Source of the DNA: Acidobacteriota bacterium
GTDB taxonomy: Bacteria; Acidobacteriota; UBA6911; RPQK01; JAJDTT01
Length of the DNA stretch: 64,000 bases
Reading direction: 5' to 3'
Assembly (NCBI GenBank): GCA_965222655.1
Contig: CBDCUP010000019.1
Coordinates: forward strand, 280,825 to 344,824
The notes beneath the pieces are model-generated. The model did not search any database, was not told where the DNA came from, and worked only from the letters and a program-made list of their open reading frames with translations. Shown in pieces: positions 1 to 64,000 of this stretch (position 1 is the first letter of the stretch; each line of letters begins with the position of its first letter). The translations under genes and the position numbers were made by a program.

Positions 1-770
1 CCTCAGGGACCTGTACCGCTACCATTCGCCACTGCAACCATCTGGGACGCCTTGCAAGCTACATGCGGATGGCGGCGCAAGAAGGAATGATCAGCATGTT
101 CATGGCCAACTCCCATGGACAGAGGGGGCTGGTTGCACCTTGGGGTGGCACGGAACCTCGGCTGGGAACGAATCCCATGGGGTTCGGGTTCCCCACCGAT
201 GGCGACCCCTTCATCCTGGATATGACGACTTGCGTGGCAGCGGCGGGAAAGGTCGCACTCTCGCACACCAAGCATGAGTCGACTCCAGAAGGCTGGCTGA
301 TCGACAGCGATGGAGCCCCTACGACCGATCCCGGCGTGCTGTTCCAGGATCCGCCGGGCGCGCTTCTCCCTTTGGGCGGCATCGCTGGACACAAGGGCTT
401 CGGCCTGGGACTGGCCGTTGAGGTCCTGGCCGGTGCTTTGAGCGGTGCCGGGTGCACACGATGGGAGTCCACCAGAGGAGGGAATGCCGTATTCCTGATG
501 GTTGCGAGTATTGAGGCCTTCCTACCGGTCGATCAGTTCCGATCGGAAGCTCAAAGGCTGATGGGCTACGTCAAGTCCTCACCCAGGACGGCAGGCTTCG
601 AACAGATCCAGATTCCAGGAGAGCTGGAGGCACAGCACAGAGAGAAGCGAGTCAGGGAGGGCATCCTCATCGATGAGAACACCTGGCAACAGCTGCTCAC
701 GGCCGCAGACAACGTCGGCCTGAGCTGGGAGCCCTCCCGGCAAGCCCTGGTCCAAAAGAGTCCTTCTTGA
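1..770 (+). CDS. Ldh_2 family malate/L-lactate/sulfolactate-type dehydrogenase, 5'-truncated at window edge
   Basis: C-terminal two thirds of an Ldh_2-type protein (HKGFGLGLAVEVLAGALSGAG motif region); reading frame is open back to position 3. Confidence 0.65.
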   Translation, partial: SGTCTATIRHCNHLGRLASYMRMAAQEGMISMFMANSHGQRGLVAPWGGTEPRLGTNPMGFGFPTDGDPFILDMTTCVAAAGKVALSHTKHESTPEGWLIDSDGAPTTDPGVLFQDPPGALLPLGGIAGHKGFGLGLAVEVLAGALSGAGCTRWESTRGGNAVFLMVASIEAFLPVDQFRSEAQRLMGYVKSSPRTAGFEQIQIPGELEAQHREKRVREGILIDENTWQQLLTAADNVGLSWEPSRQALVQKSPS

Positions 771-786
771 ACGAAAGGGTCAGACG

Positions 787-2475
787 ATGGTGAAAACCAA
801 ACTGCTCTGGATGGTACCGGTAGGACTGTTGTCAATCCTGGCCTGTGCGCCAGTAGAGAAGGAAACAGGGGAGGACATAAGCGGAACCGGCTTCCAGTCT
901 GATCGAAAACGAAAGCTGATCTACTACGACTCTGCCTCGCAGCAATCACACGGTTATCTGGATCGGGGCGTAGAAACGCCTTTCATGAGCCTGCTCTACG
1001 AAGTCACCGACGAGCAGTCGTTTCTGGATGTCCGCACCAGCCTGACTTTCGACACCCAGGTCGACACCTACGTCTGGCACATCGGAAACGGCTGTGATCC
1101 ACCCTATGACATACCCAAGAAGATGCTCTGGCCCTGCTTCAGCTCCTACGAGCAAGTCAGAGACGTGGTAATCAAGGCGTGCCACCAACAGGGAATTGAG
1201 ATCTGGGCTTCCCTACGCATGAACGACCTGCATTCCTCCTTCAGGTCCAGAACCCTGCAGGAGACCGACGATCCTCTCAAGGCCCAACACCCGGAGTATC
1301 TGATATCGCCACCCAGCGTCCGCGACCTGCCGACCGAGCTGACCGAACAACGGCTTTGGGTCGCCTTCAACTACGCCCATTCCGGGGTCCGACAACACCG
1401 GCTGGACTTCATCGAGAAAACCGCTTCGGAGCACGACTTCGACGGCTACGAGCTCGACTTCAATCGGATGGGAATCAGTTTCCCGCTGGGTGAGGAGCAG
1501 CAGCATGCACACCTACTGACCGACCTGATCCGGCAGATCCGGGAGCGTCTCAATGCAATTGGAGAGCGGCGAGGCCGGCCCTACACTCTCGCGATCCACG
1601 TGATGGACTCATTGGAGACCTCACTGGAACTGGGAATGGAAGTGGAGCGATGGAGCCGCGAGGGGCTGGTGGACGTGCTCCTGGTGGGATTGGGTTACAT
1701 GCCCTCACAGGTGCCCATCGACCAATGGGTGGAGCTCGCGAAGAGATACCGGGTGCAGGTCTATCCCACGATCAACCCGAACACATTCCGAGCCGGAGCT
1801 TGGGAAGAGTGGTCAGACAAACCCGTTTTCCAGCAGGCGATGCGCGCTGCTGCCGCCTATTTCCTGCAGCAGGGAGCCGACGGCCTCTACCTCTTCAACT
1901 TTGCCAATGAGCCCAGCCAGGAAGTGACAGACGAGGAGTTCACTTCAGCCTTGAACGAGCTGGGCGATCTGGAGAAGCTGGCAGACAAGGATAAGCTGTA
2001 TGGGATCGAGCCCACGGCCCACGGCGGGGGATCCTTCTATCACGGCTCCCAACCGGCACTGCTCCCGATCGTCCTGGATCGGGTCGAGCGAAAACTGCCC
2101 CTGAACATGGGTCCGGACGCCGGAGACTCACGCGCCCGCTTCAAGATCAGTGTCTGGACTGCCGAGGCTTCGGAAGACACGGTCCTGTGGACCAGGCTGA
2201 ACCACGTTCTGTTGCCCAAGCCGACCCGGGAGGGGCCTTGGTTTCACATGGAGGTTCCAGCTGGAGTCATGCGGAAGGGGTACAACGAACTGAGTCTCTG
2301 GTGCAATGTCCCGTCAGGGGGTCCTTACGCGGGATTGGTAGGCCCGCCCGGGGCCGATCCCAGCGAGTTCCTGAAGCAGGCCTTCGGCCGCGGACAAAAG
2401 CCCGCACCGAGCACCCAGGGTCCGGTCATCGTCCACCAGATCCTGGTAGCGGCCACCTATTCCGAAACGCCGTGA
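787..2475 (+). CDS. hypothetical lipoprotein, possibly TIM-barrel glycosidase-like
   Basis: 562-aa ORF with N-terminal lipoprotein-like signal (LLSILAC); no motif I can name confidently. Confidence 0.45.
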   Translation: MVKTKLLWMVPVGLLSILACAPVEKETGEDISGTGFQSDRKRKLIYYDSASQQSHGYLDRGVETPFMSLLYEVTDEQSFLDVRTSLTFDTQVDTYVWHIGNGCDPPYDIPKKMLWPCFSSYEQVRDVVIKACHQQGIEIWASLRMNDLHSSFRSRTLQETDDPLKAQHPEYLISPPSVRDLPTELTEQRLWVAFNYAHSGVRQHRLDFIEKTASEHDFDGYELDFNRMGISFPLGEEQQHAHLLTDLIRQIRERLNAIGERRGRPYTLAIHVMDSLETSLELGMEVERWSREGLVDVLLVGLGYMPSQVPIDQWVELAKRYRVQVYPTINPNTFRAGAWEEWSDKPVFQQAMRAAAAYFLQQGADGLYLFNFANEPSQEVTDEEFTSALNELGDLEKLADKDKLYGIEPTAHGGGSFYHGSQPALLPIVLDRVERKLPLNMGPDAGDSRARFKISVWTAEASEDTVLWTRLNHVLLPKPTREGPWFHMEVPAGVMRKGYNELSLWCNVPSGGPYAGLVGPPGADPSEFLKQAFGRGQKPAPSTQGPVIVHQILVAATYSETP

Positions 2476-2530
2476 AACTTCGGCGAACTTGGGAGGAAGC
2501 TCGAATTTTGTTTTGACAGGATCTACGCGG

Positions 2531-2737
2531 AAGGCGTTACTGCGTGTAGCCCAGGGTTGCAATGCGAAGCGAGCTACCCTGGGTCTAGATCGTAAAGGGC
2601 GTTACCCCAACGGGGTTATTGCCGCCCGGAGACGTTTTGGCAACAACGCTTTCAGCGTAGAAAAGACGAGAGACAACTCAAACCCAGGGTAGCTCGCTTC
2701 GCATTGCAACCCTGGGCTACACGCAATAACGCCTTCG
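2531..2737. repeat. large near-perfect palindrome with arms of about 55 bp and a loop of about 100 bp
   Basis: aaggcgttactgcgtgtagcccagggttgcaatgcgaagcgagctaccctgggt at 2531-2587 is reverse-complementary to 2686-2737, with 1 mismatch. Confidence 0.8.
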
Positions 2738-2869
2738 GCGTAGGCGATAGAGAAGTTTCCCCCATGATCCTGCGTCAGCTGGTGACCCCACTGGGCTGGA
2801 TGACGCAATCCCGTTGGGATTGACTTCTATTGATGTCGCCCCGGCGTACGCCTGACTAAACTGGCGATC

Positions 2870-3451
2870 CTACCCAAAATAGGCAGGTGCGCCGTCTGGT
2901 TTCCACTTGATATTGCAGCCGATGCTGGGCTTCTGGTCCGGGTCGGGTTCGTCTCCGGCCAAGACCTGGTCCAGAGCGGCCCTCAGGTCTTTTCCGTCAA
3001 CGGGACTATCGTTCCCAGGGCGTCCGTCGTCCAACTGCCCGCGATAGACCAATCTCTGCTGGGCATCGAACAGAAAGAAATCAGGGGTGCAGGCGGCCGT
3101 ATAGGCCTTGGCTGTCTGTTGGCTCTCGTCATAGCAGAAGGGAAACGAGAAACCGAGATCCTGGGCCATGGAGCACAGCTGGTCTGGGGAGTCGTCCGGA
3201 TAGTTGTCGGCATCGTTCGAACTGATCGCCACGATGCCTGCATCCCGATCGCCATAGTCCCTTCCGATCCGGGCCAGCTCGTCCTGGACGTGGATCACGT
3301 AGGGACAGTGCCTACAAATGAACATCACCAGGAGGGCCTTCTTTCCCTCGAAGCTTCCCAGTGAAACCGATTCTCCAGAGACGACATCCGGAAGCTCGAA
3401 CTCGGGAGCCGTCGTCCCCAGGTCCAACATGGTTGAGGGAGTAAGAACCAT
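2870..3451 (-). CDS. thioredoxin-fold redoxin (AhpC/TSA-TlpA-like thiol-disulfide oxidoreductase)
   Basis: CxxC motif FICRHCPYV in thioredoxin-like context; GCNIKW C-terminal region. Confidence 0.7.
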   Translation of the reverse strand: MVLTPSTMLDLGTTAPEFELPDVVSGESVSLGSFEGKKALLVMFICRHCPYVIHVQDELARIGRDYGDRDAGIVAISSNDADNYPDDSPDQLCSMAQDLGFSFPFCYDESQQTAKAYTAACTPDFFLFDAQQRLVYRGQLDDGRPGNDSPVDGKDLRAALDQVLAGDEPDPDQKPSIGCNIKWKPDGAPAYFG

Positions 3452-3514
3452 TGCATTCCTCCTTTGATCAATACCGACTGAGTTGACTATTCGATTGAGA
3501 CCGACGTCGAGCCT

Positions 3515-4267
3515 TCAATTCTTCTTCTCAGAGCGGACGTGGGTCTTCCGCAGATGTTCCTGATAGCGGGTGTTCGCCCCGGTGTCGCGTTTAGCCCGAG
3601 AGGAGTGGAAGGCAAAGCCCAGGTTTCGCCTGTGATCACCCGTTTGATTCGGTCCCGTCCGATGGATCACGTTGACGTGGTGAAGCGACAGATCGCCCGG
3701 CTTCATACAGAGCGGAACCTCGGGATGCCGGTTGAGGTCTGGGGCCTCGGCTAGACCCAGGCTGGCTCCGGTTACGCCGGAAGGCCGATGGGGAAGAATC
3801 GGACTTTCATGGGACCCTTTGAGACACACGATCGTACCGTTTTCCTCGGTTGCTTCATCCAGGGCCAGGGTTGCCGCCACCGCCTCGGGTGGATCCCAGA
3901 ACTGGTAGGCGTTGTCCTGATGATAGGGGAACTCGTAGGACGCTCGGGGGGCCTTATCGATCAGCATCACGCCATCTGCCGTCACCTCTGTGCCCGGGAA
4001 CAGGGCTTCCGCAACGGCGATCAGACGCGGATCCCACATCAGCTTTTCGAAGTAATCGGAACGTTGGTTCATCCGAAACACGCAACGTATCGACCTGCTG
4101 GCGGCATCCTCGTAATAGACTTCGCCTGAGTCGGCTGTGGAGAGGGACTCCTCGAGATAGGACTGAAGATGACCGTCCACGGCCCTCAGCTCCTCCAACG
4201 AGAAGAACCCTCGAACGATTCCGAAACCGTTTTCGTGGAAGTCCTTGGCTATCGCGGCGTAATCCAT
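3515..4267 (-). CDS. phytanoyl-CoA dioxygenase (PhyH) family Fe/2OG oxygenase
   Basis: PhyH-like motifs (FPYHQD ... HHVNVIHRTGPN). Confidence 0.7.
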   Translation of the reverse strand: MDYAAIAKDFHENGFGIVRGFFSLEELRAVDGHLQSYLEESLSTADSGEVYYEDAASRSIRCVFRMNQRSDYFEKLMWDPRLIAVAEALFPGTEVTADGVMLIDKAPRASYEFPYHQDNAYQFWDPPEAVAATLALDEATEENGTIVCLKGSHESPILPHRPSGVTGASLGLAEAPDLNRHPEVPLCMKPGDLSLHHVNVIHRTGPNQTGDHRRNLGFAFHSSRAKRDTGANTRYQEHLRKTHVRSEKKN

Positions 4268-4359
4268 GCTGCCCTCCAGCAGGCGACGGACGGGAATTTT
4301 GGGTAGTGGAACGATACTCGGGGACGTTTTCGATCCGCTAGCGTGAATCCCTTCTTCTT

Positions 4360-5139
4360 TTACGGCGTTTTTCCCCCGTCGAACTCTCGGCGGTAGGCGA
4401 TGTCGTCCCCCAGCGGGACAGCCCGGAACTGGTGTTCGATCTTGCGGTCGTGTACCGGGTCGTGCAGACCTATCAGAAAGCTATCCCCAACACCGAGAGC
4501 CGCCTCCTTGGGGAGGCCTAGACGGTCCACGGTGGCTTCAACCGAATCGAGAAAAGAGCTGCAGCCACAATAGAGGACCATCGGATCTGCAAGTCCTTTG
4601 ACCTCGTCCATGGCCAGCAGGTGTTCCAGGTCCACCAGTTCATCGAGGGTGGTGTCCTGGAGAGGCACCGTTTGCCCAAGTATACCGACCTGGCTATAGA
4701 TTCGCAGCTGATCCCAATGGGAGCGGACCTCGTCGTAAGGCCAGGCATCGCAAGCCAGGGGGTGGGGACACATCTGCTTGGGCTTGTCGGGGAAGATCGG
4801 ATCGAGCTCACGATCGCATTGATCGCTGCCTACCGAGATGAAGATTTCCTCTCCGACTCGGAGGGCTACCACCTCTGCTTCTCCGCCGGTCATGGTGCCC
4901 TGGACCTCGAACTCCGGGCCTTGGGTCAAAAGATAGCGGCCCAGATGAAAGACCGAGGGGTTGGTTCTGGTAGCCATGGTGTAGCGGCCATCGCGCTCGA
5001 GCATCTCATCCATTTCCTGACGCATAGCCTCCACATCGCGCGAGCAGAATCGAGCTCCTGACACGGAACCGATGGGGAAGGCGCGCTCCTGGACCCCCTC
5101 TTTACTGTGTATCCTCATCTCGATAGGACCGATCTTCAT
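4360..5139 (-). CDS. hypothetical protein
   Basis: 259-aa ORF; coding-like composition; no recognisable motif. Confidence 0.4.
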   Translation of the reverse strand: MKIGPIEMRIHSKEGVQERAFPIGSVSGARFCSRDVEAMRQEMDEMLERDGRYTMATRTNPSVFHLGRYLLTQGPEFEVQGTMTGGEAEVVALRVGEEIFISVGSDQCDRELDPIFPDKPKQMCPHPLACDAWPYDEVRSHWDQLRIYSQVGILGQTVPLQDTTLDELVDLEHLLAMDEVKGLADPMVLYCGCSSFLDSVEATVDRLGLPKEAALGVGDSFLIGLHDPVHDRKIEHQFRAVPLGDDIAYRREFDGGKTP

Positions 5140-5184
5140 GGTTTAAGTTCCTTCGATTGCATCCGCCTTCTCTTAGGGCGCCGT

Positions 5185-6432
5185 CTACAAGAATTCAATA
5201 GTCTGCCCGGCAACCACGTCGCTGGCAGAATAGGCCACTTTGCTCCGGACTCTTCCGTCCGGGTCCAACAGGAGGACCTCGTCCCCTGTGTTGTTGAGGG
5301 GCAGCTTGCCGGCTGGGAGCGAAATCTCATGATCTTCTCCAGCCGCAACGGATCCTTCGAGGCTCAGCCGGCTACCCGCCCGATCCTGCAAGATCCAACC
5401 CTGGAGGTTGGCGGTCGCCGTTCCCAGATTGCGCAAGGTCACACCTTCGAGACCTCGATCGGAACCCACGGGATCGGGCAGAAGCGAAACGATTGCCAAA
5501 GCTCCAGACCCAGCATCGTCGCGTGCGACGATCCTGTCGGTGATCTGGTCGGCAGTGGTCACCACCATCTGTGGACGACCCCGAAACGTGCTGAGCCGAC
5601 CTGTGACATAGGCATAACTCCGTCTCGGGCGACCCTCCCCGTGGCTGAAATAACGCGTCCCCAATAAGTCAGCGATTTCTTCCCCCGCGGGAGCGTCGAT
5701 ATCAGGAAGAAAAAGTTTGAAGGGTTGCTGGTCCGATCCAATGTCGATCAGGCCGTGTCGACCACCCGCCCGGCTAAGAGAATACAGCTCCGTAAACACT
5801 GTAGCGCTTTCTCCTGCCTGGGCCTTGGCCTCCAGGATCGCGTAGTCCAGCCTGGTATTGAGCACCGAAGCGTCCACAGCCTTCAACTTCCGATACTCGT
5901 CGATGATGCTGGCGCGCAGCTGCCACCAGGTGCCCAGCGCGGCGTAGTTTCTGATCTCGACACCATTGACGGTCGTCTGATCCCATACCCCCAGACGCCG
6001 GCGCTGTGCTTCCCGCTCGGCCTCGACGTATCGCTCGTGGTGGCCGGCGAATTGGGCATTGCCGTATTTGACAAAGTAGGGGCTGAATCCTTCCCGAATC
6101 ATGGTTCTCTGGAAATCTACTCCGCCCCGGTAGACGTATACCAACAGCCGGCCGAAATTGCCACGGTGTTTCTGCAGGGCTGTCTCCAAACTCTCATTGC
6201 CCGGAAACTCGATTGTTACCGTGTCTGCGCCCTGGAAAAACTCCTGGGCACGCTTCTTCGCCTCCTTGCCCCAGGGCGTCACCGGCTTGCTACCAAACGA
6301 ATACGACTCTTCTGTGTCCAAGGCCAGAATCCGGAGGGACTCGTCGCTCTGGGCACCGGGTAGAAAAACGCGGATGGTATCGCCATCCACGACGCGACTG
6401 AATCTAACGTCGAGATGGGTTCCTTTGATCAT
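5185..6432 (-). CDS. thermonuclease (SNase-like) family protein with C-terminal lamin-tail domain
   Basis: N-terminal VDGDTIRV SNase-type motif; C-terminal LTD-like region (LRNLGTATANLQGWILQD ... NNTGDEVLLLDPDGR). Confidence 0.65.
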   Translation of the reverse strand: MIKGTHLDVRFSRVVDGDTIRVFLPGAQSDESLRILALDTEESYSFGSKPVTPWGKEAKKRAQEFFQGADTVTIEFPGNESLETALQKHRGNFGRLLVYVYRGGVDFQRTMIREGFSPYFVKYGNAQFAGHHERYVEAEREAQRRRLGVWDQTTVNGVEIRNYAALGTWWQLRASIIDEYRKLKAVDASVLNTRLDYAILEAKAQAGESATVFTELYSLSRAGGRHGLIDIGSDQQPFKLFLPDIDAPAGEEIADLLGTRYFSHGEGRPRRSYAYVTGRLSTFRGRPQMVVTTADQITDRIVARDDAGSGALAIVSLLPDPVGSDRGLEGVTLRNLGTATANLQGWILQDRAGSRLSLEGSVAAGEDHEISLPAGKLPLNNTGDEVLLLDPDGRVRSKVAYSASDVVAGQTIEFL

Positions 6433-6752
6433 ATTCTTGAGGCTACCTCTCCACCGCCTAAAGGCGGTGGATTCGACCTGCGACTAAAGTCGCCTAAAGA
6501 CCTCGCCTCCGATCCAGGCGACTCCCTTGAGCACCTCCAACAGTCGGCTCGGCGCCCACTTCGTCGAGTCGTCGAGCAACCCAGACGCTAGCCGGCTACC
6601 TTCCCTACGCACACCGGCTTGCTGGAGCAAGCCTCCTGAAGGCTTCGCCTAAAGGCGAGGGGGTTCACCCATCCCCGAATGGGACCCTAAGCTGGCACTT
6701 CCTTGACGAGAAGATCATTCAAGAGCCTCGAGTTGACACAGCCGTGATCTTC

Positions 6753-6810
6753 GTAGGATGGGCACTCTTGCCCGTCGCTGTGATCGACGGGCAGGAGTGC
6801 CCGTCCTACA
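6753..6810. repeat. REP-like palindromic element, family 1; a second copy lies at 45375-45431
   Basis: gtaggatgggcactcttgcccgtc ... gacgggcaggagtgcccgtcctac; almost identical palindrome at 45375-45431. Confidence 0.8.
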
Positions 6811-7069
6811 ACGGACATGCTGCTATGGATGCTCGTGGCTAGAGACAACCCTGTTTCTTTCTCGAATGGGGCAGCACCGCTGGGGGCGGGACTGACCTGA
6901 AACTTAAATCTTTAGCAACTATCAATGATATCAGCGATCGGTTCCGCAAACAGCGGAGAGATCGTGTGGCATCCTAACACACCCTCACAGAAGCAGTCTC
7001 AAGGTGTCCATGGCGGAGAATGGCTGATACCCTGGGACAGACGATGCCAAAGTTCCAGGCGGGTGGTAT

Positions 7070-8807
7070 GTGAGAGTCCAGATCAAGGCATTATCCATCC
7101 TATTCCTCCTTCTCGGAGCAGCCTTGCTCCCATTGCTGGCACAGATCCCTCGACCTGCTAGCTCAGACCAGTTGTCCCAGTTCACAGTTGTCGAGACCTC
7201 CATCCCGGATACTCAGTTAGCTTTGGAAAAGGGACTGGTGACATCGCGAGGACTGGTGCTGCAGTATCTGGCACGAATCGCCACCTATGAAGACAAACTG
7301 AACGGCGTCATCACGGTCAACTCCGGCGCACTGGGGGAGGCCCGAAGCCCTTGACCGTGAACGGGCTTTGGGCCAGATCCGGGGACCGCTGCATGGGATC
7401 CCGGTGGCTCTGAAGGACAACATCCACACCACGGATATGCCTACTACCGGGGGAGCACTGGCCCTCGACGGCCTCGTCCCCCCCTACGAGGCTACTCTGA
7501 CCCGAAACCTGCGGGCTGCGGGCGCCATCATCCCGGCCAAGACCGCGATGACGGAACTTGCAAACTGGGTGTCGGGACATCCAACGTCAATGCCGGACAA
7601 CTACACTGCCCTCGGCGGATACGGGATGAATCCCTACGATCCACGACGAGATTCCCGAGAGGGCAGCTTCGATGGCCGTCCGGCGCTTTTGCCGGGTGGG
7701 TCCAGCTCGGGAATTGGCACGGCCGTGAGCTTCTGGGCGGCCAACGTGGGAACCGAGACCTCGGGTTCGATCCTGAGTCCTGCCAACCAGAACATGCTGG
7801 TTGGGATCAAGCCTACACTCGGCCGCATCAGCCGACACGGGATTATTCCCATCACCGCCGACCAGGACACGGCCGGACCCATCGCGAGATCCGTGACTGA
7901 TGCTGCGATTCTATTGGGAGTGATGGAAGGGCAAAGGCCGGACGAAAACGATCCGGCCAGCGGCCGATGCGAGCCTCCTCCCGCTAACGACTACACGCCC
8001 TTCCTGAAACGGAACGGTTTGAGCGGAGCTCGTATCGGGGTCCCCAGGCCCTTCTACTACGAAAAGGTCACGCCTCCTGGGACCGAGGGCTCGCGTGGCG
8101 GTCTGAATCCACACCAGGCGAAGGTCATGATGGAGGCACTGGCAGTTCTAAGGCAACAGGGAGCCATAATCGTGGATCCAACCCCGATTCCCAGCATCGT
8201 GCACCCGGACCCGAAGCACAATTTCCTGCTCTGGCCCATCTGCTCTGGAGTTGCACATGCGAAGGGGAAGGACGAGTCCTGCTCCGTGGTCTTCAAGTAT
8301 GGAATGAAACGAGACTTCAACCAGTGGCTGCGCTCCCTGGGCCCGGCGGCTCCGGTGAAGTCACTGACGGAGCTGCGCCAATGGAATCTGGCCCACCAGA
8401 GAGCCGACAGTATCAAGTACGGACAGGCCAGACTGGATATCTCCGACGAGATGGATCTGGATGCAGATCGAACGCGTTACCACTCCGACCGGGCCAAGGA
8501 CCTGGCCCTTGCTGGAAGCCACGGTATCGATAAGGTCATGAAAGACTACCGGCTGGATGCGCTGCTGTTTCCCGGAGCAAAAGGGGCGTCGATCGCCGCT
8601 CGACCAGGGTACCCGACGGTGATCGTCCCCTTCGGCAGGGTTCCCAACGAGCCGACTCCTCCCTTCCCGGAGGGATTCGAGGCGCAGCCTTCCCCCTTTG
8701 GCATCAGCTTCACCGGCCTGGCCTGTAGCGAGCCGAGGCTTATCGAAATCGCCTACGCCTTCGAGCAGGCCACCCGCCGCCGGGTGATCCCACCTGGGTT
8801 TCGGTAG
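7070..8807 (+). CDS. secreted amidase (amidase-signature family) interrupted by a +1 frameshift near 7345
   Basis: ORF 7070-7354 (signal peptide plus N-terminus) and ORF 7368-8807 (GPLHGIPVALKDNI ... GGSSSG) are one gene; frame 2 reads PEALDRERALGQIRGPLHGIP straight across the ORF1 stop. Confidence 0.75.
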
Positions 8808-8996
8808 AGGTTTTCCTTCGAAATTCGCTTGAGCACTCAGAGCTAATCCTGGGTCTTGAAGGTAGCATCCTCACCGTCCTGGGAAACCAGCACTTCGACC
8901 TCACGTCCCGGCCACAGGAGATTCTGGTGATAGAGAAACGAAGTAACCCATTGAGTTACCGTAGGATAGAGAATTATCCAAGCAATTGTCTGAAAA

Positions 8997-9079
8997 CCGT
9001 GGCGGTGGCCTCCGTGCCGCCGTTTTTCGAGCCAAAGGCTCGAAGGAAAGAACACGGCGGCACGGAGGCCACCGCCACG
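8997..9079. repeat. nested-palindrome REP-like element, family 2
   Basis: 26-bp perfect inverted arms ccgtggcggtggcctccgtgccgccg / cggcggcacggaggccaccgccacg around an inner tcgagcc-aaa-ggctcga hairpin. Confidence 0.75.
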
Positions 9080-9181
9080 TCCCTCGACTGAAGTTTCTTT
9101 CCTATACGATCCGGCGGTCTGCAGCCGGGGGCGGCGCTAAGCTGAAACATGAATAAGCCTGTGCCAGTGAAACGTGCCTTC

Positions 9182-9257
9182 GGTCTCCAGGCCGAAGTCT
9201 TCCACTTTCGAGCCTCTTGGCTCGAAACACGGCCGCCTGGAGACCGCCGCCACGTCC
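9182..9257. repeat. nested-palindrome REP-like element, family 2; a related copy lies at 46658-46729
   Basis: ggtctccaggccgaag ... inner tcgagcc...ggctcga hairpin ... cggccgcctggagaccgccgccacg. Confidence 0.7.
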
Positions 9258-9426
9258 AAGACAAAGTTTCATTTCGCGAACGGGGCCAGTGCTTCCTGGG
9301 GGTAGGACTGATCTGGATCTTGTGGTTCATTCCTTCCTCCAGTGGCGGTTTTTCAGAGCCCAGGTAAGGACACACCAGACAGCCTTTCGGGCCAGCTGAG
9401 CGTGGAATGTGGGTTCAGGAGGGGCT

Positions 9427-10176
9427 TTAGAGCTTCAGTCCCAACAGCCGAATGGCGTTGCCACCCAGCACCATCTTCTTCTCTTCATCGGTAATCTGGC
9501 TGACAAGCACCTTGGCAATCTGCTGAGAGGCATCCAGAAGGGGCATGTCGGTACCGAACAAGACCCGATCCGCCCTTCCCTCTTTGACAGCATGCTCGAC
9601 ACTGCGCAGTCCAGAACTGCAGGTTTCCACGTAGACACTGGAAAAATCTCGGACCGCCCTCGTCGCCTCCTTCCCGCTACCCCCGCCGGCATGAGCCATG
9701 ACCCAGTTGATCTGGGGAAATCGCTTCACCAGGCCCTCGTATCGATCGTAGATCGAGGTGGAAGGAGGGTCGAAGTAGTGCCTGGCGTGAGACATGATGG
9801 CTAGCTTGCGCTCATTGGCGTACTCGTAGATAGGAAAATAGAGAGGATCGTCGTGGGCGACCCGAACATAGTGAGGGTAGATCTTGATGAACTTCGTCCC
9901 CAGTTGGCTGAAACATCGCTCCAGCTCCTTGACCATCTCGCCGGGGTAGTTGGGAGTGACAAAAGCGACACCCACAAACCGTTTGGGCCACTTTCGGACG
10001 TACTGGGCTACCAGATCGTTGCCTCGATCGGCATCGCCGAAGAAGATGCAGTTGAGGCAGGCCACGTCGATGCCGGCATTGTCCATGCAGCGCAGATAGA
10101 TCTCGGGGTCGTCGAGCATTCCGAAGCGGCCCCAATTCCCAAGATGTGCGTGAAAGTCGACGACTGGAGTATTCAT
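9427..10176 (-). CDS. amidohydrolase-2 family metal-dependent hydrolase
   Basis: VDFHAHLG start motif and TIM-barrel amidohydrolase_2 pattern. Confidence 0.7.
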   Translation of the reverse strand: MNTPVVDFHAHLGNWGRFGMLDDPEIYLRCMDNAGIDVACLNCIFFGDADRGNDLVAQYVRKWPKRFVGVAFVTPNYPGEMVKELERCFSQLGTKFIKIYPHYVRVAHDDPLYFPIYEYANERKLAIMSHARHYFDPPSTSIYDRYEGLVKRFPQINWVMAHAGGGSGKEATRAVRDFSSVYVETCSSGLRSVEHAVKEGRADRVLFGTDMPLLDASQQIAKVLVSQITDEEKKMVLGGNAIRLLGLKL

Positions 10177-10179
10177 GAT

Positions 10180-10959
10180 CTAACCCATTTCCAGGAGGCG
10201 TTCCAGGTTGCCTGAACAGATGGCCCGAACGGTGGACTCGCTCAGCCCCATATGGTGCAGTGCGTAAACGTTGATCCCCATGGCGGAGTCGGGATAGCGG
10301 GATCCAAACAGAATGCGTTTTTCGTCCATGAACTCGAGGAAGCGGTTGATGGGATCGGCGATGGTCAGCCGGGAGGTCTCCACGTGCATGTTGGGAAGAC
10401 TCTTGAGCAGCGGGACGGCCCAGGAGACATTGGAGTAGTGGATCTCGCTGAGCACCACATTGAGACGAGGATGCTCTTTGATGGTGTCGTAGACGTCCGA
10501 GGCGTTCAGCTCCGTAGTATTCCCGAAAACGGTATAGGTGCTGGGAAGCCAGAGAGCTACGCCTTCGCGTTCCATCCAATCCAGCCAGGGACCCACCACC
10601 CACTCGCGGAAGGGATAGTGCTGATACTGAGGCACCATCCGAAGGGAGCGCACCGCAACGTCCTTGATGCTTCGGGTGAGGGCATCGAAGTCGTCGAAGG
10701 AGGGATTACAGAGGAACTGCGGCACCAGCCTCGAATCACCGTGGATCAGCTCCATCAGGATGAGGTTCCCCTCGATGGAATCGTAGGCGACACCGTGAGG
10801 ATGCCAGACCAGTGCACGGTCCACCCCGGCGCGGCCCATTTCCTCGAATAACTGCTCCGGAGTGTCCTTGTTGACAACCTGATCGTGTCGGCGTCCCAGG
10901 GCGACATTGGCATCGAAGACCGGTACCGACGGCTTGAAGTTGAGATCGACTTTTCCCAT
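10180..10959 (-). CDS. amidohydrolase-2 family metal-dependent hydrolase (tandem paralog)
   Basis: Similar architecture; 4-bp spacing to the upstream gene suggests an operon. Confidence 0.65.
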   Translation of the reverse strand: MGKVDLNFKPSVPVFDANVALGRRHDQVVNKDTPEQLFEEMGRAGVDRALVWHPHGVAYDSIEGNLILMELIHGDSRLVPQFLCNPSFDDFDALTRSIKDVAVRSLRMVPQYQHYPFREWVVGPWLDWMEREGVALWLPSTYTVFGNTTELNASDVYDTIKEHPRLNVVLSEIHYSNVSWAVPLLKSLPNMHVETSRLTIADPINRFLEFMDEKRILFGSRYPDSAMGINVYALHHMGLSESTVRAICSGNLERLLEMG

Positions 10960-11106
10960 GGCGTTCTACTTTCCGTTGATAGAACCAAATCCCAGACTCA
11001 CCTGACTCGGGCCGATTCTAGCAGCCGCAACGCCGCCTTTCAATACGGGAAGGTGATCCAAATTCTCACTGATTCCATCCGAATAACAGTAAGGAGGAGA
11101 TGATCC

Positions 11107-12141
11107 ATGAGAGTACTGGTACGACGAACGACGGGAAGGCACCTGACGCTGATTCTGATTCTAGCGGGAATCATGGCTTCCTCAGCGTCGGGAGCCGACG
11201 CAACCTCGTCCAGATTGGACCCAGGGCCGAGATTCAAGATCGAATCGGAAGTGGTTCGCGTTCCTGTAGTGGTTGTCGACGAGGAGGGCCGCCTCTATAC
11301 GGACCTCAAGAATGAGCAATTCAAGATCCTGGAGGATGGAGTCGAACAACCCGTGACAATCTTCACCGGCGGGGAGGCGCCGATGAACATCCTCCTGCTG
11401 TTGGAATACAGCGGTCGCATCCTCCCGCTGCTGGGTGAAGTTTTGTACCCGGCGGACATGTTCATCTCCCAGATCCTGAACGAAGAGGACTACGCCGCCC
11501 TGATCTCTTTCGACATCAAACCCAGGGTGGTCTCGGACTTTACTTCTCACCGCGGCAAGCTTTTCAACTCCCTCAGGGGACTCGCCAATGATCCCCCCTT
11601 TTTCCGCGATAGTTCCCTGTACGACGCGCTCGATTTCGCACTTGCGGGGAACATGGACTATGCGGGATTGTCCAGAGTCCAGGGGCGAACTGCCGTGCTC
11701 CTGATCTCCACGGGCCGCGATAGCCTGAGCAAGATCAACTTCGACGAGGCACGGAGGGTGGTGGCCAACGCCGGAGTGCCCGTCTATTCCATAGGCATAG
11801 GAGAGGGGGCTGCCCTGCGAGCGGATCCCTACACGAGTGACATCGGCCGCCTCGAGCACTACCAATCCAGAAACACGCTGCGCACCTTTTCTGCGAGCTC
11901 AGGCGGCAGATCCTATACGGTCCGGTTCCAGGCCGATATAGAGGAGGTCCTGAAATCCATCGCGGCCATGATCCGCTTCCAGTACACCCTCGGTTACACA
12001 CCTCTCAACGATCGACAAGAGGGCAAGAAGAGAAAGATCAAGGTGTTGGTGGACATAGACGGCGATGGCGAACCAGACAACAAACGTCTGCAACTCCAAC
12101 ACCGTCAGTTCTACGTAGAACCTAAGTACACTGGAACGTAA
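11107..12141 (+). CDS. VWA domain protein of the Acidobacteria-type (TIGR03436-like)
   Basis: Signal peptide, then FKIESEVVRVPVVVVDEEGRLYTDLKNEQFKILEDGVEQPV signature, then a VWA core. Confidence 0.7.
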   Translation: MRVLVRRTTGRHLTLILILAGIMASSASGADATSSRLDPGPRFKIESEVVRVPVVVVDEEGRLYTDLKNEQFKILEDGVEQPVTIFTGGEAPMNILLLLEYSGRILPLLGEVLYPADMFISQILNEEDYAALISFDIKPRVVSDFTSHRGKLFNSLRGLANDPPFFRDSSLYDALDFALAGNMDYAGLSRVQGRTAVLLISTGRDSLSKINFDEARRVVANAGVPVYSIGIGEGAALRADPYTSDIGRLEHYQSRNTLRTFSASSGGRSYTVRFQADIEEVLKSIAAMIRFQYTLGYTPLNDRQEGKKRKIKVLVDIDGDGEPDNKRLQLQHRQFYVEPKYTGT

Positions 12142-12278
12142 ATACGGCAACGTATGTGGCGAGCGCGACGGGAATGATCGCCACCCAGGGACTTACAGAC
12201 CTCCTTCGCGAACCCCCATTGATCCTTCCAGGCCACCGATATAGCCTGGCTCTAGGATTCCCTCGGCAAGGAGGATAG

Positions 12279-13051
12279 ATGATGAGGACGGCACTGCTTG
12301 TTTTCAGTCTGCTGCTATCCGTGGCGGCGGCATTGGCGAACCCAGCCGAGCACACCGAGGCCCTGGACATCGGCTCGCGACTGGAGCTGTTCGTGGATGA
12401 CTGGCTGATCGATTCCATGAAGGGGGTGAGGCTGAAGCTGCATGAGCCTAAATCCGCCGGGAAGGTTCTCAGCTTCGACAAGCCCTGGGAAGGCAATACA
12501 AGCACCTACGTCAACATCCTCCAGGACGAAGACCGTCTCCGAATGTACTACCGAGGCAGCACCAGCCGCGGCAGCGTCCAGATGTCCTTCCTGAAACCGG
12601 GGGAGGTGGTGGTCCCGGACCATCTACGGGTGATCGCCTATGCCGAGAGTCGCGATGGTGTCACCTGGGAGCGACCCGCCCTGGGCATCTACGAATTTCA
12701 GGGCTCGAAGGAAAACAGTATCGTCTGGATGGACGCGCCGGGGGAGAATACCGCAGGCTGCTTACCAGGCCGCTGACCTTCGAGGGAGAGAACCTGGTTC
12801 TGAACTTCGCCACTTCGGCTGCCGGAAGCATCCGTGTGGAGGTCCAGGACGCCAACGGCAACCCTTTACCTGGCTTCGCCCTGGAGGAATCACCGCTGAT
12901 CTGGGGTGACGAGATCGAGCATACGGTGCGGTGGGCACGGACTCATGCCAAGGCGACTTCAGATAAGCCCCTGGCCAGGATTGCAGGGAAGCCGGTTCGG
13001 CTGCGCTTCGTGATGAAGGACGCGGATCTCTATTCCCTGAGGTTCAGGTAG
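12279..13051 (+). pseudogene. decayed paralog of the beta-propeller glycosidase-like family (N-terminal 160 aa fused out of frame to the C-terminal 100 aa; core deleted)
   Basis: N-terminus matches 25797-27440 (IGSR.ELF.DD..ID, YA.SRDG..WERP.LG..EF.GSK.N) and C-terminus matches its last 100 aa (RPLTFEG.NLV.NF ... GKPVRLRF..KDADLYSLRFR), but in a different frame and lacking about 290 central codons. Confidence 0.65.
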
Positions 13052-13104
13052 CGGGTAGAGCCGCCCACCCGTCCGAGGGCTCTTGCTTCTGTCGCAACGG
13101 GGGT

Positions 13105-14721
13105 TCAGCTCCCGACGTAAAGGGCATGAAAGCGGATATCCTTTACACCCGCTCCTTCGAAGCTCACCTTGATCTTGAAGGGCTTGTCCCATCCGGTAAT
13201 CCCTTCCTTCCCAGGCCAGGAGACCGCGACACGGAGACCTGATTCCTTGAGCACAGCCCCCTTTGCTCCCGAATAGCCGGCCAGGGGACGCTCGAGTTCG
13301 TCCAACAGCTCCAGTCTCAGCGTGGAGTCATTGGAAACCCCTTCGGCGTTGACCCACAGCTTCGCCGGTCCACCGGTCTGGATGGCGGACGTCATGAAGG
13401 CGGCCGAAATCGAGCTGTCCCTGACTGAGAAGGATCCCAGACGGTCGCGCTCCAGCGTGGCCAAACCCACGCCGCCACGGGGTTTCAGGGACCCCGGGTC
13501 CCAGGTTCCGTACCAGATGTAGGTCTGCTCCTCCACGTTCTCGAAGCCCTGGCCCTGGATCAGTCCTCCCTGGTCCCATTCCTGGCGCTCGCCCCTGCGG
13601 AGAAACACGAACTCGGTGACGGGTTCCCGGAAGTGAAGACCATCGTTGCTGACGACAAAGCCCAGGTCGACGGTTCGCCCCTCCCAATCGGGAGAGCCAT
13701 GCCAGATTCCGTAGAGTCCCAGCAGAACGTTCCCTCGGTTCCAGACACTGATCCCTTCATGGGATTCCTCTCCGCTTCCGCTGCGGACCTTCTTGTACTG
13801 TCCCTCTCGGACGAAGGAGAGAGTCCCGGTGGGATCCCAGTGGGCAAAGTCGGCGGAGCGATGGGTCGCTACGGATCGTCCCCAGGTGTCGACCGGAAAG
13901 ACCGGGCGGGATCCCTGACCCGAGGCATGGTACAGACCATTCCATTTGTAGAGTCCGCCAGCCGCCTCGAAGTGATGCTCAGGTAGGACCATGCTTTCCT
14001 TGGGCAGCAGACCGTCCACCGGAATTCCAGGAACGCCCAGACGCCACTTCAAACCATCGCCGCTCAACGCGGGGGCCAGAGTCCCTTTCCCCTTCTTGTC
14101 TCCCTCGCGCCACCAGGTGTGGAGCGACATCTTGAATTGCCTTGAAGGATCGGGGTCTTCGGGGTCATGGATCACCTTCAGATTGATGACACCCAGCGGC
14201 CCTGGCTCCAGCAGCACCAGATTGTTGCTCCGGCTGTCCTCGTACTCCACCAGACCCAACTCGGGGCGCGTCCACTGAATGCCGTCTTCGCTTTCGGCAT
14301 ACGCGGGCCGCCACTTCAAGGGGACCACGTCGACCCGGGGACTCCACATCTTGTCCTGTTCCACCACCGTGAAGGGATCGCGGGCGGCGGCGACGTACCA
14401 GAGTTTGAACTTTCCCTGGTGGCGGATTACGGAGCCGTAGAACTGGACCCCGAACTCGTCCGGAGCCCCCTCGGGGCCTCTGGGGAGGACCGGATTGTCG
14501 GGATGCTTATTGGGTTGGTTCAGCTGCAGTAGGAGGTTATTGGTATAGGGAATCGAGTAACTGTCAAAAGGGAAAAGCACCGCCTCCTTCACGGTCGGAC
14601 GGCTTCCCACCAGAACCGTCACTCCACCGGACTGGTTCTGGGCACGCTCCTCCTCTTGGCAGGAGGCAGTCAACGACAGGCAGAGAAGGAGAGAGTTTCT
14701 GATCCAGGACAGATATTTCAT
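13105..14721 (-). CDS. secreted/lipoprotein beta-propeller glycoside-hydrolase-like protein (GH43/GH130-like fold; family assignment tentative)
   Basis: Signal/lipobox; shares YAES.DG..W.RPELG..EYE.S..NN and WYGTWD motifs with 25797-27440. Confidence 0.55.
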   Translation of the reverse strand: MKYLSWIRNSLLLCLSLTASCQEEERAQNQSGGVTVLVGSRPTVKEAVLFPFDSYSIPYTNNLLLQLNQPNKHPDNPVLPRGPEGAPDEFGVQFYGSVIRHQGKFKLWYVAAARDPFTVVEQDKMWSPRVDVVPLKWRPAYAESEDGIQWTRPELGLVEYEDSRSNNLVLLEPGPLGVINLKVIHDPEDPDPSRQFKMSLHTWWREGDKKGKGTLAPALSGDGLKWRLGVPGIPVDGLLPKESMVLPEHHFEAAGGLYKWNGLYHASGQGSRPVFPVDTWGRSVATHRSADFAHWDPTGTLSFVREGQYKKVRSGSGEESHEGISVWNRGNVLLGLYGIWHGSPDWEGRTVDLGFVVSNDGLHFREPVTEFVFLRRGERQEWDQGGLIQGQGFENVEEQTYIWYGTWDPGSLKPRGGVGLATLERDRLGSFSVRDSSISAAFMTSAIQTGGPAKLWVNAEGVSNDSTLRLELLDELERPLAGYSGAKGAVLKESGLRVAVSWPGKEGITGWDKPFKIKVSFEGAGVKDIRFHALYVGS

Positions 14722-14919
14722 GTGTCTTCAAGCCCTCAGGCCGATCACCACGGGCTTCCAAGCTACGAGGCAACCTATCTACCGAATACTAGATCTTTGG
14801 GCCCGGAAGGGCAATCTCAGAGGGCGCCGTAACAGGGGAATCTCCGGGAAAGACTGCAATTAGGCTCGCAGATTCTCAATCTCCATCGTTATTCTTGGTA
14901 AGCACCAGATTGAAGACAA

Positions 14920-14969
14920 TGGCGCGCCCGGAGAGATTCGAACTCCCGACCTACGGATTCGAAGTCCGT
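14920..14969 (-). repeat. tRNA-Arg(TCG)-like 3' half (anticodon arm to CCA) with no 5' half; att-like direct repeat, copy 1
   Basis: Reverse complement reads acgga-cttcgaa-tccgt aggtc gggag-ttcgaat-ctctc cgggcgc-g-cca; identical 50-mer at 19949-19998; similarity extends with mismatches to about 90 bp. Confidence 0.7.
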
Positions 14970-15639
14970 TCGGGAAAAGTGCCGAATCGTTAGGAAACGT
15001 TAGGAAACACAACAGGATAGCTGGGTTTTCCGCCAATTAGAAAACCGAATCATTAGGAAAGATTAGGAACCGCAGTGGGAGACATTTGGGAGACAGTGGC
15101 TCAGAAGTTCGACTCTGGGGCGCTGTAGGTGCGCTTTTTCAACGCGCTGTAACTCAGCAGTGGCAGGGGTTTCGCGGGAATCTAAACGAAGAAGCTAGTC
15201 GACGTTCTCGCACCCTGGATTCACTATGGAGCGAGGCTTCAGGGGCTTCGAGAGCGACGGGCCAATTTCGGCGGCAAGATGCTGCTCGCTGCTGCCGTCT
15301 ATTTCCGCTATGTCCTGTGTCTTGTCTCCCAAACCGATCGATCCAGTCAGACCAGAGTAAACGGTCAGGACAGTTTTCAGATCTGCGGTCGCCGGGCCTT
15401 CACTGCAAAGGAATCACGTTGACCGGCTGTCCTGAGAGTTGGACATTGCCATCCTCAGCCTGGACTCCCAGGGCGACTCCATAGACTTCGCCTGAACCAG
15501 CCAGTTCCATCTCTACTAGACCCAAAACAAGTAGATGAAAGTGGATTAAGCCGCGTGTAAACACCTGAAATGCCAGACCTGACGGGTATTCTGGAGTTAA
15601 CAAAGAAACCTCAGAGAGACCCGAAAGGAGGCATTTCAG

Positions 15640-17485
15640 GTGAAGAAAAAGCATAGCGCAATCATCCGAAAGCGGGAAGCAGAAGTTGCTGATCGGCTGA
15701 GCCCCAGTTGGAACGGTGAGGATCCGAAACCGGTCCTCTCGGCCGAAGGCATCAGCTACGAGGTCTCGGAGAAAATTCACGGCGTCAGTTACGGTGGGCT
15801 GGGGCTGCTGCGGCAGATCGTGAAGTGGAGCGGGCTGGGGAAAGCGATTGATCAGGGGGTGAAGTTGTTCAAACGCCACCAGCCGTACCACGAATCGGAC
15901 CACGTGCTGAGCCTGATCTACAACGTGGCCACGGGCGGGACCCGCTATCAGGATATCGAAATGCGGCGTCAAAGTGTCAGCTTCCTGGAAGCGGTAGGAG
16001 CGGAGAAGATCCCCGCGCCCAGCACGGCCGGAGATTTTGTGCGCCGCTTCCAAGCGCCGGATGTGATCGATCTGATGGAAGCCGTCAATGAGAGCCGCCG
16101 CAAGGTCTGGGCCCAACAACCGGCGAGGTTCTTCGAACGGGCGGAGATCGACGTGGATGGCACGATTGCCCCCACCAGCGGGGAATGCAAGGAAGGGATG
16201 GAGATCAGCTACGACGGGCAGTGGGGCTATGCACCGTTGATCGTGACGCTGGCCCAGACGGGAGAGGTGCTCTATGCCGTCAACCGCTCGGGGAATCGCC
16301 CCTCTCATGAGGGAGCCCCCGAATGGCTGGATCGGAGTATCGAGTTGGTCCGAGAGGCGGGTTTTCGAACGGTGCGCCTGCGCGGGGACACGGATTTTTC
16401 GCTGACAGCTCATTTTGACCGCTGGACGGAAGCGGGCGTGGAATTTGACTTCGGGATGGATGCCCATCCGAGCTTCATCAAGTGGGCCGAGGCGTTGCCG
16501 CAAGCGAATTGGAAGGAGCTGGTGCGCCCCGGCAAGGAGAAAGGAAAAGGGAAAAAGCGGCGCAAGCGGCGCGACAAAGTGAAGCCGGAGATTGTCAAGG
16601 AGCGCGGGTTCAAGACCCTGAGGCTGGAACGGGAAGAGATCGTGGAGATCGACTACCGTCCGAGCAAAGCGAAGCGAACGTATCGGCTGGTGATCTTGCG
16701 CAAGACGATCCTGGTCGAGAAAGGCCAGAAGCGGCTTCTGCCGCAGACGCGCTATCACTTTTATGTGGTTCATCCGGTAAATGGGGAGGTGCCGCCAGTC
16801 AAAGGTAGGCCATGGAAACTGCCGCACTATGCAAACCGTGGAAAAACAAGTAGTTCTGGAGGAGAACTGGCAAGTGCTCGCAGTTGTTTTTCCACCGTTC
16901 GCACAGCGCTTGGAAAACTCCGTATCACGGGCTTGCTGGCCCGGTTCGATGTCGCTCGGAGTTTTCCACAGTTCCCACGGCCTCTGCTACTGCAGCCGAC
17001 TATATGGACAAGCGAACGGGGAGCAGATTTGGGATCCGGAAGGTGCCAACCACGTCCCCACCTCCCCATTTACCGGATGACCCTTTTATGTCACGAATAT
17101 CCCGGCGGCCCAGTTGGGAACGGCGGGAGTGGTTCGGGAAAACAACCGGCGCTGCAATCAAGAGAACGTCATTGAACAACTCAAGAACGGAGTCGAGGCC
17201 CTGCGGATGCCCTCGGATACGCTGGTGGCCAACTGGGCCTATCTGGTGATTGCGGCGCAGGCCTGGAATCTGAAGGCCTGGATGGGGTTGGTTCTGCCGG
17301 CTCGACTGCAGGCCAGACAGCTGGTGAAGATGGAATATCGCCGTTTCCTGCGAGAGATCATTGAAATGCCCTGCCAGATTCTGCGGAGGGGCCGACGGTT
17401 GGTCTATCGGCTGCTGGATGTCAATGGTTGGAGCCGTCTTCTCCTGGAAGGCAGTAGGTGGTTGAAACGCCGGCCAGCTACCTGA
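15640..17485 (+). pseudogene. IS1380-family-like DDE transposase, disrupted (N-part 15640-about 16800; C-part 17114-17485; about 300-bp non-homologous insert between)
   Basis: C-terminal ORF carries the IS1380-type motif NQENVIEQLKNGVEALRMPSDTLVANWAYLVIAAQAWNLKAW in another frame from the 511-aa N-terminal ORF; the intervening segment holds two perfect hairpins. Confidence 0.55.
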
Positions 17486-17705
17486 AACTGAAAGGAGATA
17501 AAGAAGCTCTGAGGGTCGCGAGAGCTGGGGAGTAGTGTCTCTGAAAACGCCGCTCAAGGGGGCAGAATCGCCCCGCATGAGCGATCGCCGTGCAGGAGTG
17601 CAGAACACGAGCCGAGGTCTAAGGGACTTAGCGGGAAAATCTAGAATTTAGGCCTCCAAAACGGCCCCCAGGAGCCGGGAAAGGGGTCTACTTTCCAACT
17701 TGCGC

Positions 17706-18470
17706 TTATTTTGGGACTAGAGCGGCAGAGACCGTTTCAGGGAAGCCAGTAATCACCTCGTGGAGAAAGAAAGCTCTCTGGCCCAAGATCTGCACTGTTC
17801 CGGTCAGAGTATTGTCACCCTGCACTACTGAACTCCCTGAGTCCTGCTCTGGTAGATGCACCGTGATATTTACAATCGAGTTGGGTACGGTAACAAAGGC
17901 AGCAACCCCCACGTCAAACCCACCACCCCGAGATGTGACAAAACGGAATCCCCTTCCAGCCGGGGAAGGCGGCACGGCGACACTATCGACCAGATTGTCC
18001 TGGGAATCTCGAATGTTGTAGAAGAATGAAAAAGCAAGGTCGGATAGTGCTGCCCCGGAACCCGTTGTTCTAATCCCCTCCCTCGGAACTTGGAGCAATT
18101 CAAGTCTTTCAACGACTGCGAACCCAGCGAATGGATCAAAAAGAACCTTTGTACGGGCGGTTCCAATCTTAATTCTTAAACACTCTTCAGCACCCAGAAA
18201 GATCGGAACTGGTCCCTGATAGGGGAGCTCGTTAATCAAGAGACTAGTGGGAATTGAACGGTCATTTCGAAACACAGCGAACTGACCTTGAAACCCTCCC
18301 GGCGAGCACACCCTCATCACAGGGGAGTAATACAGATCCCCTACCTGTCCAGCCACGAACTGGGGGAATGCAACAGTATTAAATGGGTCGTGAAAGCTCT
18401 CAACCTCAAGAGACGGCACTAGGATGAGGCTGATTAGAATCGTGAATTGGACCAGGCGCTTTGTTTTCAT
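17706..18470 (-). CDS. hypothetical secreted protein (lower-GC islet)
   Basis: Signal peptide MKTKRLVQFTILISLILVPS; GC content drops in this region. Confidence 0.5.
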   Translation of the reverse strand: MKTKRLVQFTILISLILVPSLEVESFHDPFNTVAFPQFVAGQVGDLYYSPVMRVCSPGGFQGQFAVFRNDRSIPTSLLINELPYQGPVPIFLGAEECLRIKIGTARTKVLFDPFAGFAVVERLELLQVPREGIRTTGSGAALSDLAFSFFYNIRDSQDNLVDSVAVPPSPAGRGFRFVTSRGGGFDVGVAAFVTVPNSIVNITVHLPEQDSGSSVVQGDNTLTGTVQILGQRAFFLHEVITGFPETVSAALVPK

Positions 18471-18963
18471 TGCTTTTCCTCCTCCAAAACTGGACTTCCT
18501 TATTACATTGGAGTTGCTAAGGTCGAGACACCTTCGCTCTGAGACCCGTATTGTCAGTAGATTACGCCTAGAAAAGCCGAAAGGGAAATCTGCTCAAAGA
18601 GAATGACTCGGCATCGGACCAACGGGATAGACTTCGCCAGCTTTAGACCCTTTCCTTGGTACTAGAAAAATGCGAAGATCGAGTTGGGTCACCCACTGAA
18701 AGCTGAAACGCCGGAATACCCGCCTCCGTTTCGGTCTCAAAGGGGCGATCCGGCGCACTTTTTGCGCCGCTTTTAAAATCCGCTTCCTGCCTGGATTTGG
18801 CTGTAGTCGTCGCTCGCAGTTCAATGCTTCCTCTGAGCTGATAACGCGGCCCCGATTGCCAAGCCTATAGCCCCAGTGTCCCATACCGCCTGATGACCTA
18901 GCCCACCTGCCGCCTTGAAGCGCAGCAGAAAGAAGTGGCAAGATGGAGCAAATCGTCAGACTA

Positions 18964-19557
18964 CTATCTGACTCGAATATACCAATATGCCTGCATCAAA
19001 GATGCGATCTGCGCACCTGGATACTCTACCCGACCACGACTTCGAATAGTCTGCGGTGAAGGCCAAGGATCTCTTACAACAACTGACTGTACAATTGGTC
19101 CCCTCGCTGACCGAATAAAGCTTGCATCCGTGACAACGACAGCGTGCCCACTTGGGCCTGATTGGTATGCCACTATCACAGGTCTTCCTTGACTCAGTTC
19201 CTCAAGCAATATTGCTGGTGTTGGTACTCCAACATTCAGTGATGCCGTAACCAAGTATCGTCGCCCTCTGTAGTCAATACTCCAATTGTGCAGGTTAGCC
19301 GTTATTACCCGAAGACTCCCCCCCCAATTCGGCAGGCGGCCAAATGGGTCTGTACGATATGTTCTCGCTACGATTTGTTCTTGCGTTATAGCAACGCCAT
19401 AGTAATTGAGAATCATCTGAATTGATGCAGCCCAACACCATTGAGAGTTGCTTTGAGAGGCCGCAGAAAAAGTCATCTGGGCAGAACGTATTCCTACGTA
19501 TTGGGGAGGCAGCGGATACTGCCTGATTGGGTAACGATCCTCCGCCAGTGCACCCAC
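18964..19557 (-). CDS. C39-like papain-fold cysteine peptidase domain protein
   Basis: QWCWAASIQMILNYYG catalytic-Cys motif and downstream GHAVVV His motif. Confidence 0.6.
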   Translation of the reverse strand: MGALAEDRYPIRQYPLPPQYVGIRSAQMTFSAASQSNSQWCWAASIQMILNYYGVAITQEQIVARTYRTDPFGRLPNWGGSLRVITANLHNWSIDYRGRRYLVTASLNVGVPTPAILLEELSQGRPVIVAYQSGPSGHAVVVTDASFIRSARGPIVQSVVVRDPWPSPQTIRSRGRVEYPGAQIASLMQAYWYIRVR

Positions 19558-19681
19558 CGGAGATTGCGACGACGAGTCTTCTTCTTGCTGTTTGCTCGAA
19601 TTCGAGAGGGCATCAGTCCTAGCCGGTCACTAGCCTATGGCTTAGGCGTCTTGAAAGAGGAGTTTCCCCTGGGGTGGAACG

Positions 19682-19942
19682 TGTGCAAAATGGGCACAGG
19701 TCCCGTGGTTAAGAATTCACGATCTGCGGCGATTTCGGGCAACCCAGTGGGCAATGGCAGGTATCCCAGTGCACACGATTCAGAAGCTTCTCGGGCATGC
19801 TAGTTTGCAGACGACGACAAGGTATCTACAACATGTGGACGCCTCGTTCGACCTTGTGCGGGCGGCTTTTGAGCGGGAGAGTGGGAGACAAATAGGAGAC
19901 ACCCCTGAAGGCCTGTCAGAGGCACTTCCGCTAAACCATTGA
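19682..19942 (+). pseudogene. tyrosine recombinase (phage integrase) C-terminal remnant
   Basis: Frame reads WLRIHDLRRFRATQWAMAGIPVHTIQKLLGHASLQTTTRYLQHV (R...HxxR...Y catalytic box); no upstream N-terminal domain; ends 7 bp before the att-like repeat. Confidence 0.7.
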
Positions 19943-19948
19943 AAAGAA

Positions 19949-19998
19949 TGGCGCGCCCGGAGAGATTCGAACTCCCGACCTACGGATTCGAAGTCCGT
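19949..19998 (-). repeat. tRNA-Arg(TCG)-like 3' half, att-like direct repeat copy 2
   Basis: Identical 50-mer to 14920-14969; no tRNA 5' half follows. Confidence 0.7.
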
Positions 19999-20508
19999 GA
20001 CGCAAAAGCACGAATCGTGACGAAACCTTTATAAAACAACGCATCTGGCCTGGTTCTCCGTCAGCGACAAACGTGAATCATGACGATAGATTGAGCATCG
20101 CAGCGGGTGAAAAGCGGGTGATCACCCACTCACCCTCCCGACCCTCAGGATTTCAGGAGCAACCGTACAACCGAATTCAATCGCGCCGCTTGGGGGGATC
20201 CCTTTTCCCTCACTCCAGAGCTGCCTCACTTCCGGGCTCGCAGACGCCAGTAGTATGTGCCACCTCTTCGGCAATAGCGCCCAGGAGGTCATCGACTTGT
20301 GCGATGAGACTTGTGGTTTGGATCTGGGCGGGTACAAGCGATTGCGAGGAGTCCTACGTACAGCTCTAGATGAATGGCAAAAGAAGGGGCCCGATGACTG
20401 GGTTGGCGATTTCAGAGTGATTCAAGCGTTCTGGTGGGCAGTGGATCGTGAGATCGGGATTGCCGAGGGCTAGTCCCTGGCGTCGTTTCGGGTGCCAGAG
20501 ACAGAGTG

Positions 20509-21285
20509 TCAGGGTACTTGATTCATGACCGTCGATGGTATAGTTGTGAAGAGGGTACTCCCGGTTTGGCGTAGTCCGATCATTGACAGCACCTGCCCCG
20601 AGTCCGCCATCACCATCACCGTGCCGACGAAGTCAGGTGGGATCTCCGCGCCCGGCAGTTCATCCACGAACAGCGCAATCTTCGTCATCATACTCAGAGT
20701 CTGGCTATGGGATACAATGACGTCAAACGTCGGATCATAGACATTGATCTGTATCTGCTGGTCGACATTGCTGCTATTGAAAACCGCGATTCCCAGCCGC
20801 ACGTTGCCCCGTTGGTCCATCGTCACCTGCAGCATGTTACCTCGAGGGGAAGAGAAAACTGTGGCCTCAGCCAACTTCTCTCCGTCGGCTGCATAGTAGG
20901 AATAGATCACCTGTGCTGTGACCTCACTCGAGCAGTTCACAGTCAATGCGCCCGTCTGGAGGGGCACCGTTCCGAACACCTTGTAGACGGCCCAGCCGAA
21001 AGGAATCAGACCGAAATTAAATGAAGAGGCGCTTTCCCCACCCACGATATCAACGAACGTCGGTGTGGCGCCCTTCGTTTCCACAGCACAACTGACGCCG
21101 GTGGCCGAGGTCCAATTCGTAACCATCAGCGTAAACTCGTAGTAGCTTCCGTCCGGAAAAGAGCCGAAAACCACCTGAGGGATTTCGTGGAAGGTAGCGC
21201 GTCCATCGGAAGCTCCGGTGGCTTGGGCTAGGGCCGATGTGGGTACCACGAACAATAGACTGATGAGGACAATTGTCTTCTTCAT
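20509..21285 (-). CDS. hypothetical secreted protein
   Basis: Signal peptide MKKTIVLISLLFVVPTSALA; 258 aa. Confidence 0.5.
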   Translation of the reverse strand: MKKTIVLISLLFVVPTSALAQATGASDGRATFHEIPQVVFGSFPDGSYYEFTLMVTNWTSATGVSCAVETKGATPTFVDIVGGESASSFNFGLIPFGWAVYKVFGTVPLQTGALTVNCSSEVTAQVIYSYYAADGEKLAEATVFSSPRGNMLQVTMDQRGNVRLGIAVFNSSNVDQQIQINVYDPTFDVIVSHSQTLSMMTKIALFVDELPGAEIPPDFVGTVMVMADSGQVLSMIGLRQTGSTLFTTIPSTVMNQVP

Positions 21286-21595
21286 GGTGTCTCCTTTGTC
21301 AGGTCGGCATATGCACGGGACGCCATCAGCGGGTGCACGGTTGGAGTGTATCCGGATACTTCATCCTACGAGGTGACGGAGAGGAGAGTCAATGGGTACC
21401 AGATTCTAGGACCCTGAAGCTGCGTTCGGAGATCCGGGGAAGGAGGCATGGGCGCGCTCTCCATCACACGAGTACACTACTCTGACATGAATTCACAAGC
21501 AAAAAAGCGTAGGAAAAGCTGAAGAACCAGCGGGCCTCTCTGGCTGCCTTCCGACGCTGCGGCAAGGTAGACATGGCTGCTAAGGTGGCTAGCAT

Positions 21596-21984
21596 CCTAG
21601 GGGCTTCCCGTGTTGCGTGCGCTTCCCTGGTGTACATGCTGTCGCCACTACCCCGGCGCAGCGACTGGGTGCCTGCTCCGCTCACTTCCCCAGCCCTATC
21701 AGCCTTCCCCGGTCTAGGAGCCGGGTCGGCCTGCGCATCGTCCTTTTCGAGGCTTGCTCAGCGTTCACTCGCGTTACGGCCTGCACACTCGCGCGGTCAC
21801 CAATTCGTGACTCGCTTCACCAGAGGCTTCAACCATTTCGTTACCTCCATAGTTGCTCCGGTTGCTTCCGGCTGGAGCGGTTGCCGGGTGGGACTCTCAC
21901 CCACTGGGAAAGCGCCGCCTTACCACGGCGCACCCTAGAAGCGGTCATTCAAGTTTCCCGCGGAAACGTCGAATGAACGACCGC
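21596..21984. repeat. about 390-bp inverted repeat, copy A (partner at 25109-25498)
   Basis: About 98% identical to the reverse complement of 25109-25498; the 119-aa ORFs inside it on opposite strands are mirror images. Confidence 0.85.
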
Positions 21985-22106
21985 AAAACGGCCATAACCG
22001 GTCACCCGTACTCAGCAGCCTAGCACATCGTGTGGTCGTTCTTTGAGGTCTCGGGAATGACTTGAATGCTCGACGATCTTGCCGTTCTACCTGTTGTAGG
22101 TGAAGT

Positions 22107-24822
22107 TCACTCCGTCGGGACCAGCTGCTTGAGCTCTTCGAACCAGTTGAGGACGATAGTCAACTGCGAGCGTGCGGAGGCTTGCTCTTCGACGTCCTTC
22201 AGCATCAGGAAGCGCTGTCCGTCGCGGTCAATGTCGTAGTTTCGACCCGCGGCCACGCTGTAGCTTCCGGTGAACAACACTTCAGGACTTCCCGCCTTGA
22301 AAGTGGGCTCGGTTTCGACACGCACCACCATCATGCGATCACCGCTACGATAAAACAGCTCTCGCCCGTCCGGTGCCCACACTGTCGAGACTCCCCAATC
22401 ACCTGAGATCTGCCACTTTCCTTCCTCCACGTTGGGGAAGGGGCGAACATAGATTTCATCGCGCCCGGTCTCATAGGAGCGATAGGCAATGAACCGGCCA
22501 TCGGGGGAGATCTCTGCACGGCTTGTGGGTCCCACGTTCTGCAAACCAGTTGAGTCCTGGTAGCGACCTTGGATAAGCATCTTCGCGATGGGCTCAGCCC
22601 CCAGCGACGCCACGCCAATGCCAGCCATCCCGGCGACTCCCCCCCATTCTGAGAAAACCAGCGTCTTGCCATCAGGGGTGAAGGAATAGGGGTCTTGGTG
22701 GTTTGGACGCGTAGTGAGTTGCTCAACCTGACCTGTACCGTCCGCCCTCTTCCAGAATAGGTCACTCCCCTCTGCACCCTGGCGGCTGGACGCGAACAAC
22801 AGTCGTTGACCATCCGGGGTCCAGACCGGGCAATCGTCACGAGCCGGATCGAAGGTGAACCGACTGAGTGTCTCGCGGACCAGATCATAGATCCAGATCT
22901 CGCCGTCAAGATCTCTCTGACCGATAACCACGGCCATGCGCTTTCCGTCTGGGGAGATCCGGGGGAAACGGTAAAAGTGCGGCTCTGCAGCCAAGGGTTC
23001 CTCCCGCCCCTCCCGATCCACCCAGACCAGGCGCCGCCTGGAAGAAGCTGGACCTCCACCGGGCAGATAAACAAGAGTTCCGGTCCGTGAGAAATCGAAC
23101 TGGGCCTGAGACAATTCTGGCCGTGACCTAACGCCTTCGAGGATCGGAACCGGCGAGTCTGTCAGCTCCAGCCGATCGAGATCAAAAGGTGCAGCAAAGA
23201 GGGTGGCCTCTCGCATGAACACCAGGTGTCCCGTGGGGAGATAGCGGCCAAGGTAACCGCCTTGCTGAAGGACTCTTCTTTCGCCCGTCTCCAGAGACTG
23301 GGCTACAATGTTCCAGGATTGGACGTTCCCCCTGTCACCGGCACTGAAAAGCACCCATTCGCCGCCCGGCAAAACATGAGGGTATCGATGGGAATCCTCG
23401 CCGTTTTCTAGGTCTGGGACTGTAACCTCATCGGGCATTCCGCCGGTGGCGGGAACGTGTGACAGGCCCCTCAGGCCCGTCAAAGCAAAGACGATGGTGT
23501 CATCAGCAGCCCAGCTCGCCCCTTCCATGTTCGGGGATGGCACACCACACAAAGTCAGCGGCGCCCCACCAGAGAAGGCGACCTTTTTGAGCTTCTGATT
23601 GGCGGCGAATCCCACCCACTGGCCATCGGGAGAGAAGAAAGGACTGTGTGCCCCTTCCGTTCCAGCCAGAAGCCTGCCTTCTAATTCATCGAGGGCTCGC
23701 ACATAGAGGTTGATCCCTTGGGATTCTGTGACCGCGTAGGCCAGGCGCTTGCCGTCAGGAGAAATGGCCATGGCGGGGCCAGGATCTGTGTGCAGCGATT
23801 GGTCGGGGGACAAACCGAGACGAAATCGCATCGGCGTTGGTTCTACCGGATCGGTTGCCTGCCACTGCCAGAGCAGCGAAAGCAAAAATGCGACCGCCAA
23901 CAGTCCGGCAATTCCCCAGGGAAGAATCCGGGACACCGATCTTTCCACGTCGGATGCTGTTTCGAAGGAATCCTCGCTGCCAGACGCCAGCTCAGCCAGA
24001 TCAGTCCCCACCTCATGGACGGACTGGTAGCGTCGGTCCGGCTCTTTGGCCAGCATCTTTCTGACCGTGTGCTGAAGCAGTCCCGGTGCCTTGTCCAGAT
24101 ACTTGGTCACAGGGGCAGCGGCTTCATTGAGAACGGCATTGGCCGTCTCCACCGAGGAATCCTTCTGGAAGGGATGAAACCCAGTCAGCATCTCGTAGAG
24201 CACTACGCCGAAGGAGAAGATGTCAGAGCGAGCATCGATCTCTTGTCCTCGCAATTGCTCCGGGGACATATAAGGTACGGTCCCAAGCGTGTCACCCGTT
24301 TGGGTCAGGTTGGCGGTGAGGGTCTTTTCCTGACTGTCTCCTCCGTCCGCAGGAGTCAGCCGTTTGGCCAACCCAAAATCCAGGACCTTGATGTGCCCCT
24401 CGGGGGTGATCATGATGTTCGAGGGCTTGAGATCCCGATGGATGATGTTCTGCCGGTGGGCGGCTTCTAGGGCCTCGGCAATCTCGGTGGCCTTTTCGAG
24501 CGCGTCCGGTAGAGCAAGCGCGCCTTCTTCCAGCAGGTCCTTGAGCGTCTCGCCTTGGACATATTCCCGAGATGAAGGAGTTGCCTTCCGCTTCCCCCAC
24601 CTCATGAATGTGGCAAATATAGGCGTGGTCCAGCGCGGCCGCCGATTTGGCTTCCCGCAAAAACCGCTTCCTGGCGGTTTCGTCTCCCTGCATCTCCTCG
24701 GTCAGGAATTTCAAAGCGACTTTGCGATCTAGTCTCGTGTCTTCCGCCAGATACACCTCGCCCATCCCGCCTTCGCCGAGCTTAGAGGTGATCTTGTAAT
24801 GGGAGATGGTCTGGCCTAACAA
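22107..24822 (-). CDS. Hanks-type Ser/Thr protein kinase fused to TolB-like (PD40/WD40) beta-propeller, frameshifted at a G-run near 24567
   Basis: ORF 24292-24822 has kinase subdomains I-IV ([14 protein letters not shown]); ORF 22107-24605 continues with subdomain V onward ([22 protein letters not shown]), a TM segment and PD40 repeats; removing one g from the tcgggaat run near 24567 restores a single reading frame (...[13 protein letters not shown]...). Confidence 0.75.
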
Positions 24823-25108
24823 CGAGCCTCCAAGCTGTAGGGGAGCCTATCTAGCGAATACTAGATCTTTGAGTCTGGAAGGGCAATCTCAGAGGACGGT
24901 GGATATAAGAAATAGGAAGGATAGGCGGAACTCAATCCGCCTTTTCCGCTGACACTCGGAACGTTGTTTGCTGCGACGCTGGTCGTGTGCTTGAAACTGC
25001 CATCCTTGTCCTTGTTTCTCGCAAAGGCAACCCATTCTCTTCAGCCACAAGCTTTTCGTGGTCGCATGACCGCTTGGTCTGTGCGGAATGACCGCTTTTG
25101 GGCCGGTT

Positions 25109-25498
25109 AGCGGTCGTTCAATCGACGTTTCCGCGGGAAACTTGAATGACCGCTTTTAGGGTGCGCCGTGGTAAGGCGGCGCTTTCCCAGTGGGTGAGAG
25201 TCCCACCCGGCAACCGCTCCAGCCGGAAGCAACCGGAGCAACTATGGAGGTAACGAAATGGTTGAAGCCTCTGGTGAAGCGAGTCACGAATTGGTGACCG
25301 CGCGAGTGTGCAGGCCGTAACGCGAGTGAACGCTGAGCAAGCCTCGAAAAGGACGATGCGCAGGCCGACCCGGCTCCTAGACCGGGGAAGGCTGATAGGG
25401 CTGGGGAAGTGAGCGAAGCCGGCACCCAGTCGCTGCGCCGGGGTAGTGGCGACAGCATGTACACCAGGGAAGCGCACGCAACACGGGAAGCCCCTAGG
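25109..25498. repeat. about 390-bp inverted repeat, copy B
   Basis: See 21596-21984; a partial related motif (gttcgacgtttccgggaaaatttgaatgaccgctt) recurs at about 27640-27710. Confidence 0.85.
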
Positions 25499-25796
25499 CG
25501 TGGTCAGGGATGGCCAACCGGAAGCCCGTGAGGGACAGGCCGGGCACCAGTGGGGACGCCGAGCGGGGCCTGCCCGTAGACGGGAGAACTTTCAGCCCAA
25601 CTATAAGGGTTGTCACAGAGAAGCTACTACGTCACCATGCGCACTGGCTACCTCGAAGCAGAAGCGGAGATCATCCGAATGAATGTCGCCTCCCTGGGGC
25701 GTTGCCCCTACGGTGAAGTCTGGCTTTCAGCCAGAAAACTCGAACTTCTGGCGGGAGGAAAGCGTCCCGTTCGAGGTGGAGTAGAGGAAGACGGGT

Positions 25797-27440
25797 ATGA
25801 CGATTCGACCTTTCCCGGAACTTTTCGTTGTTGGAGGTGTGCTGCTTGCCCTCACAGCTGATGCTTGGCCAGGGGCTCCCTCTTCCATCGAAATCGGATC
25901 CAGGAAGCAGCTTTTCATCGACGACGCCATTCTAGATCGCACCCACCTCATCACCCGGGTTCTCAACCGTCCGCGTAAACATGCCGGAGGGCCTGTCCTC
26001 AAGCCAGAGCGGAAGTGGGAGGGGAACTTCGTTGCCGCCAGCAATGTGATCTACGACGCCCAGGAGCGCCTCTTCAAGATGTGGTACGTGCCCAACCTGA
26101 TCACGACCCAGCCGCTGCCCCGGCCCATCGAAGAGTACGAGAACCTGCTCCGGGCTGCCAAATACCTCGAGGAGCTGGACCTTTCATGTTACGCGATCTC
26201 CCGGGACGGTATTCACTGGGAGAGACCGGAGCTGGGTATGGTCGAGTTTGAAGGATCGAAGAAGAACAACATCTTCTCCGGCGAGTCGGTCCGCTCCAAG
26301 GGGGCTCTCTACGGGGCGGGGCGAGCGCCCAACGGCTTCAAGGACCTACAGGAAAAGAATCCTGCCCGTCGCTACAAGGGACTGGGCTACGCCCGGAGCG
26401 CCAATGGCGAGACGGGTATCTGTCTCTACTTCTCAGCAGACGGCATCCACTGGAAGGAGTACGAAGGCAACCCGGTCATGGTGGGCACCGGAGACACCCA
26501 CACGGTTCTGGGCTGGGATCCGGCCAGGGGCAAATACGTGGCCTACCTGCGTCCAGGATGGAAGGACTACCGGGAGGCGGTGGATGCCTTCGAGAGCCTT
26601 CCCGCCCAGGTTCGGGCCGCCAGCATCCCCCGCTACTCGGTGGACCTGCTGGCCCCCCCTGCAGGTGATCGCCGCAAGCGCACCATCGGCTTCTCGGAGA
26701 GCGCCGATTTCATCCGCTGGAGCCCCATCGAGCCCGCTTTGATTCCCGACGACGAGGATCCAGTAGATCTCCAGTTCTATGGAATGCCGGTCATGCTCTA
26801 TGAGGATCTCTACCTGGGTTTTCCCTGGGGTTTTCGGACCAATGCCCTCACCATAGATACGCAGTTCGCCTACAGCAGGGACGGCAAGCGGTTCCTTCGG
26901 CTCCGGGATCGGGCCTCCTTCATCCCCCTGGGAGCCAACGGGACCTGGGACGACGGCTGTATCTATGGACGCCAGCCCTTCGTGTACGAGGATCGAATCC
27001 TGTTCTATTACGTCGGGGTCAATTGGACACACGGCGCCGAGGGTCTCCTGGCCGAAGGGGACAGGTCCCAGGCCGCCATCGGTCTGGCAACACTTCCGCT
27101 GGACGGGTTTGTTTCCCTCGATGCGGGTCCGGCCATGGGGACGGCCACCACCCGGCCGCTGAGCTTTGAGGGGAGTCGTCTGGTCGTCAACTTCGAGGAT
27201 GCCGAGAGGGGCTCGGCCGGGATGCATCAGGGGTCTTCGCTGCAGGTGGAGGTGCTGGATCCGCTGGGTGATCCCATTGAGGGGTTCGAGCTAGGGCAGG
27301 CTGAGGCGCTGACCCGGAGCTCTATGAAGCATGCCGTGTCCTGGAAGGGGGGATCCGACCTGAGTCGGCTGACAGGGCAGCCCGTGCGACTGCGATTTCA
27401 CCTGCGAAACGGAAAGCTCTATTCGTTTCGATTTCGGTAG
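25797..27440 (+). CDS. secreted beta-propeller glycoside-hydrolase-like protein (GH43/GH130-like; tentative), intact paralog
   Basis: Signal peptide; KWEGNFVAASNVIYD...FKMWY; YAISRDGIHWERPELGMVEFEGSKKNN; C-terminal jelly-roll-like tail LRFHLRNGKLYSFRFR. Confidence 0.55.
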   Translation: MTIRPFPELFVVGGVLLALTADAWPGAPSSIEIGSRKQLFIDDAILDRTHLITRVLNRPRKHAGGPVLKPERKWEGNFVAASNVIYDAQERLFKMWYVPNLITTQPLPRPIEEYENLLRAAKYLEELDLSCYAISRDGIHWERPELGMVEFEGSKKNNIFSGESVRSKGALYGAGRAPNGFKDLQEKNPARRYKGLGYARSANGETGICLYFSADGIHWKEYEGNPVMVGTGDTHTVLGWDPARGKYVAYLRPGWKDYREAVDAFESLPAQVRAASIPRYSVDLLAPPAGDRRKRTIGFSESADFIRWSPIEPALIPDDEDPVDLQFYGMPVMLYEDLYLGFPWGFRTNALTIDTQFAYSRDGKRFLRLRDRASFIPLGANGTWDDGCIYGRQPFVYEDRILFYYVGVNWTHGAEGLLAEGDRSQAAIGLATLPLDGFVSLDAGPAMGTATTRPLSFEGSRLVVNFEDAERGSAGMHQGSSLQVEVLDPLGDPIEGFELGQAEALTRSSMKHAVSWKGGSDLSRLTGQPVRLRFHLRNGKLYSFRFR

Positions 27441-28107
27441 CATGAGCCGAGTTTCAGTTGAAGGGCTGACAGGAGGAGGGGGAATGAGGGTAGGTCTGTT
27501 GCCGGTCGCGGTAGTTGACCTGATGTCCTTACTGCTTGCTCCGGTTACCAGGCCGCAGCAGATCGAATCAGGAGGCGCGATGGACATCGGCTCGCGTCTC
27601 GAGCTCTTCCGCTTCGAAGGCCCAGTTTACAGTCTGCAATTGGCCGTTTTGGGTAGTTCGTTCGACGTTTCCGGGAAAATTTGAATGACCGCTTATAGGT
27701 GCGGATTCAATCGGTCGATTTCGATCAGATCGGACGCTGTCTGTAAGATCGGGTGCCGACTATCACAAATGACCAATCAGACGATCCCAAGACCCAGCAG
27801 GGCGGAGCTTGAGATCTGTGCCTCCATGATGGTGATGTTCGCCGCCCTGAGAGTCTTAGAGCGGTACTACATAACCCTCAGGCTCGCGTGTGACATGTGC
27901 GTCGCGGGAAGTGGCTTGTCCACTCGGACATATATCGCCCTTATCGGAGAGGTGCCTGGAGCTAGAAAGCATTTCCAGAGCGGAGAGAGCCTCTTATTTC
28001 TGCAGATCCAGCAGGATGCGCCCAATCTGATTCATACGATGCGCGGCAAAATTACTAGATGATCCCTCGCGGGGTTCAGGCCCTGTTCGATAAACTCCGG
28101 CAACAAG

Positions 28108-28230
28108 CTTTAAGTAGGCACTTCGTGCCGACGGCCAAGGCCGTAAAAGGCTGTTTCGGGACACCCCGGCTGTGACGAAAGGGCGGTCTCAGAGAACAGC
28201 TCACTTGATTGAAATTCCGAGACTGTTAAG
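28108..28230. repeat. about 125-bp inverted repeat, copy 1 (partner at 41925-42052)
   Basis: taggcacttcgtgccgacggccaaggccgtaaaaggctgtttcgggacaccccggctgtgacgaaagggcggtctcagagaacagctcacttgattgaaattccgagac is reverse-complementary to 41925-42052. Confidence 0.85.
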
Positions 28231-28560
28231 TGCTCCGCGGGTTTCGGTGGAGGCTTTGGCTTTGTTGTTGTGTTTCTTGAGGGCGGGTGCCTCTGCTTGT
28301 CGCTGATCTCTTAGAGAGGTTCATGTTGAGCTCAACATAAAGAACGTTTTCTGGTGATTGTGATCGCTGCACCTCACTGCTGTCCGGTTTATTTTTCGAG
28401 GTCTGGCTGAAAGCCTTATGTGATGGGGCTTTGGGGAGATGGTGGAAAGAAGGGGGTTGTTTTTGGCCCGGAAGCTCCTGGGCCCGATTTGGGAAGGGGA
28501 CCTACCTTGGTTAAACTCTTTGGTTGTCATCAAAAAGCCAAAGAAGACCAAGGAGATCCC

Positions 28561-29748
28561 ATGGCCAAGTATACGTCAGTCCTGCATCAGTTGCTCCGTC
28601 ATATCCCCCGGGATGAGTTTCGCGCCATCGTGGAGCGCCGCCAAGGTGACAAGGGAGTCCGGAAGTTGTCGTGCTGGGGGCAGTTCGTGGCCCTTTTTTT
28701 CGGGCAGTTAACCGGACAGCATAGTTTGAGGGATCTGGTAACCGCTTTAGATGCAGGGCGAAAGAAGCTGCAGCAAGTGGGGCTGGGGGCGGTGAGCCGC
28801 TCCACGCTGGCGGATGCGAACCGCAAACGACCCCAGGAGATCTTCGGGGAGCTGTTTTCTTGCCTGTACAGCCGCTGTCGGAGTCAGGCTCCCGGTCAGC
28901 GTTTCGGCTTCCGGCATCGGGTGTACAGTCTGGATGCGACGGTGATCGATCTGTGCCTGAAAGTCTTTGACTGGGCGAAGTTTCGCAAGCGAAAAGGGGC
29001 GATCAAGTTACATCTGATCTTGGATCACGGGGGGCACATCCCCAGCTTTTGCGTGATGACCCCGGGCCGGGAGCACGAGATCGAGGTGGCGCGCGGCCAG
29101 CGCTACGAACCGGACAGCATCCTGACCTTTGACCGGGCCTACGTGGACTACCACTGGTTTGACCAACTCCACCGCCAGGGGGTGTACTTCGTGACCCGGC
29201 AGAAGCGCAACGCGCGTTACCGGGTGCTGGAGCGGCGGCCGGTGGGCTCCCCGCCGGGGATCACCTCGGATCAAGTCATTCGTCTGACCGGGAAGGCGGC
29301 CGGATGCCTGTCGACTCCCCTGCGCCGCATCGGCTACCGGGACCCGGAGACGAGGCAGTTCTATGTCTTCTTGACCAATCTGTTTCATCTCAGGGCGGCT
29401 GAGGTGGCCGCCATCTATAAGGCTCGCTGGCAAATCGAGCTGTTCTTCAAATGGGTCAAGCAGCACCTGAAGATCAAGAGCTTTCTGGGGACCACGGCCA
29501 ATGCGGTGATGACGCAGGTCTGGGTGGCGCTGTGTGTCTACCTGCTGGTGGCCTACGTGAAGTTTCTGCTGCGGCCCCCCGGGCGCCTGTACGAGATTTT
29601 CAAGCGGCTGCAGGTCACGGCCCTAGAGTACCTGGCTCTGGGGCAGGTCTTGACCTGGGAGACGAAAAACGGGCCCAAACGGGCACCAAAGTGGAGACAG
29701 CGCAACTTGTTCGGAAGACGGCTAAGGCCTTTGTTTGTAGGAGGATAG
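28561..29748 (+). mobile_element. IS4-family DDE transposase (apparently intact)
   Basis: DDE_Tnp_1-type C-terminus with YKARWQIELFFKWVKQHLKIK; ORF track start 28420, but Met at 28561 is the likelier start. Confidence 0.75.
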
Positions 29749-29886
29749 GAGTCGAGTGACTATAACCTTACAGTTAAGAGAGCTTTAAGTCTTTTAGAAT
29801 CAACGACATCAAACCGGACACTAGTGGGCCACGACCCAAACAATGGAGTGCCTTTCCCTCGATTTGATCGAGCATTCAAGAAAGGG

Positions 29887-29962
29887 TGGTCCCGGTGGGG
29901 TTCGAACCCACAGACTCCCGATTTTGAGACGGGCGCATGTGCCAATTCTGCTACGGGGCTTC
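29887..29962 (-). tRNA. tRNA-like gene, unresolved (good T-arm; acceptor strands not complementary)
   Basis: T-arm gtggg-ttcgaac-cccac and 3' cgggacc-a present; 5' strand reads gccccgt; anticodon loop ambiguous (ucUCAaaa). Confidence 0.35.
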
Positions 29963-30038
29963 TGGCCGGCTCGGGAGGAATTGAACCTCCAACGCGCAGG
30001 GCTTCAACCTGCCGCTCTACCCTTGGGGCTACGAGCCG
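29963..30038 (-). tRNA. tRNA-Phe(GAA)
   Basis: Hand-folded: acceptor cggctcg/cgagccg, anticodon arm gcagg-ttGAAgc-cctgc, T-arm ggagg-ttcaatt-cctcc, CCA encoded. Confidence 0.8.
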
Positions 30039-30055
30039 GAAAAATCTACGACAAT

Positions 30056-30132
30056 TGGTCTGGGCGGGAGGATTCGAACCTCCGAACACCCGGCTCCAAA
30101 CCGGGGAGTGAACCAGACCCACCTCCGCCCAG
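30056..30132 (-). tRNA. tRNA-Pro(TGG)
   Basis: Acceptor ctgggcg/cgcccag, anticodon arm cccgg-ttTGGag-ccggg, T-arm ggagg-ttcgaat-cctcc, CCA encoded; D-arm imperfect. Confidence 0.65.
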
Positions 30133-30212
30133 ACAAATCCAAGAGCCTCTGCCTGGACCCGGTTGGGAGCGGCAGACTCCCTCCTTGGAGAGGCGGAGAC
30201 TCAATCGTCCTC

Positions 30213-30291
30213 TGGTACCCCGGACGGGAATTGAACCCGTAGTTCACCAGGGTGAAAACCTGGCGACCATCCCAATGAAGTCGACCGGGGC
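30213..30291 (-). tRNA. tRNA-Glu(TTC)
   Basis: Acceptor gccccgg/ccggggt (G-U at 1-72), anticodon arm ccagg-ttTTCac-cctgg, T-arm acggg-ttcaatt-cccgt, CCA encoded. Confidence 0.6.
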
Positions 30292-30294
30292 TCT

Positions 30295-30371
30295 TGGCGG
30301 TACCGGCGGGGATCGAACCCGCATTCTCTACCTCGACAGGGTAGCTGCCTTCCCACTTCGCACACGATACC
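30295..30371 (-). tRNA. tRNA-Asp(GTC)
   Basis: Acceptor ggtatcg/cggtacc, anticodon arm ctacc-ctGTCga-ggtag, T-arm gcggg-ttcgatc-cccgc, CCA encoded; D-arm irregular. Confidence 0.6.
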
Positions 30372-30577
30372 GAATCCGCACTGCTGCAATCTCATGTTTG
30401 ACAGCTAGTGGACCGTAACACCTGAATTGCTAGCGCCTGAGCGTCCCTCGAGCCCGATCTCTGCGTTGCGCTTCCTCGCTATAGTCACGGCTATGCCTGC
30501 GTCAGCACGCCTTGACCTCGGGCCCGAATGGCTCACTCATCCACTACCGATTCAAGTGTTACAGTCCACTAGATAAC

Positions 30578-30650
30578 TGGTCCTGGACCGGGAATCGAAC
30601 CCGGGTCACTCGCTGATCAGGCGAGGGTCTTGCCACTAGACGACTCCAGG
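30578..30650 (-). tRNA. tRNA-Ile(GAT), acceptor with one mispair
   Basis: D-arm gtct-agtggca-agac, anticodon arm ctcgc-ctGATca-gcgag, T-arm ccggg-ttcgatt-cccgg. Confidence 0.55.
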
Positions 30651-30690
30651 TTTCTTCTCGTCCTCATCCTCATCCTCATCCCTCAGAATC

Positions 30691-30767
30691 TGGCGCGCCC
30701 CCAAGGATTCGAACCCTGATCCACGGGGTTGGAACCCGTGATGTTTGCCATTACACCAGGGACGCGC
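30691..30767 (-). tRNA. tRNA-Trp(CCA)
   Basis: Acceptor gcgcgtc/ggggcgc (1 mismatch), anticodon arm acggg-ttCCAac-cccgt, T-arm caggg-ttcgaat-ccttg, CCA encoded. Confidence 0.65.
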
Positions 30768-30775
30768 ACTTTCTC

Positions 30776-30850
30776 TGGTTGGGTCGGAGGGACTCGAACC
30801 CCCATCGACCTGGTTCGAAGCCAGGAGCCTTTCCGTTGAGCCACGGGCGC
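30776..30850 (-). tRNA. tRNA-Arg(TCG)-like, aberrant or chimeric (acceptor strands do not pair)
   Basis: 5' half gcgcccg...cctgg-cuUCGaa-ccagg is Arg-like; 3' part ggggg-ttcgagt-ccctc cgaccca-a-cca cannot pair with gcgcccg. Confidence 0.4.
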
Positions 30851-30852
30851 TC

Positions 30853-30927
30853 TGGAAGCGGCCCAGGGAGTCGAACCCTGATCTCCTGATTCAAAATCAG
30901 GCGTCATAGCCGTTTAACCAGGCCGCT
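30853..30927 (-). tRNA. tRNA-Gln(TTG)
   Basis: Acceptor agcggcc/ggccgct, anticodon arm cctga-ttTTGaa-tcagg, T-arm caggg-ttcgact-ccctg, CCA encoded. Confidence 0.75.
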
Positions 30928-30939
30928 TCAAAGAAAAAC

Positions 30940-31018
30940 TGGTACCCCTGGTAGGACTCGAACCTACACTGGATAGGGTCTGAACCTATCGCCTCTGCCA
31001 GATTGGGCTACAGGGGCA
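30940..31018 (-). tRNA. tRNA with anticodon CAG (Leu-like anticodon on a short-variable-arm type I scaffold)
   Basis: Acceptor gcccctg/caggggt, anticodon arm atagg-ttCAGac-cctat, T-arm gtagg-ttcgagt-cctac, CCA encoded; lacks the long variable arm expected for Leu. Confidence 0.45.
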
Positions 31019-31053
31019 CAAAAATCGTTGGCTGGGGCTCAGGGACTCAGCAA

Positions 31054-31127
31054 TGGAGTCCCAGGCCGGATTCGAACCGGCGTTCGACGGGTTGCAGCCG
31101 CCTGCCTGGCCACTCAGTCACCGGGAC
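31054..31127 (-). tRNA. tRNA-Cys(GCA)
   Basis: Acceptor gtcccgg/ctgggac, anticodon arm ggcgg-ctGCAac-ccgtc, T-arm gccgg-ttcgaat-ccggc, CCA encoded. Confidence 0.6.
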
Positions 31128-31130
31128 TCT

Positions 31131-31206
31131 TGGGGGGTCCGCGGGGAATCGAACCCCGCCGGTGCGGGCCACAACCGCACCCTCGCCCTGCGAACGGACT
31201 CCATAG
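31131..31206 (-). tRNA. tRNA-His(GTG)-like with truncated or absent D-arm (possible pseudogene)
   Basis: Anticodon arm (gg)tgcgg-ttGTGgc-ccgca(cc), T-arm cgggg-ttcgatt-ccccg, cggaccc-c-cca; only about 20 nt are available 5' of the anticodon stem. Confidence 0.35.
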
Positions 31207-31296
31207 TGGAGGAGGGAGAGGGACTCGAACCCTCATGCGCTGTTAACGCTGCCGGTTTTCGAAACCGGGCCCCGCCCCACTGGGGTCAACCCCTCC
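31207..31296 (-). tRNA. tRNA-Ser(CGA), type II with long variable arm
   Basis: Acceptor ggagggg/tccctcc, anticodon arm ccggt-ttCGAaa-accgg, long variable arm, T-arm gaggg-ttcgagt-ccctc, CCA encoded; 90 nt. Confidence 0.7.
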
Positions 31297-31435
31297 TCTG
31301 CTGAACCGATCCAGGACCTCACTGTTGGAGCCGGTGGCCCAACATCCCGGCCCTGGAGATTATTTATGTGGCCTTCCCTCCTTTCCGAGGAGCGCCGAAG
31401 ATCAATCCGGCGCCCCTCTCGAGTCGCGGTTGCGG

Positions 31436-32568
31436 CTAGTCCTCGACCGTCTTGTTACCGACCAGCGACCGTACCTGTTCGGTCAGCTCGCCCGAGCCGA
31501 AGATGAAGGTGGTCTTGGCGCCCGACAGGATTTCCTGCAGGCCCTCCAGTTCCTTCATCCGCGCCAGCACCGGGTTGTCGGCCATCAGCCGGGCGGTGTT
31601 GACCTGCGAGCGGACCGCGGCGGTCTCTTCACGTCGCTGAATCAGGTTGGCCTCGGCCCGCTTCTCGGCCTCGATCACCTGGTTCAGGATGGTCTTCATT
31701 TCACCCGGCAGGATGATGTCTCGCACACCCACCGAACGGACCGCGATACCAAAGTCCTCGGCTCGCGAGGCGAGCGCGTCCCGGACCTCGGTGCCGACCA
31801 CCTGCTTTTCAGCCAGCAGTTCGTCGATCCGACGAGTTCCCACTGCCGCCCGAAGCGCCAGCTGGGCCTCTCGGTAGACGGCCTGCTCGTAGTTGGTGAC
31901 CACGGTCAGGGCCAGCGTCGCGTCAGCTACCTGGTAGGTCACCAGCAGGTTGACCCGCAGAGTGACCTTGTCGGCGGTCATGATCTCCTGGCCGGCGACT
32001 TCTGCAACCTGCTCCCGCAGGTCGGCGGTCCAGAACTCGATCTTGCCGGCCTGCTTCCAGAAGGCGTGCAGACCCGGCTCCAGGACCTCGACCAGCCGCC
32101 CCTCCAGGAAGAGCAGGACCCGCTCATAGGTTCGAACCCGGACCGACTCCAGGCACTCGGCAGTTGCCGAGCGACCCAGGATGGACTCCAGTTTCGGGTG
32201 CTGGAAGCGGAAATCACGGACGTTGAACCGCTCCACTTCCAGCTCGTACGGCTTCCGCCAGAAGGCGTGACGGCCGCGTCCCAGGACCGAAGCCAGTCGC
32301 CCTTCCTTCCAGAGCAGGGCTCGTTCCTGCTCGGCCAGATCGACCAGGACCAGCTCGTCCCGCAACACCTCGTCCTCGACCAGGAGGTCGAGCAGCCGGT
32401 GCTCGAATCGAGTGGTGAGCCGGTTATAGACCTCGATCTTGACCCGGTCGGGATCCCACAGGCGTTCCACCGTTCGGTAGAAGCCTGGCTGCAGCACCCG
32501 CTCGAAATCTCCGAAGCGGAACCGCAGTCCGATCTGGTGCTTTTGAATTCGCGTCTTTAGAAACATGA
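31436..32568 (-). CDS. SPFH/band-7 (stomatin/HflK-like) domain protein
   Basis: SPFH core (QEIMTADKVTLRVNLLVTYQVAD ... AVRSVGVRDIILPGEMK) and coiled-coil tail; ORF-track start 32785 is probably an over-extension; Met at 32566 preferred. Confidence 0.7.
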
Positions 32569-33193
32569 CTGCGCTCCTTTCTGTTGCCGGAGAGAGTCTT
32601 GGTGCCTGGGGGAGAACTTGAACTTCCGAGTCGCGGCGGATGAAGCTGCAACCCCCGTTCAAATCTTCCCATTTCGCCAAACTTCCAACTCTCCAGGAAC
32701 ATGGATTGTCAGGATCTGCGACACCGCATCGAAGGAACCGCTGATCCCGTGACCATTCGAGACCCCTTGCCCCGAATGAACTCATTTCATTTTCTCCAAT
32801 AGCTCAGTTTCTTCTCCTGTTTCGACGGGCCAGTGGCCCGGCATGGCCGTCCTGCCCCCTCTGGCCGGCGGAGGCTGGGTTGAGACGACCCACCCGTAGC
32901 GTTGGCAATCGTCTTTCTGAGGCGAGCCGGTCTCCGTCGAAGGCACGAGAGATCGGTTCGTCCCATCAGAACGCTGCTTCCACGACTTCGGAGCCGTCGG
33001 TATCCCCCCGCCTGCAAGGCCGCCTTCAGGGTGCTTTCCGAGGAGCGATTGATCACAACCGAAAAACGGTCGCGAATCCTCTCACCATCGGAGAGCGTGC
33101 AAGTCGTGCCGCGCCGGATGCCACTGGGTCCGTCCATTGTCAGTAACTTCCGTCAAAGGGAAGTGTTAGGACCCTAAAACGAGGCCTAACCGT

Positions 33194-33267
33194 TGGACAT
33201 CAGGCAGGAATCGAACCTGCGACCGACGGGTTATGAGCCCGTTGCTCTGCCATCTGAGCTACTGATC
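33194..33267 (-). tRNA. tRNA-Met(CAT), initiator-like anticodon stem; acceptor stem irregular
   Basis: D-arm gctc-agatggc-agagc, anticodon arm acggg-ctCATaa-cccgt (three G-C pairs), T-arm gcagg-ttcgatt-cctgc; the 3' acceptor strand has 2 extra nt relative to the 5' strand. Confidence 0.5.
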
Positions 33268-33447
33268 CTCAGCCGACGCGGGGACTTGAAACCGTCACGG
33301 AACACACCGCTTCAACTAGCTGAAAAGCGGGGAAGCGGGGCGCCGCCGGAACCGACCGCGTCAACTGCCACGACCTGTGTAAATGCCTAACTGTTGCCGG
33401 GACACTACCAGTCGCGTGTACTGGGAGCGTGCTACTGGGTATTCGGG

Positions 33448-33480
33448 TGGGAATAAAAAAAGCCCCGAAGACTCAGTCTC
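33448..33480 (-). terminator. rho-independent terminator (GC hairpin followed by T7 on the minus strand)
   Basis: Minus-strand gccccggagactgagtcttcggggc followed by ttttttt. Confidence 0.5.
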
Positions 33481-33876
33481 CGGGGCATGAGAAGCCTAAA
33501 TGGGTGGCTTTTCTATCCCGGAGGACGGCACACTGCGCGCATATCCCATTGGCATTCGGCCAATGACTCAGCGAACCGTAGACTGGTCCCTATAGGTCCA
33601 GTTGGGCATTCATGTGTGTTGCTGAGTTGTTTCCGCATTTGTTGCCTTGCCACCTTTCTCCAGATTGAGATCCAAGAAGTCCGGGCTGCGCCCATCTATG
33701 AGGATGGACTCTCGCGGCTTGGATCGCCTGCCAACCGAAGCCTTAACCGAGCTCGGGTCTCAGCAGGGAAGAGACATTCTACAGAGAAAAGTCTCAGTGT
33801 CGAGCTTTTTTTTCGAATTTTCTCCGAGTGGAGTCATTTCGTAGGGGGAGAATTGTGACGCCATGAGGACTTCGGG

Positions 33877-34920
33877 TCACGACTCGACCCGCAGAACAAT
33901 CTTTCCGAACTGGCTCTGGTTCTCGAGATGTTTCATTGCATCCCTGGCTTGACTCAAAGGAAAGACTCTATCGATCACCGGTCTGAGCTTCCCCCTTGAG
34001 AGCAGTTCAACGATCTCTCGGTATTCCTGGCGGCTACTCATGCTGGAGCCCAGAATCTCGATCTGCTTCCAGAAGATGAGTCTCAGTTCGGTCTGGGGGT
34101 TGGGACCTGTGGTAGCGCCGCAGGTCACGATCCTGCCTCCCTTACGAACCATCTTGAGACTCTGGAGCCAGGTGGTGGCACCAGGGCCTTCCACCACGAT
34201 ATCCACACCCCGTTTCCCAGTGAGCTTGTACACCTCCTTGGCCACGTCGGCGGTAGTGTAATTGAAGCAGTGATCGGCACCGAGTTTACTGGCTTGTTCA
34301 AGCTTGGTCTCACTGGAAGAGCTGACGAAGGTGCGAGCACCCGACAGGACTGCGATTTGTAGGGCTGCAGATGCTACGCCGCCTCCGATCCCGTGAATGA
34401 AGACATCCTCGCCAGCCCGTAGCCGGGCACGGGTTTTCAACATTCTCCAGGCGGTTTGGGTCACCAGGGAAAAGGCGGCAGCCTCTTCGAAAGAGACGCC
34501 GCTGGGAATCTTCTCGAAGTTGGCCTCTGGAGCCTGGAAGTACTGTGCGAAGGTCCCTCCGGTATGCTCACCCATCAGGCCGAATCCTATGCAGAGGCTG
34601 TGCTCGCCCTGAACACAGAATTCGCACTGGCCACACGAGAGGCCCGGATTCAGCATCACCTGGTCTCCGGGCTCCAGACGGCTGACACCCTGACCCACTT
34701 CCTCGACGATTCCGGCCCCATCCGATCCCATCACGTGCGGCATCTCCAGATTCACTCCCGGAATGCCTTCCAGAACAAAGAGGTCGAGGCGGTTGAGGGC
34801 CACGGCTCTGGCTCGAACCAGGACGTGGCCTGGGTCTACCTGAGGACGATCGATTTCCTGGAAGTGGAGCTCATCCAGGGTTCCATGCCGGTGGATGACG
34901 GCGGCGTGCATCTTTCCCAT
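33877..34920 (-). CDS. Zn-dependent alcohol dehydrogenase / MDR superfamily oxidoreductase
   Basis: GHEGAG-like motif (MGSDGAGIVEEVG), structural Zn Cys cluster CGQCEFCVQGEHSLC, GxGxxG Rossmann motif. Confidence 0.8.
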   Translation of the reverse strand: MGKMHAAVIHRHGTLDELHFQEIDRPQVDPGHVLVRARAVALNRLDLFVLEGIPGVNLEMPHVMGSDGAGIVEEVGQGVSRLEPGDQVMLNPGLSCGQCEFCVQGEHSLCIGFGLMGEHTGGTFAQYFQAPEANFEKIPSGVSFEEAAAFSLVTQTAWRMLKTRARLRAGEDVFIHGIGGGVASAALQIAVLSGARTFVSSSSETKLEQASKLGADHCFNYTTADVAKEVYKLTGKRGVDIVVEGPGATTWLQSLKMVRKGGRIVTCGATTGPNPQTELRLIFWKQIEILGSSMSSRQEYREIVELLSRGKLRPVIDRVFPLSQARDAMKHLENQSQFGKIVLRVES

Positions 34921-34927
34921 TTTCGAC

Positions 34928-35914
34928 TCAGAGTCCCTCTATTTCCTTGATCCTTCGAGTCAAGGCAGGCACGACTTCGAGGAGATCGGCTACGATCCCG
35001 TAGTTGGCGATATTGAAGATGGGAGCATTGGGGTCGCTGTTGATGGCCACGATACAGCCTGAGTTTCTCATCCCAACGACGTGCTGGATCGCTCCCGAGA
35101 TGCCGCAGGCGAGATAGAGCCGGGGAGAAACGGTTTGCCCCGAACTGCCTATTTGTCGGGACCGTTCCAGCCACTCGCTGTCAACCGCCGCACGGCTGGC
35201 CCCGATCTCAGCGCCCAGGACCTCTGCTAGTTCCTGGATGATCTTCAGGTTCGCGGCCTCTTTGATGCCTCTGCCGACGGCCACGATGATCTCGGCCTTT
35301 CCCAGGTCCACCCTCTCTTTAGCGGACGCAACCACCTCGAGCGACTTTCGTTTCACCTCTATCTGCGAAAGGTCGACCGTCCGCTCTACGACCGAGCAAC
35401 TACCCTGGAGGATGTCGTCGGAGCTGACCGCCCCCGACTGCAAAGTCACCAGCCAGGGCGGAGCCGAGCGGATCCGTACATCGGCATTGATCTTGTTTCG
35501 GAACATCTGTCGTGAAAACAGGAGTTCGTCACCGCGTTGCTTGTAGCCAATACAGTCCGTGACCAGACCTGATTTCAAGCTGGCGGCAAGCCTGGGAGCC
35601 AGATCGATGTTCTGGTAGGTGTGAGCCATCAGAAACAGATCGGGCCGATCTTCCACCAGAATCTGACGCAAGGTCTCAGAGTAGATGTCGGGATTGTACT
35701 CACTGAGCCGTTCGTGTTGAACCGCAAGGACCGCTTCGGCCTTCCTGCCGATGACCTGCTGCGCCAGGGCCGCGGCATCTTGTCCCAGGATCAGCGGGTG
35801 AAGAGAGCCTCCCAGGTCCCGGGCCAGCTGCTGGCCAAAGACCAGCGTTTCCCAGGAGGCGGAGGGGATCTTTCCGTCACTGTGATCGAGCAGGGCGTAG
35901 ATGGTGTTCGTCAT
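34928..35914 (-). CDS. etfA: electron transfer flavoprotein alpha subunit
   Basis: FAD-binding C-terminal signature (RAAVDSEW ... PRLYLACGISGAIQHVVGM). Confidence 0.85.
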   Translation of the reverse strand: MTNTIYALLDHSDGKIPSASWETLVFGQQLARDLGGSLHPLILGQDAAALAQQVIGRKAEAVLAVQHERLSEYNPDIYSETLRQILVEDRPDLFLMAHTYQNIDLAPRLAASLKSGLVTDCIGYKQRGDELLFSRQMFRNKINADVRIRSAPPWLVTLQSGAVSSDDILQGSCSVVERTVDLSQIEVKRKSLEVVASAKERVDLGKAEIIVAVGRGIKEAANLKIIQELAEVLGAEIGASRAAVDSEWLERSRQIGSSGQTVSPRLYLACGISGAIQHVVGMRNSGCIVAINSDPNAPIFNIANYGIVADLLEVVPALTRRIKEIEGL

Positions 35915-35933
35915 CTCTTCAGAAGCGTCACGC

Positions 35934-36716
35934 TTAGATTACCTTGGCCTCTTTCCTCAGCTTCTCCACCAGTGTCTCCGCCAGAGTCTCGACGTTGCCC
36001 TCGAGCATCTCCGCCTTGGTGTGGGTCTGGGGGACATAGAGGTCAACTATCTCCAATTGCGGCATCGAGGCGAAGTCCAGCTCCAACTCACCTAGCTGGA
36101 TGTTTCGAATCTCCTTCTTTTTGGCTTGCATGATTCCTCGCAGTGGGGGGAAACGAACCTGAGAAATCCCGGCCTGAATAGCGAGTACGGCAGGCAGGGA
36201 CATCTCCACCCACTGGAAAAAGCCACTTTCCATCTCTCGAAGCGCCCTTACCTTCCCCAGGCTGGGATCGACATCAATCTGCATGACGATGGTGGCATGA
36301 GGTATCCCCAACAATTCGGCCAGGATCACGCCGGTCTGACCGTAACCGTAGTCGTCCGACTGAGTTCCCAGCAGGATCAATTCGAACTCCTCGGGACCCA
36401 GCACGCCAGCCAAAGCCGCCGCCACGGTGTAGGGACTGGTAAGCTCGCTGGACTCATCGACGACCCTGATCCCGCGGTCCGCCCCCATGGCCAAAGCCTT
36501 ACGCATCGACTTCTCGGAGCCCGTCGGTCCCGCGGTCACGACGACCACTTCACCTCCGTGCTGCTCTTTCAGCTTCAGGGCTTCTTCCAGGGAGTACTCG
36601 TCGCACTCGCTGATGTCGTAGGTGAGATCGGAGTCTTGGATCCAGGGCCTGTCTTCGCGCAGTTGGTAGCGGCTTTCGCGTCCGGGAACTGCCTTGAGAC
36701 AGGTCGCGAGCTTCAT
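35934..36716 (-). CDS. etfB: electron transfer flavoprotein beta subunit
   Basis: EtfB-typical N-terminus MKLATCLKAVP and overall pattern; 20-bp spacing to etfA. Confidence 0.85.
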   Translation of the reverse strand: MKLATCLKAVPGRESRYQLREDRPWIQDSDLTYDISECDEYSLEEALKLKEQHGGEVVVVTAGPTGSEKSMRKALAMGADRGIRVVDESSELTSPYTVAAALAGVLGPEEFELILLGTQSDDYGYGQTGVILAELLGIPHATIVMQIDVDPSLGKVRALREMESGFFQWVEMSLPAVLAIQAGISQVRFPPLRGIMQAKKKEIRNIQLGELELDFASMPQLEIVDLYVPQTHTKAEMLEGNVETLAETLVEKLRKEAKVI

Positions 36717-37156
36717 TTCTTGAACAAGCGCTCGAAAGCCTCACGCGGGTCTGTGGGACTCGATTCAGTGCTGGTAGTCCGCTGGGAGCTGACGACTTTC
36801 TCTACCGCTGTTCGGGTTTCAAAGAAATCACACATATTCCCCATGTCCTTTTTGGGAACGCGCTCCGGAATCGGTTCCGTGCACTCGAAGCGAGCGGTGG
36901 GGTCGAAGTGGACACAGTTTTTGCAGGTATGGAGGTCCGCCTCGCACTTGAGGCACTTGCTCGTATAGGTCACTTCGTCAAAGGATGTAGGGAGGGAGGC
37001 GCCACACAATGCGCACCGAACCACCTTGTGAAATCCGGTCATTCTGGGAGAGCGGGGACCTTCTCGAGAGGATGGAGAGCGTGGTTTCCGCTCTTTCTGG
37101 CGCCGCTCAGATCGCTCTGACCCGTCGCCGTAGCCCGGCTGCCGATACTTCTTCAT
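36713..37156 (-). CDS. zinc-ribbon (multi-CxxC) small protein
   Basis: CALC...C..C...C..C cluster; basic low-complexity N-terminus; overlaps the etfB stop (possible operon). Confidence 0.45.
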   Translation of the reverse strand: MKKYRQPGYGDGSERSERRQKERKPRSPSSREGPRSPRMTGFHKVVRCALCGASLPTSFDEVTYTSKCLKCEADLHTCKNCVHFDPTARFECTEPIPERVPKKDMGNMCDFFETRTAVEKVVSSQRTTSTESSPTDPREAFERLFKK

Positions 37157-37208
37157 GGGTGAATACCTCGGTTGAGAGTTTTCAATCCTCTTGACAGAGC
37201 CGTCCTAA

Positions 37209-37383
37209 CCCGCATTTCTCATCGCTGGTCTACTACGTCGCCGCAATCATCCGCCCTGGCTGCGTTACGCTCTCTCGGCCTCCTCGACGTACTGCACGAG
37301 TACGACTGCGGGGGCCTCGGTCGCAAGCCTTGCCAGGACGGCCCTTGCGGCGCCTCGCTACGACAAGCGATGAGAAATCCGGG
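37209..37383. repeat. 175-bp MITE-like element with imperfect terminal inverted repeats, copy 1 (copy 2 at 59157-59331)
   Basis: About 97% identical to 59157-59331; ends cccgcatttctcatcgctggtctac / gctacgacaagcgatgagaaatccggg are mutually reverse-complementary; internal hairpins cgtactgcacgagtacg and gcaagccttgc. Confidence 0.8.
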
Positions 37384-37531
37384 TTAACGCAGTGCAACCT
37401 GGGCTGCATCTAAACGATGCACTCCCACACCATTGATCTCCCCTTGTACCCGCTTTGTTTAGTAAGTCTGTCTACACTCGCCGCCCCAGCTGCGGGGTGT
37501 AGGACTTAGATGTCTAAGTAGTTGTTCTAAA

Positions 37532-38044
37532 TCAGAGTCCTGCGCAGGTGCTCTTGACGCCGCCAATTTCCAAGGCATCTGATCCGAAATCGATACGACG
37601 GATAATCCCCTCTTTGTCGACGACGAGCGTCGTTCTCTTGGAGATGCCCCGATCCGGATCATACACTCCATAGGCTTGACTGACCGTCCGGTGGGGGAAA
37701 TCACTCAGAAGAGGGAATTCGACCCCGAGCTTCTCGCGATACGCCTTGAGCGAGAATCTAGCATCAACGCTGATTCCGAATATTTGCGTATCCTTGTCGT
37801 TGAAGTATGCGATATCAGACTGATATCGCTGAAGTTCCGTCGTTCAGCCTCCGGTAAACGCGAGCACGAAAAAGGCAAGAACAACATTCTTCTTGCCTCC
37901 GAAGTCACTCAGACGTACCTTGTTTCCGTCCTGGTCGGATAGTTCGAAGTCAGGCGCTACATCACCCACGTTGAGGTTACTTGATTGGGCTTGAGCGAAC
38001 CCGATCATGAAACAACAAACGACAAGAGTTCTGAGCAGCTTCAT
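37532..38044 (-). CDS. secreted AhpC/TSA-family peroxiredoxin, candidate selenoprotein (in-frame TGA at 37844-37846 at the catalytic Cys position)
   Basis: Read-through gives [19 protein letters not shown]...[103 protein letters not shown]...; the FTGGUTTE site corresponds to Prx FTxVCPTE; the ORF track stops at the TGA. Confidence 0.65.
37809..37829 (-). promoter_or_regulatory. SECIS-like hairpin 14 nt downstream of the in-frame UGA
   Basis: mRNA UGA-ACGACGGAACUUCA-GCGAUAUCA-GUC-UGAUAUCGC: 9-bp perfect stem with GU in the apical loop. Confidence 0.5.
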
Positions 38045-38065
38045 ACTCTTGATTCTAGGACGTTG

Positions 38066-38323
38066 ATGCCCAGGAAGCAAATCAATTTCTACACACGACC
38101 CGGTTGCCACCTGTGCGAGGATGCTCTCAAAGTATTGCAAGATCTCCGAAGGGAATTCAAGTTCAGTCTCACAATCGTGGACATCTCTGATTCAGAGGAC
38201 CTGGTCGCCCGCTATGGCAACGACATCCCGGTAGCAGAGCTCGAGGGCCGGAGAATTTTCAAGCACCGAACGGATCGACGAGTTATGCGACGAGTTTTGA
38301 GCCGGCTTTGTGCAGCGGAGTAG
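38066..38323 (+). CDS. glutaredoxin-like (thioredoxin-fold, CxxC) small protein
   Basis: [13 protein letters not shown]...IVDI..D..L..RYGN.IPV pattern; ORF track extends to a TTG at 37985. Confidence 0.6.
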
Positions 38324-38495
38324 TAGGCTATAGTGACTACCAGATTCGCAGGCTGAGTTCTCATTGGATCGGCATCGCGTTTTTCAAGAAATGAAAACCT
38401 TCAACCTGCATCTTGTAACCTGCTAACCTGTAACCTATGACATTCATCCCCGAATCTTTCCCCGTGAGAACCTCGAAGGCCGAGCAGGAAACAAC

Positions 38496-39038
38496 ATGAA
38501 GATCTACACGGGTAGAGGTGACACTGGTTTGACCTCACTTTTCAGCGGGCAGCGTGTTGGAAAGGACGCCCTTCGGGTCGAGGCCTATGGAACGCTAGAC
38601 GAGCTGAATTCGATTCTGGGGAGTGCGCTGGCTTTCAGCCAGAATGCTGAAGTGGCCAGTATCCTCAAGGATCTTCAAGACAAGCTCTTTCGCTCCGGAT
38701 CCGATCTGGCTACGATTACCGGTGAGAGGGTTCGACGTCTGGGCGAGCCGGATTGGAGGGGACTCGAGACTACGATTGATCGGTTGGAGTCCGATCTTCC
38801 CCCCTTGAAGAACTTCATACTCCCCGGCGGTTCGCCCGCTGCATCCTTGATTCAGGTCGGACGCTCGGTATGCCGGCGAGCGGAGCGGTTGGCCGTGAGC
38901 CTGGCCAACCAGGAAGGCGACGTCAATCCGCATCTCATCGTTTATTTGAATCGGCTTTCCGATCTGCTTTTTGTTCTGGGACGCTATGAAAATCTCAAAG
39001 AGGGTGGGCAGGAGACCATCTGGAAGGAGGAAGCTTGA
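38496..39038 (+). CDS. ATP:cob(I)alamin adenosyltransferase, PduO-type
   Basis: MKIYTGRGDTGLTSLFSGQRV...AYGTLDELNS signature. Confidence 0.8.
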   Translation: MKIYTGRGDTGLTSLFSGQRVGKDALRVEAYGTLDELNSILGSALAFSQNAEVASILKDLQDKLFRSGSDLATITGERVRRLGEPDWRGLETTIDRLESDLPPLKNFILPGGSPAASLIQVGRSVCRRAERLAVSLANQEGDVNPHLIVYLNRLSDLLFVLGRYENLKEGGQETIWKEEA

Positions 39039-40015
39039 AGACTTTGGGTCTCGAGGCGTGCCCAAAGTGTAGAGGCTCGGGCTGGATTGTCCAGGCCGAT
39101 GCCGAACGAGACCAGGTGGCCCCCTGTCCCGAGTGCAGCTCCAAGCTTCGGATGCAGCGACTCCTGGCGAATGCCAAGATCCCGCCTCGCTACCTTTCCC
39201 GCGGCTTCGACGTCTACTCGATTCACCACCCCCTGCAGGGGCGTGCTCTCCGCCGGGCGATTGAATACGTGGAGGCTTTTCCAGCCGTCCCGCGAGGACT
39301 TCTCTTCCTGGGCCCCTGTGGAGTAGGGAAGACTCACCTGGCGGTTGCGATTCTGAAGGCGGTTGTCCAGGCCAAAGAGGTTTCGGCAAGGTTCGTGGAC
39401 GAAGCGGAATTGCTGCGGCGGCTGATGTATTCCTATGGCCCCGATTCTCCGGAGACAGAAAGGGAGCTCTTACTGCCTCTTCTTTCGGCCGATCTCGTGG
39501 TCTGGGACGACCTCGGCACGGGCAGACCCACCGAGTGGGTGGCGGAGACGATCCGGACGGTCTTGAATCACCGATACACCTACAACAAGCAGACTCTTCT
39601 AACCAGTAACTGGCCCGTGGAGACTCAAGTAAGAAACCGCCTGGGAAAGGAATCGCTGAAGGATCAAACTCTCGCTGAACGGATTGGCTTGAGGTTGTAT
39701 TCCCGCGTTATGGAGATGTGTGAACTGTTGCAAGTGGACGGACCCGATGCACGGACTGAAATTCACAAGGCTGGGTTGGATTTCCAGCAGGATCACAAGC
39801 AGGGCTCAACGATGAGCCTGCCCCCGGGAATTCTGCGCTGCACCAAGTGCGAATCACGCCAAGTCAGGCCGGTTGACTACTCTCGCCCTCGAGGTTCGGG
39901 AGAAGGCGAACATGTTGAAGTTTCCTGTCTGTGCGAGGACTGCGACGAGCACTTCCTGGCCCGCTTCTTCTCGCAGGGTTCTCGGGTTGAGTATCCCGGC
40001 ATCGCGGCATCCTAG
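39035..40015 (+). CDS. DnaC/IstB-family AAA+ ATPase flanked by N- and C-terminal zinc-ribbon motifs
   Basis: Walker A GPCGVGKTHLAVAI, Walker B LVVWDDLG; N-terminal CPKC...CPEC and C-terminal CTKC...CLCEDC; start overlaps the PduO stop by 4 bp. Confidence 0.6.
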   Translation: MKTLGLEACPKCRGSGWIVQADAERDQVAPCPECSSKLRMQRLLANAKIPPRYLSRGFDVYSIHHPLQGRALRRAIEYVEAFPAVPRGLLFLGPCGVGKTHLAVAILKAVVQAKEVSARFVDEAELLRRLMYSYGPDSPETERELLLPLLSADLVVWDDLGTGRPTEWVAETIRTVLNHRYTYNKQTLLTSNWPVETQVRNRLGKESLKDQTLAERIGLRLYSRVMEMCELLQVDGPDARTEIHKAGLDFQQDHKQGSTMSLPPGILRCTKCESRQVRPVDYSRPRGSGEGEHVEVSCLCEDCDEHFLARFFSQGSRVEYPGIAAS

Positions 40016-40283
40016 GCCGAGATCGAATCGAACCGTATAAAAATGCGGTTTGGCTTGTCCAAGTAGACTTTTTCGATCCAGATGGATCTCTGTAGGGGGG
40101 GTGGGGGCCCCGATACGTGTGCGTTGTTTTTTTTCAGACCCTGCGCATAGAATCGGGCAGGTTCGGCATAGGCTCATAGAGTCGAGGTAGGAATTGTGTG
40201 CGTGAGTATTTTCGGGCTGAGACCAGGCGCTTGTGCCTGATTTGATGTGGATCTTGGCTCCCGTAATCTGTAAGGAGGATTAG

Positions 40284-41516
40284 ATGTTCCAGTTTAGGTT
40301 TTCGCTGGTGCTTGGTCTGGTGACCTTGTTTTTCACGCCCGGTTACGGAGCGATCAAGAGGCTCGACGATCCGAACGCCTTTTCAGGTGCTTCCGTGACG
40401 ATCGACTTCGAAGGTCAGATCGAGGGAGCTGATGCCCGTAATCTGTTCGGCTCATGGCATTTGGCTTTCAAGGCGCCAGATCCCGACACCGTCCGGATCC
40501 GGAGCGAGTTCGTCCTCTTTTCGAACAATGTCATCAGAAACGAGGCCTTGGAGGGCTCTTCATCCGGCAGGCCTCTTATTATCAATCTTGGCCACCCATT
40601 CAAACGGGTTGGGTTCGTGCTCGGGAACGGCGGGCCCGGAGTGAGCGCCACGGCGCGGGCCTTTGATGAACAGGGAAACCTCCTGGGTGCCGAGATCGTA
40701 GATGATCTGATGGAGACCACTTTTCTTGGATTGGAGGATGAGGGAACCGCAGGCATCGCGAAGGTCACCATAGACTACGGAGCCTCTGATGCCGAGGAGC
40801 AGATCGACGATTTCATTTTCGACTATGGCTCTTCCCACGTGTTCAACACCTATGTTGCTCAGGTGGCCGACGCCCTTCAACTACAGACGGTGCTTGTCGT
40901 CTCGAATCTGAGTGCCACCACCGCTGATGGCGAACTGAGACTCTTTGACACGACCGGTGCTCCCCTTTCTCTCGACCTGAGTGGTACCACTGCCAGCGTC
41001 TTTCCATTTTCGATTGAGCCCTTCGGATCCGCCACTTTCAATACCACCGGGCTTGGTCCTGATGTGTCGGTTGGGTACGCGTGCATCGAGGCCAATGCGC
41101 CTGTGGGGTCCACCGCCATCTTCAGGATCTTGGATGCCGAAGGGAATGCGACCTCGGAAGCGGGAATCGGAGGATCCACCGGCACGTATATTTCAGTGGG
41201 TGTAGTGCAGAGGCGTATCCAGGGCGACGTCAACAGCGGCATTGCTGCCGTCAATATCTCCCCGGACATGAACGCCAGCAGCATTCGGCTGCTCAATGGC
41301 GCTGGGGTCGAGATCGCCTCAGACCTCGATTTTCTGGACCTGGAAGGAGGCCAGCAGAAGGCTCGCTTCTTGAACGAGATCTTCCCGGGCCTCCCGGCTG
41401 AAGACTTGGATGGTACACTGGTAATCACGAGTGACAAACCACTGGTGGTCGCAATTCTTCGCACCGCCGCCGGTCTTGTTATCTCGAGTCTGCCCGTAGG
41501 GAGTACACAGAAATAG
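40284..41516 (+). CDS. hypothetical secreted protein
   Basis: Signal peptide MFQFRFSLVLGLVTLFFTPGYGA; 410 aa. Confidence 0.45.
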   Translation: MFQFRFSLVLGLVTLFFTPGYGAIKRLDDPNAFSGASVTIDFEGQIEGADARNLFGSWHLAFKAPDPDTVRIRSEFVLFSNNVIRNEALEGSSSGRPLIINLGHPFKRVGFVLGNGGPGVSATARAFDEQGNLLGAEIVDDLMETTFLGLEDEGTAGIAKVTIDYGASDAEEQIDDFIFDYGSSHVFNTYVAQVADALQLQTVLVVSNLSATTADGELRLFDTTGAPLSLDLSGTTASVFPFSIEPFGSATFNTTGLGPDVSVGYACIEANAPVGSTAIFRILDAEGNATSEAGIGGSTGTYISVGVVQRRIQGDVNSGIAAVNISPDMNASSIRLLNGAGVEIASDLDFLDLEGGQQKARFLNEIFPGLPAEDLDGTLVITSDKPLVVAILRTAAGLVISSLPVGSTQK

Positions 41517-41529
41517 CGCTTCGAGTGCC

Positions 41530-41955
41530 TTGTGGCCTGTACTTTTACGATGGGCTAGCCGGCTTGCTCCCCTAGGTATCAAGGTGATGAAACTCAGTGC
41601 TCCCTTCCATATGTTTCGTCGAGGGTATCGATCTCATCTGAAGCTGGGGGTCCTGGTGGCTTGGGGATTCATGGCCCTGGCCCAAGCAGACGAATGGGTT
41701 GGAGTCTGGCGGATTACAGCCGTCGACGGCAGTCCCCTGGGAGTCACCTACCACCTTGCAATTTCAGGCGCAGAGGAGCGTAGTATTCGAGTCTTTGATG
41801 AGACTGGAAGACCCCTGATCGTACTGGACACGCATTTTGACGAGGCAGAACTGAATCTGGTGAGCACTCGAGTCGCCAGTAGGCCTCTACCCCTGCGCCT
41901 GCAGGCGACACGCACAGAGGGTCGACTTAACAGTCTCGGAATTTCAATCAAGTGA
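41530..41955 (+). CDS. hypothetical protein
   Basis: 141-aa ORF with hydrophobic N-terminus; weak support. Confidence 0.3.
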   Translation: MWPVLLRWASRLAPLGIKVMKLSAPFHMFRRGYRSHLKLGVLVAWGFMALAQADEWVGVWRITAVDGSPLGVTYHLAISGAEERSIRVFDETGRPLIVLDTHFDEAELNLVSTRVASRPLPLRLQATRTEGRLNSLGISIK

Positions 41956-42052
41956 GCTGTTCTCTGAGACCGCCCTTTCGTCACAGCCGGGGTGTCCCGA
42001 AACAGCCTTTTACGGCCTTGGCCGTCGGCACGAAGTGCCTACCTACTTAAAG
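41925..42052. repeat. about 125-bp inverted repeat, copy 2
   Basis: Reverse complement of 28108-28230. Confidence 0.85.
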
Positions 42053-43059
42053 GTGAGTGGACTCATATCCACCCCCAATACCCTACGGGAGGACAGCTAA
42101 CCGGTGTTAAAGTGAGTGCACTCTCAGGCGATTGGCAGCCCTTTAAAAAGTTGCGTAAACGTCACCAGGGCCCGTTCCTGGATGCTACCACGCTGCTCTG
42201 TGAAAGTGAAAAGTGGGAGACTTTCGAGGACTTTTCTGCATTCTGGGATCAGGAGGTAGAATCGAGTTTCTATTTGTTGCTCCAGGACCTGCTCTATAGC
42301 GATCGAGTAACACCGGAGAAGAAGGAGAAAGAGCTCAGGCGTATCTTTGCTCAGGTGAAGCGGCCGGGGGCGAAACTTGATTTCGTCCTGCATTTTCCGG
42401 AGCTGGTCGAGAGTGCGATCCGGGAGGTTACTGCTCAGTTCCCCGACTGGCAGCCGAGTTTCCACATCGTCAGCACCGTGGGCCCTTCCGCAGTCACAAC
42501 GAAGATCCTCTGGAGCCGACCTCTGGGCCCCGATGGAGGTTACAAGTGCTGCTCTGAAGAAGTCGTTGAGGTGAGGGACGAAGTGTATCTTCTCTTCGAT
42601 CCCTTCAGGTTGGCATCGAGGCCGGAGATTGCCCCGATCGTGGTGAAAAGACAGCTGTTTACGGCTCTTCTTTGGCCCATCACCAATCAGTCGATGGGCG
42701 CTGGCGACTCCCCCTTGAGCATGGAGATCTTTCGCCGCGGACTGGCGCTCCATCTTGCCTTGCAAAATGCAAGTCCAGATTATGCTTCTTTCCCGGGCGA
42801 AGGGTTCCCTGGCGACGCGAGTCGGCTCCAACGAGACCTTTACAAGGCCACCTCGTTAGTTTGGAAAAATTATTTTCCACACAGTCTCAACTTCGCACAG
42901 GGTCTGGGATACCGCTGGGGGCGCCATTTCGCCCGTTCCCTCACACGCCGTTTCAGCACCAGCCAGTTGGCGATGTTGCAAGAGGGCCAGATCAGGAAGG
43001 AATGGAGTCGATATCTGACTCGTGCGTTTCGAGAGAAGGTGACACCCCGCGGCCCTTGA
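41992..43059 (+). CDS. hypothetical protein
   Basis: 355-aa ORF; its start lies inside repeat copy 2. Confidence 0.4.
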   Translation: MSRNSLLRPWPSARSAYLLKGEWTHIHPQYPTGGQLTGVKVSALSGDWQPFKKLRKRHQGPFLDATTLLCESEKWETFEDFSAFWDQEVESSFYLLLQDLLYSDRVTPEKKEKELRRIFAQVKRPGAKLDFVLHFPELVESAIREVTAQFPDWQPSFHIVSTVGPSAVTTKILWSRPLGPDGGYKCCSEEVVEVRDEVYLLFDPFRLASRPEIAPIVVKRQLFTALLWPITNQSMGAGDSPLSMEIFRRGLALHLALQNASPDYASFPGEGFPGDASRLQRDLYKATSLVWKNYFPHSLNFAQGLGYRWGRHFARSLTRRFSTSQLAMLQEGQIRKEWSRYLTRAFREKVTPRGP

Positions 43060-43146
43060 GGATACGCCTGTTGGCACGACCTGATTGACCGTGATGGCGG
43101 TGGTTTCCACAGACAATTCTCCTTATCCCGAACAGATCACCAAACC

Positions 43147-44262
43147 ATGACACTCGAACCCGTTCAACTCACTCAAGAGCTTGTCGATATCAAGTCCGTC
43201 AGCCGCTGGAGCAATCTCGAGATCTCAGCTCTTGTCGAAGAACGCATGGTCCAAAATGGGTTCGAGACCGAGCGGCTCGAGTATGTGGACGAAAACGGTG
43301 AAAAGAAGGCAAACATCGTTGGCAGGAAGGGGGAGGGTACAGGAGGACTGGCATTCTTCTCCCACACAGATACCGTACCCGGCCAGGAGCAGGATTGGGA
43401 TGCCTTTTCCTCGACGGTGAAGGATGGACGGATCATCGGACGTGGTAGCTGCGACATGAAGGGGCCACTGGCGGCTACTATGGTTGCGGCTGCCCAGTGT
43501 GATGCGTCGCGTCTGAAGCGGCCGGTCTTGGTGATGGCCACAGCGGATGAAGAGGTGGGAGGCCGGGGAGTCAAGCAGGTAGTGAGCACTTCAGAACTCC
43601 TGCGGACCGCCACGCCCGCGTTTGGCGTGGTGGCAGAGCCCACCAGCCTCATCCCCGTCTACGCGCATAAAGGGGGAGCGCAAGTCTTCGTCACCGCTCA
43701 CGGAAAGGCTGCCCATACCAGCATGGACCTGGGGATCTCAGCGAACTTCATCATTGCCCCTTTTCTCGCCGAGATGGCCGATCTGGCCAAGAAGGTCAGA
43801 ATCGATGAGCGATTCATGAACCACGATTTCAAGCCTCCCACGAATGGCTTCAATATGGTGCTGGACGACGGGGGTACGAAACAGAACGTCACTGCTGCCA
43901 AGACCGTCTGCCAGGTTTGTTTCAGGCCCATGCCCGGAGACAAGAGCCAGGAGTTGCTGGAACTCATTACCGAGAAGGCAAAGCAACACGGACTGGAAGT
44001 CGAATCACGCATGGGTATGCCCTACTACATCTCTCCGGATGCACCGATCGTTCGGCTGGCCTGTGAAGTCACTGGAGTCAAGGAGCCGCAAACCGTGCCA
44101 TTCGGAACCGATGCCGTCAGAATAGGAGATGCTCTTGATCTGGTGGTTCTGGGACCCGGCGATATTGCCCAGGCTCACACAGTCGGCGAGTGGATCGCGG
44201 TGGATAATCTTCACGAAGCCGTCAGAGTGTACACGGACATGATCGAGCACGCTTGCATGTGA
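43147..44262 (+). CDS. M20 family metallopeptidase (ArgE/DapE-like deacylase)
   Basis: FFSHTDTVPG, GRGSCDMKG, ATADEEVGG metal-binding motifs. Confidence 0.8.
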   Translation: MTLEPVQLTQELVDIKSVSRWSNLEISALVEERMVQNGFETERLEYVDENGEKKANIVGRKGEGTGGLAFFSHTDTVPGQEQDWDAFSSTVKDGRIIGRGSCDMKGPLAATMVAAAQCDASRLKRPVLVMATADEEVGGRGVKQVVSTSELLRTATPAFGVVAEPTSLIPVYAHKGGAQVFVTAHGKAAHTSMDLGISANFIIAPFLAEMADLAKKVRIDERFMNHDFKPPTNGFNMVLDDGGTKQNVTAAKTVCQVCFRPMPGDKSQELLELITEKAKQHGLEVESRMGMPYYISPDAPIVRLACEVTGVKEPQTVPFGTDAVRIGDALDLVVLGPGDIAQAHTVGEWIAVDNLHEAVRVYTDMIEHACM

Positions 44263-44359
44263 CCTCAGCCTGCTTCCTCGACGCCGTCGTGCTCGCAACC
44301 GACCCAACCACCTTCTGCAATGCGACTTCTTACCAGCTGCGGGCGGAGGAAACACTGAG

Positions 44360-45310
44360 ATGGGAATTACTTCAATCGGCCTCGCTCTTTCTCTCCTTCT
44401 GTCCTTCGCACCCTTCCTGATGGCCGGAAGCGTCAAATCGTGGGAGGACTTGAAGCCGTATCAGGGCCGCGACTCCTATGTCCGGATCGATGGCGAGCTC
44501 AGACAGAAAATGTTTCTCGCCGTCTTCGATGAGATTCAGCGGCTCTATGGCGGAACAGTAGATGGTCAGCTTCACGAGGAGGTTGTTCTCCTATGCCCCC
44601 AGACGGCTGATTTCCTCTACTCCGAATTCACTCCGACCAGGGTCAGCTACCAGAAAGGGTCCCGACCCGTCCTTGAAGCCAAAGCGGGAGACTTGACCCG
44701 TGGTTTGGACGCTGACAGGCAGAAGGTTCTGGCCCTGCTGCGCTTCGTCAGGGATCTCTACAAAGGTTCCCCGGACAGCGCGCAGCCACCTCTTCAGGGG
44801 GGAACCGAAGAAGAGCTGATACAGTCCAATCCCCGGCTCTGTGAATCTCAGTCCCGCGTCCTGGCGGCGTTATGCCAGGTAGCGGGTTTCCCTTCCCGCA
44901 GGGTGGGACACTTCATTGGCGGCCATGCCGTCACCGAGGTCTTTTTCGAAGACAAGTGGGCCTACGTCGACATTCGTGGAATCTATTTTCTCAAGCCGGA
45001 CGGCAGGTTCGCCTCGACCTGGGAGGTCTGGCAGAACCCGGAATGGATCGAATCACAGAGCGAGGAAGTCAAGCGGGATCGACTCCCGGATGGCGACCCC
45101 CGAATCGACGACATCTATCGCTGGCAGGACACACCCGGGAAATACTTTCATCCCAGCGAGGTGACCACCATCATGAACTACGACCTCAGTCAGGTCGATC
45201 GCTATACCTACAGGAAAGTCGATCCTCGGAAGCTGGGGACACCTGAGGACGAACTCAAGCGCATCAGGCAGAAGCTCGGATCCTGGAGGCAGCTGATCTT
45301 TTCGAAGTAG
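44360..45310 (+). CDS. transglutaminase-like cysteine protease superfamily protein, secreted
   Basis: Signal peptide; RLCESQSRVLAALCQVAGFPSRRVGHF...GHAVTEV...D Cys-His-Asp arrangement. Confidence 0.55.
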   Translation: MGITSIGLALSLLLSFAPFLMAGSVKSWEDLKPYQGRDSYVRIDGELRQKMFLAVFDEIQRLYGGTVDGQLHEEVVLLCPQTADFLYSEFTPTRVSYQKGSRPVLEAKAGDLTRGLDADRQKVLALLRFVRDLYKGSPDSAQPPLQGGTEEELIQSNPRLCESQSRVLAALCQVAGFPSRRVGHFIGGHAVTEVFFEDKWAYVDIRGIYFLKPDGRFASTWEVWQNPEWIESQSEEVKRDRLPDGDPRIDDIYRWQDTPGKYFHPSEVTTIMNYDLSQVDRYTYRKVDPRKLGTPEDELKRIRQKLGSWRQLIFSK

Positions 45311-45374
45311 GGAAGGTCTCCGGATGGTTCCACCCCCAGGAAGCCCTGTCCCATTCCAGAAAGAAGCTTCGGTT

Positions 45375-45431
45375 GTAGGACGGGCACTCTTGCCCGTCAA
45401 GAACGGCGACGGGCAAGAGTGCCCGTCCTAC
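45375..45431. repeat. REP-like palindromic element, family 1, copy 2
   Basis: gtaggacgggcactcttgcccgtc-aagaacggc-gacgggcaagagtgcccgtcctac, perfect 24-bp arms. Confidence 0.85.
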
Positions 45432-45519
45432 AAGCGGTCAGAGCTCGATTCGATGAACTCTTGCACGATCTCCTAGCTGATGACGTTTCACCCTAGTCCC
45501 AACCCAATCAGGGCATCCT

Positions 45520-46626
45520 TCATTCAAAAAAAGACTCATCCACCAAGCATTCGTAGACCTGGGCGTGACCGGTTCGGTCCGAGGTGAAGACGACCCTGCG
45601 GCCATCCGGAGAAAAGCAGGGATGCGGGTGTGTGTGTTGAGGTGCGTATACCTGGACCGGACCGTCGTCATATGGGCAGTGGGTAGTATCCCAGTGGGCG
45701 CCCACGTTGCTCGATCGGGAAGCACACAGTCGACGGGGATTGCCCGCTCTATCGCTGGGATCGAAGCAGTGAAGCCCGGTGTCGGGAAAGTTCGTATCCG
45801 CGACCATGAGCGAACCCTGTCGGTTGATCATCGGATGCCAGGCCTTGAAAGATGTTACTGACCGAAGGTCGCCCGAATCGATGTCAACGCCGATTACTCC
45901 ATGGGGCCAGTTTACCGCCAGCAGTTCACGGGAACCTGGATTCCAGGTCTCGTGCACGATCCACTCCCTGCGCTCTCGGTTGCGGCTGTAGACGAGACGG
46001 TTGTCGCTGCCGTCCCGGTCGATCACCCACAACCGGTTGTCGTGGGGACCGGCATAGCGCAGTAGGCTCGAATCATTGGGGTGAAACTCCGGATGTCCAA
46101 TCTGATCGCATTCGAGGATCACCTGTTGACTGCCGGTTCTGGTATCGATCAGCACGAAGCGCGTAACAGCGCCGGTCTTGACCGGGATGGCCCACCAGTT
46201 GTCGTCATAGCTGAGCGCCGTGGTGCCCATGGCGGCCGCCACCATTCCTTTCTCGCGAATCTCGGCGTCGCCGAAATCGGCGAGCTGTTCTTCCCTCAGC
46301 GAGTCAGTGTGGACCCTCCAAGCACCCGAGTCGTCGGTGAAATATACATGGCGTCCATCGTGGGAGGGGGTAATAGACCACTCGCTCAGCTTGTCATGTT
46401 GGGTCAGCTGGAGCAGCCCCTGGGAGCCCTGTCTCTCGGCGAAGATCTCGGGTCGGCCTGTCCGGTGCGAGATGAAGATCAATCTCGCCATCTCGTCATC
46501 GTAGGCCGGGATGTAGAAGAATGGATGATGATGAATCGAGGGATGGTTAGTCACCTGCCGGACGACGCAATTGGCTTGCTTCTGGACCCAGGCGCTCGAT
46601 TCGGAGGGGTAGACGCTTCCTTTAGC
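45520..46626 (-). CDS. oligogalacturonide lyase (Ogl)-like beta-propeller protein (tentative)
   Basis: MAKGSVYPSE start and ...HPCFSPDGRRVVFTSDRTGHAQVY C-terminal pattern reminiscent of the Ogl family; ORF track extends upstream to 46728. Confidence 0.5.
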   Translation of the reverse strand, partial: AKGSVYPSESSAWVQKQANCVVRQVTNHPSIHHHPFFYIPAYDDEMARLIFISHRTGRPEIFAERQGSQGLLQLTQHDKLSEWSITPSHDGRHVYFTDDSGAWRVHTDSLREEQLADFGDAEIREKGMVAAAMGTTALSYDDNWWAIPVKTGAVTRFVLIDTRTGSQQVILECDQIGHPEFHPNDSSLLRYAGPHDNRLWVIDRDGSDNRLVYSRNRERREWIVHETWNPGSRELLAVNWPHGVIGVDIDSGDLRSVTSFKAWHPMINRQGSLMVADTNFPDTGLHCFDPSDRAGNPRRLCASRSSNVGAHWDTTHCPYDDGPVQVYAPQHTHPHPCFSPDGRRVVFTSDRTGHAQVYECLVDESFFE

Positions 46627-46657
46627 CATGACCGGGCTGCTCACTCCTACGTGGCTT

Positions 46658-46729
46658 CGGTCTCCAGGCCGAAGTGTTCTTGTCGAGCCTGGCGGCTCGA
46701 CCGACGGCGGCCTGGAGACCGCCACCACG
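46658..46729. repeat. nested-palindrome REP-like element, family 2
   Basis: cggtctccaggccgaag...tcgagcc-tggcg-gctcga...ggcggcctggagaccgccaccacg. Confidence 0.7.
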
Positions 46730-46745
46730 AAACCCTACCTCGAGA

Positions 46746-47777
46746 TCACTTTCCACGCCGATGGGCCAACCCCAGTACCGAAAGGGCGTTCCGGCTCAGG
46801 ATCTTGTTCCTATCCTGGGGAGGCAAGGACATCTTGTCGATCGCCGAGAGGGTTTCTCGAATGAACCCGGGTCCCTTTTCCGGGTCGAAGGGCATGTCGG
46901 AGCCGAACATCATGCGCTCGGCGCCGAAGAAGGCGATGCCGCACTCGATGGCTGCCTGCGATCCGAAGGTTGCCGTATCGGCGTAGAACCGCCGAAAAGC
47001 GTCGAGGGGCGGTTCCTGTAGGGGCGTCGCTACCGCATCTGCCAGCTCCGGTGGGTTTCGCGTTCCGAGCATCTGCAGGCCGGGCCCGAAGCGACCTTCC
47101 ATCATGGGAACCACTCCGCCGGCATGATGCGTGATGATCACCAGGTCGGGGTAGCGGTCGAAGAGTCCCGAGAACACCAGGCGGCCCATGGCCAGACTCG
47201 TCTCATAAGGCCACCCCAGCGCCCACCAGAGGTCGTACTTTGATACTTCTTCGTCCGGATAGTCCGACCTGCTCATGGCGCGTGCGGGATGAAGCCAGAT
47301 CGGTTTCCGCAGTTCTCCCATCGCCTCGAATAGTTGAAGGAACGGCTGCTGGTCCAAAGGTTGACCATTGACGTTCGTGAACACCTGGACGCCCACTGCT
47401 CCCAGCTCCCGGGTCGCACGTTCCGCCTCGGCCAGCGCGGCCTCGGGGTTGTTCATCGCCAGCGAGGCGACGAAACCCGGGAAGCGATCAGGGTGACGCT
47501 GGACCATCTCCGACTGGGCATCGTTGGCAATCCGGGCAAGATCCGCTGCTCCTGTGGGACCGTCCACGGCCTCGATCGGCGGCGACGCGATGCTGGGGAT
47601 CTGTCGGTAACCCTCGAACTGGTCCATCACCGAGAAACGGGCTTCAAGATCCACCATGACCGGGATCTGTGCAGCACGTTCCAACATGTGCAGCTGCTGA
47701 CCTGAACGGGCGAAGACCGCATCCAGGAATGGCTGTGGCAACCAGTGACAGAAGACGTCAACTACATCGGGCATCAT
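46746..47777 (-). CDS. amidohydrolase-2 family metal-dependent hydrolase
   Basis: VDVFCHWLP and TIM-barrel amidohydrolase_2 pattern. Confidence 0.7.
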   Translation of the reverse strand: MMPDVVDVFCHWLPQPFLDAVFARSGQQLHMLERAAQIPVMVDLEARFSVMDQFEGYRQIPSIASPPIEAVDGPTGAADLARIANDAQSEMVQRHPDRFPGFVASLAMNNPEAALAEAERATRELGAVGVQVFTNVNGQPLDQQPFLQLFEAMGELRKPIWLHPARAMSRSDYPDEEVSKYDLWWALGWPYETSLAMGRLVFSGLFDRYPDLVIITHHAGGVVPMMEGRFGPGLQMLGTRNPPELADAVATPLQEPPLDAFRRFYADTATFGSQAAIECGIAFFGAERMMFGSDMPFDPEKGPGFIRETLSAIDKMSLPPQDRNKILSRNALSVLGLAHRRGK

Positions 47778-48743
47778 CTAGAGGGCGTGTAGCTGCTGGA
47801 CGCAGTTGAACCCGATCGCTTCCAGGTCCACTCGAATTCGTTCGATCTCCTCATTCGCGAGCGGGCGGATGGGGCGTCTGAAGGTAGTGCTGGGAAACCT
47901 GCCCAGCAGCCAACGCGCCACCTTCATGCGCTGGTGGGCCGCAGAGCCTGGCTCCCCGAAGGCATACACAATGCGTGCCAGCGGCGCGACTACCTTCTGA
48001 GCCGCCTTGGCCCTGGCCAGGTCTCCATCCAGAGCGGCATGGACCAGCTTAACCATCAGCTCCGGGACGAAGCCGGCGAAGCCTATCAGCGCTCCGTCAC
48101 TCGCCTCCAGCAGTGTGGGCAACAGGAACTCATCGTGGCAGGTAATGATTGAGATGCTCGGCTCGACCTTCTTGATCTGCTCGTAGTCGAACAACCAGCG
48201 GGCCATGTCTCGGGTCCCCATCTTGATCGAGACAACTTGAGGAATCCGGGCCATCTCACACATCTCGTCGAGGCTGTAACCGGCCTTGGTCCAGGCCGGG
48301 TATTGGTGGACAATGATGGGAATGCCGGCTCCTTCTGCCAGGTCCTGGAAGAAGCCGATGGCAGTCTTTGAACTCCGCCCGAATCTGAGCCAGTGATGGG
48401 GAGGCATCAGCAAGATCGCGTCGGCTCCAGCTTCCCGGGCCGCCAGCGCATGATCGATCGCCTCCAGGCTTCCCTCGGCGGAAACCCCGGAAATCACTTT
48501 GACATCGGGGGCATGCTCTTGGGCTGCCCGGGCCACGATGGACGTTACCTTTGCCCGTTCCTGCGGGCGCAGCGACATCACTTCGCCGGTGTGCCCGTTG
48601 CAGGTTACGCCTCTGATGCCAGGAACGCCCGCCACCTCCGCGATGTAGGAACGGAGCCCTTCTTCGTCGATCGATTCGTCTTCATGGAAGGGACAGAGAG
48701 TCGCCGCGAAGACCCCTGACCAGGGATGGTCGTGCCAGCTCAT
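47778..48743 (-). CDS. DapA/NAL-family class I aldolase (dihydrodipicolinate synthase family)
   Basis: GV..NGHTGE motif region (GIRGVTCNGHTGEVMSL); adjacent to the upstream gene by 0 bp. Confidence 0.75.
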   Translation of the reverse strand: MSWHDHPWSGVFAATLCPFHEDESIDEEGLRSYIAEVAGVPGIRGVTCNGHTGEVMSLRPQERAKVTSIVARAAQEHAPDVKVISGVSAEGSLEAIDHALAAREAGADAILLMPPHHWLRFGRSSKTAIGFFQDLAEGAGIPIIVHQYPAWTKAGYSLDEMCEMARIPQVVSIKMGTRDMARWLFDYEQIKKVEPSISIITCHDEFLLPTLLEASDGALIGFAGFVPELMVKLVHAALDGDLARAKAAQKVVAPLARIVYAFGEPGSAAHQRMKVARWLLGRFPSTTFRRPIRPLANEEIERIRVDLEAIGFNCVQQLHAL

Positions 48744-48771
48744 TCGGTTTAGTCTCCTTCGGATCCAATCC

Positions 48772-49878
48772 TCAACGGCCCAGAAGCTGTGCGACCTTCG
48801 TCTTCGCAGCCGAGCGTGCCTTCTCCATCACCGCGCTCAGTTCAACGGAGGCCCCGCCTCGGCGTTTGCTTTCGTCGGCAGCCTCCATGAAGGCGTAGAT
48901 CTCCAGGGTTTCTGAGTCGGCCACTGGAGAGACACCGCTGCGGAGGAACTTGACTATTTCGACCACCAGCGGCTCGTAGCCGTCGTAGGATCCAACCGCG
49001 GAGGTCCCCTCGGTCGTGAAGACCGTTCCTCCGTAGCCCTTCTTTCCGTCTCGAATGCCCCGAAAGGTACCGATCCGTCCACCCTCCCAGATCCCGACCA
49101 GGACGTCAGTTCCAGACGACGTGGATCGGCTGACGCTCTGGCATCCGGTACCCATGACCGTGAAGAGACTCTCCAGCCCGTGAATACCGTACCAGAACAG
49201 ATCCGGATGGTGGGGCTCCAACGGGGAGGGCGAGTAGGTATCGCAACCGATCACCTTTCCCCGCTTGCCGGCGCGGACTTCCTGGACGCCTTTGCCATAG
49301 CGGAGGGCAGACGAGGAGAAAATGGGAACCCGGTAGTGGCGCGCCAGCTCGAAAATGGCAATTGTGTCAACCAGGGTGCCCCCTACCGGTTTGTCGATGA
49401 AAAGTGTCTTGCCGGATCGCAGGACGGGCAGGGCCTGTTGGAGGTGCGGGCGTCCGTCGTTTGTTTCCAGCATGACTACATCCACCTTGCCCAGCAGGGC
49501 CTCGATGGAATCGACTATCTCGACCTCCATTTCGCGCATGCTCTGGGTATATTTCGGAACCCGGCTCACGCTCGACTCGATATCCTGACTGCCCTCGGGA
49601 AAGGCGGCCACCACTCGACAGCCCAGCATCTCCGCCTTCCAGGCCGGGTCACGCATGATCTCGGTGAACTTGAGGGCGTGGGAAGTGTCCAGTCCGATAA
49701 TGCCGACCCTGAGCAGTTCTTCCGAGGGTTTTACCGCCAGCAGTGTAAGAGGCGAAAGCATGAAGCAGATCGCTAGCGTCTTCAGCAAGTCAAAACCTCG
49801 CTTTCTTTGCTTTTCCTTCATTCCAACGTTACCAAGAGTACATTGCATCGAGATCATCCCCCGGACATCTCGATCCAC
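48772..49878 (-). CDS. Gfo/Idh/MocA family NAD(P)-dependent oxidoreductase
   Basis: Signal-like N-terminus then LRVGIIGLDTSHALKF Rossmann N-terminus. Confidence 0.7.
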   Translation of the reverse strand: MDRDVRGMISMQCTLGNVGMKEKQRKRGFDLLKTLAICFMLSPLTLLAVKPSEELLRVGIIGLDTSHALKFTEIMRDPAWKAEMLGCRVVAAFPEGSQDIESSVSRVPKYTQSMREMEVEIVDSIEALLGKVDVVMLETNDGRPHLQQALPVLRSGKTLFIDKPVGGTLVDTIAIFELARHYRVPIFSSSALRYGKGVQEVRAGKRGKVIGCDTYSPSPLEPHHPDLFWYGIHGLESLFTVMGTGCQSVSRSTSSGTDVLVGIWEGGRIGTFRGIRDGKKGYGGTVFTTEGTSAVGSYDGYEPLVVEIVKFLRSGVSPVADSETLEIYAFMEAADESKRRGGASVELSAVMEKARSAAKTKVAQLLGR

Positions 49879-51512
49879 CCCTGTGAAATGGCCAGGGCCA
49901 ACAGCGCTGCCCCAGGGGAGATTAGAGCCATAGCAATCCCGCAGATCCAGAGCCAGCCGGTGGTCAGTCGCCCCGGGAGAATGCGCTTATCCACATCATG
50001 GTAGCGCAGGTACAAGGCTCCCAGACCCTGGATCGGATACATCAGGACTGCAATCATACTGGACATCATCAGCATCAGGGGTGGGTTTTCGAAGAGGCTG
50101 TAAGAAAAAGAATAGAGTCCCAACGCAACGACGATCAGGATACGAATCACCTTCAGGCGTCCCGGGTAATCCGCAGGATCGATGAATCCCAGGACGCAGA
50201 AGGTGTCGGCTATCAGTCGGCTGAGGCCGGCGGCCCCGGAGAGCACAGTCGAAAACAGGACGACGAAGGCTCCCACTACAAACAAGGTGGCAGCCCAGCT
50301 GCCCAGGCTCTCAGTGTAGACGAGGCTGAGTGTCCTGAGGGTCTCGGGACCCTCGGGATTGAGCTCCATTCGATTCAGGATGGTGGCCCCTAGAAAATAG
50401 AAGCAGACGGTGCCGACGGTGTAGATCCCCAGTGCAAACAGGACGTCGGCGTACATCACCCGGATCCACCCACGGGCCCGCCGGGGCCATTCCGGACCCG
50501 GCACGTTGGCTCCGGCGAAGCGAGCGTATCCCTTCTCAACACAGAAATAGGTGTAGCTGCACATCTCGCCCCAGGCAATTCCGGTACCTGCGTACATGGC
50601 CAGGGCCGTGAGCGCAACGCCTGCCGCAAGCGGACTGGGGAAGGAGAAAGACAGTCCCTGGACGACGTCTTCAGGCGTGACCGCGTAACCGGTCCACTGC
50701 AACAGGATGGTACACACGATCGTTGTCACGGTGAAAGTAGCGACCATGCCCAGCGAAATTTTTTCGAGCGCCGAGTACCTGCCACTGATCAGGAGGACCG
50801 CACAAACCACGGCGGCGATGACAGCCCACTTGGTGCTGCCTCCGCTGCCCAGTAGATCGGGAAAGGCCAACTGCAATGCCTGGCCGGCACCTCCGAGAAT
50901 TGCTCCTCCATTGATGAAGAAAAGGAGCGAGATCGACAGCCACAGACAGGTGAACCAGTTGACATCAGGTCTGGGCTGGGTCGTCTCCATGCGGAAGAGA
51001 CCCGGTTTCCCTCTCTTCCTATGGGCAGCAATCACAACAGCCGAGATCAGCGCTCCGACGACAATTGCCGCCCCAATCGCTACCTCGGAAAAAGACGCGC
51101 GGTGTTCGCCAAGCAGGGTATAGATACCCAATCCGATGAAGGAGAGAAGTAGGACTGTCGCCAGCCACTCGAGGCTCAGCCAAGCCGGACGTTGAAAGCG
51201 GGGCCCGGGAAGGTCGCCAAAAACCTGGAGAAATGTCTTGCCGCTCGAGATTGTGTGTCGAGCAAGCTCGGCCTGGACGACGAATTTTCCGAAGCAGGAA
51301 ACAAACACCAGCCAGAGCATGAAGAAACCGGCCTCTGCTCCTAACTTGGTGGTCATGATGAGCTCGCCGGAACCGACGATTGCTCCCAGCAGAATCACCC
51401 CCGGTCCCAGATGTCTCAGCACCGACCCGAGTTTCTGGGGAGGCTCGCGAAAGCTGTCCTCACTGCGGGCATACGGATCCACGACCGGACTCTGATTGTC
51501 GGTAGTAGACAT
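49854..51512 (-). CDS. Nramp-family-like membrane transporter with non-canonical metal-site motif
   Basis: About 11 TM; GPGVILLGAIVGSGELIMTTKLGAEAGF aligns to the Nramp GPG...DPGN region but carries GSGE instead of DPGN. Confidence 0.55.
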   Translation of the reverse strand: MSTTDNQSPVVDPYARSEDSFREPPQKLGSVLRHLGPGVILLGAIVGSGELIMTTKLGAEAGFFMLWLVFVSCFGKFVVQAELARHTISSGKTFLQVFGDLPGPRFQRPAWLSLEWLATVLLLSFIGLGIYTLLGEHRASFSEVAIGAAIVVGALISAVVIAAHRKRGKPGLFRMETTQPRPDVNWFTCLWLSISLLFFINGGAILGGAGQALQLAFPDLLGSGGSTKWAVIAAVVCAVLLISGRYSALEKISLGMVATFTVTTIVCTILLQWTGYAVTPEDVVQGLSFSFPSPLAAGVALTALAMYAGTGIAWGEMCSYTYFCVEKGYARFAGANVPGPEWPRRARGWIRVMYADVLFALGIYTVGTVCFYFLGATILNRMELNPEGPETLRTLSLVYTESLGSWAATLFVVGAFVVLFSTVLSGAAGLSRLIADTFCVLGFIDPADYPGRLKVIRILIVVALGLYSFSYSLFENPPLMLMMSSMIAVLMYPIQGLGALYLRYHDVDKRILPGRLTTGWLWICGIAMALISPGAALLALAISQGWIEMSGG

Positions 51513-51624
51513 AACGAGCTCTCGCCAGAGAGCGATGGCCTTCCTCCAGGGTCAATCAACCCAGACTCTAAAGGCCAAGCTCGACCGAAGCAACCGTTCG
51601 CTCCTTTTGCCCTCGCCCCCGCTC

Positions 51625-51695
51625 CTGCCCTTGCCTCTGCCTTTGCCTTTGCCTTTGCCTTTGCCTTTGCCTTTGCCTCTGATTTTGATTTTTCA
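51625..51695. repeat. hexanucleotide microsatellite (CCTTTG/CCTCTG), about 8 units
   Basis: cccttgcctctgcctttgcctttgcctttgcctttgcctttgcctttgcctctgattttgatttt in the divergent promoter region between 49854-51512 and 51820-55059. Confidence 0.85.
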
Positions 51696-51819
51696 TCCAA
51701 GGTTCCACGGGCAAAGGCAAAGGCAAGTGTCAGGATGAGGGACGCACGCAGGACCCAGTCTTTTTGACCTTGCTTTAGCCCCGGGTTACAATCGGTCGCA
51801 AAGGAGCTAGCGACCCTGA

Positions 51820-54800
51820 TTGCTTTCAAAACCCGGATACCGAAATCCCAGAGAGATCATGGCTGTGCGATCTGAATCTCGCTCTCACTTACCTTCTATT
51901 CTCGGCGTTGTTCTGTGCATGATGCTCTGCGGAGCGTCTGCCGTCGCCGCCTCCAAGCTTGATGAATCGACTGTCGAGTTCAATCGGGATATCAGGCCCA
52001 TCCTCTCGGACAAATGCTATGCCTGTCATGGACCCGATGAGAACAAGCGGCTGACGAAGCTGCGATTTGACACCGAGGAGGGCGCGCTTGCGGATCTAGG
52101 AGGCCGCTTCGCGATCGTACGCGGGAGTCCCGGGCAGAGCGGGATTGTCAGCAGAATCACCACCGACATCGAAGCACAGAAAATGCCACCGGTGTACTCC
52201 GGAAAGGAGCTCACCGAACATCAAGTTGATCTGCTCCGGCGCTGGGTCTCTCAGGGTGCCAAGTGGCAGAGGCACTGGGCGTTCATACCGCCCGGACGGC
52301 CAGAGCTGCCCCACCTGGAGGACAGCAGGTGGGCTCGGATCGGACTGGACCATTTCATTCTCCAGCGGCTCGAAAAAGAAGGCCTGGACCCTTCACCCGA
52401 AGCGCACCTTGCCACCCAGATCCGCCGGCTGACACTCGATCTGACTGGCCTCCCGCCGACCCCCGCCGAAGTGGATGCCTTTCTCACTGACAGCTCTCCA
52501 GATGCTTACGAGAAGGTAGTCGATCGTCTGCTCCAATCCCCGCGCTACGCCGAGAAGATGGCGAGCCGCTGGCTGGATGCGGCCCGATATGCCGATACCA
52601 ACGGCTATCAGACGGATGCCGAGCGAAGCATGTGGAGGTGGCGCGATTGGGTCATTGATGCCTTCGACAAGAACATGCCCTTCGATCAGTTCACGATTGA
52701 GCAGATCGCCGGAGACATGCTGCCAAACGCTACTCTCGAGCAGAAGATCGCCAGCGGTTTCAATCGCAACCATCGCGGCAATGGGGAAGGCGGAATCGTT
52801 CCCGAAGAGTACTCCGTCGAATATGTAGTCGATCGGGTAGAGACGACTTCAACCGTGTGGTTGGGGCTGACGATGGGATGCGCCCGCTGCCACGATCACA
52901 AGTACGATCCCATCAAACAGAAGGATTTCTACCGGGTCTTTGCCTACTTCAACAACGTTCCCGAGCGGGGACGCGCCTTCAAGTTCGGCAATTCCGCGCC
53001 CTTCATCCCGGCGCCCACGCCGAGCCAGCTGCAGCAGCTGGGAAAGCTGGAGGCGAAACTGGCCGGGGCCGAGGAGCAGTTCGAAGCACTAGGTTCCGAG
53101 ATCGAGGAGTCGAAGCGGATCTGGGAAGCCTCTCTGGCCCAGTCCACGATCCTGGATTGGTCCTTCGACCGGGACCTGCTTCTTCGCTACCCGCTCGACG
53201 GCTCGCTGGCCGGTCAACCCAGCGGTTTCAAGGATAAGAAACCAGTCCAGGTCCGGCTGCTCGACGGCATGCCCCATTTCGTATCCGGGCGGCTGGGGGC
53301 TGCTGCCAGCTTCGACGGAAAGCGGTTTCTGGAAGCTGGAGATGTTGCGGAACTGGGCTTTTTCGACCGATTCTCTCTTTCCGCCTGGGTTTACCCGACA
53401 GCCCCGGACGGCCCCATCCTGGGACGGAATTTCGATACCCCGGAGGTTGGCGATCATGGGTTCAAGGGCTACGGCCTGTATCTGAGGGAGGGCAAGGTAC
53501 AACTGAATCTGGTGACTCGTTGGTTGGACGACTCCCTTCGAATCGAGACGGCGGAGCCGCTCGAATTGAACCGCTGGCACCACGTCGCTGCGACCTATGA
53601 TGGCACCCGTGTCGCAGAAGGTACCAGGATCTACGTCAACGGTCAGGCCAGCGCCCTCAACGTGAGGCTGAACCTGCTCAACCAGGATTTCCGTCTCCCC
53701 AACTCCTTCCGGATCGGCGCTGCGGGTGCTCGTCGCTTCTCCGGTCTAATCGATGAGGTTCGGGTCTACACAGAAGTCTTGTCCCCTCAGGAAGTCGCCG
53801 TGATCTCGCTGGCCGACAGCGTGAATGAGATCGCCGCCCTGCCTCCCGAAGGCCGCAGTCAGTCCCAGACTGACAAGCTTCGGTGGTGCTTCCTCGACCA
53901 GTACGCCGCCCCAAACATCCACAAGGCCTGGCAGCAGTTGCAGGATCTGCGCCGGCAGAAGCAGGAGATGGTCCGCGGCTTCCCCACCGTTATGGTGATG
54001 CATGAGGGAAAGACCCGCGATACCTTTGTGCTGGTCCGCGGCGCCTACGATAGACCCGGGGAAAAGGTGCTTCCCGGGGTGCCCTCTTTCCTTCCCCAAC
54101 TGCAGGAAGGTTGGGCCAACAACCGGATCGGATTGGCCCGCTGGCTGGTGGCTCCCGAGAATCCACTCACCGCACGGGTGACGGTGAACCGTTTCTGGCA
54201 GACGTATTTCGGCGTCGGGCTGGTCAAGACCGCCGAGGATTTTGGTTCGCAGGGTGAATGGCCGCTGCATCTGGAACTTCTGGACTGGCTCGCCACCGAG
54301 TTTGTTTCCAGCGGCTGGGACGTCAAGGCACTTCAGAAAACGATCGTGATGAGCGCGACCTACCGACAGTCCTCGAAGGTGCGGCCCGAGCTGCTGAAAC
54401 GAGATCCGGAGAATCGGTTGCTGGCTCGGGGTCCGCGTTTCCGGTTGCCGGCAGAAGTCGTGCGTGACCAGGCGCTGGCGGTTTCGGGTTTGCTCGTAGA
54501 GCAGGTTGGCGGACCCTCCGTCAAGCCTTATCAGCCGGCTGGACTCTGGTCGGATTTAGCTGGAGGCGAGGATTACCAGAGAGGCGAAGGCAGCGATCTC
54601 TACCGCCGAAGCCTCTACACCTTCTGGAAACGGACCTCGGCCCCCCCCTCCATGACCACTTTTGACTCCGGCCAGCGTGAGACTTGCTCGGTTAGGCAGG
54701 AACGGACCAACACCCCTCTTCAGGCCCTCAACCTGATGAACGACGTAACTTATGTGGAAGCATCCCGGGTGCTGGCTCAGCGGATGATGGAGGAGGGCGG

Positions 54801-55059
54801 TAAGACGCCAGCGGAGCGGATTGCCTTTGCCTACAAGGTGGTCACGGCCCGGACACCCCAGTCCAGCGAGGGCGGGATTCTACTCGAGGGTTTCCAGCAC
54901 TACTTGCGAGATTATCGGGACGATCGCGGGGCCGCCCTGAAGCTGGTTTCCCAGGGCGAGCATCCTCGCAATCTGGCTCTGGACGTCGCCGAGCTGGCCT
55001 CCTATGCCACGGTTGCCAGCCTGATCCTCAATCTTGACCGGGCCATTACCAAGGAGTGA
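51820..55059 (+). CDS. PSCyt1/DUF1549/DUF1553 domain protein (planctomycete-type cytochrome c domain; LamG-like middle domain)
   Basis: Signal peptide; CYACHG heme motif; characteristic DUF1549 and DUF1553 stretches (WLDAARYADTNGY..., RLLARGPRFRLPAEVVRDQALAVSGLL...). Confidence 0.85.
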   Translation: MLSKPGYRNPREIMAVRSESRSHLPSILGVVLCMMLCGASAVAASKLDESTVEFNRDIRPILSDKCYACHGPDENKRLTKLRFDTEEGALADLGGRFAIVRGSPGQSGIVSRITTDIEAQKMPPVYSGKELTEHQVDLLRRWVSQGAKWQRHWAFIPPGRPELPHLEDSRWARIGLDHFILQRLEKEGLDPSPEAHLATQIRRLTLDLTGLPPTPAEVDAFLTDSSPDAYEKVVDRLLQSPRYAEKMASRWLDAARYADTNGYQTDAERSMWRWRDWVIDAFDKNMPFDQFTIEQIAGDMLPNATLEQKIASGFNRNHRGNGEGGIVPEEYSVEYVVDRVETTSTVWLGLTMGCARCHDHKYDPIKQKDFYRVFAYFNNVPERGRAFKFGNSAPFIPAPTPSQLQQLGKLEAKLAGAEEQFEALGSEIEESKRIWEASLAQSTILDWSFDRDLLLRYPLDGSLAGQPSGFKDKKPVQVRLLDGMPHFVSGRLGAAASFDGKRFLEAGDVAELGFFDRFSLSAWVYPTAPDGPILGRNFDTPEVGDHGFKGYGLYLREGKVQLNLVTRWLDDSLRIETAEPLELNRWHHVAATYDGTRVAEGTRIYVNGQASALNVRLNLLNQDFRLPNSFRIGAAGARRFSGLIDEVRVYTEVLSPQEVAVISLADSVNEIAALPPEGRSQSQTDKLRWCFLDQYAAPNIHKAWQQLQDLRRQKQEMVRGFPTVMVMHEGKTRDTFVLVRGAYDRPGEKVLPGVPSFLPQLQEGWANNRIGLARWLVAPENPLTARVTVNRFWQTYFGVGLVKTAEDFGSQGEWPLHLELLDWLATEFVSSGWDVKALQKTIVMSATYRQSSKVRPELLKRDPENRLLARGPRFRLPAEVVRDQALAVSGLLVEQVGGPSVKPYQPAGLWSDLAGGEDYQRGEGSDLYRRSLYTFWKRTSAPPSMTTFDSGQRETCSVRQERTNTPLQALNLMNDVTYVEASRVLAQRMMEEGGKTPAERIAFAYKVVTARTPQSSEGGILLEGFQHYLRDYRDDRGAALKLVSQGEHPRNLALDVAELASYATVASLILNLDRAITKE

Positions 55060-55062
55060 TTC

Positions 55063-56535
55063 ATGGATCCCAGGCTTGATCGCCGATTGTCGATGACTCG
55101 CCGCCATTTCTTCGGATTGGGGAGCACTGGCATTGGTACCGCGGCACTGGCTACTCTTCTGGATCGCAGTCTGCTGGGTAGGACCGGACTGAAGGGTCCG
55201 GGTGATGGACCCGCTCAAGGCGGGTTGTCGGGGCTCCCGCATTTCGCTCCGAAAGCCAAGCGGATCATCTATCTGTTTCAGTCGGGTGCTCCTTCCCAGA
55301 TGGACTTGTTCGACTACAAACCGAAACTGGAGGCTCTGGCCGGTACGGAGCTGCCCGACTCGATTCGCAAGGGGCAGCGTTTGACCGGGATGACGGCCAC
55401 CCAATCCAGTTTTCCGGTGGCTCCATCGGTATTCGAGTTCGCCCAGCACGGCGCGTCCGGTGCCTGGGTCAGCGAGTTGATGCCGCATACGGCCAAGATT
55501 GCCGATGACCTCTCGTTCATCAAATCGATGCACACGGAGGCCATCAACCATGATCCTGCGATCACGTTTTTCCAGACCGGGGCCCAACTGGCAGGACGAC
55601 CCAGTATCGGCTCCTGGCTTTCCTACGGCCTAGGCAGCGAGAACCGGGATCTTCCGAGCTTCGTGGTTATGGTCTCCAGTGGCGAGGACGGTGCTGGACA
55701 ACCACTCTACGATCGACTCTGGGGAAGCGGGTTTCTCCCCACCCGGTATCAGGGGGTCAAGTTCCGCTCGATCGGGGACCCGGTGCTCTATCTATCGAAT
55801 CCGCCAGGACTGAGCAGACCCAACCGGCGCCGATTCCTGGACGATTTGAACCGGCTCAACCAGCTGCAGCTGGAGGAGTTTGGGGATCCGGAGATCGCGA
55901 CCCGGATCGAGCAGTATGAGATGGCCTATCGAATGCAGACGTCCGTCCCCGATCTAACAGACCTTTCAGGCGAACCGGAGCACGTATTCAAGCTCTACGG
56001 CCCCGAGGCAAAGAAGCCCGGGACATATGCGTACAACTGTTTGCTGGCCCGTCGTCTGACGGAACGCGGGGTCCGCTTTATTCAGCTTTTCCACCGCGGT
56101 TGGGACCAGCACACCACGCTGCCCGAGGAAATCAAGGTCCAGTGCAAAGACACCGATCAAGCTTCGGCGGCCCTGGTTCAGGATCTGAAGGAGCGGGGTC
56201 TGTTGGAGGACACGCTGGTAGTCTGGGGAGGCGAGTTTGGCAGGACGGTCTATTCACAAGGCAAGCTGACCGCGACCGATTATGGACGCGATCACCATCC
56301 CCGCTGCTTTTCCATCTGGCTGGCAGGCGGAGGCATCAAACCCGGTGTCATCTACGGTGAGACTGACGACTACGGCTACAACATCACGCGCGATCCAGTG
56401 CATGTCCACGATCTGCACGCGACCCTGCTCCACTGCCTGGGCATCGATCACACCAAGCTGACCTTCAAATACCAGGGGCGAGATTTCCGCCTGACCGACA
56501 TCCACGGAAAACTGGTAAAGAAGCTCCTAGCGTAG
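55063..56535 (+). CDS. DUF1501 (sulfatase-like) protein with Tat signal
   Basis: [20 protein letters not shown] twin-arginine signal; the DUF1501 pair partner of the DUF1553 protein, 3 bp downstream. Confidence 0.85.
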
Positions 56536-56549
56536 CGTCCCTTTCTTTG

Positions 56550-56712
56550 CCCGTGCCCGTGCCCGACTTTATGTTCTTGCTGAGTTGACCACGAGACCCC
56601 GGTTTCGCCACCATTTGCCATGAACGTTCCACGCCAGAGAAAGACGAAGGGATTGTGGAAACACGCCCCGCGCACGGGCACGGGTAAGGGCAAAGGCAAG
56701 GGAGGAAAGGGG
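56550..56712. repeat. inverted CCCGTG/GGCAAA simple-repeat pair between convergent genes
   Basis: ctttgcccgtgcccgtgcccg (56545-56566) is reverse-complementary to cgcacgggcacgggtaagggcaaaggcaagg (56671-56702). Confidence 0.7.
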
Positions 56713-56754
56713 TCGAAGGACGTGCGACGTGCAGACGTTCCGACGTGCGACGAC

Positions 56755-58158
56755 CTATCGTCCCAACGCCGCCGCCATCTCTTCAACAGTAGTGAACTTG
56801 ACTCTGGGCCTACCCGACTGGAGCCCCTTTTCCCGCTCGATCTCGTCTATCCTCTGCCAATCCGCGTAGGAGAAGTAGTCGGGACGGTTACGTCGAATCA
56901 GTGTCTCGGTATCGCTGCTCCCCTGGCGCGAGGGCTTTAACGTCAACCCCGCCTTCAGGTCTTCAAGCATGCAGGACACGGTTTCCAGGGCGTCCGGTTT
57001 GTTGGTGCCGATGACTCCGTTGGGCCCGCGCTTGATCCAGCCTGCCGTGTATTCACCTACGATAGGCTTCCGAGTCTCCGGCTCCACAACTCGACCCTTC
57101 TCGTTGAGGATTACACCCCATTTCGGATTGAAGGGAATGTCTGAGAGCGGCAGGCCCTTGTAGCCAATGGATCTGAACACCAGGCCAACCTCGAGTTCCT
57201 CAAACCTGTCAGTAGCTCTGGGGCGGAGCGTTCCCATGTCGGTGGAATAGAGTTCGTTCTGGACCAGTCGCATAGCCTTCACCTGACCTGAGCTGCCCAG
57301 GATCTCAACCGGAGAAACCAGGAAGCGAAGGTGGATGGTGCGCGACTGGCCAGCCCGCTCGCGGGAGGCAATCTTCTCCAGAATCTCAATTCTCTTCAAT
57401 GCGACCCGATCGTTCTCTCGCTCTAACGCCTGCTGGCTCAAGGAGTCGGGGGTTGCCTCCTCCGGAGGAATAGTGACGTGGACATTATCCAACTCCCCCA
57501 ATTCCTTGATCTCAGGATTGGTAAAGGCCGCCTGTGCCGGCCCTCGTCGTCCCAGCATGTAGACTTCTCGCACCCGGCTTTGGCGGAGCTGCTCGAGGGC
57601 ATAATCCGCAATGTCCGTCTGCGCTAGATCCTCGGGAGTGCGACTCAGAATCCGGATCACGTCAATAGCCACGTTGCCCAGACCGACTACTGCAGCCCGC
57701 TCTTGGGACAAGTCGAACTCATAGTCGCGAAAGTCGGGGTGGCCGTTGTACCAGGCCACGAAATCGGTAGCTGAATAGCTACCCTTCAGGTTTTCGCCGG
57801 GTATGCCGAGGTTGCGGTCTGATGGGGCGCCCGTAGTGTAGATGATCTGGTGATAGTGGTCTCGCAGCTGGGCCCGGGTAATATCACGTCCCAACCCAAC
57901 CTGGCCAAAGAATTTGAAGCCGGGATTGGCTGCAGTCCGGTCGAAAGTCCTGGTGACCGCCTTGATCCGCTGATGATCGGGAGCGACGCCATTTCGAACC
58001 AGACCGAAAGGCGTCGGAAGACGATCGAACATGTCGATCTCGACGATGATACCGTCCTGCCGGAACAGATGCTCAGCGGCATAGAAACCCGCTGGTCCCG
58101 CACCAACAATCGCGACCCGCAGCGGGCAGTCGCTGGTACCTGGCTTGGCCATCTTCAA
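56755..58158 (-). CDS. FprA-type FAD-dependent ferredoxin-NADP+ reductase-like oxidoreductase
   Basis: VAIVGAGPAGFYAA FAD-binding GxGxxG, second Rossmann motif VVGLGNVAIDV; about 460 aa adrenodoxin-reductase-like layout. Confidence 0.65.
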   Translation of the reverse strand: MKMAKPGTSDCPLRVAIVGAGPAGFYAAEHLFRQDGIIVEIDMFDRLPTPFGLVRNGVAPDHQRIKAVTRTFDRTAANPGFKFFGQVGLGRDITRAQLRDHYHQIIYTTGAPSDRNLGIPGENLKGSYSATDFVAWYNGHPDFRDYEFDLSQERAAVVGLGNVAIDVIRILSRTPEDLAQTDIADYALEQLRQSRVREVYMLGRRGPAQAAFTNPEIKELGELDNVHVTIPPEEATPDSLSQQALERENDRVALKRIEILEKIASRERAGQSRTIHLRFLVSPVEILGSSGQVKAMRLVQNELYSTDMGTLRPRATDRFEELEVGLVFRSIGYKGLPLSDIPFNPKWGVILNEKGRVVEPETRKPIVGEYTAGWIKRGPNGVIGTNKPDALETVSCMLEDLKAGLTLKPSRQGSSDTETLIRRNRPDYFSYADWQRIDEIEREKGLQSGRPRVKFTTVEEMAAALGR

Positions 58159-58201
58159 TGACTTCCTCTACTGGAGAGATGTGGGGGGCAGGGTGCAGGC
58201 T

Positions 58202-58630
58202 TCAAACCGTGGAAAGCCGGGTCTGAAGAGATTCGACCTGGCCTTCATACTGGTCCCGCTGTGTCCGGACGACATCCATGATCGAGATGATGCCAACGAG
58301 CTCGCCGTTGTCGACGACGGGAAGATGGCGAAATCTCTTTTCAGTCATGGTATTAGCCACAAGCCTCGCGTCATCGGTGGGGCTGGTTATGATCACTTCC
58401 TGAGTCATGAGACTGTCTACCCGCCGGTCGAACACCGCCTCGTCCCTGGCCGCTCCGCGAACGATATCTCGCTCGGAAAGGATGCCCATGGGATGATTGG
58501 TCTCGTCTACTACAACCAGGGCGCCGATATTATGTCGGGCTAGTAAAGCGAGTGCCTCCCTGATCGAATCGTCGGGGCGGACGACGACGACGCTCGAGCA
58601 TTTGGTAGCAAGGATTCTCTCGACGTTCAT
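58202..58630 (-). CDS. CBS-domain pair protein
   Basis: Two CBS repeats (HNIGALVVVDE..., RHLPVVDNGELVGIISIMDV). Confidence 0.75.
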   Translation of the reverse strand: MNVERILATKCSSVVVVRPDDSIREALALLARHNIGALVVVDETNHPMGILSERDIVRGAARDEAVFDRRVDSLMTQEVIITSPTDDARLVANTMTEKRFRHLPVVDNGELVGIISIMDVVRTQRDQYEGQVESLQTRLSTV

Positions 58631-58716
58631 CTTCGTGGAAGCTCCTTAATTCAATACCACCTCTGACCCCTCATCATACTGTTCGAGAGTCTTGGGTTCA
58701 ACGGCAGCGGCCGGTT

Positions 58717-59139
58717 CTACTCGTCTTCCGGATCGACGCGAGAGCGGACTTGTTTCATCTTGCTGCGGTGATGCTTGGCGCGGAGTCTTCGCTCGGCTGC
58801 GGCCCGGGTGGCGACCGTTGGGATCCGAGGAGTTGCTTGAGCAAGAGCCTCCGAGAGCAGGCGTACAAACCGCTCCTGAGCCTCCTGCCGGTTCAAGTGC
58901 TGACTGCGGTGACGCTGACAGACGACCCGAAGTATCCCGGCTCGACTGACCCGGGTGCTCAGACGGCTTCCTACTCGCCGCTTTTCCTCCTCGCTAAGGC
59001 TATCTGTCTTCTCCAGGTTGAACAAGAGCGTGACGCGAGTGCTGACCTTGTTGACGTGTTGGCCACCAGGCCCGCTGCTCCTGGCCGCGGTAAAGCGGAT
59101 CTCATCGTCCGGTATTGAAAGGCTACGGTTGATCTGGAC
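58717..59139 (-). CDS. arfB: peptidyl-tRNA hydrolase ArfB (alternative ribosome-rescue factor B)
   Basis: GGQHVNKVSTRV GGQ motif and basic C-terminal tail. Confidence 0.75.
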   Translation of the reverse strand, partial: VQINRSLSIPDDEIRFTAARSSGPGGQHVNKVSTRVTLLFNLEKTDSLSEEEKRRVGSRLSTRVSRAGILRVVCQRHRSQHLNRQEAQERFVRLLSEALAQATPRIPTVATRAAAERRLRAKHHRSKMKQVRSRVDPEDE

Positions 59140-59156
59140 CATTGGAAGTAGACTAT

Positions 59157-59331
59157 CCCGCATTTCTCATCGCTGGTCTACTGCGTCGCCGCAACCATCC
59201 GTCCTGGCTGCGTTACGCTCTCTCGGCCTCCTCGACGTACTGCACGAGTACGACTGCGGGGGCCTCGGTCGCAAGCCTTGCCAGGACGGCCCTTGCGGCG
59301 CCTCGCTACGACAAGCGATGAGAAATCCGGG
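59157..59331. repeat. 175-bp MITE-like element, copy 2
   Basis: See 37209-37383. Confidence 0.8.
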
Positions 59332-60090
59332 CTATAACCTTCCGAGAACGACCATCGAACCCGTAGGTTGAGGACTTCCTCCCTTGGGCTCTATGGTCAG
59401 CGCGAACGCTTGGAGTGCCACGACTCCCGCAGGAAGATTCAGCTGAAGCTCGGTGACCTGACCCAGGCTTTGGAACACCGTCGAGGGGTGAGGCGCCTTA
59501 TCCTTCTCGATCACCCACAGCTGAAAATCTTGATCTTCACTCAGCGCGGGTAGGTTGTGTAAGAAGACAGTAGCTCGTTCCTCCTCGGTCTGGACAAACA
59601 CACTCCCGGCGACTGATTCGTAGTTGGTGAGTCCCACGAGATTGATGAACTTGAGGTCCGGGCGCGCCAGCTCGTTCACCTTGATGTTCAAGTCCTGATT
59701 AGCGATACGCAGCCGCTCGACCTCGGCTTGCAAAGAGCTGATCGTAAGGTCCTTTTGGTAGCTGACCTGGTAGAAGCGCAGCAGGACCGCTGCTCCCAGG
59801 ATAAGCAGGATGGAGGCGGCAATCGCTGCGGCGCGCCACCAGGATCCCTTGTGCTCAACGGAGCCATGAGTCTTGGAGATTTCCTCGAGCAAAGCCTCCT
59901 TTACGGAGGGCGCGGGAGTGCTTTGGGGTAAGGCATGCGGGAGGCTGTGGAGGACCTCCTCCAGCTCCACCAACTTTTCCCTGCACTCCGAACACTCGAC
60001 CAGATGGTCCTCAAACTCTCGAGATTGAGGTTCTCCTAGAGTGCCCAGGACATACTCGATGTAGTGTTCTCCGAATCTTTGCTCAGCCAT
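59332..60090 (-). CDS. anti-sigma factor (zinc-finger N-terminus, single TM, periplasmic C-domain)
   Basis: H..EC.EC..... N-terminal motif (DHLVECSECREKL), TM segment; overlaps the sigma-factor gene by 8 bp. Confidence 0.65.
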   Translation of the reverse strand: MAEQRFGEHYIEYVLGTLGEPQSREFEDHLVECSECREKLVELEEVLHSLPHALPQSTPAPSVKEALLEEISKTHGSVEHKGSWWRAAAIAASILLILGAAVLLRFYQVSYQKDLTISSLQAEVERLRIANQDLNIKVNELARPDLKFINLVGLTNYESVAGSVFVQTEEERATVFLHNLPALSEDQDFQLWVIEKDKAPHPSTVFQSLGQVTELQLNLPAGVVALQAFALTIEPKGGSPQPTGSMVVLGRL

Positions 60091-60721
60091 TGCGAAAAAC
60101 CGGGGCTAGTCTCCTCCGCAGCTTCTCGAGTCCCAGTTGGATCCGAGTCTTCACGGTTCCAAAGGGTGCCTCCAAGGTCTCGGCGATCTGCCGATGGGAT
60201 AGTCCATCATAGTAGGCAAGGTAGATCGCTTGCTTTTGCTCTTCGGGAATCTCCGACAGCGCCTGCAGGACGATCTCCCTCCGTTGACCTTGAATCGCCT
60301 TCGAGAGGGGATTCTTCTGTTCCGAACTATCGACGGCCTCCGGGATCTCCTCAGCCAGGGAGACCTCTCTGGATCGGCTTTCTTTTCTCCACTCGTCGAT
60401 CGCAAGGTTTCTAGCGATCGCGAAAAGCCAGGTGGATACGCCCGCCAGTTTGGGGTCATACCGCCCTGCCTTCTCCCAGACCGAGATGAAGGTGTGTTGA
60501 ACCACAACCTCCGCCGATTTCTGATTCCGGAGGATTCTCAGCGCCAGGCTGTAGATGGCTCCTGAATAGACATCGTAGAGATCGGAAAGCGCTTGTGCGT
60601 CCCTGAAAGTGATCTTGCGCAGAAGGAGCCAGTCTTGAGGCATGAGTATTGTCTTCGACCCGAGTGGATGCATTGTATTGAACCACCACTTCCAGAGCAA
60701 ATCCGTGTCGCCCAATCCCAC
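60083..60721 (-). CDS. ECF (sigma-70 family) RNA polymerase sigma factor
   Basis: Region 2 (FISVWEKAGRYDPKLAGVSTWLFAIARNLAIDEWR) and region 4 HTH (LSHRQIAETLEAPFGTVKTRIQLGLEKLRR). Confidence 0.8.
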   Translation of the reverse strand: MGLGDTDLLWKWWFNTMHPLGSKTILMPQDWLLLRKITFRDAQALSDLYDVYSGAIYSLALRILRNQKSAEVVVQHTFISVWEKAGRYDPKLAGVSTWLFAIARNLAIDEWRKESRSREVSLAEEIPEAVDSSEQKNPLSKAIQGQRREIVLQALSEIPEEQKQAIYLAYYDGLSHRQIAETLEAPFGTVKTRIQLGLEKLRRRLAPVFRNG

Positions 60722-60785
60722 CCTTGCCTTTGCCTTTGCCCTTGTCCTTGTCCTTGCCTCTGCCTTAGCCTTTGCCTTCGCTCGT
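60718..60785. repeat. hexanucleotide microsatellite (CCTTTG/CCTTGT variants) immediately upstream of the ECF sigma-factor start
   Basis: cccttgcctttgcctttgcccttgtccttgtccttgcctctgccttagcctttgccttcgc. Confidence 0.85.
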
Positions 60786-60869
60786 TCAATCCAGTCAGCC
60801 TGCAGAACCCTTCGAGATCCTGAGTGTCTGCGTTGACTCCGCCCCTTATTCGATGTTAAGTCTCAAACC

Positions 60870-61307
60870 ATGTCGGAGGAACAGGGTAGCCAGTGGGTTC
60901 AGACGGATTTCCGGGTCCGCTACGCCGAGACAGACCAAATGGGGATCGCCTACCATTCCAACTATCTGATCTGGTTTGAGGTAGCAAGGGTCGAGTTCTT
61001 CCGACGATTTGGCTTTACCTACAATCGATTGGAAAAGGAGACGGGCACCTTCCTTCCGGTGGTGGAAGTGCACTGCAGGTACCTCCTACCACTGCGCTAC
61101 GATGACGAATTCACGGTCAAGACGCGCTTGGATGAATTTGGCAGGAGGCTGCTCGGTTTTGCTTACGAGTTGGTCAATAAGGATGGGGAAAGCGTCTATG
61201 CTCGGGCCCAGACAAAACACGTAGCAACCGACAAGAGCGGCAGGCCCAAAACTCTCCCAAAGGGGTTCCTCGACTTTCTCAGTCAAGCGAATCCCAGCCC
61301 GGTTTAG
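60870..61307 (+). CDS. 4HBT/YbgC-type acyl-CoA thioesterase
   Basis: FRVRYAETDQMGIAYHSNYLIWFEVARVEF hotdog-fold signature. Confidence 0.75.
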   Translation: MSEEQGSQWVQTDFRVRYAETDQMGIAYHSNYLIWFEVARVEFFRRFGFTYNRLEKETGTFLPVVEVHCRYLLPLRYDDEFTVKTRLDEFGRRLLGFAYELVNKDGESVYARAQTKHVATDKSGRPKTLPKGFLDFLSQANPSPV

Positions 61308-61382
61308 TTCGGGATCCGCATCCGAAAAACCGATCTGGATCCCATGCCGTCCGCTCAACTCAGGTGAAAAGGAGATCGTCCC

Positions 61383-61799
61383 ATGGCTCAGCTGGAAAGG
61401 ACCGTAATTGATCCGGAACAACTCCAGACTCCCGGAGGTGAGTACTCTTCAGGACTCAAGGTGAAGGCTGGATCACTACTCTTCGTGGCGGGTCAGACCG
61501 CCATGAATTCGAAAGGCATCCTGGTCGGTGAAGGCGACGCGGCGGCTCAAACACGGCAAGCTTTCGAGAATATCGGTCACATCCTCGAGAGTGCTGGAGC
61601 GTCCTTCAGCGACGTCGTCGAGTTCACGACCTACCTGGTCGGGATCGAGTCAGTCCAACTCTTCATGGAGGCCCGGACGGAGCTGTTCCGCGAACTCTAT
61701 CCTGAGGGTGACTATCCCACCAACACGCTGCTGAACATCGTTTCGCTTGCAGGTAGCAAGGCTTTGGTGGAGATAAAGGCCCTTGCCGTGCTTCCTTGA
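61383..61799 (+). CDS. RidA/YjgF family reactive-intermediate deaminase
   Basis: YjgF-like pattern (LFVAGQTAMN...SFSDVVEFTTYL...). Confidence 0.8.
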   Translation: MAQLERTVIDPEQLQTPGGEYSSGLKVKAGSLLFVAGQTAMNSKGILVGEGDAAAQTRQAFENIGHILESAGASFSDVVEFTTYLVGIESVQLFMEARTELFRELYPEGDYPTNTLLNIVSLAGSKALVEIKALAVLP

Positions 61800-61859
61800 G
61801 GCGCGGTGTTTTCGATTCGGCCGTGGCCCAAACCCGAAGCCCAGGGCGAGCAGGCAGAC

Positions 61860-62795
61860 TCAAGCCGGGATTTTCAGCTTCAACAAGCGGGCTCCGTTGT
61901 CGTAGGTGATGCGGCGGAGGATCCCGGAATCTGCGACGTATTCTTTCAACAGGGCAAGCGAGCTCTGAGCGATGCAGTAACCCTTCTGGTAGTCACCGCC
62001 CCTACCATCGTGGCAGGGACAGTCACTTCCCCAGATGAGCTTCTGGGAAAGTCGCAAGACGAAGTCCGAGGCAAAGTCCGGATCCCGACTCAGGGCATTG
62101 CGGCCGGAATTGGCCGAAAGATCGCCGTGCATGTTGGCATAGTCCGACAGCAGACGGTCGGTGATTCCCCCAGGCTTCACCCGGCCGCTGGGATAGCCGC
62201 CGGGAGCGCCCACCGCGCTGATGTTGGCCCACCAACCCGTGGCGTGTCCGATGAAGTTGACCTCGGGGTAGGCCTCCAGGACCTTGTGGAATCGCTCTAG
62301 ACCCGTGTTGTATTCGCCGCCGAAGTGGAGCAGAACGGGCACATCGAAGTCCCGGGCGACATCGTATACCCTTCGCATTTCGGCGGAGTCAGCCGGGAGT
62401 TTGAACTTCTGCTCCCCGATGCCCAGGGCACCCTTCTTCAGATGGGTTCGGAGGACCTGCTGGGCGTCCTCGCGTTCGGGATCCACGTTGCAGAAGGTCA
62501 CGTAGCCACGCGGATGAGCCTTCAGGTGGCTCCAGCACTCATCGTTGCCTGCTAACTGGACGTGCATCCAGCCGTCTCCCGGGAGCAAAACCGTCGTAGT
62601 CACTGCCAAGACATCTTGATGAAGAACCAGCTTCTGCTCAGGTCTGTCTCCGAATAGCACATGCTGGTGGATGTCGAGGAGCAGAGGATCCAAGGACGTG
62701 GCATTCCTGCACGAGTTGGATACGGAGACCGCCGCTGCGGCGACTCCAGTCATGAAGTCACGGCGTGTCGTGAAGCTAGGCATCGTGGATTTCAT
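61860..62795 (-). CDS. Tat-exported amidohydrolase-2 family hydrolase
   Basis: RRDFMTGVAAAAV twin-arginine signal; LDIHQHV metal-binding start motif. Confidence 0.6.
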   Translation of the reverse strand: MKSTMPSFTTRRDFMTGVAAAAVSVSNSCRNATSLDPLLLDIHQHVLFGDRPEQKLVLHQDVLAVTTTVLLPGDGWMHVQLAGNDECWSHLKAHPRGYVTFCNVDPEREDAQQVLRTHLKKGALGIGEQKFKLPADSAEMRRVYDVARDFDVPVLLHFGGEYNTGLERFHKVLEAYPEVNFIGHATGWWANISAVGAPGGYPSGRVKPGGITDRLLSDYANMHGDLSANSGRNALSRDPDFASDFVLRLSQKLIWGSDCPCHDGRGGDYQKGYCIAQSSLALLKEYVADSGILRRITYDNGARLLKLKIPA

Positions 62796-63225
62796 GTGAG
62801 CACAACTCCATTATGATCGGCAAGAGGAAAGCTGCAAGACGGAGATCTGAGCTATCGATGTTCACGCTTCGGCTCGAGGGTGATACGGGATCTCGGTTGT
62901 GAGCGTCTCTGCAACGTGGGAACCTCGAATCAGACCTTGCTGGAGGGGCTGCTGGCCTCCATCGACTGTCGTAGCGAGGCGCCGCAAGCGCTTTCCTTCA
63001 ATCCCAACCGCTTCCACAGCATTTGGAGATTGTCTGGGACAACGCAACAGTGAGCTGGGCAAACCAGGGCGTCCACATGCTGGACCTGGCCCTCTGGGGC
63101 ATCCAGAAGATGCGAGGCCAGAAGAAGTGTCTCCCCACACGGGTCTCCGGACAAGGGAGTATCTATTGGCTCGACGCGCGAGCCTGCGGGGGAGAAAACC
63201 GTTTCCCAGGCTCTCGTTCCCAGTC

Positions 63226-63999
63226 TCAATTGCCAGCATCGCCGACCCAGCGAAGGATCCAGGTCGCAGCATCCGGGTGCGCTTTGTTGTAGGTGGAGTG
63301 GCCGCCCGGGCTCTCCGAGGGAGTGATAACCAGCTTCAACACCTCCTCTGACCAGATGTCTTGCATGGGTTTCATGTGAGAGGGCGACAACTCCATGAGC
63401 TTCAGTGCAAAATCTACGGCGTGGCGGCTACCCACCCGCAGGTCGTTGTGGCCTATTTGGATGAAGAGGTGACGGGTGGCCAGTTTGGGAGCCAGCGACA
63501 TCACGTCCAGAGGCAGGGCCAGAGCTGGGTCCTTCATGTCTCCGAACTCCCGCAGGGCTAGGAGGTCCGTGACAGGAGCAAAGGCTACCACAGCGCCGAT
63601 GCGAGGCTCGACGGCGGCGAGGTGGAGGGCCATGAACCCACCCCGGGAAGGACCGAAGGCAACGATCCGCTTCGGATCCACATATTCCTCCTGGATCAAG
63701 AAGTCCAGCACAGTCGAGACCCGGGGCAGGAACTCGGCGAGGAAGTTTTCACCCTTCTCCAGACGGTGGCGCCATCCCGAGAGGCCGGGCGGCTCACCGG
63801 GTCTTTGATCGTCTCCATGACAGGGAATGTCCAGAGCGACGGAGAGGAAGTCGTGTTGGGCTAGAATCCAGCCCAGCGTGTTGGCAGACTTTTCCTCGAG
63901 GGCTCTCCGCATCGCCCCTGCGAAGACAACCAGGGTGGGCGAGGGCCGGACTGCCTTCTTCCCGAGCAGAGCAAAGCGGATTCCCGAAGGGGACTCCAT
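63226..63999 (-). CDS. alpha/beta hydrolase (dienelactone hydrolase / prolyl-oligopeptidase-like); N-terminus at window edge
   Basis: GPSRGG nucleophile elbow, downstream Asp/His (IQIGHNDLRVG). Confidence 0.6.
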   Translation of the reverse strand: MESPSGIRFALLGKKAVRPSPTLVVFAGAMRRALEEKSANTLGWILAQHDFLSVALDIPCHGDDQRPGEPPGLSGWRHRLEKGENFLAEFLPRVSTVLDFLIQEEYVDPKRIVAFGPSRGGFMALHLAAVEPRIGAVVAFAPVTDLLALREFGDMKDPALALPLDVMSLAPKLATRHLFIQIGHNDLRVGSRHAVDFALKLMELSPSHMKPMQDIWSEEVLKLVITPSESPGGHSTYNKAHPDAATWILRWVGDAGN

Positions 64000-64000
64000 G

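Follow-up and report, generated by a model that had tools for sequence, protein, structure and literature searches.

Three tracts of a tandem hexamer occur in the window (the whole stretch of 64,000 nucleotides that was analysed), and we consider it somewhat probable that they belong to a single family of short palindromes, non-coding, intergenic, and restricted to one lineage, which resemble MITEs or REPINs and have arms prone to slippage.

Hexamer Arrays in the Window

The arrays were located at positions 51626–51678 (site 1), at 56548–56565 with a partner at 56675–56712 (site 2), and at 60724–60778 (site 3), which confirmed the GGCAAA/CCTTTG repeats that the initial annotation had reported at three sites. 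Tandem Repeats Finder described the left part of site 1 (51626–51678) as TGCCTT repeated 8.8 times with 93% matches, its right part (51710–51726) as GGCAAA repeated 2.8 times with 100% matches, site 2 (56548–56565) as TGCCCG repeated three times, and site 3 (60724–60778) as TTGCCT repeated 9.2 times with 83% matches. The unit consensus was GGCAAR, with GGCACG and GGCGAG as variants, and pure GGCAAA runs were bordered by degenerate units.

When one mismatch at most was allowed, GGCAAAGGCAAA matched 13 times in the window against 0.29 times expected, the expectation being the mean of dinucleotide-preserving shuffles, none of which (0/100) reached 13. Twelve of these 13 matches were intergenic and fell within the three sites, the lone other match being at 54820, and about 82% of the window was coding according to a crude gene call. 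The hexamer thus recurs beyond chance, as had been claimed, and is not equally common in coding DNA. No further array was detected in the remaining 54 kb of the window, and the presence of three copies within 9 kb could also reflect local spread by recombination.

The features of the three sites are as follows, with a strand where one was assigned.

51565–51593, minus strand: promoter-like TTGCTT-17-TAGAGT upstream of the Nramp-like gene, read by eye (putative)
51594–51680: left arm of site 1, whose outer part (51594–51625) is degenerate and precedes a near-perfect (CCTTTG)n array
51681–51709: core of site 1, about 29 nt, with a T-rich left end (CTGATTTTGATTTTTCATCC...), corresponding to the loop in the hairpin prediction
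51710–51727: site 1 right arm, GGCAAA GGCAAA GGCAAG, inverted partner of the left array
51764–51792, plus strand: promoter-like TTGACC-17-TACAAT upstream of the PSCyt/DUF1553 gene, from a consensus scan, conserved in L215 and L226
56536–56565: site 2 left arm, CGTCCCTTTCTTTGCCCGTGCCCGTGCCCG, beginning directly after the DUF1501 stop codon (TAG, 56533–56535)
56566–56670: site 2 core, about 105 nt, orientation determined by local alignment
56671–56723: site 2 right arm, (CG)CACGGGCACGGGTAAGGGCAAAGGCAAGGGAGGAAAGGGG...GGACG, inverted partner of the left arm
60671–60699, minus strand: promoter-like TTGCTC-17-TACAAT, conserved, separating the array of site 3 from the ATG of the ECF sigma factor at 60643
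60700–60785: site 3, an outer motif (CCGTGTCGCCCAATCCCACC) and a degenerate array of about 10 units
60833–60861, plus strand: conserved block TTGACT-17-TTAAGT upstream of the thioesterase ATG at 60870, putative promoter

The PSCyt/DUF1553/DUF1501 genes are planctomycete-like, and the lineage label of the DNA is Acidobacteriota.

Paired Arms and Predicted Hairpins

A full element consists of a C/T-rich hexamer array, a core, and an inverted G/A-rich array. It measures about 150–270 bp, with arms of 17–85 nt, a core of 30–105 nt, and no consistent ORF. The C/T array preceded the G/A array in every paired copy and the reverse order was found in none, a uniformity that fits descent from a common element.

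At site 1, where the initial annotation had placed a tract at 51625–51695, the tract was present, but the array ended at about 51680 and an inverted partner, (GGCAAA)3 at 51710–51727, had been overlooked; with this partner, the architecture of site 1 is therefore the same as that of site 2. Read on the minus strand, the left array contains six GGCAAA units together with GGCAGA, GGCAAG, and GGCAGG. The arms are 100% complementary over 17 nt, and the predicted RNA fold has an energy of −50.4 kcal/mol (z = −3.5). This element is confined to the lineage of the window, and its relatives have about 20 nt separating the two −35 boxes.

The site 2 element lies between convergent gene ends. Its arms are 90% complementary over 21 nt and were paired in both the minimum free energy (MFE, −73.6 kcal/mol, z = −1.9) and the centroid structures, in agreement with the long stem that had been predicted for the inverted pair at 56545–56712. 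The GGGCAAAGGCAAGGG segment of the right arm is invariant across four species, and the element is absent in L209 and L218. At site 3, a single arm is left in the window, with no inverted partner and no excess of folding (z = +1.2), and the full arm-core-arm form is found at the orthologous site in L209, L210, L215, L216, L226, and L227. The full paired form was also found in L211, L012, L013, and L112. Orthologous intergenic sites have seen copies arise, disappear, or give way to others.

It is possible, but rather unlikely, that the paired arrays were selected as RNA hairpins, i.e., kept for long stems that end or stabilise transcripts in a REP-like manner, mobility being irrelevant. The strong predicted stems are consistent with such a role, as are the position of site 2 and of the L211 copy between convergent genes, directly after stop codons, and the retention of the site 2 arms, invariant blocks included, by four species around a core that has diverged and flipped. 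However, no U-tract follows the stems and a terminator scan was empty at all three elements, sites 1 and 3 lie between divergent promoters and are perhaps not transcribed, and site 3 has lost one arm in the window. The absence of the site 2 element from two relatives and its modest fold z-score also argue against a selected hairpin. Searches against Rfam 15 returned only miRNA-hairpin models, at 22–31 bits compared to thresholds of 70–106, and no known RNA family. As a separate candidate, an intrinsic terminator was considered and rejected: the stems enclose 30–105 nt, no T run follows them, and the terminator scan was negative.

Array Length and Promoter Geometry

In about 18.9 kb, 5 SNPs and 2 indels separate the window from L001. 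Both indels are inside arrays, giving 6-bp differences at sites 1 and 3 (the site 1 array of L001 is one unit shorter than that of the window, plus 1 T). L215 and L216 differ by 18 bp, or three units, some of the unit-count differences coming from low-coverage long-read assemblies (L216 at 4x). Site 3 is shorter by 24 bp in sister species B, the number of units being 10 in the window, 11 in five other assemblies of the same species, and 6 in sister species B. The comparison of unit counts across strains that had been proposed therefore revealed differences of 6, 18, and 24 bp, but also a site 3 without any difference among 9 assemblies of one species or among 5 of a second, assemblies being consensus sequences in which within-population variation is invisible. 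These comparisons of assembled sequences show the arms to be tandem arrays whose length changes in 6-bp steps between strains or sister species, probably by replication slippage.

Such variation would be expected of contingency loci, in which a slipped number of hexamers alters promoter geometry and reversibly switches the ECF sigma factor, the Nramp-like transporter, or the PSCyt operon. The six perfect CCTTTG units at site 1, the unit numbers that vary at sites 1 and 3 in near-identical genomes and between L215 and L216, and the intergenic location of all arrays, near promoters, are in line with this idea. The site 1 element starts directly beside the −35 box of the promoter-like block of the Nramp-like gene, a block (GCAACC...ACTCTAA) that is common to relatives, and the TTGACC-17-TACAAT block starts 37 nt past its right arm. 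At site 3, the degenerate array had been described as abutting the start codon of the ECF sigma factor; the array is present, but this position holds only for the GTG at 60721, a codon without conservation (L217 has GAG). The start that is conserved, the ATG at 60643, is located 75 nt from the array, and the intervening promoter-like block contains TTTGCTCT and GTTCAATACAAT, both invariant in five lineages. On the other side, the TTGACT-17-TTAAGT block is also present in L210, L215, L217, and L226.

Since the arrays at sites 1 and 3 are upstream of, and between, promoter-like blocks conserved across species, a change in unit number cannot alter the spacing between −35 and −10 boxes. The proposal that unit number changes promoter spacing thus found no support in the position of the arrays outside TTGACC-17-TACAAT (51764–51792) and TTGCTC-17-TACAAT (60699–60671), and phase-variable switching at high frequency, especially of the sigma factor, was not supported, given also the uniformity of site 3 in the 9 and 5 independent assemblies and its degeneracy (83% matches). 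Moreover, site 2 is between convergent gene ends with no promoter to tune, paired arms are not needed by a spacing switch, and at none of the three sites was an array found inside an ORF or a −35/−10 spacer, where the tract of an SSR contingency locus would lie. We thus consider a contingency function of the arrays unlikely.

Inversion of the Site 2 Core

In the window and L210, the site 2 core reads in one direction; in L215, L216, L226, and L227, it is reverse-complemented. Local alignment of the window and L210 cores gave a z-score of 26.8 in the same orientation; the window and L215 cores aligned with z = 14.0 when one was reverse-complemented, compared to 2.1 in the same orientation, and the corresponding values for L210 and L215 were 21.1 and −0.7. 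The sequences of four species became colinear only once the core was flipped, and the left arm keeps its side in L210, L215, and L226. The alignments show that only the core of site 2 was inverted between species, the outer arms having kept their sides, probably by recombination between the inverted arms. The difference in orientation was seen between species only, all three within-species pairs (window/L001, L215/L216, and L226/L227) having the same orientation. The cores are asymmetric, with a T-rich motif that adjoins one arm and, at site 3, is found at opposite ends in different lineages, but a core inversion at site 3 was not statistically secure.

The inverted arrays could be recognition sites for a site-specific invertase encoded elsewhere, which would flip the cores and change transcription or termination. 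Such invertons would account for a site 2 core inverted between species with breakpoints inside the arms, and for the asymmetric cores. Nevertheless, we regard this as quite improbable: a single orientation was found within each of the three within-species pairs, a consensus scan detected no sigma-70-like promoter in the site 2 core (56566–56670), and no recombinase gene is present within 10 kb, although a distant invertase is possible. The weakness of the evidence for inversion at site 3, and the possibility that loops between inverted repeats flip passively, also speak against it.

Distribution and Possible Mobility of the Elements

In a scan of the genomes of 185,579 species for (GGCAAA)4, at least 120 loci holding 150 arrays were found. 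Among these listed loci, only four had an inverted partner, all four being from MAGs of the clade studied here, and most of the other arrays were within long stop-free stretches. No arrays were detected in 890 kb of more distant homologous loci. As far as these genomes tell, the family belongs to uncultured soil Acidobacteriota of one genus-level clade.

We regard it as highly implausible that the arrays are translated into low-complexity peptides (Gly-Lys, Ala-Lys, or Gln-Arg), as small ORFs or N-terminal extensions. In favour of such peptides, the third positions of the units vary in a GGN-like manner, open frames begin with an ATG at site 1 (Gln-Arg, minus strand) and in L025 (Gly-Lys), the Ala-Lys frame of site 3 and the sigma ORF share their phase, and most (GGCAAA)n arrays of other phyla lie within long open frames. 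However, the open frame varies from copy to copy, the Gly-Lys frame of site 3 contains a TAA, the sigma frame has no upstream ATG, GTG, or TTG and its GTG at 60721 is not conserved, and an ORF spanning arm and core would not survive inversion of the core or loss of an arm.

The cores are largely site-specific, and no homology was detectable between cores at different sites (z < 3.5), with the sole exception of L226 and L112. The L112 element and the site 3 element of L226 are 82% identical over 217 nt, core included, and have non-homologous flanks. Since core homology is limited to this pair, the case for mobility rests on one subfamily together with presence/absence patterns. No clear target-site duplication was observed at the junctions of L112, L226, or site 1, and no transposase with matching ends was found next to the end motif in about 200 kb of clade DNA. 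Palindromic repeats of at least four further families are present in the window, among them a REP-like pair with a GTAG tag at 45370–45436, suggesting that this genome is prone to such elements.

According to the MITE/REPIN-like reading, the family would spread as a non-autonomous element mobilised by a putative transposase. Copies would settle in permissive gaps, i.e., between back-to-back promoters, after stop codons, or between convergent genes, and their effects on expression, such as a 3′ RNA hairpin at site 2, would be incidental rather than those of a programmed unit-number switch.

We also put forward, as a speculative and unlikely idea drawn by analogy with the subterminal hexamers of Ac/Ds, that a putative recombinase or transposase dedicated to these elements could bind the arrays at multiple sites, both moving the elements and flipping their cores. 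If so, the clade would have switches throughout the genome, located between promoters and at gene ends, with slippage to tune them and inversion to reverse them. In L210, two direct copies of the array plus the start of the core lie one on each side of a toxin-antitoxin module, which would then be a cassette captured by the same machinery.

Comparison with Known Systems

Like bacterial MITEs such as Correia/NEMIS of Neisseria (for a review of the group, see PMC3184786), the elements are small, non-coding, and intergenic, with inverted ends that fold into a hairpin, and they are present or absent at orthologous sites. As to related copies at unrelated loci, one pair (L112/L226) was found, other copies having only the arms in common. 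Unlike in MITEs, which have a fixed terminal inverted repeat (TIR), each arm consists of hexamers in a tandem array whose length varies, and most cores are specific to their site. No clear target-site duplication was found at the junctions of L112, L226, or site 1, and no parent IS in about 200 kb of clade DNA.

The REP and TIR repeat families were described by Di Nocera et al. 2013 (PMC3733652): a REP unit is an imperfect palindrome of 20–40 nt with a GTAG or CGTC tag at one end, and Acidobacteria have a distinct group of TIR-flanked Y1 (tyrosine) transposases. The elements resemble REP/REPIN and TIR families (RAYT/TIRYT) in their inverted doublets, their long hairpins, their location between gene ends, and the coexistence of several families per genome. 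They differ from REP/REPIN in that each arm is a direct-repeat array, which is not self-complementary, and the arrays carry no GTAG tag; site 2 opens with CGTCC but without a REP stem-loop.

With the SSR contingency loci of host-adapted pathogens (for a review, see PMC11868660), they share short tandem units, differences in unit number between close strains, and a location near promoters. Unlike those loci, the arrays are outside −35/−10 spacers and ORFs, partly degenerate, in inverted pairs, and uniform across many assemblies, and the host is a free-living soil bacterium.

Long SSRs with units of 5–11 nt were reportedly treated by Mrazek et al. in 2007. Free-living bacteria have intergenic short tandem repeats such as the cyanobacterial STRR heptamers. 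Heptamer repeats of TAACTGA occur in Beggiatoaceae and Cyanobacteria, and a Beggiatoa genome contains 169 direct sets and one indirect set (PMC4679880). The present arrays are likewise lineage-restricted, with 6–7-nt units at many intergenic sites, but TAACTGA/STRR-type repeats are almost all direct and often just upstream of start codons, whereas those described here form inverted pairs with a core in between.

In chloroplast non-coding DNA, hairpin loops bounded by inverted repeats undergo small inversions, and bacterial invertons are comparable. As in these systems, a short segment occurs in both orientations across related lineages while the bounding repeats stay put. The elements differ from invertons in having no invertase within 10 kb, no promoter in the segment, no orientation polymorphism seen within species, and arms that are microsatellites. 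In the hAT transposons Ac/Ds, subterminal AAACGG hexamers are bound by the transposase, and several copies are found in both subterminal regions in inverted orientation, as in our elements; however, that system is eukaryotic, its motifs are dispersed and not strictly tandem, and protein binding is a conjecture in the present case. On balance, the elements are best read as a MITE/REPIN-like palindromic family with microsatellite arms.

Hexamer Arrays Occupy Three Intergenic Sites

Tandem Repeats Finder reported arrays at all three sites where the initial annotation had placed GGCAAA/CCTTTG-type hexamer repeats, and also a short array at site 1 that had been missed:

Site 1, 51626-51678: TGCCTT, 8.8 copies, 93%, between the divergent Nramp-like and PSCyt/DUF1553 genes
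Site 1, 51710-51726: GGCAAA, 2.8 copies, the short additional array
Site 2, 56548-56565: TGCCCG, 3 copies, between the convergent DUF1501 and oxidoreductase genes
Site 3, 60724-60778: TTGCCT, 9.2 copies, 83%, between the ECF sigma factor and thioesterase genes

As had been proposed, the hexamer recurs beyond chance: GGCAAAGGCAAA, with at most one mismatch, matched 13 times in the window versus 0.29 expected from dinucleotide-preserving shuffles, none of the 100 shuffles reached 13, and 12 of the 13 matches fell inside the three intergenic sites of a window that is about 82% coding by a crude gene call. No further array was detected in the remaining 54 kb of the window by a 12-mer scan and a generalised GGN-purine hexamer detector. 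The gene identities proposed earlier were confirmed by Pfam, which found at the locus Nramp-like, PSCyt1/DUF1549/DUF1553, DUF1501, FAD/NAD(P) oxidoreductase, CBS, RF-1 domain protein, RskA-type anti-sigma factor, ECF sigma factor, and thioesterase genes.

The Arrays Are Inverted Arms around a Core

Site 1 is an inverted pair, with (CCTTTG)n at 51626-51680 opposite (GGCAAA)3 at 51710-51727 and about 29 nt between them; its arms are 100% complementary over 17 nt, and its RNA fold reaches −50.4 kcal/mol (z = −3.5). At site 2 the inverted arms, 90% complementary over 21 nt, enclose a core of 105 nt, and the long stem anticipated at 56545-56712 was recovered as a predicted fold of −73.6 kcal/mol in which the arms are paired. 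Neither an inverted partner nor excess folding was found at site 3 in the window. Rfam returned only miRNA-hairpin-like matches, all sub-threshold, and a terminator scan gave no match at any of sites 1-3. That the elements are RNA hairpins maintained by selection, a reading to which the folds at sites 1 and 2 lend some weight, is doubtful, though plausible enough to be kept in mind. Across a set of 20 arms from the clade, the unit consensus is GGCAAR (GGCAAA 40, GGCAAG 26, and GGCACG 14), and several arms consist of a pure GGCAAA run that turns degenerate toward one of its ends.

A GACGTGC heptamer array (4.6 copies, 56719-56752) adjoins the right arm of site 2 just beyond the 3' end of the oxidoreductase gene, and is partly kept as GACGTTCAGACGTTCAGACGTGCGACGA in the comparison locus L210.

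Unit Number Varies between Strains and Species outside Promoter-Like Blocks

Syntenic loci from about six species were compared, in which the FNR-like gene shares 90-94% nucleotide identity (76% in the outgroup, L211). The 90% cluster of the thioesterase has a member on the 3,021,279-bp contig of L215, and L025 (GenBank CBDCMS010000003.1, "MAG: Acidobacteriota bacterium") is contained in L215 without a mismatch; the lineage is thus labelled Acidobacteriota and not Planctomycetes, despite its planctomycete-type genes. Exact-protein look-ups assigned the window to the lineage of a 4.73-Mb metagenomic contig (L001); they gave no record for the sigma factor and the protein P0003 of the window, and only the same contig for the Nramp and PSCyt proteins. 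The PSCyt1/DUF1549/DUF1553 and DUF1501 pair, a usual planctomycete marker, lies at 51859-56535 in this lineage labelled Acidobacteriota, and a second such pair is found about 7 kb downstream in relatives.

Upstream of the sigma factor gene, five lineages share an unchanged promoter-like block, TTTGCTCT...GTTCAATACAAT (TTGCTC-17-TACAAT, 60699-60671), which sits between the site 3 array and the ATG of the gene. The array had been described as abutting the start codon, which is true only if translation starts at a GTG at 60721 that is not conserved; the conserved ATG at 60643 is 75 nt off. A conserved TTGACC-17-TACAAT (51764-51792) was found upstream of the PSCyt gene by a consensus scan, and similar conserved blocks were seen by eye at 51593-51565, before the Nramp-like gene, and at 60833-60861, before the thioesterase gene. 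The positions of these blocks indicate that the site 1 and site 3 elements occupy the space that separates two promoters lying back to back. The site 2 element starts directly 3' of the DUF1501 stop codon.

Over about 18.9 kb, the window differs from the near-identical locus L001 by five SNPs and exactly two indels, both within arrays: at site 1 the difference is one unit (plus one T), and at site 3 it is a single CCTTGT unit. The site 3 array has 10 units in the window and 11 in all five other assemblies of the same species, which include short- and long-read data from several samples; in sister species B it has six units in nine of nine assemblies (L217 being the reference copy), 24 bp fewer. 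L215 and L216 are separated by three SNPs across 19.5 kb and, at site 3, by three units or 18 bp (L216 has only 4x coverage), and the arrays of L226 and L227 are identical. Like microsatellites, the arrays therefore gain or lose 6 bp at a time as strains and species diverge, and no sign of rapid switching was seen in these consensus assemblies, which cannot show variation within a population. The expected variation in unit count was found between strains and species. Contingency loci acting through promoter spacing, as first suggested, would fit arrays of variable length near promoters; since the arrays lie outside the −35/−10 blocks, unit number cannot set the −35/−10 spacing, and this reading is improbable. 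The initial annotation was sound in its observation and is supported in part in its interpretation.

Among these assemblies, L123, a long-read contig of the window's species, starts at position 1 inside the site 3 array, and the repeat may have broken its assembly. L227 carries two insertions relative to L226 (8 SNPs in 20 kb), at L226 positions 4796 and 10896: one of 587 bp splitting the DUF1501 gene and one of 2,346 bp with a DDE_Tnp_1 transposase.

The Core of Site 2 Is Inverted between Species

Four species have colinear flanking genes and outer arm portions at site 2 (core at 56566-56670): the arm next to DUF1501 starts with TAGCGTCCCT, and the arm next to the oxidoreductase gene holds an invariant GGGCAAAGGCAAGGG. 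In L215, L216, L226, and L227, however, the core reads as the reverse complement of the one found in the window and L210.

Table. Local-alignment z-scores of the site 2 core in the two orientations.
Window versus L210: same orientation 26.8; reverse complement −0.1
Window versus L215: same orientation 2.1; reverse complement 14.0
L210 versus L215: same orientation −0.7; reverse complement 21.1

The four-way alignment is colinear only with the core flipped (99 invariant columns versus 71 unflipped). As the outer arms keep their sides, the inversion is best explained by exchange within the arms and not by re-insertion of the whole element. For the site 3 core, an inversion between L210 and L215 is at most possible: the local z-score is 6.3, yet global identity is 57-58% whichever the orientation. 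Core orientation is alike within all three within-species pairs, and no invertase within 10 kb and no promoter inside the site 2 core were found. Programmed invertons, in which such a flip would be a regulated switch, are very improbable. That the arrays encode repeat peptides can scarcely be entertained, and this reading was rejected, as frames differ from copy to copy and a TAA interrupts the Gly-Lys frame at site 3.

The Elements Form a Probable Clade-Limited Family with Turnover

The comparisons favour, with somewhat better than even confidence, a clade-specific family of non-coding palindromic MITE/REPIN-like elements whose arms are GGCAAR hexamer arrays. The site 3 orthologue is a full C/T array, core, and G/A array in L209, L210, L215, L216, L226, and L227, L210, L215, and L226 retain both arms at site 2, and the outgroup carries an array pair downstream of the same oxidoreductase gene. 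In every pair the C/T array precedes the G/A array, never the reverse, as predicted by descent from a common element and not by independent local origin. A scan of public genomes for (GGCAAA)4 gave at least 120 loci, holding 150 arrays, in many phyla; among the matches listed, an inverted partner within 400 nt was present only at four loci from MAGs of the clade (L012, L013, L025, and L112), and most other arrays lay within long stop-free stretches. (GGCAAA)4 therefore fails as a marker of the family. A metagenome scan with the FNR-like protein found relatives at 52-66% identity and nothing closer, and 890 kb of these more distant homologous loci, used as a negative control, held no arrays.

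Runs of 4 to about 48 GGCAAA units occur in many phyla and, among the matches listed (L002-L121), are frequent in Acidobacteriaceae MAGs. Such runs probably code for low-complexity segments of Gly/Lys, Ala/Lys, or Gln/Arg.

The site 1 element is limited to the lineage of the window; in relatives, about 20 nt separate the two divergent −35 boxes, and an unrelated palindromic element lies farther upstream. The site 2 element is absent in L209 and L218, where other palindromes occur, including a GTAG-tagged REP-like hairpin. In L226 and L227, the site 3 element is about 270 nt long, with a 63-nt core and long arms ending in ACGTGTTTAGCGTCC, and shares 82% identity over 217 nt with an L112 element set in unrelated flanking sequence. 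Only here do non-orthologous loci share a core, the remaining cores having no detectable relatedness. A third core inversion, between L112 and L226, was considered and rejected: with loci that are non-orthologous and arms close to symmetric, the pair is evidence for dispersal and not for inversion. No clear target-site duplication was found at the junctions of L112, L226, and site 1, and no associated transposase in about 200 kb of DNA from the clade. An end motif, TTTAGCGTCCC, is present at the left ends of site 2 and at the L226/L112 ends, but is short, with many chance matches at two mismatches, and was not found adjoining any transposase.

At least four other inverted-repeat families occur in the window, so the genome is rich in such elements. 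An element of about 180 nt has two copies (59154-59334 and 37206-37386), with 25-nt inverted ends TAACCCGCATTTCTCATCGCTGGTC / GACAAGCGATGAGAAATCCGGGTTA and 131 nt between them; one copy lies between the RF-1 domain and anti-sigma factor genes, within the span studied here. The REP-like hairpin TGTAGGACGGGCACTCTTGCCCGTC / GACGGGCAAGAGTGCCCGTCCTACA is found in the window (45370-45436), in L218 (1-639), and in L209 (reverse complement of 11399-11641), the latter two carrying it in place of the window's site 2 element. A large inverted repeat at 2523-2743 has 62-nt arms, 97% complementary, with 97 nt between. A palindromic family, CGTGGC(G/T)..GGTCTCCAGGCCG / CGGCCTGGAGACC..CCACG, recurs in intergenic regions of the window (8998-9255 and 46650-46729) and of relatives (L218 1-200 and L226 680-760). 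The element GCCTGAAGCGCRAGCGAGGGGTTGGGG ... CCCAACCCCTCGCTYGCGCTTCAGGC, whose core measures about 100 nt, takes the place of the hexamer elements at site 1 of L209, L210, L215, and L216 and at site 2 of L209, and the window lacks it. The palindromic family GCCTGAAGCGC...GGGGTTGGG, found at sites 1 and 2 in relatives, is missing from the window. AACCTGT/AACCTGC heptamer repeats lie at 38403-38436, with a similar run, GGAAACCTGTAACCTGCAAGCTTCAACCTGTAACC, in the site 1 region of L226 (560-600).

In the site 3 orthologue of L210 (6563-7693), a Phd/YefM antitoxin gene and a 140-aa gene with no Pfam match on record, taken to be the toxin, are inserted between the sigma factor and thioesterase genes. 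Direct copies of "hexamer array + CTGAnTT..TTTGGnTTCAGCGA", each about 70 nt long, lie one on either side of this module, and L209 has a decayed version.

Significance and Comparison with Known Systems

The arms of these palindromic elements change length in 6-bp steps and are complementary, one core was inverted through them, elements were gained and lost at orthologous sites, and one subfamily was dispersed. The elements may be mobilised in trans by a putative enzyme, and their effect on expression would be mostly neutral or incidental, for example as a 3' hairpin at site 2. Microsatellite-like tracts close to bacterial promoters are commonly taken for phase-variation switches; the comparative data give these a different origin, as arms of palindromic elements. 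Two mutational modes act on one structure, slippage of the arms by 6 bp and recombination between them that flips the core, and both reshape inter-promoter and gene-end space in an abundant, uncultured group of soil Acidobacteriota. This offers a concrete route by which palindromic repeats and microsatellites give rise to each other, and the variable arrays could help to tell strains apart in metagenomes. If an enzyme does act on the arrays, bacteria would have in them a mobile or invertible element of a new kind.

The core flip described here resembles both bacterial invertons and the flips of hairpin loops in chloroplast DNA. Each ingredient is already known separately; to our knowledge, no palindromic element with microsatellite-array arms and a flipped core has been described, and the titles or abstracts searched mention none. 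In how they work, the elements resemble MITEs and REPINs of bacteria, but neither a clear target-site duplication nor a parent IS, two hallmarks of MITEs, was found for them, and they do not fit the definition of REPs, as their arms are not small palindromes. They also work in a manner like that of the TIR families with tyrosine transposases, which include a distinct Acidobacteria group (PMC3733652). Finally, the TAACTGA heptamers of free-living bacteria are similar intergenic short tandem repeats, but are direct repeats (PMC4679880), whereas the arrays described here form inverted pairs.
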